A stretch of 64,000 bases of DNA from Blepharisma stoltei ATCC 30299 (lineage: Eukaryota; Protista; Ciliophora): positions 62,001-126,000 of the forward strand of contig CBFDEM010000003.1 in assembly GCA_965603825.1 (NCBI GenBank). Direction: 5' to 3'. How positions within the stretch are numbered: the first letter of the stretch is position 1; each line of letters begins with the position of its first letter. Under the pieces are notes generated by a model. That model was not told the DNA's origin and made no database searches. It saw only the letters and a program-made list of their open reading frames with translations. Below, in pieces: positions 1-64,000 of this stretch. The position numbers and the translations under genes were made by a program.

Positions 1-159
1 TTAAATATTTTTGGACTCTTAATTGCAAAAATTTAATATTTTTGCTTCTAAAATCATTGAGAAAAATTCAAATACTGTTTTTTATTAAATAATCATTATA
101 GGTATTTTATTAAATTATTTGGCTTAGAATTATGATAATACAGTATAATTATAGAACAA

Positions 160-3100
160 ATGGAAAAGTTTTCAGGACTTCTAAGTCTCTGGATTTTTTT
201 CAGTTTAACTTCTTCAACAAGCTTGCAAGTCATTAAAGCTCAAAATTTTGGAAGTTCTTCAAGCTATCTGTCTTCAAATTCCATAACTTTTCCAGCTGAC
301 AGCACCGGTTCAAGTTGTTACTATTCCAGTATTTCTACTTCATCAACAATATCCCACACAAAAGACCAGACCCTTTATCAAACTGGCTTATGAGTGTCTT
401 TAGATTCTCATTATAAATTCAGTATAGACTTAGCTGATGGAGATTATGTTCTCATATTAAGATTTGCCGAAATCCAATACGATTCTGCAGCTTCCAGAGT
501 GTTTTCCATGAATTTTTGCGGTCAGTCTCTATTTGAGTTTCTCGATATTTATCAGTTAACAGGAGGCAAAAACATCGCTGTCGACTTTTTTTACGAGTTC
601 AGCGTATTAAAAAGCATAGTAAAATACCAATCCTCTAATTATGATCTCACTAAAAATAAAGGACAGCTTGATTTTGAGATTATTTCAGTAATCGATAAAG
701 GTATAATTAATGCTTTACAAATTATCAAAGGAAGTTGTAAAGAAACAAAAATTTGTGATAATTGTTATGATCCTTTATGTAATAAGTGCGACTATACCAC
801 AGGGATTTGTGAAGAATGCATATATAATGCGGAGCTTAATGATAAAAATTATTGTTCATGTCCAAGTAAAGCAGATGATGGGTCAATTATAGCGATTTTA
901 AGTGCCCCAAAGCAAGCTTGCAGTGCCTGTATGGTAAAATTGGATGGGACTGGATCAATTGGGAGTGGTGGCTTGAATTATGCATGGATTGTTGATGGTT
1001 TAACAAAATCAACAGAATCTGTATTTTATTATACTGTTCCAGATTTATCAGTTCAGACTACGACAAATGTGACTTTAAAGGTTACTGACTCATGCGGATT
1101 TCAGAATTCTACTTCGTGGACGATTTCTATTGTGAAAGAGTCTGTTATTGTCGATATAAAGGAGTATGATTTGTCATATGATACTAGTAAATACTCAAGC
1201 TTCTCTGCAGACTCCGTAGCTGTAGGCAATGGAACTGTCCAGAAATATGAATGATCTGTCACACCTCTTGTAAAAGGTTTAAAGAATCCTAATCAGAAAG
1301 ATATTTCTATACAATTCCCCAGCCCTGATACATATAGTATTTCTTTAACAGTTTTTATGGATAATGGCAAATATGGAGGTGATGTTGCCACAATTAGTGT
1401 AATGCCAGAGGTTCCAATAATTTTTGTGACAGGTGTTAACTCTACTTATAATAATTTTACTACAGTAACATTTAGTGCTACTTTTTTATATCAGAACGGA
1501 ACTTATAGCAAAAATTATGCCATTGATTACCAGATAAGCTATGGATGTCCGAAGTGAGCAACTTTTCGTAGAGTTGGCAATGGGGATTTTGTATTTAAAA
1601 GCTATGGTGAAGTCAAAGATTATTATACATGCTATTTTTATGTAACAGCTGAAATTTATTCTGGATTTAATGCCTCAACTTTGTGCTATTTAAATATAAC
1701 ATCTACGCCAGTCCCAGAAGTCTACGTCACTTATCCTAAGTCATACTTCGACCCAACCGCACCTATAAGATTTATGGCAAACATTCCAGACCAAACAAAT
1801 CTTGTGTTTCACTGAGAACAAACTGACAATAACACAAAAATTGATCCAGCCATTCTCAATACCCCTAGAAACCAGTCTTCTTATACCATTCCAGAGCGTT
1901 GCCTTGAGCCTCAAAAAGAGTATGAATTCACAATTCATGTAAGAAATACAAAAACAAATGCCACAGCAGACGTTTCGACAAGAAGATGGGTTAATAGTCC
2001 TCCAAAGTTTGGGACGTTTACAGTTACTCCAACCTCAGGGACAGTTTTAGAGACTCCTTTTAGTACAGTTTTCCAAGGATTTGTGGACCCAGAAAAAAAC
2101 TTGCCTATTTCTTATCAAATTTTTCAGGTGCAAAGCAATGGGAAAACAGTTGCTATTACATCAAAAACAAGCAGCAATAATTTCAATATTACAATTGGAG
2201 AAAGCAACGGAAAAGTTCCTTTAATTGGTAGAGTTTACGATAGCTTAGGAACTTTTGCAGATCTCAGCTTTAATTTAACAGTTAATCCTAGCTCTGTTGG
2301 TTCAAATGACCAAGCTAAAAACCTATTAAATAATGGAGCAAATATGGACCAAACCTTATATTTATCTAGCATTGTCGCAATATCTCAATATACATTCCAA
2401 AACCCAACTAGTGGAGCAAGCACAGAAAGTGTTGTCAGCACTTTATTGCAAGCGCTAAATAATTGATCTGACAGTAAAGAAATGACTGATATTGACGTAA
2501 GCACAACTTTTGACGTTATCAGCGTCTTTCTCAATGAAAGTACTAGCTATGGTGAAGAATTAATACAGAATATCAGTAAAAGCTTAGATAATGCTTTAAG
2601 CAAAGCAGACACTCTGGATGATAACACTTATAAGGTGTTTATAAAACAAGTGGATATTGTTTCTGGAAGATCTAGCCAGATTTTGAGCAATGGGGAGAGC
2701 AAAAATAATAATGCTACTTATGCAGATATATGGGCAAAACTCACGAACTCAGTCAGTCTGTCGTCTGAAAAATGCCAAAAAAAGACAAATCCTAATGAGC
2801 CTATTATAGAAATCCAAGGAGACACTTTTAACGTAACTTTGGAATCTAAGGATTATAAAACAGTTAAAAATGTGAATTATTGAAACACTAACTTATCTAA
2901 TTGCACAGTTGCTTTTGAAACAGATGCAGCCAAGGACTCTGGAAATATCGTGTATCATATTCCCATTATAACCACAAATAATTTTGGTAACGTCTCTGCT
3001 AGTATGCAACCAAATTTACCCAAATTCTTCCAAATAGTAATCCTTGCGAAATAGATAGTCTTGACCTAAAATGTCTCTCCTCTAGCATAAATCAAACTTT

Positions 3101-4841
3101 TGCTTATAACATCTCTGAAGAAACATTTTATGTGCAGCCTAATATTAGCAAAATCGATAAAGGAGAACTAAAGCCAGCAACTCAGATAGTAAATATCAGC
3201 TCAGTAAGTGTGGTTTTTCCAAACCCTACGTCTGGTTCTGCCTCAGATTTAAATTGTTTTATATTAGATAGCGAAACAGAAGTTTTTGGAGGCTCTCACT
3301 GCGAAACAATTCCTGATGGGAACACTGTGACTTGTAAATGTAACTTTAATGGCTTAATTGCACCATTTCTATCCCCAGATGTAAGCTCAGTCATGAAATA
3401 CGTTGTAGACAAGTTTGATCCAGATATATTCAATGAAATGACACTGATTCCAATAATAATTTTTAGCTTATTAACGCTTATTTATGTGCTTTTATTTAGA
3501 GATATGAGGAAACTTGACATGCTTACTGGAAAATTCTTAAAAGCTAAAAGTAGATTTATTATAAAATCTATTAAAAAATCAATTGAAAGTGTCGTTTATG
3601 ACACAAATTTTAATACAATTAAAAAAATTAAAAAAGACCTGGAAAGAATGAAGACAGCAATCATTCAAAATTCAGAAAATTTTGGCACAAGACCAATTGA
3701 GGATAAAAATTTTGCTAATTTTTTATTGACAAAAGATAGGATTATTAAGCATTCAAAAGAAGCACTATTTAACATTCATATGAATGAAATTAGGCCTATA
3801 ATTGAAAATCTGGAAGACGAAAATCAGGAGTTTCAAGAACTAATAGCAAAAATAAAACCCAGAAAAAAATGTTTTGCAAGGCTTGTCTCTATTTTTAAAA
3901 CCGACCCAAATGAAGCTAGAATCTTTAAACTTGTTGAAGAAAATAATAATCAAAGAACTAAATTAGATAAAAAGACGAAAAAGAGGATCATCGAAGATAT
4001 GAAAAATGACTCTAGAAATAATAATCATGAGAATGGAGTAGTTAATGACTTCGAGCAGGAACCAAACGAAGATATTTTTATAAGCATTGACTCACAAAAA
4101 AGTTGATTCAATTACGACATAAATTCTTATGGGTTCTTTATAAAATTTTTGGAAAATCATATGAAAAATAACTACAAGCCTGAGAAATCTTTTATTTACT
4201 ATTTTCTCCAAAACAGCTTGGTTTTTGGATTAATTAGCTTTACAGATTTAAATTTTACGAGGACAGCGAGACTTACTTTATTAATGATAAATATTTTCCT
4301 TTGCTGCTGGATTACAATACTATTTTTTGGAGCTCAAACGTATTTTTATAGTGAATTCTCTATCCTTAACTTTTCTCAAGTTCAACTAGTTTTATATGCA
4401 TTTACGCTCGTAATTAATCAAGCTGTTCTTATGGCTGGGCAATTTTTGCCTAGCAATTATCTTGATAAAGAGTATTTAGAGGAAGGAAAAAAATATTCAA
4501 ATAAATTATCCAAGGTATCTTTTGGTGTGTGCTGGCTTTTTATGATAGGAATGTTTGTTTCTTCATGCATTAATGCAGGAAATTTAGACTATGACCAGCA
4601 GGTAAGTTTAATTCAAACCATTTTTATTAGTATGTTTACAACAGTTATTTTTATAGGAGTGATAAAGCCAGCATTAATTGCATTGCATAAAACAATTGGA
4701 ATTCAAATTATTATTAAAAGGTGGCTATTGGCATGCTATGCAGCGTTCAAGAGAATGTTTTGTTGCAAAAGGAGAGAAAATGCTTCAATACATCCAGAAA
4801 ATGAAGACTTAATCATAAATGCTGCAGAAGAACAAATCTAG
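160..4841 (+). CDS. Polycystin-1/REJ-like receptor: signal peptide, malectin domain, furin/EGF-like Cys repeat, PKD/REJ region, GAIN/GPS-like region, about 5 TM; about 1560 aa; one -1 frame break near 3003-3052
   Basis: ORF pieces 160-2883 share one frame and are joined by TGA=Trp (391, 1252, 1555, 1813, 2464, 2881). Malectin motifs LYQT and YVLILRFAEI..RVF; REJ motif NSPPKFGTFTVTPTSG; GPS-like VTCKCNF; PKD1-type NFTRTARL before TM2. The frame shifts by -1 between 3003 and the TAG at 3052; a further TGA at 4104; stop TAG 4839-4841. Collinear with the C-terminal half of the next gene. Confidence 0.8.
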
Positions 4842-5202
4842 CATTAATAATATAATTCTATAATAACAAATGCGTTTGATAGTCATTGATTTTATTTTAA
4901 TAAAAAGATTTACCATATTATTCTCTTTCTTTTAGTCAGCCCAAGGCAGTTGGCTTATAAAATATATTATATAAAGTAGATTCACAAAAAATTAATTAAA
5001 ATGTGACACTTTGTAAAATCTATCAGTAATAGATTTTTTTAAAATAATCTTGCAATTTTCATACACATTATTTATTTAACAACTCATAAAATTATTCAAT
5101 TTCTTCTAAGCAAAATGGAGCAAAACAAAACTTTATAATATTTATCTTATGTATAGCCTTAAAGGCTAAGTAGAATTCATTCTATAAAATCTTGTAAATT
5201 AT

Positions 5203-8200
5203 ATGAAAATCATTTTCTTTTTTCTCTTTCTTTTACATTTGCCTCAATGTTTAGCTTTTATGAATCAAGTCAACAAATTTTCAGAGATTTCTCATTGAAG
5301 AATTCTCAACCCAAGCCAAGTTTCAAAAACTGCCGAATACAAAAGTGGAGTGACCTACCCAAGGCTTCTCCAGCAGAACTCTTGCTTATCATACGACTCA
5401 TCAGGCAGCTGCATCGAATGTTATGAAGAAATAGCTATTCAAGCCAATATTACACGCTCAAAATCTTATAACAGCACAAATACTCAGTGTAATAGTTGTA
5501 ATAACGAGATAAATTCAAACGTGACCATTTCCTCTTCTTGCAGCCAATGCAATGAACAAATCAGCGTAAAAGGGACGATTCCTAGAAAACAAAATACAAC
5601 ATGCTGCTATAAGGATTATAATAATGACGCCACACTAAATTTTACAATAAATTCATCATGCAATCAATGTGAAAACAATTCAACAATAAATGGAATTTGC
5701 TGTTATGGACAGTTTTATAATAATAGAACAGGAAATTGTGAATCATGCCCAAACGAGTGTCCAAATTGCAACAGTACGACTGGAGAATGCATTAAAAATT
5801 CCACAATTCTATGTGGTGATTTATGTGATGACTGCAATGAATCATTAGGACTTTGTCAATCATGCATAGATGATTCTAAGATGCATTCTTCTGGAAGCAA
5901 CTGCGTGTGCAATGATGGGTATTTTCTTGATAACACAGTTTGCAAAGGATGTGGAAATAATTGCAGTGTTTGTGATATAGGCGGAAAAAACACGATGTGT
6001 TGTGATGGGAAATTTTATAATAAAACTTCTGAAGCTTGTGAGTCGTGCCCAAATAGTTGCTTGAGCTGCAAAGAGCAATTGGCAATTAGTGGAGAAATCA
6101 AAATAAAAAATCCTGTGTGCTGTGCTAATGGGTTTTATTTAAATTCATCTTCTGTATGCGATAAGTGTCCAAATAACTGTATGTTATGCGATAAAACAAC
6201 AGGAGTGTGCCAAGATTGTAAAGAGGACTTACGTATAAGTGGGACAATTCCTATTAAAAACTCTACATGTTGCAGTGATGGGAGTTACCTAAAGGGGTCT
6301 TTTTGTGAGCCATGCCCAAACAATTGTAGAAACTGTAATAAAACAACTGGAGAATGCATTGAACTTAAATGTGGCAGTTTATGCGCTGACTGTGATAAAG
6401 AACTAGGACTTTGTAGACAGTGTATTGATGAGATCAAAATGCAAGTTTTTGGAAACAATTGCATTTGCGGTGAAGGATATTCTCTAAGTGATATCATCTG
6501 TCAAGGATGTGGAAATAATTGTAGTCTTTGCGATATAAATGGAAAAAACATGACATGCTGTGATGGAAAATTTTATAATAAAACCTCTGCTGCTTGTGAG
6601 TCATGTCCTAATAGTTGCTTGAGCTGCAATATAACAGGAACATGCAGTAATTGTGACGAAGTATTGACAGTTAGTGGAGAAATCCAAATCAAAAACCCTA
6701 TGTGCTGTGCTGATGGATTTTATTTAAATTCATCTTCTGTATGCGATAAATGTCCAAATAACTGTATATTATGCGATAAAACAACAGGAGTGTGTCAAGA
6801 CTGTGAAGATGACTTAAGTATAATTGGGACAATTTCTATTAAAAACTCTACATGTTGTAGTGATGGGAATTATCTAAATGGGTCTTTTTGTGAGCCATGC
6901 CCTAACAATTGTAAAAATTGTAATAAAACAACTGGAGAATGTATTGAAAATAAATGTGGGAGTTTATGCACTGACTGCGATAAAGATCAAGGACTTTGTA
7001 GACGATGCATTGGTGAGATCAAAATGCAAGTTTTTGGAAACAATTGTATTTGCAGTGAAGGGTATTTTCTAAATGATGCCATCTGTCAAGGATGTGGAAA
7101 TAATTGTAGTCTTTGCGATATAAATGGAAAAAACATGACATGCTGTGATGGAAAATTTTATAATAAAACCTCTAATGCCTGTGAGTCGTGTCCTAATAAT
7201 TGCTTGAGCTGCAATATAACAGGAACATGCAGTAATTGTGACGAAGTATTGACGGTTAGTGGAGAAATCCAAATCAAAAACCCTATGTGCTGTGCTGATG
7301 GATTTTATTTAAATTCATCTTCTGTATGCGATAAATGTCCAAATAACTGTATATTATGCGATAAAACAACAGGAGTGTGTCAAGACTGTGAAGATGACTT
7401 AAGTATAATTGGGGCAATTTCTATTAAAAACTCTACATGTTGTAGTGATGGGAATTATCTAAATGGGTCTTTTTGTGAGCCATGCCCTAACAATTGTAAA
7501 AATTGTAATAAAACAACTGGAGAATGTATTGAAAATAAATGTGGGAGTTTATGCACTGACTGCGATAAAGAATTAGGGCTTTGTAGACGATGCATTGATG
7601 AGATCAAAATGCAAGTTTTTGGAAACAATTGTATTTGCAGTGAAGGGTATTTTCTAAATGATGCCATCTGTCAAGGATGTGGAAATAATTGTAGTCTTTG
7701 CGATATAAATGGAAAAAACACGACATGCTGTGATGGAAAATTTTATAATAAAACCTCTGCTGCTTGTGAGTCGTGTCCTAATAGTTGCTTGAGCTGCAAT
7801 ATAACAGGAACATGCAGTAATTGTGACGAAGTATTGACAGTTAGTGGAGAAATCCAAATCAAAAACCCTATGTGCTGTGCTGATGGATTTTATTTAAATT
7901 CATCTTCTGTATGCGATAAATGTCCAAATAACTGTATATTATGCGATAAAACAACAGGAGTGTGTCAAGACTGTGAAGATGACTTAAGTATAATTGGGAC
8001 AATTTCTATTAAAAATTCTGCATGTTGCAGTGATGGGAATTATCTAAATGGGTCTTCTTGTGAGCCATGCCCTAACAATTGTAAAAATTGTAATAAAACA
8101 ACTGGAGAATGTATTGAAAATAAATGTGGGAGTTTATGCGCTGACTGCGATAAAGAACTAGAGCTTTGTAGACGATGCATTGATGAAATCAAAATGCAAG

Positions 8201-11200
8201 TTTTTGGAAACAATTGTATTTGCAGTGAAGGGTATTTTCTTAAAGAAAACAATGCTTGCCAAGGATGTGGAAACAGTTGCTCTGTCTGTGAAATTAATGG
8301 TAAAAACACTACATGTTGTGATGGGAAATTCTATAATAATGGCTCTTGTGAGCCATGCCCCACAAGCTGCTGTAATAAAACAGAAGGCTGTGAAAACTGT
8401 GATGAAGAATTAACAATTAGTGGAGAAATTAAGCCTAAAAGCCCTACCTGTTGTTCTGACGGTTTTTATTTTAATTCATTAACTTCATTGTGTGAAAAGT
8501 GTCCAAACGGCTGTATATTATGCGATAAAACGACTGGTATATGTAATGACTGTACAGAAGACATAAATGTAAGCGGGACAATCCCTATTAAAAACTCTAC
8601 ATGCTGTGACGACGGGAGCTATTTAAATGGATCTTCTTGTGAATCATGCCATACTAATTGTAATTATTGTGACAAACAAACTGGAGACTGCATAACCTGC
8701 AAAGACAGAATGTCTAAAGACCTAAATGACCCAAAAATCTGCACTTGTATAGGAAACCAAACCTATGAATCAGTTTGTGTCTGCCCTTCAGGGACTTATT
8801 TCGATAGCTCTAATTGTGTACTGTGCTCTGATTTATGCAGCAAGTGTGATGAGTTTACAGGTGAATGTCAAGGCTGTGTTGATCCTAAAATGGAAATAGA
8901 CCAATTTAATAAAAAAACTTGTAGATGTATTGGGGATCAAATATATATTAATGGTCAATGTACTTGTCCTAGTGGAAAACAGTTTAATGGGATTGAATGT
9001 TCGCCCTGTGGAACATTCTGCACTAGCTGCGATTTAGTTGGAAATACTTGCAATGAGTGTATAAATGAAAGAATGAAGCCAATTAGTAACTCAATTACTT
9101 GTCAATGCAAAGGAAACCAAATAGCAACAGTTGATAATTGTATTTGCCCAGCTGGATATTATTTTGATACCTTAAACTGTTTACCTTGTGGCAGCTTATG
9201 CGCTGAATGCTCAGATTTGACTTGAATTTGTAGCAAATGCCAACATAATATTACAATGGAAGTGAGTTCTGATAATCTAAAAACTTGTAAATGCAGAGGA
9301 AGCCAGCAATATGACAGTGTGTCACGCTCTTGCTACTGCCACAAAGGCTATTTTGATAACTCAACCTGTCAAGACTGTGGAAATCTTTGTTCTACTTGTG
9401 ATGAAACCAAATGTTTGCTCTGTGAAAGCATTGAGCATCTTGAAATTGACCTGAGCAGCCCAAAAACCTGCCACTGTAAAAATGGGTACAATTGGATTTC
9501 CTCAGAAAACTCTTGCCAGAAATGCTCTCTTGGAACTTACTATGACGGATACAAATGTAATAACTGCCCAGATAATTGTAAAAACTGCACAGCTTCAGCT
9601 TGCCTCGACAACCCCACAAACTTATGTGGCAGTTTATGCTCTGACTGCAATAACCAATCCGGACTGTGTCAAAAATGCATAGATGAGACCAGTATGGATA
9701 TTTATGAGAACGACTGTAAATGCAAAGCTGGGTATTTTCTTGATAATGATTTAAAATGCAAAGAATGTGGGACTAATTGCAGCGCTTGCAACAAAAATTC
9801 ATGTGAAATATGTGATGGCCCTTGGAGAATGACAATTGACCCAGAAAATAATCTGAATTGTTCATGCATAGGAAATCAAACCCTGGCTGATGGGCAATGC
9901 AAATGTGGGGAGGATGAATGGTTCAATAGCTCAACCTGCCAAAAGTGTGGATTTTTATGTGAAAAATGTGAAAATGAGACTGGAAACTGCATAAGCTGTA
10001 AAGGTGGGATAGAAATGGAGATAAAAAAGGATAATAAGACTTGCAAATGCAAGAATGCTGGGGATTTTTGGAATGGAACAAGTTGTATTGCTTGTGGCCA
10101 TTGATGCTCCCAATGTGATGACTTCTCAGGAAAATGCAGCAATTGCAAAAATCCAAGCACTATGGAGCCTGACACCACTTCATGCAAATGCAAAGGAATG
10201 CTCATCCCAGACAAAACAGATTCATCATGTATTTGTGCTGATAGATACTACAAAAGTGGCACCAATTGCATCAGTTGCAGTGATTCCAACTGTCAGGTCT
10301 GCACAGGTCCAGGCCAATGCTCCTATTGCAGTGATATAACTCTATGGGTTGATAACGGTATGTGTAAGGCTTGCCCTCCAGGTAAAGTATCAAATAAAAA
10401 TGGGTTTAGCTGCAATGACTGCTCAGTCAATTATAACTATTGCAAAACTATAGCAGGCTGCAACTGTCCAAACTGTCCATGCTCTAGTGGGTATTATTCT
10501 AACAATCTCCAAGACTACGACTGCAATTCTAAATGCTCAGATGAAAACTGCGATACCTGCACAGGCCCTGAGCAATGCTGCAAATGCAAAAAACTGACTG
10601 ATTACATTGATGGATATACTTGTAAATCTTGCCCTGGGAATAAAAAATCAAATAATGATGGGAGGACTTGTGATAACTGCCAAATAAGTGTTTATGCAGA
10701 AGATGGCTCAGTAAGCTGCAAAGATTCGTGTGCCTATCCTTTGTGTGAGATGTGCATTAAGAAATCTGACTGTAAAGATTGTGGGGATATAGATATAAAT
10801 GAAGACTTTCTGTGTTTTAAAATTAGTTTACCAGAGGAAAAGTTTGTCATTGGGGACTGAAGTAAAAATTTTACTGTAACGAGCAACTGTCAGAGCTGTT
10901 TTTCGAGAAAATTGAGTAATGATGAAAATCACAGAGGTCTTAGTATGCCTGATATTAGCAAAATTATAAAAAATAATAGCGAAAATGGGGATATAGAATT
11001 TGAATGAAACTATGGAAGTGATAGCTCTATTTTTAGAATCAAACCGAGCCCTAGTTTTAATTTGCAATCACAATTGAGCTTTTCTTTAAATATAAGCGAT
11101 TCCAGCTATAAGTGGTCAATAACCCCTACCTCTGACAGTTTTTCTAAAAAAATTTCAGAAAAATCGCTTGAATGAGTACATATAATATATGGAAAATTTG

Positions 11201-14200
11201 GGAAGTTTTCTGTGAATATATCAAACATAGTACTAAATCCAATTTTAAGTAGCTGCAATGCTATTTTTGACGATTTAACTTTATCAGAAATTGGTGGCGC
11301 CATGGTATCATGCTCAATTGATAAATCGACCTATCAGACATTAGAAGTCATCATGGACGGCTCTAAAACTCTCCCTCCTACACTAACCTTTAAAAATAAC
11401 GTATTTTTGGAAAATTTGAACGACACCTCAGGAAATCTCCGATATTTAACATTTGATGTCCCTAGCCCTGAACGGCCAACAGCTAAAATAAAAGCGCCAG
11501 GAGAGATTTGCTGTGGATGCAATCTAAAACTTGATGGCTCTGAATCAGTGGTCTATGGTGATAAAACAACATATTTGTGGACTATCAAGCAAAAATACCA
11601 GCAGCAGCTAAAGGGTGCTGTTGTTAATATTCAAGCGGATTGTAGTGGCGGTAATTTAGATTACAATATAGAGTTATCTGTAACTGACGCATGAAGCCAT
11701 ACAAGCGAACCTTCTGATAGATGGACTGTAAAAACCAGTCAAAATAAATACACTGTTGAGCTGATTACCCCAAGCATTATATATGTGAATAAAACTGCAG
11801 ATTTTTCTGTCAATTATTATTTTAGTGCAGAAAACTCAAAAATTGTTCCTGACGTGACATGAAATTATTATCCAAAAAGCAACCAAGCTAATAAAAAATT
11901 AATTACTGGTCAAAAAGAAATATCAGTTATATTTAATGAAGAGGGCGATTATAATATTATCGTTGCTATTAATCCAAATGATCCTAATTATCAGGTCCAA
12001 ACTCTAGAAAAACAAATTACAGCTAAGCTTGACTTGCCAAAAATAGTAGTCCAAGGTGTCAATACCACGATTAACGCAAAACGAAAATTTCCATTTTATG
12101 CTAAACTTCTTTACAGTGACGGTTCTTCTGATAAAAAATATAGTTTATATCTAAAAGACATCTTCTGTGCAAATGGCACAGTGACGAGGAACATATCCAA
12201 TAATGGTGAATTCTTCTACCAGCCAAAGGTTAATGATGATTTTTGGTGCAACTTTACGATCTGGGCAAACCCTAACTCAACAACTTCTCCAGGCATCATT
12301 GAAACTGCTTGCTATTTTAAAGTCACGAAAGTAGAGGTTCCTGAAGTTTCTGTCTCTTATCCACCTGAGTTTTACGACTGGTCAGACTGAATTAGATTTA
12401 CCCCTTCGATGCCAAAACAAGAAGGCTTAGAATGCAAATGAGTCCAAAAGTTGCCAAAAGACAATATAATAAGCACATCAACACCAACAAATCAGTGTTC
12501 ATACTCTATTGAACCATTTGTACTTACACCTGGGGTCAGATATAGCTTTGCTATACAAGTAACTAATATAAGTGACAGTGACAAAAATATAGAAATAGAG
12601 ACTACCAGACTTGTAAACTGCCCTCCTCAGAATGGGACATTTTCAGTAACACCTTCTGAAGGAATTGCTTTAAAAGACCAATTTCAAATAGAATTCAATA
12701 GCTGGCGAGATCTTGAAAACAACACGCCTTTTTATTATCAAGTTTTGCAAGTGACGAATGATGGTGTTGTTGCAATTACTCCTAAAACAACTCAAAACAA
12801 TTTCAATATTACCTTAGGCAAAGAAGGAAAGGTAAAGTTGCTAGGAAGAGTCTATGACAGCCGCGGGACTTTTCAGAATTCAAGCTTGACTATAACTGTG
12901 AATCCAAACCAGGAAAATTCAAATCTGCTTGGTGAAGCTAATGCATTAAAAAAAGAGAGTCTTAAACTTGGAGGCACTGTTTTTGTATCCAAAATGGTCG
13001 CTATAGTCCAACTTACTTATTCTAATGAAACCGATCAAAATTCAACGCAAGAAGTTATGAGCACTTTAATAGGGGCCTTTAATGAATGGACTGATAAAGA
13101 TGAGATGAGCCTTTCTGAAGTTAATACTGCTGTAGATGTTCTAAGAGTTTTTGTTAACAAATCTGAGTCTCTCAATACTAATTTAATAGAAGATATTACA
13201 GGGAGCTTGAAAAATGTTTTGTCTAAAGCAACGAAAATCGACCAAGGAACCTTAACTCAAGGTATAAAAGTAATAGGCATCATATCGAATAGGACAGAAA
13301 GTCTATCAAGCAGCGGAGAAAGCAATAAAACTTCAGCAGAAACATATATACAGGCACAGGATATTGTGAAAAATTTGACTGAAAAATATCAAGTTGATAC
13401 TAATGCAAATGAGCCTCCATATGATATCCCAGGAGACTATATGAACATAACCTTAATTACCCTCCCCAAAAATAAGACTTTTGAGCCTAAAATCAATTGA
13501 TCCAAAAACACCACAGTGCAAATTTCTGTAGATACAAAACATGACAATGACGACTCACGATATTTTATTTACGTGCTGACCACTGCCTCATTGAACCGAA
13601 GTGAGTCTTTTGTACAAAAATCAAATGAGGAACTCAGCAGCCCAGACTCTTGTTCAATGTCAGATGATATTGTCTTATCTTGCTCGATCTTAGAAGTTAA
13701 AAACACTTATAATTATTCTGAACCTAATAATCCACAATATATAAAAACTGCAATAGCTAAATCTTCTGATGATTTTTATAATCCAGGGGTAAAACCTGTT
13801 GAAGTGAGCTATGTTATGACAACGATGATAAGTCCATTTGGAGACGGCGATTTTATAGAATGTGCGACTTTGAATGAAAATAATGGGCTTTTTATTAATA
13901 TAAAATGCAAAACTAAGGTAAATAAGGACCGTAGTGTTCAGTGTATATGTGAAGCTTCTGATCTTTTAACGTTGTCCTATATACCTAATATAATTAAGGA
14001 AGTAGTTAAAAGACAAATCCCATCTATAAAACCAGATATTTACCTTGGCTTAGCATGAATATCAATTACTGTTTATCTATTAAATACAGTTATATATGTC
14101 ATCATATTTATAGACATGAGAAAACTTGATAAGCTTACAAACAAATTTCTTAAAAGAAAAATAAGCTATGTCCTCAAAGAAACAAAACAAGATATAAAAG

Positions 14201-15441
14201 ATATTGCAGCTAGCAATCAAGATATTGAATATGAGGAATTTATCGAATTATTAAAAGAAAACTACGATAATCAGATTAAACGTCTAGAAAGCATATTATC
14301 TGCTAAGCTTTTAGATAAAGAAGAAAAGAATTGGATGCCGGATTTAATGGTTAAAAATAGAATTCTTAAACAATTTAAAGATTCTTGAAAGAAAAACCAA
14401 TTTAAATTAATAAAAGCAAATATACAAGAGCTAATGGACAAGAAGGATCTACATTTTATAGAAAATATAAACAAAATAAAAAGTCGCGGATCTTGCTTAA
14501 AAATATGATACTTTATTAGAGGAATTTTTATATCAGATCATACAAAGCTAGAAATAATTGCCGCTATAGAAAATAATTGCAGTTACAAATTCAAAAAAAT
14601 TTGTAAAAAGCTCTATAAACGGATAATGAAATTGGTAGCTAATATTGATACAGAAAACTTAAATGAGCTCAGAGTTATCGAATTTAAATATAATCCCCCT
14701 GAACCTGAAAATATCCATATAAAAATATTCGACTATGATACAAACTCTTATGCAAATTTAATGGATTTCTTAAATAAGAATATAACACACAATTTAGATG
14801 GAAAAAATGATTTTTATCATAAATTTATAAAAGAAAATTTAATTCTTGGGCTAGTTGGATACACAGATTTAAACTTCACAAGGACTGCTAGATTTACATT
14901 GCTGATGGTAAATGTTTTTATGAACTGCTGGGTATCAATATCGTTTTTCCAAGCTGATGGCTGATTTTATACAACTGAATTGGAAGATTATGGAGTTAAT
15001 TTAGTCAAAGTGTTGATAGTCGCTATATCTATGGCAATTGGACTTATTGTTGATATTATTGGACATTTTTTGCCAAATAATTATCTTCAAGAAGAAAATT
15101 TGAGTAATGAAAAATTTGTAAGTTGAAGGTCGAAAATAGCTTATATATTTAGCTGAAGTTTAATGGTGTATCTTGCCTATAGTGCATGCTTGAATGGAAG
15201 CAAACTAAAAAGTGACCAGCAAATTCAATTAATCCAGGCAATTTTTATTAATTTGCTGAGCAATCTTACATTTTTAGGATTGATAAAGCCAGGGATTATT
15301 GCTGCGTTTCAGTCAGAAGCTGTAAGTCAAAAATTCTCAGGAATAAAGAAGATTTTATGTTTTTGTAAAAGAAAAGGGCCTGGAATTGCACCATTAGAAA
15401 GCTCTGAAACAGAAAGATTTACTCATGATAATAATGTTTAA
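5203..15441 (+). CDS. Giant polycystin-1/REJ-like receptor with long furin-like Cys-rich ectodomain, PKD/REJ, GPS-like region and about 5 TM; 3412 aa
   Basis: ATG at 5203 begins a signal peptide (MKIIFFFLFLLHLPQCLA). All ORF fragments 5350-15441 are in one frame, separated only by about 17 TGA codons. Motifs NCPPQNGTFSVTPSEG (REJ), VQCICEAS (GPS-like), DLNFTRTARF. Ends TAA. Confidence 0.85.
5810..8700 (+). repeat. Intragenic 585-bp (195-aa) tandem repeat: about 3.3 near-identical copies (6361-8330) plus degenerate flanking copies
   Basis: The same sequence recurs at 6361/6946/7531/8116 and at 6901/7486/8071 (period 585). Outer boundaries are approximate. Confidence 0.9.
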
Positions 15442-15683
15442 TTTCAAAATTAAAATTATAATAACATAGTAATTTGAATAAATCTATTAGAGTACTTATA
15501 ATTGATTTTTAAAAATAATAGTAAATAAAACATAGTCCAGAGCTCTGCAGAGACTAAATTTTGCATTTTTGGCCATTATTAAAATAATTTTGAATTATAA
15601 AAAATAAATTTTAAATATTATTGAAAAATATTATCTAATTAATTTATTCAAAATTAATACAATCTATAAAGCAATAAAGGATG

Positions 15684-16859
15684 TTACTCATTATTAGTTT
15701 CCTGAGCTCTAGGCTGCTTTACTCTGTATTTTCCTTGTCTTCCTCCTGATTTTTCATGTCTCCCTTGCTTATAAGAATTATATTGAGTTTTTGGTTTCAC
15801 TTCTACAGGTGGCGGAGCATTAGAAAGAATTTTTTTGGTTTCTTCATCATTTCCCCAAGCTTTTGGTTTTTTTACCTTAATTTCATCAGTTTTTTCTTCC
15901 ACCTTAGGCTCTTCTTTTCTCGGCGATTTTTTGACATATCTTTGAGGTTTTCCCTGGGCTTCTTCTACTTTTTCTTCAGGTTTTTCTTGGTTCTCTGCAG
16001 GATTTTCTTGAATTTCTCCTTCTTCTAGCTCTTCTTGCTCATAATCTTCATATTTTTCTTCATATTCTTTTCTTTTTTCTTCTTCCTCTTGCTGTCTCTT
16101 TCTCTCAAATTCTAATTCTTTTGCCAAGGTGTCAATAGGTTTGGCATTTCCAAAAGGATTTGACTTTGGTTTTGGCGGTGGAGGTAATTTTTCTTCCTCA
16201 ACTTTGACAGACTGCTCTGAAGATGGTGCAATTACGATTTTTCCTGAATTAATTATTTTTGGCCTTTCTTTAGGCTTTTCTTCTTTTCTAGACTCATAAT
16301 TGTTGCTATTGTTGTATCTGCTTCTTTGAGGCTGCTGATATCTTCCTCTTCCGTTGTTTCTTCTTTCTCCTCTTCTTTCTCCTCTATCTCCTCTATCTCC
16401 TCGATCACCTCTTCCTCTGCCTCTTCTTCTCCCTCCATCATAAGATCCGTCATCTAGATAAATGCTCATATCTCTGTTCCTTAGTACGTCTCCATCCCTT
16501 TTCGCAATTTTCAAAGCTATTTCTTTATTTGGCATTTTTAAGGCCGCGCTGCCTTTGAACTGATTTCTTTCATTTTTATGCATATCAATCGAAATTTCAT
16601 CTATTTCTTCGTCAGTGAGACCAAAAAATTCATATAGTTCATTTTCATCTCTGATATCATAAGAAATGTTGCAGAGCTTGAGACAATAAGGAGGGCTTGC
16701 GCTTTCGATTTTTGATGATAAAGATTTTATAGGTTGAGATGATGACAAAGTGACGGATTGTGACTGCTGAGGAGCTTCTTCGTTTTTTGGAGGCTGCTCT
16801 TCTTCAGACAAATCCTCATCACTGTCATCTGCCCAATTCGACCTTTTCGGTCCTTCCAT
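15684..16859 (-). CDS. eIF4B/eIF4H-like RRM protein
   Basis: N-terminal NWADD, RRM (LKLCNISY...FKGSAALKM), RG/DR-rich tract, and the eIF4B-type motif KSNPFGNAKPIDT. Confidence 0.75.
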   Translation of the reverse strand: MEGPKRSNWADDSDEDLSEEEQPPKNEEAPQQSQSVTLSSSQPIKSLSSKIESASPPYCLKLCNISYDIRDENELYEFFGLTDEEIDEISIDMHKNERNQFKGSAALKMPNKEIALKIAKRDGDVLRNRDMSIYLDDGSYDGGRRRGRGRGDRGDRGDRGERRGERRNNGRGRYQQPQRSRYNNSNNYESRKEEKPKERPKIINSGKIVIAPSSEQSVKVEEEKLPPPPKPKSNPFGNAKPIDTLAKELEFERKRQQEEEEKRKEYEEKYEDYEQEELEEGEIQENPAENQEKPEEKVEEAQGKPQRYVKKSPRKEEPKVEEKTDEIKVKKPKAWGNDEETKKILSNAPPPVEVKPKTQYNSYKQGRHEKSGGRQGKYRVKQPRAQETNNE

Positions 16860-17176
16860 TATAAAGGAAAATAATGGTAAAAATTATGCGCAAAGAGGAA
16901 AAGGTGAAGAAAAACTAATAAAAAGTCGCAGAAAAAGAAGGAAAAGCGGGGAAATTATGGGCAATGATTTAGCTGCAGGAAAAGATTTCTGATAGAAAAG
17001 CTACTGGCTTATTAATTATATCAAGAATGTCTGAGAAAAATAAAGGCAGAATTTAAGGAAAATTTATGAGGTTTTGTGAGATTTTAATTAATTTTTATTA
17101 TTCATATGCAAAACTAAGATAAAGTTAAAAATAATGCAGTCAAAATTAATTTAATTATTTTTTCTCCCTAAATCTA

Positions 17177-18166
17177 TTAAATTAATCCATTATACCTCTC
17201 ATATGGAATATTTTGTCTACATATACATCTAAGATATTCCCTTCCTTGATTTATTTTCAAAATACATTCCCTACAAACTTGTCTACACTCACAAACTTTT
17301 TCTTGGACTAATTTATAACTTTTGCACTCCTTACACAAAATATATAAGTTAATCCCATTAATAACGTCATCTGCAAATCTTGTATGATGTATCGGACAGT
17401 TATATAAACATTGCTGAAAAATACAAAAATTACACACGTCTCTACAGCATTTTGCCATTTGGCAAATATTCATATAAAGATCAGGATTTTCTACTAAATC
17501 ATTGCATACATGGCAATAGCCAAATTTTGAACCAGATCCTTGTTCCCTTAATGTCCCATGATACACAATGTCATCAAAAGGTCTATTTTTTTCTAAAGCA
17601 GCTTCAAGAAATGTCAAGGCTTCATTTTCTGTATAAAGGCTGAACACAATTTTTTTTAAGGTGGTATTTGGGTTTTTTAAAATAAAATTTCCTGCATAAA
17701 TAATAAACGAGTCTATATGGCATCTTGCTGCATCTATAATTGGAAAGCCAAAAATGCCACATGAAATGCCTGGAATGCCTATGCTTGTGAGCTGTAAAAC
17801 ATTTGCAGCTTCAATAGCTCCAAATATAGCACTTACTAGTTGGTCACAATCATTAAAGCTTGATTTTCCAGTCGATGGTCCAACAGTATGCAAAATGAAG
17901 CTGAAAGGGAGGTTTCCTGCTGAAGTGTTAACTATTTTTCCTGGCTGTAAAAGTCCGTTTCTTCTTATATACTCACGGCATTCATTTTCTAGCTGAGGGC
18001 CAGCAAGATTGCTAATTTGGCCTGCTAGGCCTCCAACATTCTCAAGTTTTTCATTCGCTGCGTTTACAATTGCATCTGTGCGTAGGTTTAGGACACTCCC
18101 TTGCCGGATTTCTAGTTCTATTCCATTTAAAGATGCTTGGAGTAGTAAAATAGGAGCTCTTTCCAT
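17177..18166 (-). CDS. Macrodomain protein with C-terminal Cys-rich (RING/Zn-finger-like) region
   Basis: Macro motifs DAIVNAAN, ILHTVGP, IPGISCGIFGFP; multiple CxxC pairs in the last ~110 aa. Confidence 0.8.
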   Translation of the reverse strand: MERAPILLLQASLNGIELEIRQGSVLNLRTDAIVNAANEKLENVGGLAGQISNLAGPQLENECREYIRRNGLLQPGKIVNTSAGNLPFSFILHTVGPSTGKSSFNDCDQLVSAIFGAIEAANVLQLTSIGIPGISCGIFGFPIIDAARCHIDSFIIYAGNFILKNPNTTLKKIVFSLYTENEALTFLEAALEKNRPFDDIVYHGTLREQGSGSKFGYCHVCNDLVENPDLYMNICQMAKCCRDVCNFCIFQQCLYNCPIHHTRFADDVINGINLYILCKECKSYKLVQEKVCECRQVCRECILKINQGREYLRCICRQNIPYERYNGLI

Positions 18167-18675
18167 TTAAATTTATAGAAAGCTTTTGAATAATTCATGA
18201 TATAGGAAATATGAGATATAAAGTATTTATCATATTTTTCTTGTATGCTATCGTTCTATAATTTCAGGGATCTCATTCGTATTCATTACAGAAAACCAAT
18301 ATTTTTATAGCTAAGACGTAAAGAACAACTCTGACAAAATATCTAAAATTTCCAGCAGATTTTATTAATAATAAAATAATCAAGTATAAACCAAATGTAG
18401 TAAAAATTTTACATATTGGGTAAATTAACTAATTATAGGCCGATTTAAACAATAATTTCGTATTATTTTAATATAAAAGATTTAGTATTAAAGGCTGCAA
18501 AAATCATATATTTGCCTACACCTCTAACAGTTGTAGAGTTTATAAAAATTAAAATGGAACTAAGAAAGCCTTAGTCTAATCCCTTTTATCTTGATTTTCA
18601 TTTGACCTATGCCAGTCTTAATTGATTGAAATACACATAAATCCTTCATATCTCTTAATCGAGATGCCATATATA

Positions 18676-19902
18676 ATGATATTACTGCTTTTATTGGCTA
18701 CGCAAATCTTTGCCTATGATATACCAGAGCAGGTCCATGTCGCGGTTGGCGCATATCCAGGCTTAATCCAATTCACATGAAGCACACGTCAATCAACACC
18801 GACCTCAGCAGTTCGTATTTGACTCAATCCTTCCTACTTCAAGTATTATTATGGCATATCTAATATCTTCACCAGTGGAAATAATTCTTGGGTCATTCAT
18901 ACCGCAAATGCTACATTATATCCAGGAGCCACTTATATGTACCAGGTAGGCTGCATTTTGACTAATTTCAGCCAGATTTTTAAATTGACAGTTCCTCCAA
19001 GCACTGGGTCGTCCTCTACTTACCTGATCTATGCTGACCTTGATATTGGCTTAAATGGAAATCTATCATGGGCTGAGATAGAAAATAGATGGCCTCAGCT
19101 GAATGTTGATGCAGTTATTCACATGGGAGACATTGCTTATGATCTCAGCTCTGATAATGGGGCTTGGGGAGATACTTTTATGAACTCAATCCAGCCAGTA
19201 GCGAGCTCAGTACCATATATGGTATGTGTCGGAAATCATGAAGATTCTGATTACTATGAAAGCTACTTAGCGAGGTTTGCTATGCCAAACAATCAATTTT
19301 ATTATACCTGGGCTAGCGGGTATGTAAGATTCTTAGCAATTGATACAGAAACGATAGTCAATCAATTTCCAAATATGACTGATATGATAGATTATGTCGA
19401 AGACGTTTTAAACAGACCTCAAGCTGATAAAGAAGCTTACCCGTGGTTGATTGTTTATGGACATAGACCGTTTTATTGCTCATCACTCGAGAAAAAGGGT
19501 GCGTGCGGTCCTGAGGCTCAATTATTGCAAAGTGCTTTAGAAAATTTGTTTTATACATATAATGTAGATTTATATGTCAACGGGCATGTTCACAATTATG
19601 AGAGAACAGCCCCAGTTTACCGAGAAAAAGTTATGGGAAGTGGCGGATCTGGAAATATTTATATAGATCCTCTAGCAACGATATATGTGACAACTGGAGG
19701 AATAGGAGCTGATGGGGATAATGTTGATGTCAATACTAAAATTGTTCCAAGCTGGCTTGTAGCACAAGATGAAAATTTGTCTTATAGCATATTAACAGTT
19801 TTCAACGCTACCCACTTAGTTTGGCAGCAGTGGGAGACTGGTAAAGATAGAACTTCAGATGAGTTTTGGATTATTAAAGGCTTGTCTGCCTTTGCTGAGT
19901 AA
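18676..19902 (+). CDS. Purple acid phosphatase (ACP7-like), copy 1; 408 aa
   Basis: ATG 18676 plus signal peptide; TGA at 18778 (TGG in copy 2) and 18820; metal motifs GDIAY, GNHE, GHRP, GHVH. Confidence 0.9.
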
Positions 19903-20321
19903 TAAATTCTAAGTAATCAGGAAGTTATATTTAAAATCTAAACCTTATTTATTGATTAGCATTTATCTAATTAAGAGACTTTTAATAACAAACATTTTAT
20001 GTTTTTGTTTTTCCTTAGTTTCTTTTATAATCATTCAAATAAGATAGTTTTAAATTATTAGTCATAATCCTGATTTCAATAATTGAACCGCCTAATTTTA
20101 TTATACTTTCTATATCATAAAACCTGTCAGCTTGTTTCTTAATTATCTTTTTGCTTATAATTTCATAGCATTTATAAAAATTAAAATGGAACTAAGAAAG
20201 CCTTAGTCTAATCCCTTTTCGCTCGATTTTTCATTTTGACCCATGCCAGTCTTAATTGATTGAAAATACACATAAATCCTTCATATCTCTTAATCGAGAT
20301 GCCATATGACATACATATATA

Positions 20322-21551
20322 ATGATATTACTGCTTTTATTGATTGCGCGAATCTTCGCCAACGATATCCCTGAACAGGTCCATGTCGCGGTTGGCGCAT
20401 ATCCAGGCTTAATCCAATTCACATGGAGCACGCGTCTATCAACACCTACCTCAGCAGTTCGTATTGGGCTCAATCCTTCCTATCTAAAGTATTATTACGG
20501 CACATCCAATACCTTCACCAATGGTACCAATTCTTGGGTCATCCATACCGCAAATGCTACATTATATCCAGGAGCCACTTATATGTACCAGGTAGGCTGC
20601 ATTTTGACTAATTTCAGCCAGGTTTTTAAACTGACAGTCCCTCCAAGCACTGGGTCGTCCTCTACTTACCTGATCTATGCTGATCTTGATATTGGCTTAG
20701 ATGGTAATTTATCGTGGACTGAGATAGGAAATAGGTGGCCTCAGCTGAATATTGATGCAGTTATTCATATGGGAGATATTGCTTATGACCTCAGCACTGA
20801 CTATGGGACTTGGGGAGATGCCTTTATGAACTCAATCCAGCCAGTAGCAAGTTCAGTACCATATATGGTATGTGTTGGGAACCATGAAGGCGACGATAAT
20901 TACGTAAACTATTTGGCGAGGTTTGCGATGCCAAATAATCAGTTTTATTATACCTGGGCCAGTGGATATGTAAGATTCTTAGCAATTGATACAGAAACTA
21001 TAGTTCAGCAAGCTTCAGATTTGACTGAGATGATAGGATATATACAAAATGTCCTAAATAGAACTCAAGCTGATAAAGAAGCTTATCCTTGGCTGGTTGT
21101 TTATGGACATAGACCTTTTTATTGTTTATCAACCCAGAAAAAGAAGTCATGCGGATCTGAGTCTCGGCTATTACAAAGTACTTTAGAAAGTTTGTTTTAT
21201 ACATATAATGTAGATTTATACGTCAATGGGCATGTTCACAATTATGAGAGAACAACTCCAGTTTATCAAGAAAAAGTTATGGGAAGTGGCGGATCTGGAA
21301 ATGTTTATATAGATCCTCTAGCAACAATATATGTGACAACTGGAGGAATAGGAGCTGATGGGAATAATTATGATATCGATACCCAAGGTGTTCCAAGCTG
21401 GCTTGCAGCACAAGATGGAAATTTGTCTTACAGCGTTTTCACAGCTTTTAACGCTACCCACTTATTTTGGCAGCAATGGGAGACTGGGAAAAATAAAACT
21501 TCAGATGAGTTTTGGATTATTAAAGGCTCATCTGCTTTTGCTGAACAATAG
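20322..21551 (+). CDS. Purple acid phosphatase (ACP7-like), copy 2; 409 aa
   Basis: Signal peptide, PEQVH N-terminal domain, GDIAY, GNHE, GHRP, GHVH. Confidence 0.92.
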   Translation: MILLLLLIARIFANDIPEQVHVAVGAYPGLIQFTWSTRLSTPTSAVRIGLNPSYLKYYYGTSNTFTNGTNSWVIHTANATLYPGATYMYQVGCILTNFSQVFKLTVPPSTGSSSTYLIYADLDIGLDGNLSWTEIGNRWPQLNIDAVIHMGDIAYDLSTDYGTWGDAFMNSIQPVASSVPYMVCVGNHEGDDNYVNYLARFAMPNNQFYYTWASGYVRFLAIDTETIVQQASDLTEMIGYIQNVLNRTQADKEAYPWLVVYGHRPFYCLSTQKKKSCGSESRLLQSTLESLFYTYNVDLYVNGHVHNYERTTPVYQEKVMGSGGSGNVYIDPLATIYVTTGGIGADGNNYDIDTQGVPSWLAAQDGNLSYSVFTAFNATHLFWQQWETGKNKTSDEFWIIKGSSAFAEQ

Positions 21552-21637
21552 ATTTTAAGTAATTATCAATTAATTTTTTAATTTTTATGTATTATTTAAT
21601 TTTTATTAGTTTAAGAGACTTTTAGATACCAAAAATT

Positions 21638-22216
21638 TTATTTCCTAGCTTTTTTCCCTAGTTTCTTTTTGTTAGAAGCGTGCGAATGATTCATTATTTC
21701 AAGCTCATCATTCAAATATGATAACTGTAAAGCATTAGCCATAAGCCCGGTTTTCAATAATTGGACTTCTTGTGATTTTAGCATCCTTTCTGTCTCATTC
21801 AGCCTGTCAACTTCACTTCTCCTTGATCTTTTTGATGATAATTTCATAGAATCTCCAAACTGAAGGCTATCAATTGGTTCTGATCTTATTGTGTGGGATT
21901 TTCATAAATCGTTGAGCTGGCCTAAAGGACTTTCAGTATTTTCTCTTTTTTCTGCTGTTTTATGTGAATATTTAAGCCTCTCTTTTAGCTCTAAAATCGT
22001 AGCTTCTAGAGCTTCTATTGTTTTTATCAAATTTCTATTTTGATCTTCAAGCTCATTTCTTTGCCTTTCTCATTGTAGCATAATAAATTCCTTTTCGTTT
22101 TTATGAGTGATTTCTTGGGAATCTAGCATATTTTGTAAGACATCGATTTCTTTCTTTAAAACAGAATTTTCTTCTTCATATAATTTTACAATTTCTCTTA
22201 GCTCAGCTTCTGTCAT
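21638..22216 (-). CDS. Hypothetical coiled-coil protein; 192 aa
   Basis: ATG at 22216 is in frame with ORF 21638-21847 through two TGA=Trp; E/K/L-rich heptads. Confidence 0.7.
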
Positions 22217-22244
22217 AATAAAATTTTTTATTAATTTATAAACT

Positions 22245-23120
22245 TTATACAGAATATCTACAGTCCTTACTCACAAATTCTACCATTAAGTCCTTGAACT
22301 TCCCTGTGATCATAAAAAAATATTTAAAAGACAAATTTGTATTTTTCAAGCCAAGAAATTTTAGCTTGGGTAATGAGCCTATAGTGTTTACTAATAAAGC
22401 TCCGGCTTTCGGAGTAAAAAAATTGTTATTCAAGCTTAAATGGCGGAGGGTCTGAGATTTTTTGATAGTATTCAAAATCTCAATGATCCCGAGTTCACAA
22501 ATATCATTATTGTCTAAAATCAATACTTCAAGATATTTTAAATTTATAATCCCTCGTGACAAATTGATTGCCCCAATATCGCCAAGATTGGTTGAGCTCA
22601 TATCAATATACTTTATATTGATTGTGTGCTGTAGTAGCCTTTCCATTTGGTTCCCTCCCTCTGATTCCAAGTTATTGTGACTGATCGAAATTTTTTCTAG
22701 CTGAGTTAGCATCTCAAGTTTGCTATGTAACCTGTACAAATCTTTTGATGTCAAACCAACGTTGCTTAAATTAATTTCCTTTAGATTACGAAAATACTCC
22801 AAAACAGCTAATAGCTGATATATGTGATTTACATCTAAAGGAATGTAACTTAAATCCATTTCAGTCACTTTTAGCTCTTCACAAGCAAAAATAGCTTCAA
22901 ATAGATTTTTTAATTTGTTTGGCATGTGATGGCGTGAATTTGCGTAAAAATCAAGAAGGAGTTTCCTATTTGGTCCTGGGTTATTGGGAGGTGCGGAAAG
23001 ATCAAATTCTGATATGTACTTTTCGTTGGTCGGTATTACGAGCGTAGTTATCATTGAGGACTTGCCTGATTTAGAGTAGCTACTTGAATCCTTTTTGCTT
23101 TTGCCAGTGCACGCTCCCAT
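22245..23120 (-). CDS. RNI-like leucine-rich repeat protein with predicted N-myristoylation/palmitoylation (MGACTGK); 291 aa
   Basis: Repeated LxxLxLxxNxI motifs; the first true ATG at 23120 gives MG-x-C. Confidence 0.8.
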   Translation of the reverse strand: MGACTGKSKKDSSSYSKSGKSSMITTLVIPTNEKYISEFDLSAPPNNPGPNRKLLLDFYANSRHHMPNKLKNLFEAIFACEELKVTEMDLSYIPLDVNHIYQLLAVLEYFRNLKEINLSNVGLTSKDLYRLHSKLEMLTQLEKISISHNNLESEGGNQMERLLQHTINIKYIDMSSTNLGDIGAINLSRGIINLKYLEVLILDNNDICELGIIEILNTIKKSQTLRHLSLNNNFFTPKAGALLVNTIGSLPKLKFLGLKNTNLSFKYFFMITGKFKDLMVEFVSKDCRYSV

Positions 23121-23893
23121 ACTTTGGGTTTTATTTAATGTTATGCTATGCACCAAGAATGGATTTTAAAATTAATATTTAATTTTATTTAATTAGATTT
23201 TGCAATCATTGTGCTGGCTCATTACTAAAATGTAGCAACTAAATCTTGATATTCTTATTAATGAATTATAAAGTTATCAGTAATCAAATTATTTGAAAAC
23301 CCAGCATCTCTGATATGTCAATATGGAGATCATTTTTTTTATAATTCAAAATCATGCAGAAAGGTAAAAATTTCTAAGAAAAGTATTCTAATCATTTCTA
23401 AAGACTTCGAGAGTTTTTGACTTTTGCAATTTTAGAAACAGCCACTTTGCACTTTTTTTTCTTTTTTATTTAATAATTCTATTGTCATTTTATTCAGATT
23501 TAACGAAAGTAGAGGTATTACGAAAATAGCATTAAAGTTGCCATTTGTAGTATTTTTTGGTAATAAAGTTTGAAATTTGCTTGATACAGCTGAAACCTCA
23601 TCTAAAAATGGGTTATTAGAAATATACTGTTTTTAAACGGCTTAAATGCTTAATAAATTATATTTTATCAATTTAAAGACAAAAATATCTAGACTACCTT
23701 ACAAGCTTTTCCAGATCATTATTACATACAAATTGCTTAATTTTCTCTCGTATTTCAGATGCATATGGATTTGTTTATTTTTACTATAACTACCTCTAAA
23801 TTTCAAATACTTTTAACCAAATGGGTCAATAATTGTTAAATAGGACACATATATTAATTATTAAATCTGGATTTATATGTCGAGACAATTATA

Positions 23894-26068
23894 ATGGCAA
23901 AATCTAACGTTTTCAAGACCTGAAATGATTTTATTAGACATCAAGGGAGCTATGAGGGGAAAATGAATTTTTTGCGCTCATCAAATTTAGATGCAATTAA
24001 CCCTCAGACACAAAGACCATTGTAAAAAATAATTAGAGCTTGGTTAGGAATAATTGATCCTAATTTTTCGACTGAAACTATGGAATACTATAGATCAGTG
24101 AAGCTTACTAAACAAGTCATCCTCGTTAATTCAATAGCACAAAGAATTAAGCAAGATGCCTTGAAATCTTTCAGTGGATCATTAAGTTCCCTTAATTCAG
24201 GAGAGAGAATACAGAAAATAGTGACTTTGCTAAGCATTTTTGCTAGTAAAAGAAATGATATTGGGTATTGTTTTGGTATGAACTTCATAGCAGCAGTCCT
24301 TGTTTCAGTATTTTCTAGTGAAAGTGATGCTTTTATTATGTTTTGCTATATCATTGAAAAAGTGTTCCCAGAAAATTTTTTCAGCTTAGAAAACCGGCAA
24401 ATTGTCTTGCACTCTGAACTCCGAGCCTTTGCTATTATGGCAGAAAGACTAAGACCAAGACTAGTCAATTCTTTAAGAGCTATTTTTAAACCTTTAAATA
24501 CAAGTTTAAGAGAATCAGATTACTCCCCATTCGTAGTTACAATTAAAAGAGTTGGAGATTTTTGGTTTCACACATTATTTGCTACAAGTATTTTGCCTGG
24601 GGATTTATTAAGAGTATGAGACAATGTGCTTATCCACGGTTTCGAATTTGTACATAAATTTGGCTTGACAATTTTAAGCAAAAATGAAAGATTTTTCAAA
24701 AATAACATAAAGCAAGAAGCAAAAGTACTGAATATGGGGACTACTGTGGACTCTTTAATTTCTTCAGGAAATGCAGCAAGAAATAGACTTCTTAGAAAAG
24801 TCGAAAAAATCCCAGTAGAAAAAATGATTAAAAAAGCTATCTATAAACCTACGTACAGAGCTGTCAAACGAAGTGAAATTTTACCAAAAGCAGAAGAGCT
24901 TGAAAAAAATCACTTAGAGCCACTCATAAGACTTAGGCAATCCAAAGAGTTTTTACGATCCAAAGGAAACTCTTTCACCTACAAAGACGCCAAAGAAATT
25001 TTCAATTTATTACAATCTTTAGAAAATGGTGGAAAAATTTCCCGTAGCTTGTTTCTCACAATGGTCACAAAAAATTTAAATTGGGCTCCACAGACAGCTC
25101 TTCACGTTTTTAACTCATTTGACCACAATGGAAACGACTCAGTGGACGTTTTGACTTTGAAATCTGGGCTATCTTTATTAATCCAAGGAGAGCTTACAGA
25201 AAAGCTGAAACTTTGTTTTGAGTCTTTTGACAGAGACAATTCAGGCAGTTTAGAGCCTGAAGAAGTAGTTGATTTGGTATGCTTTGTAGAAAATGCGCTG
25301 GATGGCAGATCAAGCTTTTTTAGAAACCAATCAGGCTCGCTATTTGCCAATATGGACAGAAATTCCAATGGAAGGATTTCCCTTGACGAATTTATTAAAG
25401 CTGTCACAACTGACCCTTCGTGTGAGCCTATATTGGAATTTATTAACGCAGTCGAGTCAGAAGAATTCATAAACATCCCTGAAATGAGGATGGCCAGGAT
25501 TAACCTTGAAGGCACCTTTAGTGACGTCCATACCCCTGATAAGCCTTCAGCTGACGCATCTCCGATGTCAGATGTATCTTATGATGGTCCTGATTTTGCT
25601 GAGCTCGAGTCAAGACTTGGAACTTTACTACAAAATGACATAAAAGAACTAGAAAATGAATATGAAGAAGCCCCAGAAATCACTGGCGAAAAAGTTGTAG
25701 AAATAGACGCAGTAGAAACTGAAGGGAATGGGGTAAGGATTCATAATGAATATGATGGAGAAAACGTAAAATTTGTATTTCACGTAGGAGATATCGTTGA
25801 AGAAGATAAGAAAAATGAAAGCGAGGATAATACAGAAATACACATAGAAGCCTTTGGGTCGTTTAAACCGAAAGAAGAGGAAGAAGAGCCAGCTAAAAAT
25901 GTAACAGTAGAGGAGATTGAAAGCCCTGGAGACTTGTATGTGACGGAAATTAAACAAAAACATAGCCTAGAAGAACAGAGAAATATTGATATACCAGAAC
26001 CAACAAGTAAAGAGTCGCGAGGTACTTGTTCTAGGCTGTGTACAAGAGGGAATTGTGGATTATTTTAA
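23894..26068 (+). CDS. TBC (Rab-GAP fold) plus EF-hand protein with C-terminal CaaX (CGLF); 719 aa; intron 24022-24036
   Basis: TBC motifs IGYCFGMNFIAAVL and LLRV-W(TGA 24617)-D; EF-hands DHNGNDSVD, DRDNSGSLE, DRNSNGRIS; a 15-nt intron removes an in-frame TAA. Confidence 0.85.
24022..24036 (+). other. 15-nt spliceosomal intron GTAAAAAATAATTAG
   Basis: GTA...AG with A at -6; removal deletes an in-frame TAA and preserves the frame. Confidence 0.85.
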
Positions 26069-26248
26069 AATTATAGGATAAAAATTGGTTATTTAGTTGT
26101 GATTATATCTATAAGTTTTTCTTATAAATCTGGCTTAAAAATTCCTAAAAAATAATAAAAAACTAGCCTAGCATCCAAAATCTCCTATAATCTTCCCATC
26201 TAAATCAAAACTTATGCAAAATCACATACAGGAGAGAAATTAATAAAT

Positions 26249-27565
26249 ATGGACTCAAAAATCGTCCTTTTGAGTTTTCTTTTTCTCTGCATTTCGGCGC
26301 ATCCAGACTCCTCTCAGCCTTTAATTGGAGATACAGATGGTGCATGGTCACTTATAGGTTTCTCAGGCTATGCAGGCGAAATCACAATGAACCCATTGAC
26401 AGGATCTTCTTACTTCTATTGGTTTTTCGAAGCAATCAAAGGCAACGCATTGACTGACACTCTTCCCCTTATCATTTGGCTTCAAGGCGGTCCAGGCTGC
26501 TCAGGCGAAACTGGAATGCTATTCGAAAATATCGCCCCATTTACCATTAGCAACAAATCTGAGCCAGTCCCAAACCCTTACACCTGGGCCAGCGATTTTC
26601 ACATAATGACGATCGACCATCCTCTTGGTGCTGGTTTTTCAGTTGCTAAGGCATCTTATGATATGAAAAACACCACAATTGGCTCAACCCAGCAGCTTTA
26701 TAATTTACTAGTAAAACTCAACACTAAGTACCCATGGATGTTCAACCGTCCTATCTTCATTTTCGGAGAAAGCTTCGGAGGCCACTGGATCCCTGCAATC
26801 GCTTATACAATTTTGATGAATAATAACAACCCTGTATCTTCACAGATCGCGCACTTTAATTTACAAGGGATTGCTATTGGAGACCCATGGACTGATCCAA
26901 TTACTCAAAGCCAAAAATATTCAGCTTATTCAGTGGCAACTGGGCTGTTAAACCAAGAAGAATTTGAGATTATCCAGACTTATGAGCAGCAGGTGTTTAG
27001 TGAAATTGGCTTAGGTGAGTGGGCAGATGCAGAAAATGACTGGGGATCGATAACGGATTTGATTATTAATTATGCAGGTGGGATTAATGTTTACAATATA
27101 AGAAGCTATGAGACTAATTATAACTTAGGAGGCATCCCATCATGGCTTGATTCTACAGAAACCAAAAATCTGTTGCACATTCCACAGCAGTTACATTGGG
27201 TACAATGCAGCGGTTCTGTCTATGAAGCCATGACTTATGATATCATGAACACCGCGATCAATTATTTGCCTTTTGTAATTGACACTATTCCTGTCATGAT
27301 TTATAATGGCCAAGATGATCTTATCGTCAATACCTTGTCAACTGAAGCTATGATTGCTAACATAAACTGGCCAGGAATTCCTTATTTCCAATACTCCCAA
27401 AAATCACTATGGATGGTCAATGGTATGGTAGCTGGGTTTGCACAGACTTATGAAAATTTCAGCTTCGTGGTCGTTTTGAAATCTGGACATATGGTGCCTC
27501 ATGATCAACCAATCAACGCACGCGATTTGGCTTACAGGTTTGTGATGGGTGAAGGATGGAGCTAA
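26249..27565 (+). CDS. Serine carboxypeptidase (peptidase S10)
   Basis: Signal peptide; WLQGGPGCS, GESFGGH, YNGQDDL, GHMVPHDQP. Confidence 0.95.
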   Translation: MDSKIVLLSFLFLCISAHPDSSQPLIGDTDGAWSLIGFSGYAGEITMNPLTGSSYFYWFFEAIKGNALTDTLPLIIWLQGGPGCSGETGMLFENIAPFTISNKSEPVPNPYTWASDFHIMTIDHPLGAGFSVAKASYDMKNTTIGSTQQLYNLLVKLNTKYPWMFNRPIFIFGESFGGHWIPAIAYTILMNNNNPVSSQIAHFNLQGIAIGDPWTDPITQSQKYSAYSVATGLLNQEEFEIIQTYEQQVFSEIGLGEWADAENDWGSITDLIINYAGGINVYNIRSYETNYNLGGIPSWLDSTETKNLLHIPQQLHWVQCSGSVYEAMTYDIMNTAINYLPFVIDTIPVMIYNGQDDLIVNTLSTEAMIANINWPGIPYFQYSQKSLWMVNGMVAGFAQTYENFSFVVVLKSGHMVPHDQPINARDLAYRFVMGEGWS

Positions 27566-27610
27566 ATAATTTATTAGAAATAAAGCTTTTTGCTATAGTC
27601 TAATTATAAA

Positions 27611-29086
27611 ATGGTAAATTTTCAAAATTGTGAGAAAAAGGATTTTTTTGAAACGCGACAGAAAAATTTTATGAAAATTGATGATGATTTTAAACTAAAG
27701 AGAGAAATCTTTGCAATTGAGCTGAGAAAACATAAAAGGTATGAAAATCATATGAAGTTTGCAAGAATTACATATAAATCGCCAAAGAAATCTCAAAAAA
27801 ATTCGGAAAAAAGGGTGGGAATAGAAAATATTTGAAAAAATCCTTGTTTATTAGAATTCCATTTGTCAAGCTTAGCGAATATGGTATGGGAAGACAATGA
27901 TGCAGCGATTACGATTTGTAATGGAAATTTCTTACCATTTATTGTCTCTTATATTGATAATAAATATCAAGAAAGCACCATTACTGACGCTGCAAAATGC
28001 CTATGCAAAATTTCTGCACTTGAGCATAAATATGTAAAATGCTTAATAAAATATGGAGCCCACAAAAAATTTGTCGGGATTCTTGACAAAACAAGACCAA
28101 AATCAAATGAATTTTGTATTTGAGCGCTTGGAAATATTTCAGCAGACTGTACTAAATATCGAGACAAAATATTAAGCTTGAACATAGTCTTCAAACTAAT
28201 AAATCTAATGTTGGAAAATCCTGGAATCGACACAATTGCTTTAATTTCATGAACTTTTTCAAAATTAACTCGAGAAAAGCCTGCCATTTCGGCATCAACA
28301 ATTAACTCCTTACTAGGAGCTTGTAATGAATTACTGAAATATCCTTATAGATCTATAAAAAAAGACACATTGTTTGCAATTTCCTATATTTCTGAGTATG
28401 ATGAAATAGATACAATATTTTCAACTGGAATTATTTCCAAAATTTTTAACTACCTTATAGATAATGACGAATTTTTATTATTACCTTCAATCAGAATTAT
28501 TGGAAATTTAATATCAAAACAGTGCAGCTTGTATACACAAAGTTTATTAGAGAAAGGGATACTTGATTATCTTTGTTTCTCAGCAAAATCTTCAGTATCA
28601 GCTGTGAGGAAAGAAATACAATGAACACTATGCAATATTGCTGCAGGTACTCAATCACAGGTAAAAAGGCTAATTGAGCATAGAATAATATGGATTTCCA
28701 TAGAGTGCTTGGGTGATTTTGACACAAAAACAAGAATTGAGGCAAGCTATATTTTTGGAAATATCGCAAAGTCTGGGAATATCACAAATATAAAATTTTT
28801 AGTAGATAAAGGAATTTTAGGGTATATAAAACAAAATTTGAGGCATAGCGAATATGAATATTTAGTGAATTTATTAGAATTCTGTTCAGCGTACTTAATG
28901 ATAGAAGACAGGAACTTCAATTTTCACTACTATGGTGATGAAAATTATAAAGAGATGAACAAATCTGGGTGCTTAGAAGAAATAGAAAATCTCATTATGA
29001 GTAAAAATCAAAAGGTGCATGAGCTTTCTTCAAATATTCTTCAAGCAATATGCATATATGAAGAAGATACTCAATTTTGCTGTTAA
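27611..29086 (+). CDS. Divergent importin-alpha; 491 aa
   Basis: IBB-like KREIFAIELRKHKR; ARM motifs IW(TGA)ALGNISAD, SW(TGA)TFSKL, IRIIGNL, VRKEIQW(TGA)TLCNIAAGT; one frame throughout. Confidence 0.85.
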
Positions 29087-29137
29087 TACAAATAATTAAT
29101 TTCTAAACTATTCTCAATCCTTAAAAAAATAACTAAA

Positions 29138-32100
29138 ATGCTGCTTATTTTCTACTTCTTCATAAGCACAGTTTACAGCTTTGGCTACAACAGCTTAGGC
29201 AGTCTATGGCCATCTGGTCAGCTTGCTATTTCAAACTCCTATACTAATGTAGGGCTCTATGCCAACTATACCATAACTTTTACTCCTGATACCAGAATTC
29301 CAGCAGGAGGGATATTATCAATCACGTTTCCTGAACAATACGAAGATAAACTTGGGACACAAGGAAATCCGACCTGTTCTCCAAATATCTGTACAAATTT
29401 AGGAAAAACTATCAGTATTACTTTGCCGAATGCAGTATCAGCACAAAGCACTTATTCTGTAACAATCCAAAATATTTTAAATCCACTAACAGTAGGAGGA
29501 ACAGGGAGTTTTCAGGTTTCTAGTACTTATCAAGGCGCAATTTTAGACTGGAACTCTGCATTTGGGGTTATCGGGATTTCTGATGCAAAAACTACTTTAA
29601 AAGCTACATCTGTTTCAGTCCTCTCTGGATCTAGCAGTGTTGCAGGGGATATCACGATTTATTTATTTACTTTTCAATTCGACCAAATAATAGTCGCGGG
29701 AAGCGCTATTCGCTTTACTTTTCCAGGAAATGGGTTCTATCTAGCTCCCTACCCTACTTGTACATCATACGCAACAGAAGGAATGCCTATTTCAGGGAGT
29801 TTAAAATGTATCACAACTGGTCGACAAGTAATTCTATCTGGGATTTCTGCAGATTTGCAGCCAAATATTTTATATTCAGTAAGAATGACTGGGACGAACC
29901 CTAAATGGAAAGTAAATACAGGGACTTTTACTATTGACGTATTTAGATTTCAGACTTTTACTTTATACCAACAAGCCACGCTTATTCCAGGGCTGTCGAT
30001 TTCTGCAGGAAATTTATTATCCCTTACTTTTGGGCCTGTGGATTCCAGTTTAGTTATATCAAGAAATAAAATTTTATTATTTTCAGTCACTTTTACTACA
30101 AAAAATCCTATAGAAAAAGGTGGATATATAATAATCGTATTTCCTTGGAATTTTGCTTTATCTGGGAATTATATAGCTGTAATTGGAAGTGGGCTAAAAG
30201 ACATCAATGCTACTAGTGAAGCCACGGTTTCCTATGATATACCGACTACGACTCTTACTATCTCGAATTTCGATGCTGTAGATTCACAGACTCAGATAAG
30301 TCTTTATTTGCAAATACAATGCCCTTATCTCTCAGGGAAATCTTCAGCGTTAAATATTAAATCATATAGAGCAGATAAGAGTACTGTTATTGATCAAGAC
30401 ATAACAAATGCATATACCACAGTTTCTTCATACTCATCACCATCAATAAGTATTTCTTTTCCAGGCTCCTCAAAAGCGACAGGCGCTTCTATTACTATAG
30501 ATTTCACTATAACCCCAAATATCCAGATCCCAGCTAATGGGTATATAACTTTTAAAATCCCTGCTGCTTTTGGGACAACTGGCTTAGTCTGCAAACTAAC
30601 TCCATATGCAGTTGGCCAAGACTATGCGTCCTCATGTACGCTGACTGGGAGTATTTTGAAAGTCCAGTTGTTTTTAACGACTACAAATTCGCCTGCAGGA
30701 AGTGGGGCTTTTCCATTAGGTGTTCAATCAATTGTATCATTGACATTGGTATCTCCTACAGTTTCTGGGGACTATTATTTCGATATAAACACTTATGATA
30801 CCTCTAATACTCTTTTAGAGAGCGGAAATACGATAGCCACACTTACTGCGCCTACTTTTTCATCGATTTCTATTACTCCTGTGCATACAGCGAATCAGTA
30901 TCCTACAATTTTGATTTTTACTATGACTGCAGACTATCAAATTCCTGCAGGAATTGTGGGGACTTCTTATACTGATATTAGAGGATATATAGAAATCACT
31001 TTTCCAACCCAAAGCTCAGGGAACGCCCTATTTCCACTTGATTTAGGACTTGGCATACAAGAAGGAAGCACTTTTCCATGCAGAGGAATTAGCAATATAG
31101 CAGGACAGTCCAGCCCAAGCTTAACCTGCACATTGACAACATTGCCTAGTGTCGCATCTTCTGGCACACCAGTCATAGTAACTGTGACAGGCTTCACTAC
31201 AATTGCTGCAGGTACTAGCTTTACCTTTCACATTCCCAATATTTATTACATACAAACCACAAATACAGCTAGCGTTATAGTCACATCTTATAGTAAGCTT
31301 AATAGAATAAGAACTGATATCCAGTCTTCTTCTGTTTCTGTATCAGCAGGAAGCACAGGGCCAGCATCTTCATCAACAGCTACGTCTCTTACTTTGAGTA
31401 CTACACAGGTCCAATCATCTACAACACTTTCTTCAGCTTCTATTACAATTTCAAGTGGTGCTGGGTCAAATCCTTATCTTCTATTAGAAATTAACCCAAT
31501 CCATGACAGTGGCTACTGCAATTATAATACTATTTCTTGTTTATATGACGGAACTAGCTCTACTTGCTACTGTTACCCAGGCATTGACTTAATTTTGATA
31601 TCCCTTTCATCATTAACAGCTGCAAGCCATACTTTTAGCGTTTCTGGGCTTATAAACCCAGAATCATCTGGGATAACTGACGGTTTTAACCTATACGCCG
31701 TCAAAGGAGCAGCTGTTCTGGATGCCTATACCTACAGCTCTAACATCCCAGCCCTCACCCCAGGGGTAATTACCGATTTCCAATGTAAAATTGATCAAAA
31801 TTACGCAGCGCTCTCCAATATCCGCTATGAGTTTTCCTTTACCCTAATCCACGATATCCCTACAAATGGCTCAATTTTGATTACTATGCCGTCTGGTTCT
31901 TATTCTTTGCATTATTCCACCCCAATCCCATATTGTTCATCAATTTTATTCAGTCAGCAAGACTACACATCCTCTTGTACCTGCACTCCATATGGAAATA
32001 CCGTCACAATCAGCGGAATTCCTAATATAAAATCAGGCTCATTTGTTGATATTTTTGTCCAAGGGATAAAGAACCCAGGATCTGTCGGGACAATTGGCAA

Positions 32101-35100
32101 TTTTAAATACCAAACCAAAAATTCTAATGGTGGAGTCATAGATGAGGCCACTACTGTTACAGGCCCTACCCTTACTAGTGTATGAACTGTGCAGACTATA
32201 AGTGATTTAAAGATGATAAATTACCCTAATAACGCTGGTGCCACTGCTGAATATATTTTTTCCTTTACGACGCTGACTTCTTTAGGAGCTGGAGGATATA
32301 TAGAAATTGAGTTCCCAACAGCGCAGTTTGGGATTTTGACGAATCCTCCTGATTGTAGAGCGACTGGGGCTACATCAGCACTAAGTAGCTGTGAAGTGTA
32401 TGGAAAATCGCTATTAGGGACAATAGGGGCTAATATAGGTGGGATGAGCAATTTTCATATTTTTGGGGTAAAAAATTTCAATGCAGGGATTAGTGATGAT
32501 TTTTCTATAAAAGCTTATTATGATGGGGTGCTATTGCAACAGACCAGCGGATCTGTCACAATTTCTACTACAGCTGCAGCTTCGACTATATCGGTGTCAG
32601 CAATCAATTTTTATCCAAAAAATGAAGGACAAACAGCAACTTATGAATTTACTATGATACCATCTGTAGATATTGATTCATCAGAATATATTATTATAAC
32701 TTTCCCACGATCATATGACCACAGAATAGGTGACAATCTAGACTGCTGGGCAACAGGAATTTCAGGCTTTATCAAATGTCAAGTAATCCAAGCTTGGTCA
32801 ATTACTATATATGACCATGATTATTTTTCAGCTTGTTCTTCCTGCAGTTTTACTATTTTTATATTTGGTGTTATTAACCCAAATTACAGTTATACAGATA
32901 ACACTGGGGATTTTTCAATTGGGATTATTAGTTCTTATACATATACCCAACTAAATGAACAAGCTGGAGAACTTGATATAGAGCCTGCACCGCATTATTC
33001 GAATATTTTGTCAACGACTTTTAGCAATACTTATGCGAGGACTTCTAATAATATTGCTTTTAATATAACGACTACTGGAAGTATCCCAACTAGTAAAGAA
33101 AAAGGACAAGTCTGGGTGAATTTTCCTACTGATTATGTAATTGATGGATCTTCAATTACATGCACCACAAGCTCACAATGGTCAAGTGGAAGCCCAACTT
33201 TTGTGATTGACCATAATATTGTAAAGATTGATGCAGACTCCTCGACAAGCTTAGCTGGAAATTTGCTTATAACTCTCTCAAATGTCCCGAATCCTCTCTC
33301 CAATATAAATGCCCAATATATCAGTGTCCAAGTATACGACGGCTACACCCGGATTTTGACAATGAGCTCATTTATTAACCTAAACCCTAACCGTGCTGTT
33401 TTTTCATATCCAGGACCACTAATAACAGTAAACAGCAACAACCCATTTGAAGTCCAAAGTGGAGCAATGTCAGATTTTATCCCAATCGCCCTTAGTTACC
33501 CATGTGGTCTTAACTTAACTTTAATTCCTTATTCACAAGGCTTCACATTTATCCCTACTAGTATTTCCTTATCTACAGGTGACTCAAACCAGCAATTCCG
33601 TGTCAGTGCTCCTCCAGGTACCAGAGATAAAGAATATACAATCCAATGGACAATTCTTGGAGACTATTCCCCGCCTTATTATACTCCTATACTAAAATCT
33701 TTTTTTACAGTTACTCAAAACGTGACTTATCCTATCACAATAGCTACGATCCCACCTGTTCCAGCTGGAGGGCATTCTTTGCCTATAGAGATTAATATAG
33801 GTGTGGCGCCTTATAGTGATGCCAGTATTATTTTATCAGTTGGAACTCAAAATTATGGGATAAAAATCGTGCCTGACAAAATAGAGTTTACTCAAGGCGC
33901 TTATTTGGGGTATTTTACTGTCTATGTAAGCACTGATACTATTCTTGCGTGGTGTCCTATATATTTGACGTTAATTGGGACGAATTCTAAAGTCTATAGT
34001 TTGCAGTCAAACACTACGACTTTTAATATATTTAGAGACGACTCAGATTTGCCTGTAGTAAGTGGGGTTTCTATACAAAAATTCACAAGGACATCAACAA
34101 CTGCTATGATTACTACCAACAAAGTATGCACAGTTTATTACGCATTTGCACTACAAGGGACTATTACTCCTAATTTCACAGAACTCATACAAGCAGGGCC
34201 GCCTAGCTATAATACTACTCAGACTGTCTATGGAAAAGTGTATATGTATCAAAACAGTGCAGCTTATATAACAATATCAAGCTTATTAGCCCAAACGAAA
34301 TATACCCTTTTTTATATGGCGAAAGACTTGACTGATAAAAATAGCAAAATTGTAGGAAGTTATGACTTTGAAACATTGTCAAGATATAAGCCAGCAACAG
34401 CCAATTTGTGGTTCGCTCAGACTTATTTGACGACTGTAGAGCTTTCACTAGCCCAAGAAGCTATAGCACTAGTGCTAAGTTTGCATCCTTGAAGAGTTGT
34501 AATTAATACTCAAAATGAAACTACAAGAAGGCTTTCCTCATCTTCTGATACAGTAAGAACCGTTTTAAATGTATATTTATTAGATCATCCTGCTTATGAT
34601 ACTTATGTTGAACCTGGAAGCATGGTTTCTATGCTTAATTCCGCAGAAACTAAGCTTGGGGAGCTTTTGACTAATTTTGACACCACCAGATCTATCACAG
34701 GGAACGCCCTTAATATTGCTGGCTGTCAATTTAAACAATCCCCATCCTTATTAGGTACAAACACCTACTCAATAATTTCTTTTTCAGCCAGTCTCTATGA
34801 CAGTGGCATTATTTTTGGAGTTGCCGTAGCAAGTGATACAGACACAGGGACGCCTTTTTCTCAACAAATTGTAGCTGGACATGATAGAGCAAATAGGCCA
34901 GTTTTAAATGCAAAAAGCACAGTAAGCGCAGGGGTGGTGACTAGTTTGACATTCAAAGGGCTTGAAGCTGACACTCATTATAACGTGTATATCACTTGTG
35001 GAAATTCATTGCCAGGATATCCAGACTTATTAGATGACTCAAGTGTGGTGACACTTAAATGGAAAACTGATACGAAGCCTGCAAATACAATGCTGAATTT

Positions 35101-35158
35101 AGATGGAGGAGAAATCTTGTGTGGATTTTTAATTTCAGTTATAATGACATTGGTATAA
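29138..35158 (+). CDS. Giant Ser/Thr-rich cell-surface protein with repeated beta-sandwich-like modules, possibly GPI-anchored; 2006 aa
   Basis: Signal peptide; three ORFs in one frame joined by TGA at 32183 and 34490; recurring ITFP...C...NP..G.F modules; hydrophobic C-terminal tail without a cytoplasmic domain. Confidence 0.8.
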
Positions 35159-35289
35159 ATTTATAAGAAATTAATATGATTTTGTTTATGAATAAAGCCA
35201 AAAGTTAGTCAATAATTTTTTGCTGGGTAAATTAAGGAGAATAGCTTTGAACTATTCATATTTTTTTCGAAAATATCATCAAAATTTTT

Positions 35290-35991
35290 ATGTCATTTTT
35301 AAAGCGAGTTCTATCTCGTGAGCCGAATAAAAGAGACAACAGTTTATCTACAAGCAGAAGTGCAGTTTCTATTAAAGCAGGAAACACTTTAAACATTACA
35401 CTTCAAAGTGCAAAAATCAATAAAAGAAATTCATTAAGAAAAATACAAACAGAATCTTCCACAAATCAGCTGCAAATTAATACAAAGCCTCCGTTATCAA
35501 ACAGAAAAGTATCTTTTCAGCTAGTTAAACCAGAAATACCTAAGTTTCATATAAGCTTAAAGTCTTTATCAACGCCAGTATCTATTGTGTCAACCCCTCG
35601 ATCAAACAAAACCACTCCTAAATTTTTAGCAAAACCTAATGATTTTATTGAGCCAGAAGTTGAATCTGATATACCCACACTTAAAGAATATATGGAAAAT
35701 ACAACGAAAACGAGAGCCAATGTTTCTTTTGCGGATACAGCAACGGATAGTGCTTCGAAAAGATCAAGCAGAGAAATTTCGAGGAGTTTTTTTGAAGATA
35801 ATATGAGCCAGACTGAAAAACTACCTGAAAAAGTAGGAATTTTGAAAGTTAAAGAAAAGATTAGTCCGATGAAATTAAAAGGAATACTTGGGGCACAGCT
35901 GGACAAACAGATGAAAATAGAGAAAAAGCTGAGTTCGGTTATTAGAGATAGAGCATGCCAAAATCCTATTTTGTATGGAAAAAAGGGGTAG
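35290..35991 (+). CDS. Hypothetical basic Ser-rich low-complexity protein
   Basis: 233-aa ORF from ATG to TAG with AT-rich flanks. Confidence 0.6.
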   Translation: MSFLKRVLSREPNKRDNSLSTSRSAVSIKAGNTLNITLQSAKINKRNSLRKIQTESSTNQLQINTKPPLSNRKVSFQLVKPEIPKFHISLKSLSTPVSIVSTPRSNKTTPKFLAKPNDFIEPEVESDIPTLKEYMENTTKTRANVSFADTATDSASKRSSREISRSFFEDNMSQTEKLPEKVGILKVKEKISPMKLKGILGAQLDKQMKIEKKLSSVIRDRACQNPILYGKKG

Positions 35992-36186
35992 TTATTGGTG
36001 TAATTGATTTGACATTAGATATATTATAATTAATTTATTATTTAAGAAATATTTTGAAACTGATGCTTTAATAATAAGAAATGTTTTTACATATATTTTT
36101 AGAAGCTTCTATTCTCTTCTGTCTTTGCTTCTAATAACTAAAAAATGATAAAAACCATTTTAAAAATCATTAATTTATCTAATACT

Positions 36187-37662
36187 TTATCTTTTTAAGC
36201 CTGACAAATCATCTAATTCTCTTTCCATCTGCTCATTTGCCTTTTTTTTAACTTTTCTTTTAGGAAACACCATTTCATCACTTTGTGCTACATTTAAATT
36301 AGCATTGCACCACGTATTCGGCAATCTTCATATTTTCACGTACCCATCATTTGATCCACTATATAAAATTCCAGTTTTTTCTACCCAAGTCATCGTAGAA
36401 ACAGCAGCATCATGAGCTGTCCATGCATAGTTTAATTTTCCATTAGCAGAATTTCATACAATTATAACCCCTTCACTAGTTCCTACAATAATTTCACGCC
36501 TTCCTTTAGAATATACAATAGAATTTATCTGTGATTTTGCTTTAAATCCTATCACTAATCTATGAATAGTTTCTCTTTCTCCTTCTCCTTGTTGATATAC
36601 ACAGACATCTCCACTGGTAGAACCTGCAATAATAAGGGAATGATTTTTTACGCATAAAGCAGACAAATCGCTAGGCAAATCTGTCTCAACGACTATGATT
36701 CCTCTTGGCTGGAATTGAGAAATGTCAAAAATATGGACACTTCCTTTACTGGTTCCTATATAAACCCTTTCTTTAATAAAATCACATTTCATTGATACAG
36801 GCCTTTTATTAGATATTGTTATATCTTTAGTATCTGTTTGCCCATTTAGCTGTGTGACGACCAATCGTTTGTCTTCTGAGCATGTGTACATATAAGAGTT
36901 TCTATAGTTAATAGCAATTCCTATGATTTTTCCACCATGGATATGATACTCACAGAACTCTTCGTATTGACTGCATCCAATTTCTGTTTTTACTAAATAA
37001 CAATATACAAATCCTTCATAAGTCCCGTAAGCCAAAATAGTTAAATTTTCATTTCAGCAGATGCATTCAATATTAAGAGCTGAAGGAATTCTTCACATTT
37101 CATTATATGTTTTTTCTTCCTCAGGAGATAATAGGAATAATGCATAGCTTGAAGTGGAAGACCCTTCGCTTAATCCTATACTTCTGATATGTTTGTTCAT
37201 TGTATTAATCAATCCTTGACTACTGGCACCAATAACCAATTGATTATTATTGGCTACAATTTCAGCAGGCTTCAATTCTAGTAAAATCTCAGAAATCTGA
37301 TTTGGAGAGTTTATTTTCCAGTCCGGTACATGTCTTTCTACTTCTAAAAATTCTCTTAATTCTCCAGACTGTACTATATCTTTATTCAATAAAATTTTCG
37401 TTAAAAAATCATTAATTCCGTCTTGACGCTTTGTTAAAAATGTTGAGCTGTATTTCTGCCAAAACCCTTTTACAGGCAAGCTTGGGATATCATGATATTT
37501 AATTGACAATTTTTTCATGAGTGCTTCGAACTCGCTATATCTTTTATCAACTTTCCAATACGCTTCATTTAATCTACAAAAGACTCTGACTTCATAATAA
37601 ATGACTGAATTGTCGCCTTCTTTATATCTATCAACATTTGCCTGTATTAGATGAGAGTCCAT
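36187..37662 (-). CDS. PX domain plus WD40 repeat protein; 491 aa
   Basis: PX motif KRYSEF...IPSLPVK...RQ; WD repeats, the last ending SGSNDGYVKIW(TGA); in frame through several TGA to TAA at 36187-36189. Confidence 0.85.
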
Positions 37663-37677
37663 TTTTAAAGATTACAA

Positions 37678-39789
37678 TTAATTTTTTATAAATCCTACTT
37701 GAATGAGATGCTCTTCTAATAGCAGCTTTTCAGCGTCATCATAATTTCCTGAGTGCCCACAGGAGATTGGAATTAGATATCCAGCTCTAGAGAAATCATT
37801 AGTTCTAGAGGTTGTTGTAAGAATTTCAGACGAAATTTGGCTTATTGCCTTCATTTGATGAGAACTATTTGTTTGAAAATAATCAAGAATTTTGTATAAT
37901 AATTTTTCCACTGCTTTAATTTCATTACAAATAATGACTACCGTTGGATTTGATATTATTTCATATTCCGCATAAATAGACTCCATCTCTTCTATTGTAT
38001 TTTTTATTTTTTGTATCGTCCTCCCAGCATAATCATTTATATCAGGATTTAGCGGCAAATAGCTTCCTCATATTTCCAGCACAATAAGCCACAAATTCAA
38101 AGAATACTTCCTGTCTTTATCAAAAACAATATTGGCAATCGGCTTTCCTCCTGCATCTAAAACATCTAAAACCCCAAAAAGCTTTTCTAGCACATAAGAA
38201 ACAACGTCATCTTCTATACAATCAGACTCTTTGACCATTAATTGATATTGGCTATTTGCAGTGATATTTAAAGAAAATTGTGTATTTGAGTCACTTTTTA
38301 AATATTTGACTGCAAGCTTCATTAAAGTGTCTATATGGACTAATAGCTCATCAATATCAGTTTTACATAAAATAAAATCATAAGAATTTATATCAAATTT
38401 TGCTTGGGAGTTTGGGATTTCGTGGGATTTTTTGATGATTTCGAGAGCTATGCCTGTTTTTAGAGAAGCAAGATCATGAATTGTGCCATCTTGAGGGTCG
38501 ACGGCAAGAATTTTATAGCATTCACAACTTATAAAATCAGAGGTTACGTCTACATGTCATCTGCCTATGTATTTATAAATATAGCTTGCGACAATTCCAA
38601 AGTTATAAAAAGCCATTTCATTTAAAGAAGAAAAACATCGGTCAAGGAATACAAACTGGACATTTAATTTTCTGGCTAAATTAGCTGCAATACACCCTCC
38701 AAAACTTTCCCCATGAATTCCGATTTTTTCGACTTTTCTTATTTTTTTTAAATAATCTAATATGATTTCTCCATCTTTTTTCAGTCTGTCAGGGGTTGGA
38801 TTTCCTTTGGTTCTGCCATACCCTCTATAATTTCATAAAAATACACTAATTCCTAAGTTTATGTAAAAATCAATTCAGTCACTTTGGTAATAGGAAAATT
38901 CATAAATTCCAGCATTAGGGCTGCACATCAGCATTGCGGGGGCTGAGGATAAATCAGCTGTGCAGGAAATTCATAAGCAATCTATATTGATTCCATCGTC
39001 AGCTGTGACTCATATCTGCTGAGAGTGATATCTTGCTTCTAATTCTAATCTCATCTGGTCAAGAGTCCCAAAGGTGTCATCCCATAAAAAATTTTTTGCT
39101 TTTTCAATAATATTTTTACCTTCATAGCTTGATTGTAGTATACATTCTATATCAATACAAGTACCTAACGCAGTTCTCGCAGACGCGTTAACTGGAAAAT
39201 CCCCAAAAACCACCCCAAGCCAATCTGCCTCACTTTCTATTGTATCAATCCAGTCCCACATCGAGCATTCTTCCTTATTCTCAAGAATAATCTTTATTTC
39301 CTGCAATGAGCATTGCAAACTTACCAAAAAATTCAGCAAAATTTCCTGCTTTCGGGTAATAGTTTGGTTTTCTTTTTGCAAATTAAACCCATAAATAGCA
39401 GTTATAAGCAGCAATTTGGCATTATTTGTAGCATCTGCTGAGTTTGATAGAAATTCCCTTTTGTCGATTTCATTGCATTCGTCTAGCAAGATTTCTAAAG
39501 CAATATGAAGGTCTTGGATTCGTGCTAAAAGCTGCATTGATATTTGTTTACAAAAATGAGACTCTATAGAGCGTCTTCATAGCCATGTGGAGCCTGGGAA
39601 AACTGAGAGCCTTATAGAGAGATGAAGTAGGTAATATAGCAAAAGGATAAATAGCAGCAGAGAAATAGGTCAAGAAATCAATGATGCAATTCAGCTGAAA
39701 ATACAATATATCAGTATAATTATAACAGTAGTAACTATTAGCCCTGCAGATAGGAGGATTAGAAACCTCTTTTTGTTTTGAACTATCAT
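37678..39789 (-). CDS. Membrane-anchored alpha/beta hydrolase (ABHD16/ABHD13-like), paralog A; 703 aa
   Basis: ATG 39789; two N-terminal TM segments; CSPNAGIYE, WNYRGYG, HGESFGG nucleophile elbow, C-terminal GH; about nine TGA=Trp; collinear with 51629-53707. Confidence 0.85.
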
Positions 39790-39985
39790 ATTTAGCATTT
39801 ATTTTAGTTTATATTAAATTTTATTGCATTTCCACCAAATTTGTAATATTTTTCTCTAAATTAAAATTAAACAAATAATTTATCAAAAAAAAATTAAATA
39901 TAATCACGTCAAAAATATCCCTTTTTACACAAAAAATTAATTATAATCCATTTTAAGTAACCTGCGTAACGAACCACATGATGAA

Positions 39986-40013
39986 TTTCGCGTAAAATTT
40001 GGAATTTTGGCGC
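39986..40013 (+). promoter_or_regulatory. Two E2F-like motifs (TTTCGCG 39986-39992, TTTGGCGC 40006-40013) upstream of Wee1
   Basis: TTTGGCGC matches the TTTSSCGC consensus and ends 14 bp before the Wee1 ATG, in an otherwise CG-poor spacer. Confidence 0.45.
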
Positions 40014-40027
40014 AAGTTTATAATTAA

Positions 40028-41284
40028 ATGGAAGACCGCGATATTGAAATTGAAAAGTGCCGAGAAATGCTAAAGTGGTTTATTCAAGATAGCAAAAATA
40101 AAAATTCGCCCTCAAATCCGAATACTCCCGCTACTATTACTAGACCTGGATCTCTAAATATACCAGAAGAAAGCTTTATAAAGAGATGAAGGCGTAGCGA
40201 CAAACTTTTTGATGGAAAATACTCGTCTTCAGGAGCTTCAACCCCTCAGACACCAGCAACGCCAATTCATGATATAGAAAATCGATTACGCTCACACAAT
40301 ACTCCATTAGGTGCAAAAAGCGGGGGAAATAAGTATTATTTTGGCAAAGAAAACCAAGCAAGTGATTGGGAAGATGATTATAATGTATCAAGATACTATG
40401 AAGATTTTACTGAATTAAATACAATAGGCTCAGGAAGCTTTGGAACTGTTTTTCAATGCAGACACAGGCTTGACGGGCTGCTTTACGCAGTGAAAAAAGT
40501 CCCTATGACAAGAAAAAATAAAGCAGCTCGAGATAAAGCTTTACAAGAAGCCTTAACCTTAGCTGCGTCGTCTTCATTTGACGATAACACATATATCATT
40601 AGATATCATAGTGTTTGGATCGAAAAAGACAATTTATTTGTGTCTATGGAACTTTGTGATTGCAGCTTATCAAGCTATATAGAAAGAGTAGGCAAAATCA
40701 CTGAGCAAGAACTCCGAAAAATAATGCGAGATCTATGCAAAGGCTTAAAAAAACTCCACGCAAGAAATATCGTCCATCTAGACATCAAGGCAGAAAACAT
40801 TTTATATAGTTTTACACACAAATTCAAATTAGCTGATTTAGGACTAGCAAGAATCACCACAAATATATCAGGCGAAGTCCCTGAAGGTGATAATCGATAT
40901 TTAGCTCAGGAATTATTAAATATTATGCCAAACGACCCTGAATCAATTCCTGACCTCACAAAGGCGGATATATTTTCATTAGGAGCGACTATGTTAGAAA
41001 TAATGAGAGATGAAGAGCTTCCTGGGAATGGAAAAGAATGGCATGATATTCGGGATGGAAATTTTAATATTCCTGGAGGATTTTCTGCAGAGATTAAAAA
41101 GACAGTGAAAAAAATGATGAGCAAAAATCCAGCTGATAGGCCGACAGCTGAGGAGTTGCTGAATGAGGTTTTAGTATCAAAAACAAAGCAGGATTTGAAA
41201 AAGTATAAAAGCTATTCCAAGTATTTAGAAAGGACTTTGGAGATTTTTGACTGCCCTTATAAAAAGCGCAAGCTTTCTATTTAA
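40028..41284 (+). CDS. WEE1: Wee1-like protein kinase; 418 aa
   Basis: ATG 40028, one TGA; SRYYEDF..IGSGSFG..RLDGLLYAVKK, HLDIKAENI, DLG, EGDNRYLAQE, LPGNGKEWHDIRDG. Confidence 0.9.
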
Positions 41285-41390
41285 TTAATCGAAATATGCT
41301 AATTTTGAATTAAATTGATATTTTGATAGATAATTTTCTTATTATTAGTATAAAAAAATCTAATTCATATACAACCATTTTTAAATTTAA

Positions 41391-41852
41391 ATGAGCCGTA
41401 TAAGGCCTCGAGCAGATACATTAAGACCTCAAATAACAAGATCTAGAACCGGCAGCAACCTCACTCTTCAACTCTCTACTTCTCAAATTAACAAATCCTC
41501 TGAAACCAGCAGAGGTACCTCAGCTGACCGTCGAGAAAAAATTTCCAGCACCTTGATCTCCAATCTTCTCAAATTAAAGCACCGAAATTCCAGTATTTTT
41601 AAAGAGAATATCAACGTCACTGAAAAATCGACCCCAAAGCAAACTTTTATGCTGACAAAAGAGCGATTGAAGCGTCCTCTCCGGAGTGTCCAAAAAAATG
41701 ACCTTCCAAGGCCAAATATTCATATAGCTCCTATTCGTAATCGGTTTTATGAGCATCTTGACAAGATAGAATCGACCATTGAAGATATGGCTGAAATGAA
41801 AAAACACATTTCAGTGCCTCAGAACTTTTTCTCACCTATAAAAATGAATTAA
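41391..41852 (+). CDS. Hypothetical basic protein
   Basis: 153-aa ORF from ATG to TAA, between genes. Confidence 0.6.
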   Translation: MSRIRPRADTLRPQITRSRTGSNLTLQLSTSQINKSSETSRGTSADRREKISSTLISNLLKLKHRNSSIFKENINVTEKSTPKQTFMLTKERLKRPLRSVQKNDLPRPNIHIAPIRNRFYEHLDKIESTIEDMAEMKKHISVPQNFFSPIKMN

Positions 41853-41945
41853 ACTTTAATGACCTTGTAATATACCTTTTTCTTCTCAGTTTCTAGCTAA
41901 ATCAGTCCTTTCTAGGTAAATTTAATAGCAAAAGAGTGGATAATA

Positions 41946-42692
41946 ATGGTTAAAAAACAGGGCAAGAAGAGTGCTTCCGCCTCAAAAGAACCAACAAACC
42001 CATTATACGCAAAGAAAGAACGTAACCTCAGAATTGGAGGCAGCATACAGCCAAAGCGCGATCTTTATCATTATCTTCGTTGGCCTGAGTACATTCAACT
42101 TCAACGAAAGAGAAGTGTTCTTTTATCACGCCTTAAGGTCCCACCACCAATTAATCAGTTCAGATCTACTTTTGACAAAGCACAAGCTATGGCTCTTTTC
42201 AGACTCCTTGCTAAATACAGACCAGAATCCCGTGCAGAGAAAAAGAAAAGACTTGAAGCTGAAGCCAAAGGTGAAGGACAAAAAACTAAGCCATTTTTGC
42301 TTAAATACGGGCTTAACCAAATCACCAGTCTTGTAGAAAGCAAAAAAGCCAAGCTTGTAGTGATTGCCCACGACGTAGATCCTATTGAGCTCGTTCTTTG
42401 GCTTCCACAGCTGTGCAGAACTATGGATGTCCCATACTGCATTGTAAAAGGAAAATCAAGACTCGGCACTTTAACCCACAAAAAGACATGTACAGCAGTA
42501 GCCCTTACAGAAGTAAGAAAAGAAGACGTCCATGATTTGGAACTTATCACAAAAAATGCTAGATCTCTTTTCAACGAAAATCCTGATGTTGCCAAGTGGG
42601 GTGGTGGTATTCTTGGAGTCAAAAGCCAACAAAGAATTGAAAGAAAAGAAAAATTGATAGCCCAAGAAGCTGCTAAAAAAGCTGGTCTTTAA
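41946..42692 (+). CDS. RPL7A: 60S ribosomal protein L7a (eL8)
   Basis: IQPKRDL, RLKVPPPINQF, LVVIAHDVDPIELVLWLP, WGGGILG. Confidence 0.97.
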   Translation: MVKKQGKKSASASKEPTNPLYAKKERNLRIGGSIQPKRDLYHYLRWPEYIQLQRKRSVLLSRLKVPPPINQFRSTFDKAQAMALFRLLAKYRPESRAEKKKRLEAEAKGEGQKTKPFLLKYGLNQITSLVESKKAKLVVIAHDVDPIELVLWLPQLCRTMDVPYCIVKGKSRLGTLTHKKTCTAVALTEVRKEDVHDLELITKNARSLFNENPDVAKWGGGILGVKSQQRIERKEKLIAQEAAKKAGL

Positions 42693-42723
42693 GTAACTAG
42701 ATTCTTTTAGCTTAAAAATAATT

Positions 42724-44184
42724 ATGGAACTAATCACAAGAGCTGCGAGGTTTTCTGCTAGAAACGCTGTGTTTTGTAGAGGGAGAACTTTTACATATGG
42801 AGACTTACTAACTCATGCAAATTTTGTGAGTGGAAAGCTGCTATCACAGAAAAGTGATATGAAAGGAGAAAGGGTTGTATTGTTGACACCTCAAAGCTAT
42901 GAATATTTAGCTTGTCAATGGGGAATTTGGCAGGCTGGAGGTGTTGTAGTCCCACTCTGCTTACAGAGCCCACCTCTAGAGTGGCAGTACGTCGTAAATG
43001 ATTGTAAACCAGCGTTTGTTATTTGTCATGGTAGTTTCTTATCAAAACTTGGCTCAGTCGCTGAAAATGCTGGAGTAAAAATTATTCCAATTGGCGATTT
43101 TATAGCTAAAGAAGAAAAAAGTATAAATAATACATTTAACGTGACCACTGAAAGTGACGGATTAATTTTATATACGTCTGGAACGACAGGAAAGCCAAAA
43201 GGCGCAGTGCAGACCCATGCGAAAATTGAATTCCAAGTAAAAAGTCTTGTAGATGCATGGGGGTGGAATGAAAATGATAATTTTCTAGAAGTGATGCCGC
43301 TGCATCATGTGCATAGCATTAATAATCTCTTAAGTGCCTTATGGTCTGGGGCAAGCATTACATTTCACCAAAGATTTGATCCATTAAATGCATGGAAAGA
43401 AATAAAAAGAAATAAATCACTCACCATTTTTAGCGCTTTGCCTACAATTTATACAAGGCTACTACAGGAATGAAATTATATGAATAATAATGATAAAGCT
43501 GAAATTTTGAATGAGTGCAAAAAGTTTAGATTAATGGTCTCAGGTGCTTATGCTTTATCTGAAAAAGTTTGGGCTGATTGGCAAAAAGCGACAGGCCATA
43601 CTCTGCTTGAAAGATATGGGCTCACAGAAACAGGAATCGTTATATGCAACCCATTAAATGGGACGAGAAGGCCTGGGTGGGTAGGAAAGCCTCTTCCACA
43701 AGTTGAAGCAAAAATTGATGGAAACGAGCTAAAGATAAAATCTCCAGGGATGTTTAAAGAATATTTCAATAATCCGACCGCAACTCAGCAAGCTTTCGAT
43801 GAAGAAGGATGGTTTAAGACTGGAGATATCGCTGAAATAGACCCTCAGACTGGAGATTATAAAATATGTGGCAGGCTAAGTATGGATATGATAAAGACTG
43901 CTGGATACAAAGTATCAGCTGAAGACATGGAAAAAGAGCTAAAAGAGCACCCAGATGTCCAAGAAATTGCAGTTCTTGGAGTCCCAAATTATGAGTATGG
44001 AGAAATCATAGGAGTTGTAGTAAAAAGCAAGAAGAATATTACTTTACATGACATTCAAAGTTGGTGCAAAATGAGAATGGCAAGCTATAAAATACCAAGG
44101 GTTATTAAGCAAGTTGATCAGCTTCCAGTTGATGCTAATGGAAAAGTCAATAAAAGAGAGCTTTTAACGCTATTCAGCCATTAA
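42724..44184 (+). CDS. AMP-binding acyl-CoA synthetase (ACSF3/malonyl-CoA synthetase-like); 486 aa
   Basis: YTSGTTGKPKG, LERYGLTETG, WFKTGD; one TGA=Trp at 43471. Confidence 0.9.
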
Positions 44185-44377
44185 AAAAAAGATTAATACT
44201 TAATCGAAAATTTGCTAATTAAATGTTTGTTAATAATATAAAGTATTTATGAGGAATTATCAGTATAATCATGGATAAATAAAAAGTTAAAGAAACATAT
44301 TATCGGCTTTCTTCTATAAAATACTGATTTATTAAAATTATCTAATATAATTCTAGATGATAAGTTAAATAAAATTA

Positions 44378-44863
44378 ATGATAGAATATTTTGTTAAGTA
44401 TGATAACCTTCTTGAAAAACTGATGATACTATCTGATGATCCTCTCACAATTATAAAGTTTCCTATCACAGAAGAAGCTGCAGAACTCTTTGGTATTTAA
44501 TATTCAGAGTTGACATCTCAACACAAAGAAATAAAAGAAAAACTATGGAAAGCCATCCCATCTCTTAAACTTCTTGAATTAAAAATCGTCCCAAGCCGTT
44601 TAAGCTCAAAGCGGTTTAACCTAGTGCTTTTTCTGCTTATAGCAGATCACTTGCCTAAAGCAAAAACTCATCATTATTCAGATTCTCTGTCTACTGAAGA
44701 TTCTTATGCTTCTTCATTTTTAGACAGATCTTCCTTTTTGCAGCAAGAACGTGCTAGATTAAACGTACCATACGAACAAGCTATGGAATTAGAAGCAAGT
44801 ATGGCCACAGCCTATGAGCAAAATTGTATAGAATCAGACAATGGATACACTACAATATATTAA
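44378..44863 (+). CDS. Hypothetical protein; 156 aa; intron 44493-44507
   Basis: ATG 44378 is in frame with ORF 44510 once a 15-nt intron containing TAA is removed. Confidence 0.6.
44493..44507 (+). other. 15-nt intron GTATTTAATATTCAG
   Basis: Fits the consensus; removes an in-frame TAA. Confidence 0.7.
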
Positions 44864-44871
44864 TAACTAAT

Positions 44872-45636
44872 TTACCATACTTTTAAAATTTTCGAGATTC
44901 TCGTTTTTACGTTCGGTTCTGGGGTGATTAAAAATCGCTTCTTTTTCCATTTATCCACTGAAATGGCGAGATTTTTGCATAAAGCGACTCTTTTTTTGTA
45001 TAAAACCCCTGTGATTTCGTCTGAATCTTTTTTAAATCTAATACGAGGTGGCGATATAATATTTGTCGGGTGTCTATAGTTATGAGAAAGCCTATCAAAA
45101 ACTGAATTATTGACAATAGACTCTTTTATTTTATTTTCTTCATCTTCTTTTTGGGTTTTTCTCATTGCTCTTATGATATGATGATAATTTCTCATTAGAA
45201 GCTCATTCTTGACACGATCTCGAAGAGGAATGTCCATTGGTAGCGGAACTTCGTATTCTTCAGTATTTCTGAAGGACTGGACTCGGCTTTCAATATAGGA
45301 ATAATCAGGGATTTCGGAATGTGGCCGTTTATATTTTGGCTTTTTAGGAAATTTTTGACATGAATTTGAATTGATAATTGATTGAATGTCTTTTGGATAG
45401 GTACGATATGAGTAGCCGTTTGGAAAATCTTCATAGTCTCTTGATGATAAATCTATTTGATCGCGTAAACTATTATTTCTCCTGCGAGATGATGCTCTTG
45501 TGGATAATTTTGAATTAATTTTGAGATCACTAGGAGTATTCCGGGTTGATTTAAGAGGTTTAAATCCGTAAGATACTTGAGAATCATAAACAGGGACAGC
45601 TAAAAAAGCATTAAGTGACCCTAGATGTTCACCCAT
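44872..45636 (-). CDS. Hypothetical basic protein; 254 aa
   Basis: Long ORF from ATG to TAA. Confidence 0.65.
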   Translation of the reverse strand: MGEHLGSLNAFLAVPVYDSQVSYGFKPLKSTRNTPSDLKINSKLSTRASSRRRNNSLRDQIDLSSRDYEDFPNGYSYRTYPKDIQSIINSNSCQKFPKKPKYKRPHSEIPDYSYIESRVQSFRNTEEYEVPLPMDIPLRDRVKNELLMRNYHHIIRAMRKTQKEDEENKIKESIVNNSVFDRLSHNYRHPTNIISPPRIRFKKDSDEITGVLYKKRVALCKNLAISVDKWKKKRFLITPEPNVKTRISKILKVW

Positions 45637-46432
45637 TTAGTTAAGTATTAAGTATTCTATCTAAAAAGTAAATTATTACTGAAATCTCATGTTTTTAGTA
45701 TACACTCTTGCAATTGCATATAATTTATAGAGGAAATTATAATAAAAGACTGAGTTAATGTTTAATTTTTTACTTTTGTATACAAAAAGCATGTTTTGAT
45801 AATTTTAAAGGAAAAATTTTATTTTCAGATAATTTTTTCGTCATTATTCTGGTGTAGATAAGGACTAAAAAAATCATCATAAGAAGTCAATAAATCAGAA
45901 TAAGGAATCATTAGTGTGCAGTAGAGGGAGCCCTTATATATTCATCATTACGCAAATTATATATTATAAGCCTCATATTTAATCAACATGGAATTATGAT
46001 AGAAATTATGCAAAGCTTTAGATTGGCTGAAATCAATAAATTCTATAGGTTTTTATTGGCGCAATAAACAAAAGACAAGCCAATGCAGAGTATTGAAGAA
46101 TTTTACCCTATCATAAAAAATTCTAAATAAATGCAAAATTATGCAGATGCATTAATTATAAAATCAGATACGTTTTCGTCATAAAATCTGGCAATGTGAT
46201 TATCATCATAGCATAGGATTTTCTTTATCAAAAATGCTCCTTTAATGGATTAATTTATATAGGCCACATTTATTGAGTCCATTTTTACAAGAAATTATAA
46301 AATCTAACTTAATAGTTTATAATTTTCTATATAAATATCTAAGCTTAAATAAATCAAAAATTCTTAAAATTTTTAATATAATTAGCTTTTCGCATAATTT
46401 TATTTCCTATTTATTCATATTTTAAATTAAAA

Positions 46433-47188
46433 ATGTATTCAAATCCTGAATCAGAGCTAGCAAACGAGCTAAACACAATTGCTGCAGCCATACACCCTTA
46501 TAATCCTCAAAATCGGTTTAAAGTGATGCTTTATAATATGGCTCCCAAGAATTACAATATTCACCTGCTTCATTCTAATAGATATCAGCCTAATGAAAAG
46601 CAAGAATATTTTATGACAGATGGGGCTCTTCTTAATGAAGCTTTAACTAAAAATCCAGACCCAGAGCACTTATACCCTTGACAAATTAACTCTTGTAAGC
46701 AGCTTTCGGATAGGCTTGAAACAGATCTTGCCACAACTGGTTTATTTCTTGAAACTTTAGACAAAATGGAGACAGATCTTAGAGAAGTAGAAATTGAAAT
46801 GACATCTAAAGCTTCAGAACGTTTACGTAAAATAGAAGAAGGCCAAAATAAACTTTTCACAAAGCTATGCAACACTAGACAAAAACTAGAAAAATTTTTA
46901 GAATCAAAAAATGCGCTTCAAAGAAATTCTGGGGCTGAATTAAAACTTTGAGCTAAAATTGATTATATTAATAGAAAGCTGGAAATTAAATCAAAACTTG
47001 AAAAACTCAATACAAATGAATTAAGATCAGTTCCAGCTTTGAAAATCCCAGATGCAAAGATGAACGATATTCTAAAATTGCTAAGGGAACAAAAAAATAG
47101 CTTGTCAGAACTCAAAAAAAATGTAGTCGCTGACAAAAATCGAGTGCAAAAAATAGAAGAAAATTTAAGAAAAGTTAGTAGAAAATAA
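46433..47188 (+). CDS. Nup54/Nup57-like nucleoporin core (alpha/beta plus coiled coil); 251 aa
   Basis: FKVMLYN and NPDPEHLYPW(TGA)QINSCKQLSDRL resemble the Nup54 NPDP..L.P....F..L..R motif; C-terminal LREQ...L...V..D coiled coil; ends TAA 47186-47188. Confidence 0.6.
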
Positions 47189-47197
47189 ATTTAATTT

Positions 47198-47914
47198 TTA
47201 CTTGTTTTTAAGCAGAGTTGGAGGTGTATAAAACGGTCCAACCCCTCCTAATTTTAGACAGTTTACGTTGTGTTCAGTAAATTCTCCTGATTTTTTGAAA
47301 AAGGCTCGGGGGTTAGCTTTAAGTGTTTCTTGGTAATTATTGTCAAGTTTTTTGTTATTGAGCTTGCAATGGTCTAGATATTCACAAAAACCTCCTTGTC
47401 TATGAGAAGTAGTAGTTGGAGGACGAGGTGGGACACTAGCAAGGGTTATTGGATTATAATCGCTGCTATGGTAATTTATCATAGAATTTTTCCTCACAAG
47501 TGGGTTTCACCCTTCTGTTGACTCTTTATTGGCATGATAACTCTTTTCTTGGATCCTTGGCAAGTCAAATGAAGCTGATGAAAAATTTTGACTTAAATAA
47601 GAACTTCTGCTCTCAGTTCGAGTTGTATTTGAAGGTAGCGTAGTATACGAATTAGTTTTTGTGACATTTGCGTTATAAATCCCTGAATTAGTGTAATATT
47701 TCCCTGTTTTTCAAGAATTGCTTTGATAAGGAGTTTTTGGAAACTGGAAAACCCGATGTCGAGAATGCGAGGTGTTAATTCTTTGGTTATTCATAGAGCT
47801 GATATGATCAGAATTTTGAGATGATTTTACATTGCCTTTTTGTGATAGATTTTTAATTGGGTTTGGCTTTAAAATTGTAGGACTTATGCGACCTGAAATT
47901 GGCTTGGATGACAT
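47198..47914 (-). CDS. Hypothetical protein; 238 aa
   Basis: Two ORFs in one frame joined through two TGA codons. Confidence 0.65.
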
Positions 47915-48265
47915 TTATATTTGACGAGAAATTGGATGGTAATTTCTATTATAAATAAATTCAAATTTATCTATAATAGCAGTATAATGAGAGCTTTGGC
48001 TTTAAAGGATTTTTTTATTTAAGATAAGCGGACAAAGCTAAAAAGTAATTTTTATATTTTGATGGAGCCTAAAAAGGATTTTATCTTTATTGGTAATTTG
48101 AATTTTTTATTTCAACCTATTAAAAAATTATAAACTTTTTCCTTTGACACTTCATATTTATCGAGCCCATTTAAAAAATTACGAAAAATATTTTAATAAG
48201 GCTCTCTTATATAAGATTACTACCCTAAAGTCTAAAATATTTAGATTGACATATCTGAATAAGTA

Positions 48266-48283
48266 ATATATATATATATATAT
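48266..48283. repeat. (AT)9 microsatellite
   Basis: Read directly from the sequence. Confidence 0.85.
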
Positions 48284-49439
48284 TTAAAGTATAAATTTAA
48301 ATATGTCTGCCAGCAATAATTAATTAAAAGTTAAAAAATCACAAATGTCTTTATTGCATTAAAACAATTTAATTAATCAGCAATTTCTTTTAATATAGGT
48401 CAGCGGAAAGTATGGATGAGGCTTGAGAAATTTCTACTTAGTAAATAAAAATTCAGTAAATTATTTTTATAAAGTATTTGATTGTTTTTTTTTTATTTAA
48501 AGTCCGTAATATTATATTAATTTTTATCAATAATCATTCCAAGTTATTAAATTAGACAGTTTTCTTAAATTAAATTTTTCTTTGATTTTCAATAAAATAA
48601 AAAGTTAATTAGGATTTCACATTTTTGATAGGGCTGGTGATATTCCATATTTCACCATTTGCTTAACTGAACGAAAACTAAGCAATATGAGACTAATTTT
48701 ATTCAAAAATCCATCCAATATAACTTATTTTGTAACTCACGCCAGTATTTTATGTCAACAATGGCTTACGTCAACCTAAGACATGCTATTAAGGCAACAA
48801 TCATCAATTGTTATGATAAAGGTAATATAAAATAATCAGTTTCAAGCTAAAGCTGAATAAGCCTATAAAGATCTCTAAATCAATATAGGCATACAATTAA
48901 AAGATTAAAAAAAAATACTTGATCAATATAATCTACTTCTATATCTATTTAGTTCTCTATATAATATCTCTATAAAAGTAAACAATAAAATTAGATAAAT
49001 GCCAGTGCAGCCTTTATAACAAAATAATGAATACTGATTGAAGGTTATACAGATATTTACCCTTTGAATAAAGATAAAATTTTAAACAAAAGTTGCTAGT
49101 TTTTATTCATTTTTACCATCTTAATTCCGATGAAAATTATAAAACTATCACTTATTTAAGGGAGAAATTTTACGAGCTTAGTTCTTTTATGGAGGAGGTG
49201 CCTTTTAGACTCTTAAAACTTAATCTAAAAGCTTAGAAGATTTTTTAAAAAAATCTAATATTTTTTCTCTGCTAAAAATCTTGCAATTGTTCTTTTTTTT
49301 TAATTATTTGCAATAGTTCTTAAAATTATTTGGCCTTATTCTTTATAAAATTCTAGAATTCTATTTTATTCTTATATTTAATTAATTGTTCGGTTCTTTG
49401 ACTGCTTTATTAACGCTATTACTTACACCATAATAATTA

Positions 49440-50060
49440 ATGGGTAAAATGATAGGCATATACAGACTATTGTCTGTCAAATACGAAAAGCAAATAACCG
49501 TCACGCGTCAGCAACTTATATCAAGGATTTCTGTTATGAATCCTCTCTACTCTTTAATGAGTAATTTTCATTTGTTCGAGTTGTTGAGCGCTGCATCAAA
49601 CTTCTTCCACTTAACCTGCATAGAAATATGCGAGATGGCTATCCTATTGCAGAGGTTTAAAAATTTCTTTTCGTTCACAAACGAAGAAATTATTTATATT
49701 ATAGCTTATATTACAAAGGCAAATTTCAATGCAAAGATTGAAATTTATGAAGAAAAGTTAGTAAAACGCTTTCCAGATTTTCTAATAAAATACGGAAACT
49801 TTTTAAATGCAAATTTTGCAGCTCAAAACATCAGCACTACCGATATTTTCAACATGTATAAAGAGCTTATGGAAGGAATTGTAACGCCTCAAAGAGAAAT
49901 TGATGAGTTAAATGAAAATTTAAATTCTATTATGAGGACTGGTTATAAAAGGAAGGCATCAAAGTTAGACATGAAGGATGAGATAGCTGTAAACTTGCAC
50001 TTAAAAAAGATAAAGAAGGATTTCTTCGGGGAAGAAAACTTAGATGATTTGGAGGTCTAA
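49440..50060 (+). CDS. Hypothetical helical protein, possibly cyclin-like fold
   Basis: 206-aa ORF; EMAILLQRF...IIAYITK only weakly recalls a cyclin box. Confidence 0.55.
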   Translation: MGKMIGIYRLLSVKYEKQITVTRQQLISRISVMNPLYSLMSNFHLFELLSAASNFFHLTCIEICEMAILLQRFKNFFSFTNEEIIYIIAYITKANFNAKIEIYEEKLVKRFPDFLIKYGNFLNANFAAQNISTTDIFNMYKELMEGIVTPQREIDELNENLNSIMRTGYKRKASKLDMKDEIAVNLHLKKIKKDFFGEENLDDLEV

Positions 50061-50638
50061 AATTGATCTCCATTTTGAGACCACTAATAATAATTTAGAT
50101 GAAATTTAAATTTTATTATTCAAATAAATACACAAAAGGATTTGAATTTATTTAATTAGTATGAATGACTGTTTGGTAATTTTATTTGGATTTTTTATAT
50201 AAAAATAAGGAACAAAAATAAAGATATTTAATTGACTAAATTATGACATTTAGTATCTTTGACAAAAATAAGCTTTTGAATTTTTCAATAATATTCGAGC
50301 TATTTCTAAAAGAAATTTTATTTTTCAAAATAAATGTTTAGTAAAATTTTGCTAGCAAAAACCTTTATATAGTTAAACGTCACTGGCTTAGCTTTCAACA
50401 ATTTGAATGCATTAAAATAAATCTTGCTTTATTTACCAAAATTTCAACAAATCAGAGACCATATTATATTTCTAAATAAGATACCTTTAAAATACCCTAG
50501 GAACAATTCATACTTGCTAATTAGTATTGTTTAATATAGTCTTTAAAAAATCCTACAAATTCGTTCTCCTCCCCCTCTTCATTCACATCTTCTTTCTAAT
50601 AATTTAAAAATATCCGTTTATATAATTTCGCAGCCATT

Positions 50639-51064
50639 ATGAAAATTATTTTAGGTTTATTGATACTTTTGATTTCTTCAAATGCAAGTGAACAGTACTC
50701 ACATGATGAAAATGGGAACAGAATTTACCTTGAAATATCATCACAAACAAGAGGAGATTTTACAAAGTTAAAAAATTCAGAAAAAAATACACCCACTTTT
50801 ACCCAGCTAAGTAACGATGGATCTGGGGAAGATGATGATGGTATGGAAGACGATACGAAAGTTATAACCGTATTTTTACTTAATATACTTGCATGTGTTT
50901 TATGCTGTGGATTCCTTCAGCTAGTACTAATGCTGAGCAAAAGAATGAATAGTGAACTAAGTGATATGAGAAAAAATTATAAACAATATCAAGGTTTCCT
51001 AAGATTTAAAGAATTTCGGAGAGCTTGGGCAAAAGAAAATGAAGGAGAGAGCTCTGATAATTAA
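50639..51064 (+). CDS. Small single-pass type I membrane protein
   Basis: Signal peptide, acidic ectodomain, TM segment with Cys cluster (VITVFLLNILACVLCCGFLQLVLML), basic tail. Confidence 0.7.
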   Translation: MKIILGLLILLISSNASEQYSHDENGNRIYLEISSQTRGDFTKLKNSEKNTPTFTQLSNDGSGEDDDGMEDDTKVITVFLLNILACVLCCGFLQLVLMLSKRMNSELSDMRKNYKQYQGFLRFKEFRRAWAKENEGESSDN

Positions 51065-51480
51065 ATATTTCCTTTTAATATAATATAAACTTATTTTTTA
51101 TAAAAATTTGTATTTAGATACGGTCTTTTAAATTTTCTTAAACTTATTTAATTTTTATTTATTAGTCCACTTGCGGGCATTGATTTTTTCTATATTAATA
51201 TATATATTGATCTAAATCATATTCTTTCTTATTTGCTTTTTCCTTGATTTTTTTATAATAATTGAAACTATTTCATCTATAAGAGATCATATGGTAGCAG
51301 GTCCTTATAATATTCAGTTTATATTATTTTAATTTTCAAGTATTTTTTATCCATATTCAATTGCAATATCTGCTGAAACTTACTACTATTGCTAAATATA
51401 ATATTAAAAGATTAAAGGTAACGAAATTTGTATAATGAAAGCTTTCTTAATCATCTAAGCCTCTATATACATTTTGAGCA

Positions 51481-51552
51481 TCAGAAGTAGCACAATGGTT
51501 GTGCGTCAGACCTGCTCAGCTGAAGATCCAAGTTCAATTCTTGGCCTCTGAC
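51481..51552 (+). tRNA. tRNA-like Pol III gene with non-canonical 18-nt anticodon arm (identity undetermined; GCT if A51510 is bulged)
   Basis: Acceptor stem TCAGAAG/CCTCTGA (one A-C mismatch); T8 A9; D stem GCAC/GTGC with loop AATGGTT; anticodon stem TCAG/CTGA around ACCTGCTCAG; variable loop AGAT; T stem CCAAG/CTTGG with loop TTCAATT; A and B boxes intact; T5 tract at 51555-51559. Confidence 0.8.
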
Positions 51553-51554
51553 CC

Positions 51555-51559
51555 TTTTT
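51555..51559 (+). terminator. Pol III terminator (T5)
   Basis: TTTTT begins 3 nt after the discriminator base of the tRNA-like gene. Confidence 0.6.
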
Positions 51560-51628
51560 AGAATGCCTTCACATTTTTCTATCTCTGTCATCATAAATCA
51601 ATCAATTCTATCCTTTTTGTAAAAATAA

Positions 51629-53707
51629 ATGTTGGGAGACAGCTTTATTCTATTGCAACTCTTTTTATTGGCCAGCTTGTTACTCTCACTGATATTTTTT
51701 TTCTTTTATATGCTCTCATATATAGTTACAGGGCCTGGATCATTCACTCTTTTTATTATTCTCATATGCTATCTACTTCACAGTATAATTGAAGGTCTAG
51801 TATTCCCAGGCTCCATAACTTTATGTCGAAGAGCTTCTGAAATCGGCATTTCTAAGCGATTTGCATCAGAGCTTAAAACAACTATCAATGATTTAGAAGC
51901 AATTTTAGTTAATTTACAAAAAGTTAAAGAAAGCTATGAAGATCAACAATTAAAACATTTTAATTTGAGTTTTTCCAAAAAAAGCTTTTTATCAGTGATG
52001 AAACACCTTAATGAGCTTCAAAAACAAGGACTAATTTCTCCTAATCAAGACCGTCTCCTAACTTTATTAGTTCAGCTTGAAGAGTGCTTAAAAGGAATAA
52101 AAATTGATGCAGGGAAAAATGTGGAAAGCTTATGGGATTTATTAGATAAAATTCACAAAAAGAAAATCCAGACAAGCTTAGAGAGTTTACAAATCCCTTT
52201 GAAGCTATGTAAAGAACTTAATACATTTATATATCAGTCTTATGGAAAAACCAACTGTTTGCAAAAAGCAAAAAGATGGATGACAGACCCTTTGCTAGGG
52301 AATCTGAATTATATGAGAGTAATTTTATCGAGCCAACTCAATGGAGAACAAATATGGATTCAAGGTCATGATGGAATGCGAATTGATTGGTAATTTTTAT
52401 TAAGCATGCTTTTTCCAAGCCATTGAAACCCAAATGGGCCTACAATGCTTTTCTGTAATCCAAATGTCGGTTTTTACGAATTAATGCATTTTCAGACAGA
52501 ATGGCTTGAATTTTACCTTGCATTAGGTATCAATGTATTCGCGTGGAATTACAGAGGCTACGGACGATCTCAAGGCCGCTCAGAAATTCCAAACTTTAAA
52601 AAAGATGGAGAAATGATCGTCAACTATTTAAGAAACACCCGACAAGTCAACAAATTAGGAGTCCATGGGTTATCACTAGGTGGCTGTGTAGCTACTCATT
52701 TAGCAAGAAACTGCGATTTAGACTTTTTATTTGCGGACAGAACATTCTCGACCTTAGGAGATGCCACCAGATATAATTTCGGACAATTCGCATTTTATCC
52801 TTTTCAAATTCTTGGGCCGGTAGACACAGATTCAGCTGGAGATTATATTTCTTCACATTGTTATAAAGTCCTTGCAGCTGATCCTAGAGATGATATGATT
52901 GATGATTTGGCTTCTTTAAAATCAGGAATTGCTATACAATTATTTACGAAACAAAGCGCAATTCCTTATATTGACCCTGCTTTATTTGAGAAAAAATCAT
53001 TTATTTTGAACATTGAGGATCTAGATCGAGCAGTTGAAGTATTGAAAAGATTAGGAAACTTAATAAAAGGCATGATAAGAGCTATGCAAAGTCAACCAAA
53101 CTCAGAAGCAACCCCTGAAAGCGCAATAAAAGCGATTAAAAAACAAAAGGTTTATAAATGTGGAAATGAAAGCCTTGATGACTATGAAAAAATTGCTGAA
53201 ATAGTTGTTGACGTCCATAATGTTTTAGCTCATTTAGATGCTGGAGGCAAATCTTTGAGTATAATTTTAAGCTCAAAATACATAAGGCTCAATTTTATTG
53301 CGTGGCTGCTTGTAATTGATATATGAGGAAGTGATTGTAATGAATATACTGAAAATCTGGATTTAGGTAAAGTAAAGTCGCTGGAGCTTATGAAATATTG
53401 TATTGAATGCTTAAAAAATCTAATTTCACAGAATAAAATCTGCCCATGTACGCTCATGCAGGCTATTATTGCTGACCTCCATATTTTGACTGACACTTTA
53501 GCAAAAATACACAACAAACTAGAAGAAGGCGAAAACAGCACAGAAGCCAACGAGTCCTTAAGCAGCTTCGACAGCTTCAAAGAAAGCATCGACTACTCCT
53601 CCGCTGGATATCTAATTCCATTAAAAAATGGGCATAATGGAATCCTTTCCTCTATAGAAAGACATATTTACGAGAGACACTTAGCAAGAGCCCATTTTAT
53701 TAGTTAA
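51629..53707 (+). CDS. Membrane-anchored alpha/beta hydrolase (ABHD16/ABHD13-like), paralog B; 687 aa; intron 52390-52404
   Basis: CNPNVGFYE, WNYRGYG, HGLSLGG, ADRTFS, C-terminal GHNG; splicing restores IDC as in paralog A. Confidence 0.88.
52390..52404 (+). other. 15-nt intron GTAATTTTTATTAAG
   Basis: Removal gives IDCML, matching IDCLW in the intronless paralog. Confidence 0.9.
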
Positions 53708-55238
53708 CTCTTGTATTCACATCTTCCTCTAATTTCGCATCTAAATTCTCGTCTTTGTTTTGGTTTTCCATTATTATTGCTAAAAGTTCAAGAGAGGTAT
53801 GTAGATAAGTTTTTTCTTTTCCATTGATTTCGTGCTTTGTTATGAGATTTTTGATGGAGTCAAAAAGAAATGAAGCTCCTTCGGTCTCAATTTTTATGAT
53901 TTCTTGGATTTTTTCTTTGTAGTCGTTGAGGTCATATTTTGGAAGCAAACTTTTTACCTCAGAAATTTCGGATTTAAGGGATTTAAATAGGTAGAGATAT
54001 CCACAATAATTAAGGATATTTTCTACTAGGGTTTTTATATTTCCTTGAGATTCCTCAACTTTTTCTTTTAAAATTTTGGTCAAAATCCCGATTTCTAAAA
54101 ATCTGCAAATACACTGTGTAATTTTCCTATATAATTTAGCACTGATATCTTTTAATGTAAGCTTTATAGGGATAAAAATATGCTGAGTGGCGTCTTGTAT
54201 TTTTCGATAAAATTTGCTTAAATTCCTTGAAAAATCCTGAGCATTAAAATTCAAATGGCTGTTTATTTCTTCAATTTTAAGGTCGATTATATTATTTGTC
54301 AACAATTTCACAATATTTTTTGGGACAAAACCATTGTTTCCTTCAATATTTAAGCATCTGTATCATTGATGATCTGTGGTTCCGCCTCTTATTTCAATAG
54401 CCTCCCCTGCTTTTAGATTAATTTCATCTGGAAACACAGAAGAAAAGTCAAATAAAGCTTCAGCATTTGGTACAAAAAAATATTTTCTGTTAAATTTAAA
54501 TAAATTTGGTCTCGTAATATGTCTTTTTTCTAGCGAAATTTGAGAAAAACCTATAACTTTTGGATATGTGTCCCTATCTTCAGTTATCTCAATATATTTT
54601 TCTGTGTTTTCTTTCAGCCCTTCCAGATCTTCGTGCAAATTATCAGAAAAATTTTCAATGCACCCTATCATTTCTGCAATTGGTCCTAACAATTCGTCTT
54701 GTGTTGACTCTTTTGCATCATTGCTGGCTTTTTCAAAATCTTTATCTTTATTGATAAAATTATTCCAAACGCCTCCTTTAATTTCTTCCATTTCTTGGAT
54801 TCTATGGTCTTGTGTCAATTTAGACTGCTCTACAAGAATTTTTTCATAAAGCTGCTTAAAATGCTCTCTTTCGTCCCAGGCAGCTTTTGCTCTTTGTGCC
54901 TTGACGTTTCATTCTTGGACTCTTATGGCTAAATCTTCGAGTTTTGTCGTCAGTCTTAAACTTTCTCATGGGTCTCTTTTTAGGAATTTTGATGAAAAAT
55001 CTATCATAAAATTAGGAAGTGATATTTCTTTCGATAATCCTTGTAAGGCAATTGATGTGTCGTAAAGAGAATTAATAAACTCTGATTAAACTGTACTAGT
55101 TACTGCTTGCGAAAGTTTCATGATTTCTACAGCTACAGATTGAGAACTTGATGAGCAATTTACAATTCAATTGGTAAGCTGCTCTTCAGTTTCTTTTTCT
55201 GGGCTGGAGTCTGGAGACTCTGAAACTTCATCTTGCAT
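53700..55238 (-). CDS. SH3-domain protein flanked by helical (BAR-like) regions; 507 aa; intron 55082-55096
   Basis: SH3: AEALFDF...EINLKAGEAI...W(TGA 54363)Y...GFVPKNIV; ATG 55238 is in frame after a 15-nt intron. Confidence 0.75.
55082..55096 (-). other. 15-nt intron GTACAGTTTAATCAG
   Basis: Fits the consensus on the minus strand; removes an in-frame TAA. Confidence 0.75.
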
Positions 55239-55273
55239 ATTTTATCAAATTATTGAAGTAATCATTTCTTGAA

Positions 55274-55912
55274 ATGGAGGAAGAGCTTCTCTTTAGAGTT
55301 ATCATTGTCGGTGATAGTGGGGTGGGGAAATCTTGCTTATTACTAAGGTTTAGCGAAAATACATTCAATGAGCAGCATACTGTTACTATTGGTGTTGAAT
55401 TTGGCACAAAACTGGTGAAAATAAATAATCAACAAGTGAAACTCCAAATATGAGACACTGCTGGCCAAGAAAGTTTTAGGAGTATCACAAGAAGCTTTTA
55501 CCGACGAGCTGATGGAGTTTTGCTCGTCTATGATGTGAATTCCAAAGAAAGCTTTGAAGGGCTGAGCTATTGGCTTGGAGAAATTCGGCAACACGCAACA
55601 AGTGACATTGTTATATTTCTAGTAGGAAACCAAGTAGACCTCACAGAGTCGGAAAATTCAAGAGAAGTCTCACAAGATGATGCAAATGCTTATAAAAATT
55701 TCCATAATTTGTGTGGATTTAAAGAAACTTCAGCGCTGAGTGGGTTTAATGTGAATGAAACTTTTCATGAGTTCACCAATATTCTCTATGAGAGATGAAA
55801 CGAAAAAGTTGATAAAGACCCGATGGAGGTGCCTAGCCTTGACCTTAAGACTAAACCATTAACAAATAAGAAAAATTGCTGCTATTTTTGTAATATAAAA
55901 AAGATATTATAA
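55274..55912 (+). CDS. Rab GTPase (Rab2-like); 212 aa
   Basis: GDSGVGKS, TIGVEFG, QIW(TGA 55451)DTAGQESFRSITRSFYR, GNQVD, ETSA; tail KKNCCYFCNIKKIL. Confidence 0.92.
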
Positions 55913-56082
55913 TCTCATTTATATCAATAGTATGATAATAAAGCATAGAAAAGCAATGAATTTTTAACAATTTTAAGGACTTTTTTATTTTTAGGAAATA
56001 TATTAGACAATTTAACTGATTTTTCGTATGAAATTATTTTCATCAAGATTTATTGTATACATCCTTATATAATTAAATTAAA

Positions 56083-57717
56083 ATGACAACTCAAATCAAA
56101 GAACTTTTCCTTTCCAAAAACTTCCAAATTCTTGCATTAACCCAATACTGCAATTTATTATTTGAATACTCCCCTGGCTCAATCCCTTTATTAAGTGATC
56201 AAAAGCTTAAATTATTCCCAACCTGTGTGACATTTACAGGAACTAAAAGATTTCAATTTCAAACTTTATGAATGAATAGCAACATCGTAATACCTATTTA
56301 GGCCTCAGTAATCCACAATAAATACGTGATTTGGGTATTTATATGTAAAAACGAATACTCTGAGGCAATAGAAAATAATCGTTTATTTTTGCTTTCTTTA
56401 TTTGTGAAATTTCTAAGCATAAGACCTCATTATCTTCAAAAAATATTAAATGCTGAAAAAGTGAAATCGTCAAGGCAGCATAGTGATTTTTTGCTGCAAG
56501 ATGTAACAACTGATCGACCTCCAAGCTATACTGAAAGTTTTTCTTCATATAAAACATTTTTAGAAGAAGAAGCAGAAAATTGGCTTATTGAATATTTGGT
56601 AGAGATGAATAATTTCGAAGGATTTGTGATGGACATGAAAGGGTATCTCCTTTATGGCACAGTGCCAGGAGAAGAAGATTTAAAACTCCAAATTCTTGGC
56701 TACGGAAAAAAGCTTAACGCTGAGTATAAAAGTGATTTTTCAGTAAGAAAATAATTAGAGAATGCTAAATTAGAAATTAATTTAGTAAACCACAAGCTTT
56801 CTATGATAATAGGCCTATCTCCAGTGCTAAAAGGGCTTATTATAGCTTCCTACGAGTCCACAAGCTACTCAGACTCTAGCTTTAGAACCGTCCACAACTT
56901 AAATTTAATCTGAAGTACCCTTCAATTAGGCTCTGAATTTCCTCATCCAGCCCAAACTCCTCATCACCTATATAATTTTGTCCTGCATCTTTCTAACGCT
57001 TTAGAAAAATGGCTATATCATACTGTATGTGAAGACCAAGAATTTCGATATAAATACTCTACAATGATTATCCCTTTTTCCCATTCTAATAAAGAACTAG
57101 TCCCAGAACTCGCTACAAAAATAGCATTTACGAATGAAGAGCCTGAGTCTGAAGACGAAACTGACATAAAGCCTGACATCAGTGCTATTGAAAGAATAAA
57201 TGACCCCGATGCAGAGAAATCTGACCTTTTGCAGATGTCCCAAGAATTTTCAACTTTTATTAATAAAGCAGATACTATAGATTTAGATGGCCTAATGCCT
57301 AAAGTTTCACTAGAAAATACCCAAGACCAGCTATTTGTGTTTAATAACTATATAGAAGATGAAAATAAAGAATCTATCTCAGACGAGGAAACTGACAAAG
57401 TTATGCTTCCACCTATAGATGAAAGGTCCACAATTTTTAAAAGCAAGCAGAAAGTAGTCAGTCGTAGGGCCTCTGAGTCAGTTCTTCAACAAAGCCCTTT
57501 TGCTTTGTTTCACCGTTTGTCTTTGCAGGAAAGCTTGGCAAATAGAGATAGGTACAATGTGTCGAAATCGACTCAACATTTTGGACGGTCTGATTTATTG
57601 AATAGAGAAGAATTGGTTGACCTTGGGGTAGATATTTTTAATGATGCGTATGAGATGATTGAAAATTATGCTGAGTTGAACCATAGACCAAGAAGAGAGT
57701 CCAAAGAGAACCAATAA
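56083..57717 (+). CDS. Hypothetical protein (about 533 aa); intron 56287-56301 and an ambiguous intron at 56743-56758/56760
   Basis: ORFs 56083, 56326 and 57064 share one frame; the only TAA/TAG interruptions fall inside GTA...AG tiny-intron candidates. Confidence 0.6.
56287..56301 (+). other. 15-nt intron GTAATACCTATTTAG
   Basis: Fits the consensus; removes an in-frame TAG. Confidence 0.8.
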
Positions 57718-57745
57718 GGGATTATTAATTTTACTTGATTTTAAA

Positions 57746-58078
57746 TTACTTAGAAGTAGGCTTTTCTGCTTTCGTTTTCTCAAATTCTTGATAAAGAGCA
57801 TCAAAATTTGAGGTACGAGACAGCTTGATAATTACCTTGTAAACTCTTTTAGGTCTCCCTTCAAAATCTTTTTCATCAAGACTGAGTGTTTCAAAGCGTT
57901 CCAACGTTGCATATCCCAAAGCAATCAAGCTGTCAGCAGCTCTCACAGCGTTGCTCACTGATTCTCCAATAGCATGAAATGCGACTTCTGGGTTTTTCTT
58001 TAAAGCTTCTTTTCCTTCATAAATGTATCTGCTATGCTTTGGGCGAGAGCTGACTTTCAAAACTCCGTCAGATTCCAT
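57746..58078 (-). CDS. Alba-domain nucleic-acid-binding protein
   Basis: LKVSS..YI....L....EVAFHAIGESVSNAVRAADSL...KVIIKLSRTSNFD, the pattern of eukaryotic Alba proteins. Confidence 0.8.
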   Translation of the reverse strand: MESDGVLKVSSRPKHSRYIYEGKEALKKNPEVAFHAIGESVSNAVRAADSLIALGYATLERFETLSLDEKDFEGRPKRVYKVIIKLSRTSNFDALYQEFEKTKAEKPTSK

Positions 58079-58102
58079 TTCTTATGGTAATTATTATGAC
58101 TA

Positions 58103-58909
58103 TTAATAGCATTTATATTTCTCAGCATTTCTTCTACGGCTACAAAAAATATCCCTAGGAAATTTTGATTTTTTTGGCATCCAATTTTCGCCTGGTTTAA
58201 ATGTGACGAGTTTTGATGAGTCTATGTTACAGTTTTCATTAGGAACTTGAGGCTTCTCAAAGCAAGGTGTGCAAGCTTGGCGGCGATTTATTAAAGGGGG
58301 CATGTTTAGGTCATTGTTAATTTGGCTTAATGGTCTAGCAAACACAGGCTTATTTTGAAGCTTGGATAAGATGCCTTCTTGGCTTTCAAGCTTTGCCTTA
58401 AGCTCTTGCTGCTGATTTAAAAGGTGTCCAAAAACGTAGTTCAGTGAAGTTATATTGGAAATATAAGGGATTTTTACGTCCATATCAAGACTTCGGGAAG
58501 CCCGTTTTCTTTTTGTTTTCCTGAGACTGAATAATTGCTCATTTTTTGAGGCAATCTCAAAATTATAACGATAGCCGCTAGGAGTTATACTTTCTTGGCT
58601 TCATACATTTCTTTTGACGTTAGAGTTTTCTAACGACTCATCGATAGTTTTATTAATTGGTGTTTCAAATGAGTGCAAAATCTCATCAGGTGTATAAGTG
58701 AGGTCTGAAGGATTATTTAGTGAGAGTCGCCTTTGGTGACTTTTGTAGGAGGGTTTGTAACTGATTTTTAAGTGATGGCTTCCCTTAGATTGAAAAGTTT
58801 GGTTTACATGGGAATATTGGTCATCTGGCAACCGGTTTTCTGAGAATGAGCAGAGCTTGGCAGGCGTTTGAGGAGTTGGCTTGGTAAACCAAGAATCCTT
58901 GTTTAACAT
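58103..58909 (-). CDS. Hypothetical protein; 268 aa
   Basis: Two ORFs in one frame joined by TGA at 58601. Confidence 0.65.
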
Positions 58910-59212
58910 TTTTCTTAAAAATTGACTTTATAAAATTTAAAATATCGATAAATGGAATTATAGAAGAGATAAAATAACGAAATTTAATATGAAAATAAAT
59001 AATTAAAAATTATAAAATAAGATTTTATTGAAGATTTTACTTAATAATAACTAATTTATGGATCGTTAATATTTTTCTCTAAATGATAATTTTAAGGTAT
59101 ATTTATTTAGAAATAGAAACTTATTTAATCAGCTAAAATCATGGCTCAATATAATAGCTTATTAAATTATTAACTTTTACTTTTAGTTATGGCTTATTTA
59201 ATATAAGCAGTT

Positions 59213-60220
59213 ATGAGCAAAGATTATTATTCCATACTAAAGCTGGATCACAAAGCTACAGATGCAGATATATGTAAAGCATATCGCCATTTAGCTATTT
59301 CATGGCATCCAACAAACCATCCAAAAGACTACGTCCCAGCTTTAAACCGCTTTCATCTCCTTGCAGAAGCATATGAAGTTTTAAGTGACCCTGTAAAAAG
59401 AAGCATATATGATCAGTCCGGAGAATTTGGCTTAAAAGAAGGCATCAATGAAGGGAATGGGAGCTTTTCAGGCGGCTATTGCTATACTGGAAATGCATAT
59501 AAAATTTTTGAAAACTTTTTTGGGACTATTAATCCTCTTTTTGAAGCATATGGGGAAAATACAAATATTTTGAACTTATGCAATATCAGTCTTAAAGAAG
59601 ATCAGACTTCTGAAGAGCCACCTAAAGACCTTATCGTCGAAATTCCCTGCACCTTAACTGAATTATACCTAGGCTGCCAAAAAAAGATTGACTATGAAAA
59701 ATTGATTCTAGCTGAAGACAGTACTATTAGATCAATAAAGGAATCAAAGACAATAGAAATCAAAAAAGGCTACTCAAAAGACACAAAAATAATATTTTAT
59801 GGAAAAGGAAATGAAGCAGCCATGTTCCCCAGTAGTAATTTAATTTTCCAGATAGTGGAGCTTCCTGACCAAAATTTCAAAAGAATTGGAAATGATTTGG
59901 TTTATTCTGTTCAAATTTCACTGATAAATGCAATATTAGCTGAACCTGTTCATATTGTAAGCTATATATAGACCACTTTGGATAAAAGAATTATTACAGT
60001 TTCGCCTGATGAAGTAATAGGGACTAAAAGCAGAAAATTAATCGAAAATGAAGGAATGCCGATTTTTAAGGAGATTGAGCAAGGGAATGAGCCAAAAAAG
60101 TTCGGATTAGACAAAAGATCAGTAGAAAAGGGAAACTTGATTGTGAAGTTTACAGTAAATTATCCGAAATATATCCCTGAAAGCAGTAAGCAGGCTTTAT
60201 GCAAACTACTTATAAGCTAA
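59213..60220 (+). CDS. Type II DnaJ/Hsp40, DNAJB13 (radial spoke RSP16)-like; 330 aa; intron 59957-59971
   Basis: J domain with HPT instead of HPD, AEAYEVLSDP, IFENFFGTINP, C-terminal substrate domain; splicing restores ITTLD. Confidence 0.85.
59957..59971 (+). other. 15-nt intron GTAAGCTATATATAG
   Basis: Removal restores the conserved DnaJ C-terminal I-x-T-L-D motif. Confidence 0.9.
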
Positions 60221-60268
60221 AAATAAAAATTTGGTCTTCAATTGCTTCATAAATAGCTAGATTTATAA

Positions 60269-61102
60269 ATGGAGAATTCATTAGAAGCATATCAGCCGCT
60301 TCCAGAATTTATAAAAAGAGGGACGATCCGTAAAGTCTATTCATTTGTCCCACTAGACCCTGATGAAGAAGAAGCTCTTTCCAAGTTCCGTGCATTCGCT
60401 ACCAAAAAAAGAATTCAAATTCCTCCAGGGTAACTCTTATTTAGTGTTGATGATCAGCATAGAATGGCATTAAAATTCATGGATTCCGCAAAGAGAAAAC
60501 CCAAAAAAGCCTTCAAAATTATGGAAAAATATCTCAGCTGGCTTAATACGGAGCTGCCAGTGCCAATAAATGAAGTCTCCTCAATGATTGTAAAGATCAT
60601 ATAGGATCAAGGATTTATGTATTTACTGGGAAGAGACAGAAAATTCCACCCTATTATGATTATTAGTGTTAGGAAGATGCTTGACTGCAATATAGACTTA
60701 AATTCATCCTTAAGGCTCAATTATTTTTTACTGACTTGGGCTCTTGAACATATGATGGTCCCTGGGAAGGTAGAAACTTGGACCATCATTATGGATTTAG
60801 CTGACGTTTCAGCTACACAGCTTCCTATTATGCTATTAAAAAACATGCTGAAAAAGTTATCAATAAACTTTATGTGCAGATTGGAAAAATCTTTTATAAT
60901 TAATCTGCCATCCGCATTAAATACAGTTTATAAGATGCTGAAACCTTTTATTGATGAGGACACAAAAAAGAAAATTGTTATACAAAAGGATGGGTGGGAG
61001 CCGCTACTTAGAGAGGATATTAGTGAAGAAGTATTAGAAGAGAAATATGGAGGTGCAAGACCAAACATAACTTCTGGGTTTTTCCCTCCAGCGTTTTATT
61101 AG
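60269..61102 (+). CDS. CRAL-TRIO/Sec14-like lipid-binding protein; 267 aa; introns 60430-60444 and 60590-60604
   Basis: YLLGRDRKFHPI, WTIIMDL, FIIN, KPFIDEDTKKKI, LEEKYGG. Confidence 0.88.
60430..60444 (+). other. 15-nt intron GTAACTCTTATTTAG
   Basis: Fits the consensus; removes an in-frame TAA. Confidence 0.85.
60590..60604 (+). other. 15-nt intron GTAAAGATCATATAG
   Basis: Fits the consensus; removes an in-frame TAG. Confidence 0.85.
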
Positions 61103-61272
61103 GATAAATAAAGATTATTTGTTTAAAAAATTGATAAATTTGTATTTAAATAAAAAATTGTGAAATTAATTTTTTAGAATATTCAATGAATTTAACATAA
61201 TTTTTCCATAATTCATGAAGCTTTAATTTATACTTATAAAGATTAATTCATAAAAAACGTTTAATTTTCATA

Positions 61273-62292
61273 TTAAAACCCGATAAAGGGGTCCCTATCT
61301 CTTGTGAATTTAGGAGCATGGGGCTGGTCTAGTGAATCTGGGTATGTGTTGAAATTTGATGTGTCGTCCTCTGACATTAATTCTGGAACCCAAGGACTAG
61401 CACATTCCTTTGCAAGCAGTGAGCTAAAATCAATATTGCTGAACCAAGCATGATTTTTCAGCTCACTTGCAGCATTTTGTTTGTATCCTATTCTTTTTTG
61501 TATGCTGGGTTCTAAAAGCCCAGAAATTAGCGAGCAAATCACATCGTCAAAGTGAGGAGGAAAAATCAATCTCCCTAATAAAATTTTTTGGTATATATTA
61601 AATGGACTATCGTCATAATAAGGAGGATACCCAGCCAGCATCTCATACAATAAAACTCCTAAAGCCCACCAATCTACCTCACGTCCGTGGCCTTTTCCAA
61701 GAATAATTTCCGGTGCCAAATATTCAGGAGTGCCACACATAGTGTAAGTTTTCCCATCTGATATTGCCTTGGCAAAGCCAAAGTCTGACAGTTTGATGTG
61801 TCCAAGCCTGTCAATTAAAATATTTTCAGGCTTAAGGTCTCGAAAAACTATTCCTTTGTCATGCAGGTATTCCAGAGCAAGAACGAGCTCAGCAATATAA
61901 AACTGAGCATCCTGTGCTGGAAAAGTGCCTAGTTTTTTCATCCTAGTAAAGAGTTCGCCTCCACAGGCGTATTCTAGTACGAAAAAGACGTAATAGTCAT
62001 CTTGAAAAGTTCCGAGAATTTTTGTTATGAAGGAATGGTCAAGTTGTTCCATTATTTCTTTTTCGTTCCTAAGGTGCTTTATTTGCCTCATTTTCAAAAT
62101 CGAGGTCTTTTTGAGGATTTTCAGAGCTAATGGCTTCATATGAGACTGATCCTTGCTCCGAACTAGTCTTACTCGACTGAAAGTGCCTACACCTAGAGTT
62201 CCTAGGACGTCAAATGAGTCCATGGAGTATTTTTCTGATCTGAAATGGTCTGAATTCTGCTTCTCTGATGTTTCTGTCTTCTCCGGTTCCAT
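61273..62292 (-). CDS. cAMP-dependent protein kinase catalytic subunit-like (PKA-C/PRKX)
   Basis: GVGTFSRV, FRDLKPEN, DFGFAK, TYTMCGTPEYLAPE, DWWALG, DDTSNF, terminal FxxF. Confidence 0.93.
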   Translation of the reverse strand: MEPEKTETSEKQNSDHFRSEKYSMDSFDVLGTLGVGTFSRVRLVRSKDQSHMKPLALKILKKTSILKMRQIKHLRNEKEIMEQLDHSFITKILGTFQDDYYVFFVLEYACGGELFTRMKKLGTFPAQDAQFYIAELVLALEYLHDKGIVFRDLKPENILIDRLGHIKLSDFGFAKAISDGKTYTMCGTPEYLAPEIILGKGHGREVDWWALGVLLYEMLAGYPPYYDDSPFNIYQKILLGRLIFPPHFDDVICSLISGLLEPSIQKRIGYKQNAASELKNHAWFSNIDFSSLLAKECASPWVPELMSEDDTSNFNTYPDSLDQPHAPKFTRDRDPFIGF

Positions 62293-62978
62293 ACTGATTG
62301 TAGCTATATATAAGAAAGAAATTATTATTAACTTTAACAGATAATGCTACCGATTTAAATATTTTTTTCCAGGCTGTTATATGAACTTTTTCCAATAGAA
62401 GGCATCTTGCTACGCTAAATACAGATTTCACAGCATTCGTAAGTGCTCAATTTTTATAAAAAATTTACTTTCAAAAATGATATGTTTTTTGCCCTTGGAG
62501 AACTTAATTTACATCAGACTTTTTTTATTTAAATGTTGGATCAGAAAATAGTAAATTAAGTCATTTCATTGGATTAAAACTATGGTAAGCTCTTAGAAGA
62601 GTCTTATTTCTGGGCCAAAATTCTTTTTTGTCTTGCATCATCTTTAAAATTTAGCTCGCCCTATTGATTTACTGAACTTTTTTTGTTTTGAGATTTTGTT
62701 GAGAAATCCAGAGAAATTTGGCACAATCTTGACGATCTTGATGAATTTTTTTAATATTTTCTATAAAATTAAAGGAAATGACTTATTTCTTAACTTTTGC
62801 TACTTATTAGAAGAAAAACACAGACCCAACAAAAAAGGAATTTTCTTATATAAGAATACTTATTAAAATAATGAATCTTCATTAAAGATTAATTCTTTTC
62901 CATATTATCATTCATAATAAATTTAATGGATTTATTACAATTAATTTTTTTATTAAACTTATCAATTGCTTTTTTTCT

Positions 62979-63998
62979 TTATTTTATTGAATCAAAATAT
63001 AATTTTGCATTTTCTGGTAGCTCTTCAAGCTTCACTTTAACTGGAATTTCAGTTGGAGCTCTCTTTATAGTTCTTTGAGGTATTTCATTGGCTTTCTCTG
63101 AAAAAGTCATGTATGTGTCACTTTTTATATTAGGAGTAAATGCTAGTGATGACCGATTAGTTTTTACTGGAATCATGCTTGATTGTCTGCTTAGAGTTTT
63201 GCTGTTGGCATCTTCATATTTTGCTCGTTCTTCCTTTCTAATTATCAGCATATTTTGTATAAATTTTGAAGCTACGATATCTTTTAATATTTTTTTATAT
63301 AAAAGTGTGTCTTTATATCGAATAAGAAGAGATCCAAGCAGCAAATTTCCTGTCGCTAATTGCTCTACTAATAAAGCTGTCAACACAAACTTTTTGGCTT
63401 TGAATCATTTAAATGCTTTTTGAATTTTTACAGCTGCCTTTTTCCATGCCCTGACTTTTTTTCTAACAAAATATCCTTTTACATAAGCCTGAATTTTCAT
63501 AGCCGATTTTAATGATGATTTTTTATTTTTTTCTGAAGGAGAAGGCGGGAAATTTCATAAAGAAAGCTGATTTAGGCTTTCTTTCGGAACATTAATACGA
63601 ACCTTTTTTGCAGTGTTTGGGTCGAAATCTTTAATAGGCCGGGGCTGAGGGCTATAAGAACGAGACAAGTATCCAAGCTTGATCATAAAAGATTTAAATC
63701 TTGGGGATCCTAAAGGATGAGCAGTTGTTTCTAAAACTCTACGTGGGCCAAACTTCATAGTTCTCCCATATCTTTCTTTGCAAATATTCCTATATATTGT
63801 GACATCTCTTTGAAAATTTTCTTGTCTCTGTCTTAACTCTTTCCTTCTTTCTTCAGCTTCTAGCATATATTTATCACTTAATTCAGTACTTGCTCTTTGA
63901 TGGGCAACTTTTGCAGAAAGATAAGAATATCTTGCTTTATTTAATTTTTTCATATCAATTTGGCAATTTCCAATAATATGGTCTGCAAATTTTACCTT
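62979..63998 (-). CDS. IQ-motif protein (5' end beyond the window)
   Basis: The frame is open to the window edge; with TGA=Trp it contains IQAYVKGYFVRKK and IQKAFKWFKAKK. Confidence 0.7.
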
Positions 63999-64000
63999 TG

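Follow-up and report, generated by a model that had tools for sequence, protein, structure and literature searches.

A diverged tRNA-shaped RNA gene in Blepharisma stoltei belongs to a conserved family with a non-standard anticodon arm

The only Rfam match in the window (the whole 64-kb stretch of B. stoltei DNA analysed here) was a tRNA-like gene on the forward strand. Its letters form a cloverleaf of 72 nt (51481–51552), followed directly by CC and a run of five T. The Rfam tRNA model covered this cloverleaf over its full length, with a score of 44.7 bits (E = 2.8e-06 for the window; gathering score 29). The gene, its parts and its two neighbours were delimited as follows.

50639–51064, forward strand: upstream neighbour, an ORF of 141 aa and a syntenic anchor; its 3' part (50808–51070) aligned with positions 2046–2308 of contig L146, described below, at 75% DNA identity.
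51481–51552, forward strand: tRNA-shaped RNA gene, 72 nt including the discriminator C73; 44.7 bits with the Rfam tRNA model, 81.4 bits with the family model R1, 41.1 bits as Ser-GCT with tRNAscan-SE.
51481–51487, forward strand: 5' strand of the acceptor stem (UCAGAAG), pairing with CCUCUGA at 51545–51551; A6.C67 is the sole mismatch.
51490–51504, forward strand: D arm, with the stem GCAC/GUGC, the loop AAUGGUU including G18G19, and the A-box region inside it; three of the four D-stem pairs covary in the family.
51506–51509, forward strand: 5' strand of the anticodon-arm stem (UCAG), pairing with CUGA at 51520–51523; 4 bp, of which three covary.
51510–51519, forward strand: 10-nt loop, ACCUGCUCAG; its position 6 is the C that is invariant in the family.
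51524–51527, forward strand: variable region AGAU, 4 nt, as segmented; short variable regions also occur in tRNA-Asp and tRNA-Glu of B. stoltei.
51528–51544, forward strand: T arm, with the stem CCAAG/CUUGG, the loop UUCAAUU and the B-box region inside it; the T stem is 100% paired in the family and has four covarying pairs.
51552, forward strand: discriminator C73, a C in all 17 family members.
51555–51559, forward strand: T5 run, a Pol III-type terminator; short T runs directly follow other family members too.
51629–53707, forward strand: downstream neighbour, an alpha/beta-hydrolase-like gene and a syntenic anchor; collinear with L146 2813–4112 (orthologue P0001/P0003).

The D and T stems were perfectly paired, and U8, A14 and G18G19 were all present. 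The departure from a standard tRNA lay in the anticodon arm, where 18 nt separated G26 from the variable region (UCAG, ACCUGCUCAG, CUGA); in the Rfam tRNA alignment, 10 nt rather than 9 stood between the two four-pair halves of the stem. Within the loop, position 4 (51513) is a U resembling U33, positions 5–7 (51514–51516) form the triplet GCU with position 6 at 51515, and position 8 (51517) is a C, where most family members have a purine. The arm can also be folded with A51510 bulged and C51511 paired with G51519, which is how tRNAscan-SE draws it. A reading made from the sequence alone had described a tRNA-like gene with an 18-nt arm, a 4-bp stem and a 10-nt loop, perfect D and T stems, tertiary landmarks and a T5 terminator. 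Each of these was borne out, by the letters themselves and by the Rfam score (U8, A14, G18G19, UUCAAUU, and the terminator at 51555–51559). Likewise, its alternative fold, in which A51510 is bulged and the loop CTGCTCA presents the anticodon GCT, matched the published tRNAscan-SE structure. The acceptor mismatch A6.C67 was absent from that description.

ARAGORN made no call at 51481–51552 with default settings, nor at default stringency with introns allowed; a short intron in the anticodon arm was discarded on this ground, a 1-nt intron being implausible besides. When thresholds were lowered, ARAGORN returned an undetermined 'tRNA-?(Ala|Ser)(gc)' with a two-base anticodon, which is the outcome that the sequence-only reading had anticipated. 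In the source table of Swart et al. (2023; bioRxiv 10.1101/2023.10.09.561518), the locus is listed as Contig_11 trna1 (113481–113552) and typed Ser GCT by tRNAscan-SE 2.0 at a weak 41.1 bits, with a bulged 'a', a 7-nt loop and the anticodon at 51514–51516. Four canonical tRNA-Ser(GCU) genes (81.9 bits) share the triplet GCU with the window gene. However, they are 82 nt long and have a long variable arm and a G after the acceptor stem, whereas the window gene has a 4-nt variable region and C73. Serine identity depends on the long variable arm and on G73. With C37 in addition, and with a 7-nt loop that needs a bulged A, identity as tRNA-Ser was rejected, as the earlier reading had also concluded; the bodies of the canonical Ser-GCU and Arg-UCU genes were unrelated to that of the window gene.

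Relatives in the genome were sought with an acceptor-stem pattern first, and then among the low-scoring entries of the published tRNAscan-SE table. A covariance model (R1), built from 12 genes (alignment A2), was run over the whole genome (41.46 Mb, 64 contigs). It identified exactly 12 genes at 70.6–89 bits, all of them in the training set, and the next score was 53.1 bits. The 12 genes share a hallmark, the acceptor stem UCAGRRR/YYYCUGA with C73, and the first five acceptor pairs and C73 of the window gene were identical to those of the other members. In the published table these genes were typed as Ser, Arg (two), Ala (three), Val, Leu, Met (pseudo), Phe and undetermined (two) (bioRxiv 10.1101/2023.10.09.561518). 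Genes tabled as weak, assorted tRNAs thus form a single conserved family built on one non-standard arm, and the window gene is a diverged copy in this family. Its closest relative was a gene on contig 10 (78–80% identity), which has the same odd arm, while the canonical tRNAs of B. stoltei that were compared did not exceed 65%. DNA and pattern searches of the genome for a canonical parent found only this contig-10 paralogue, at 80% identity. The sequence-only reading had allowed for a young pseudogene with a near-identical canonical parent elsewhere in the genome; a fresh pseudogene of a canonical tRNA was ruled out, since there is no such parent, the best relative is 78% identical with the same odd arm, and the stems are compensated.

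With five further copies in two other organisms (on L146, on L158, and three on L147, all introduced below), the family comprised 17 members. All 17 have one layout: a single nucleotide separates the D stem from the 4-bp arm stem, whose two strands enclose the 10-nt loop, and a variable region of 4–5 nt follows. Loop position 6 is a C in every member, such that every central triplet (positions 5–7) is of the form N-C-N. Other positions are less constant, position 1 being A in 12 of 17, position 4 U in 12 of 17, and position 8 A in 11 and a purine in 14. The fourth pair of the arm stem is G-C in all 12 members aligned in A3, the alignment used for covariation. Among the 17, the triplet GCA occurs in four copies, UCU in three, and UCA and UCC in two each; ACA, UCG, GCG, CCA and CCG occur once, as does GCU, which is that of the window gene. 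This N-C-N panel is complementary to codons with a middle G (UGY, UGA, UGG, CGN, AGA, AGY and GGA).

Covariation was assessed in alignment A3, which holds 12 members from three organisms. A cloverleaf with the 4-bp arm left 96.7% of cells paired, compared with 28–43% when the 3' partners were slid by one to three columns. Changes on both sides were seen at 12 of 20 pairs, including three of the four pairs in the arm. None of 500 shuffled alignments reached the observed values; the shuffles ignore relatedness, which the slid control removes. The first five acceptor pairs were invariant, while 6:67 and 7:66 showed compensatory changes in other members. The window gene was the only one of the 17 with an acceptor-stem mismatch, which was also the one mismatch in its 20 pairs. 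A fifth arm pair, as required by the bulged-A fold, can be formed in the subgroup of the window gene and in about 7 of the 12 aligned members overall, and it never covaries. These patterns indicate that the four-helix fold of the family is under selection. This accords with the proposal of the sequence-only reading that the locus encodes a selected RNA rather than a randomly decaying one, which is also borne out by a syntenic copy with three compensated changes, described below, and by the lack of a canonical parent.

Thermodynamic folding, by comparison, appeared to be weak evidence in either direction. The cloverleaf of the window gene was predicted at -14.0 kcal/mol, the weakest among the 12 aligned members. 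Its minimum-energy fold (-18.4 kcal/mol, z = -0.5) was not the cloverleaf, because the 3' acceptor strand paired with an internal GUCAGA that the gene's own stem change has created. Other members also fold 2–7 kcal/mol below their own cloverleaves.

A syntenic copy was found on L146, a 25-kb Logan contig (run SRR24908292) that holds the one homologue found for the ORF just downstream of the window gene. L146 was collinear with window positions 50808–61101, and the genes were 66–75% identical in DNA; when the two were compared by blastn, no intergenic DNA aligned except the tRNA-like gene. The member on L146 (2547–2620) occupied the same intergenic slot on the opposite strand, scored 74.5 bits and was approximately 80% identical to the window copy. 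Between the two copies there was a compensated change at each of the pairs 12:23, 27:43 and 28:42, while 6:67 was A.C in the window copy and G-C in the L146 copy. The loop was ACCUGCUCAG in the former and ACCUUCUAAG, of the UCU type, in the latter. The neighbouring protein in B. japonicum is 95% identical to that of B. stoltei, and the L146 organism is therefore considerably more distant. The same species also supplied a syntenic copy (L158) of the contig-37 member, whose triplet is UCC; the 18-nt arms of this pair were identical, and the D arm differed at three positions, one of them in a compensated pair.

A third organism was represented by L147, a 167-kb metagenome contig with three tandem family members (79–84 bits). 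The genes on it are eukaryotic, with long ORFs that read under the standard code and contain no in-frame UGA. With only 50% identity between its GH31 protein and the homologues in B. stoltei, the organism is much more distant; judged by the sample name and the gene structure, it may be a halophilic heterotrich such as Fabrea. L147 copy 2 had the same 18-nt arm as the contig-10 gene in B. stoltei, while three D-stem pairs and one T-stem pair had changed with compensation. Similarly, the loop of copy 3 was one base away from that of gene a on contig 12. Covarying homologs, as the earlier reading had suggested seeking in other genomes, were thus present on L146, L158 and L147, and the family is conserved in heterotrich ciliates. 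No member was seen near the hydrolase gene at a paralogous locus (L153) in the same relative as L146, near the gene in four metagenome or Logan contigs (L154–L157), or in a Stentor contig (L159) or a ciliate-like contig (L160). A bacterial origin was rejected, as the three bacterial matches did not reach the reporting threshold (E 0.01) when scored with the family model. A viral origin was likewise rejected, as a collection of viral contigs had no exact match to the 3' signature of the family. A search of the somatic genome for a retroelement primer-binding site (the complement of the 3' end plus CCA) matched only the gene itself.

How the window copy arose can be read in part from the neighbours of its closest paralogue. 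On its upstream side, the contig-10 copy is flanked by a gene that is paralogous to window positions 49452–50033 (63% identical in protein); on its downstream side lies PSF3, which has a counterpart on L146 and none detectable in the window. Because of the distribution of PSF3 and the upstream paralogue, the window and contig-10 regions look to have come from one segmental duplication, after which genes were lost reciprocally, and L146 resembles the undivided state before it. The duplication is old, given the 63% protein identity of the flanking paralogue. A T-stem variant, CCAAG/CUUGG, is found only in the window, contig-10 and L146 copies. The UCU loop is common to the contig-10 and L146 copies and to L147 copy 2, and is therefore ancestral. 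Of the two UCU-type duplicates in B. stoltei, the one in the window has therefore evolved faster, and the one on contig 10 keeps the ancestral arm. The changes derived in the window copy are U34 to G, A37 to C and G6 to A, besides stem changes with compensation: pairs 13:22 and 27:43 changed on both sides, and an A.C mismatch at 29:41 was repaired to A-U. The arm has changed more in the window copy than in between-species pairs of the contig-37 and contig-10 types, in which all 18 nt are unchanged. A tandem duplicate on L147, where UCU has become CCG, parallels the window duplicate. The two duplicates are independent, and of their four loop changes three fall at the outer positions of the triplet; this is suggestive of new members arising by a shift of the triplet with the central C kept, although four events are not significant.

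Similar RNAs have been described from the same organism. The supplement to the preprint of Swart et al. lists 'tRNA-like molecules', one on Contig_39 (Contig_39-tRNA-like(UCA)) and three on Contig_1; they have a tRNA-like depth in YAMAT-seq, base modifications and non-templated CCA, and are conserved in other Blepharisma and not found in Stentor, their function being left open (bioRxiv 10.1101/2023.10.09.561518). By their letters, two of the Contig_1 copies have a 4-bp stem and the loop UUUCUCACUC, with C at position 6 and UCA at positions 5–7. The window gene shares with the Contig_1 RNAs the U1-A72 start, C73, a standard T arm and a 4-bp/10-nt arm with a central C. Unlike the window gene, the Contig_39 and Contig_1 RNAs have a reduced D arm, another acceptor sequence and UCA at the loop centre; they scored 26–29 bits with the family model and were missed by tRNAscan-SE, whereas the window locus was called Ser-GCT. 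Expression and CCA tails are documented for them, while the window locus is known here from its sequence. It is absent from the discussion in the same preprint (bioRxiv 10.1101/2023.10.09.561518), and a full-text literature search found no other paper on such RNAs.

The explanation considered probable is that 51481–51552 encodes a small RNA of tRNA shape in a gene of Pol III type, belonging to a conserved heterotrich family as a diverged duplicate of the UCU type. The family retains the tRNA 'top half' and core (an acceptor starting with U1-A72, C73, and standard D and T arms), but in place of the usual 5-bp/7-nt anticodon arm it has a stem of 4 bp, with G-C as the closing pair, and a 10-nt loop with C as its sixth base. 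Each paralogue has its own loop sequence, held nearly constant between species. In the window duplicate, the fold was kept by compensation while the triplet became GCU, the next base became C and one acceptor A.C mismatch was gained. The tRNA core is able to support normal end processing. By analogy with the relatives in the preprint, the RNA is probably transcribed by Pol III, processed by RNase P and RNase Z, and given a CCA tail. Conservation is the one ground on which the family is taken to be functional.

As the loops are paralogue-specific and nearly fixed between species, the pattern of conservation identifies the loop as a selected, sequence-specific working end. Ordinary decoding is probably not its purpose, because canonical tRNAs exist for every N-G-N codon. 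We lean, with roughly equal weight on each, towards one of two readers of the loop as a U-N-C-N-purine motif: proteins related to translation, or an RNA with a complementary loop. Since U-N-C-N-purine has the look of an anticodon loop set inside a larger one, the partner is most likely to be a reader of anticodon loops, for example a synthetase, the ribosome, a modification enzyme or a complementary loop. The RNA may be a tRNA mimic whose role lies outside decoding, as the earlier reading suggested. A bolder proposal, to be regarded as speculative and doubtful, is that the family is a second set of adaptor-like RNAs, with one acceptor identity (U1-A72, C73), a panel of N-C-N triplets and a single charging enzyme that uses the acceptor stem and the C35-like base. 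Such RNAs might donate aminoacyl groups outside the ribosome, recode N-G-N codons conditionally, or pair loop to loop with other RNAs as partners or decoys; the window copy would then be a recently evolved GCU specificity. A tRNA scaffold reused for a sequence-specific purpose poses a well-defined and testable puzzle.

Set against the preferred explanation, a diverged member of a conserved family, the window copy could instead be a decaying duplicate, a pseudogene in progress, while the contig-10 copy carried the function after the segmental duplication. This is unlikely, but is kept as a rival. It would account for the family's only acceptor mismatch (A6.C67) and the C at the equivalent of position 37, for the least stable cloverleaf with its competing fold, and for two loop changes from the loop common to the contig-10 and L146 copies and L147 copy 2. 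It would also fit the tRNAscan-SE score of 41.1, the second lowest of the ten family loci not labelled pseudo (the contig-39 locus has 32.3). However, all four helices have been kept since an old duplication whose flanking paralogue is down to 63% protein identity. The compensation at 13:22 and 27:43 and the repair of A.C to A-U at 29:41 also argue against decay, as do the intact invariant C, U33-like U, G-C closing pair, T5 terminator and box regions. Moreover, the parallel shift of UCU to CCG on L147 suggests that such changes are the normal origin of new members. The window duplicate may nevertheless have come under relaxed constraint recently, with which its weak cloverleaf, acceptor mismatch, pyrimidine at position 37 and more strongly changed arm are all in keeping.

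A working minor decoder is improbable. In this case A51510 would be bulged, leaving a 5-bp stem and a 7-nt loop (CUGCUCA), and the RNA would read AGY or be charged through its anticodon. tRNAscan-SE draws exactly this fold, which gives textbook loops in the closest members (CU-UCU-AA and CU-CCG-AA), and the nucleotides of the tertiary core are all canonical. Nevertheless, the fifth pair that the fold needs is formable in only some 7 of 12 members and never covaries, serine identity is missing (no long variable arm, C73) in a genome with four canonical Ser-GCU genes at 81.9 bits, and position 37 is C. N-G-N codons are all covered by canonical tRNAs, and it is difficult to see how RNAs with ten different triplets on one acceptor stem would be charged correctly.

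Blepharisma is a model for the reassignment of stop codons, and odd tRNAs found there invite explanations in terms of decoding. That weak, assorted tRNA calls belong to one family bears on how tRNA genes are counted and codons matched to anticodons in studies of ciliate genetic codes. Enlarged anticodon loops occur in frameshift suppressor tRNAs, and loops of 8 nt, which are known from such suppressors and from yeast mitochondrial tRNA-Thr(UAG), are linked to unusual decoding. The window loop would likewise have 8 nt with an extra base if A51510 and G51519 stacked or paired. However, the extra base of the 8-nt-loop tRNAs lies within or next to the anticodon, while that of the window gene lies 5' of the U33-like U, and the family form has 10 unpaired bases. 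The sequence-only reading had proposed a non-canonical UGA decoder or a tRNA for quadruplet or frameshift decoding. Either could draw on the enlarged loop, on the UCA that it contains, and on a genome that reads UGA as tryptophan, but is very improbable. The UCA lies two bases out of the family register, in which the triplet is GCU; UCA in register belongs to other members, and the family is also present in the L147 organism, which has no in-frame UGA in its long ORFs.

[quoted passage not shown] (2023). That tRNA and the window gene both specify tRNA-shaped RNAs with four anticodon-stem pairs in the same genome. However, the tRNA-Trp has an open top pair (27:43), a normal 7-nt loop and the triplet CCA, whereas in the window gene 27:43 is paired, the stem is shortened at its loop end, there is one extra base and the triplet is GCU. 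A likeness to tRNA-Trp in the D arm, which had also been claimed, stands in part: the D stem GCAC/GUGC is the same, but the whole gene is 61% identical to tRNA-Trp and up to 65% identical to other canonical tRNAs, so the body is no nearer to tRNA-Trp than to these.

An assembly or sequencing error that gave an ordinary tRNA gene one base too many has nothing but the single-base nature of the anomaly in its favour and is scarcely credible, as the 18-nt arm recurs in 16 other genes, including those in two independent assemblies of other organisms, and deleting any one base yields no canonical tRNA type present in the genome.

Among canonical tRNAs, the bodies closest to that of the window gene were those of tRNA-Asp(GUC) and tRNA-Glu, which also start with U1-A72 and have a short variable region and a T arm like that of the window gene, and which scored best among canonical genes with the family model (42–52 bits). 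They differ from the window gene at position 73, which is G or A, at position 35, which is U, and in their normal 5-bp/7-nt arm. Immediately below the gap in the R1 scores, above tRNA-Asp(GUC) at 51.8 bits and tRNA-Glu at 42–45 bits, lay two odd genes on contig 15; this pair has C73 together with a normal arm, and may be intermediate between canonical tRNAs and the family.

The arrangement of the anticodon arm was constant throughout the tRNA-like family in B. stoltei: all eleven members other than the window copy combined a 4-bp stem and a 10-nt loop with the central C. These members were located as follows.

Contig 10, 276672-276744, plus strand: family member
Contig 12, 82837-82909, 83102-83173 and 83423-83495, minus strand: three family members
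Contig 42, 21582-21656 and 21724-21795, minus strand: two family members
Contig 42, 52403-52475, plus strand: family member
Contig 62, 61870-61942, minus strand: family member
Contig 37, 127654-127725, plus strand: family member
Contig 38, 104467-104538, minus strand: family member
Contig 33, 56559-56630, minus strand: family member

In published tRNAscan-SE output, these eleven were typed as Arg, Ala, Val, Leu, Met (pseudo), Phe or undetermined. UCA occurred in register in two of them (the contig 42 copy beginning at 21582 and the contig 62 copy).

In the window copy, an internal GUCAGA (51505-51510) is able to pair with UCUGAC in the 3' acceptor strand (51547-51552), and the fold containing this pairing was predicted to surpass the cloverleaf in stability by 4.4 kcal/mol. 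This competitor was created by the C27-to-U change that gave the stem UCAG.

The 25-kb contig from a diverged relative (L146) carried a syntenic family copy, and the window and contig 10 copies of B. stoltei lay in paralogous surroundings, with a flanking gene that was 63% identical between them.

L146, 2547-2620, minus strand: counterpart of window 51481-51552 (plus strand)
Window 49452-50033 and contig 10, 275613-276203 (L119, 451-1032): flanking-gene paralogues
L146, 7053-7622: related species, from the same comparison

The counterpart occupied the corresponding intergenic position in reversed orientation, whereas the genes on either side were oriented as in the window. A tiny inversion involving nothing but the tRNA-like gene is indicated, or else the gene was replaced. 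Gene loss was reciprocal between the two B. stoltei regions: PSF3 was retained on contig 10 only, and the hydrolase-to-Rab block was found in the window but not in the 3-kb stretch of contig 10 covered by the analysis. In the related species, all of these genes lay together on a single contig.

Further members and other tRNA-like genes were found at four loci.

L147, 5963-6245, minus strand: three tandem family members (triplets CCG, UCU, GCA)
Contig 15, 410082-410395 (L104), minus strand: two adjacent odd tRNA genes
Contig 45, 362305-362359 (L144), plus strand: truncated family copy, 55 nt
Contig 56, 376567-376636 (L145), minus strand: another tRNA-like gene

L147 is a JGI metagenome contig (PR_CR_10_Liq_1_inCRDRAFT_1000001, 167 kb), eukaryotic, with few introns and the standard code; we infer that its source was probably a halophilic heterotrich. 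The trio was flanked by a DEAD-box helicase gene on one side and another ORF on the other, and the arm of its second copy was identical to that of the contig 10 member.

The contig 15 genes, called as Glu-UUC (58.9 bits) and Val-CAC (51.8 bits), had the T arm and C73 of the family but a normal anticodon arm (5-bp stem, 7-nt loop); the 3' acceptor strand of the second was one base short. This pair may be intermediate between tRNA-Glu/Asp and the tRNA-like family. The contig 45 copy shows what a genuinely decayed member looks like: the D arm, a terminator and the two strands of the acceptor stem were retained, but the anticodon arm was gone and the T arm incomplete. The contig 56 gene, typed by ARAGORN as undetermined (Thr|Tyr), had an acceptor stem differing from that of the family, and an irregular anticodon arm that departed from the central-C rule.
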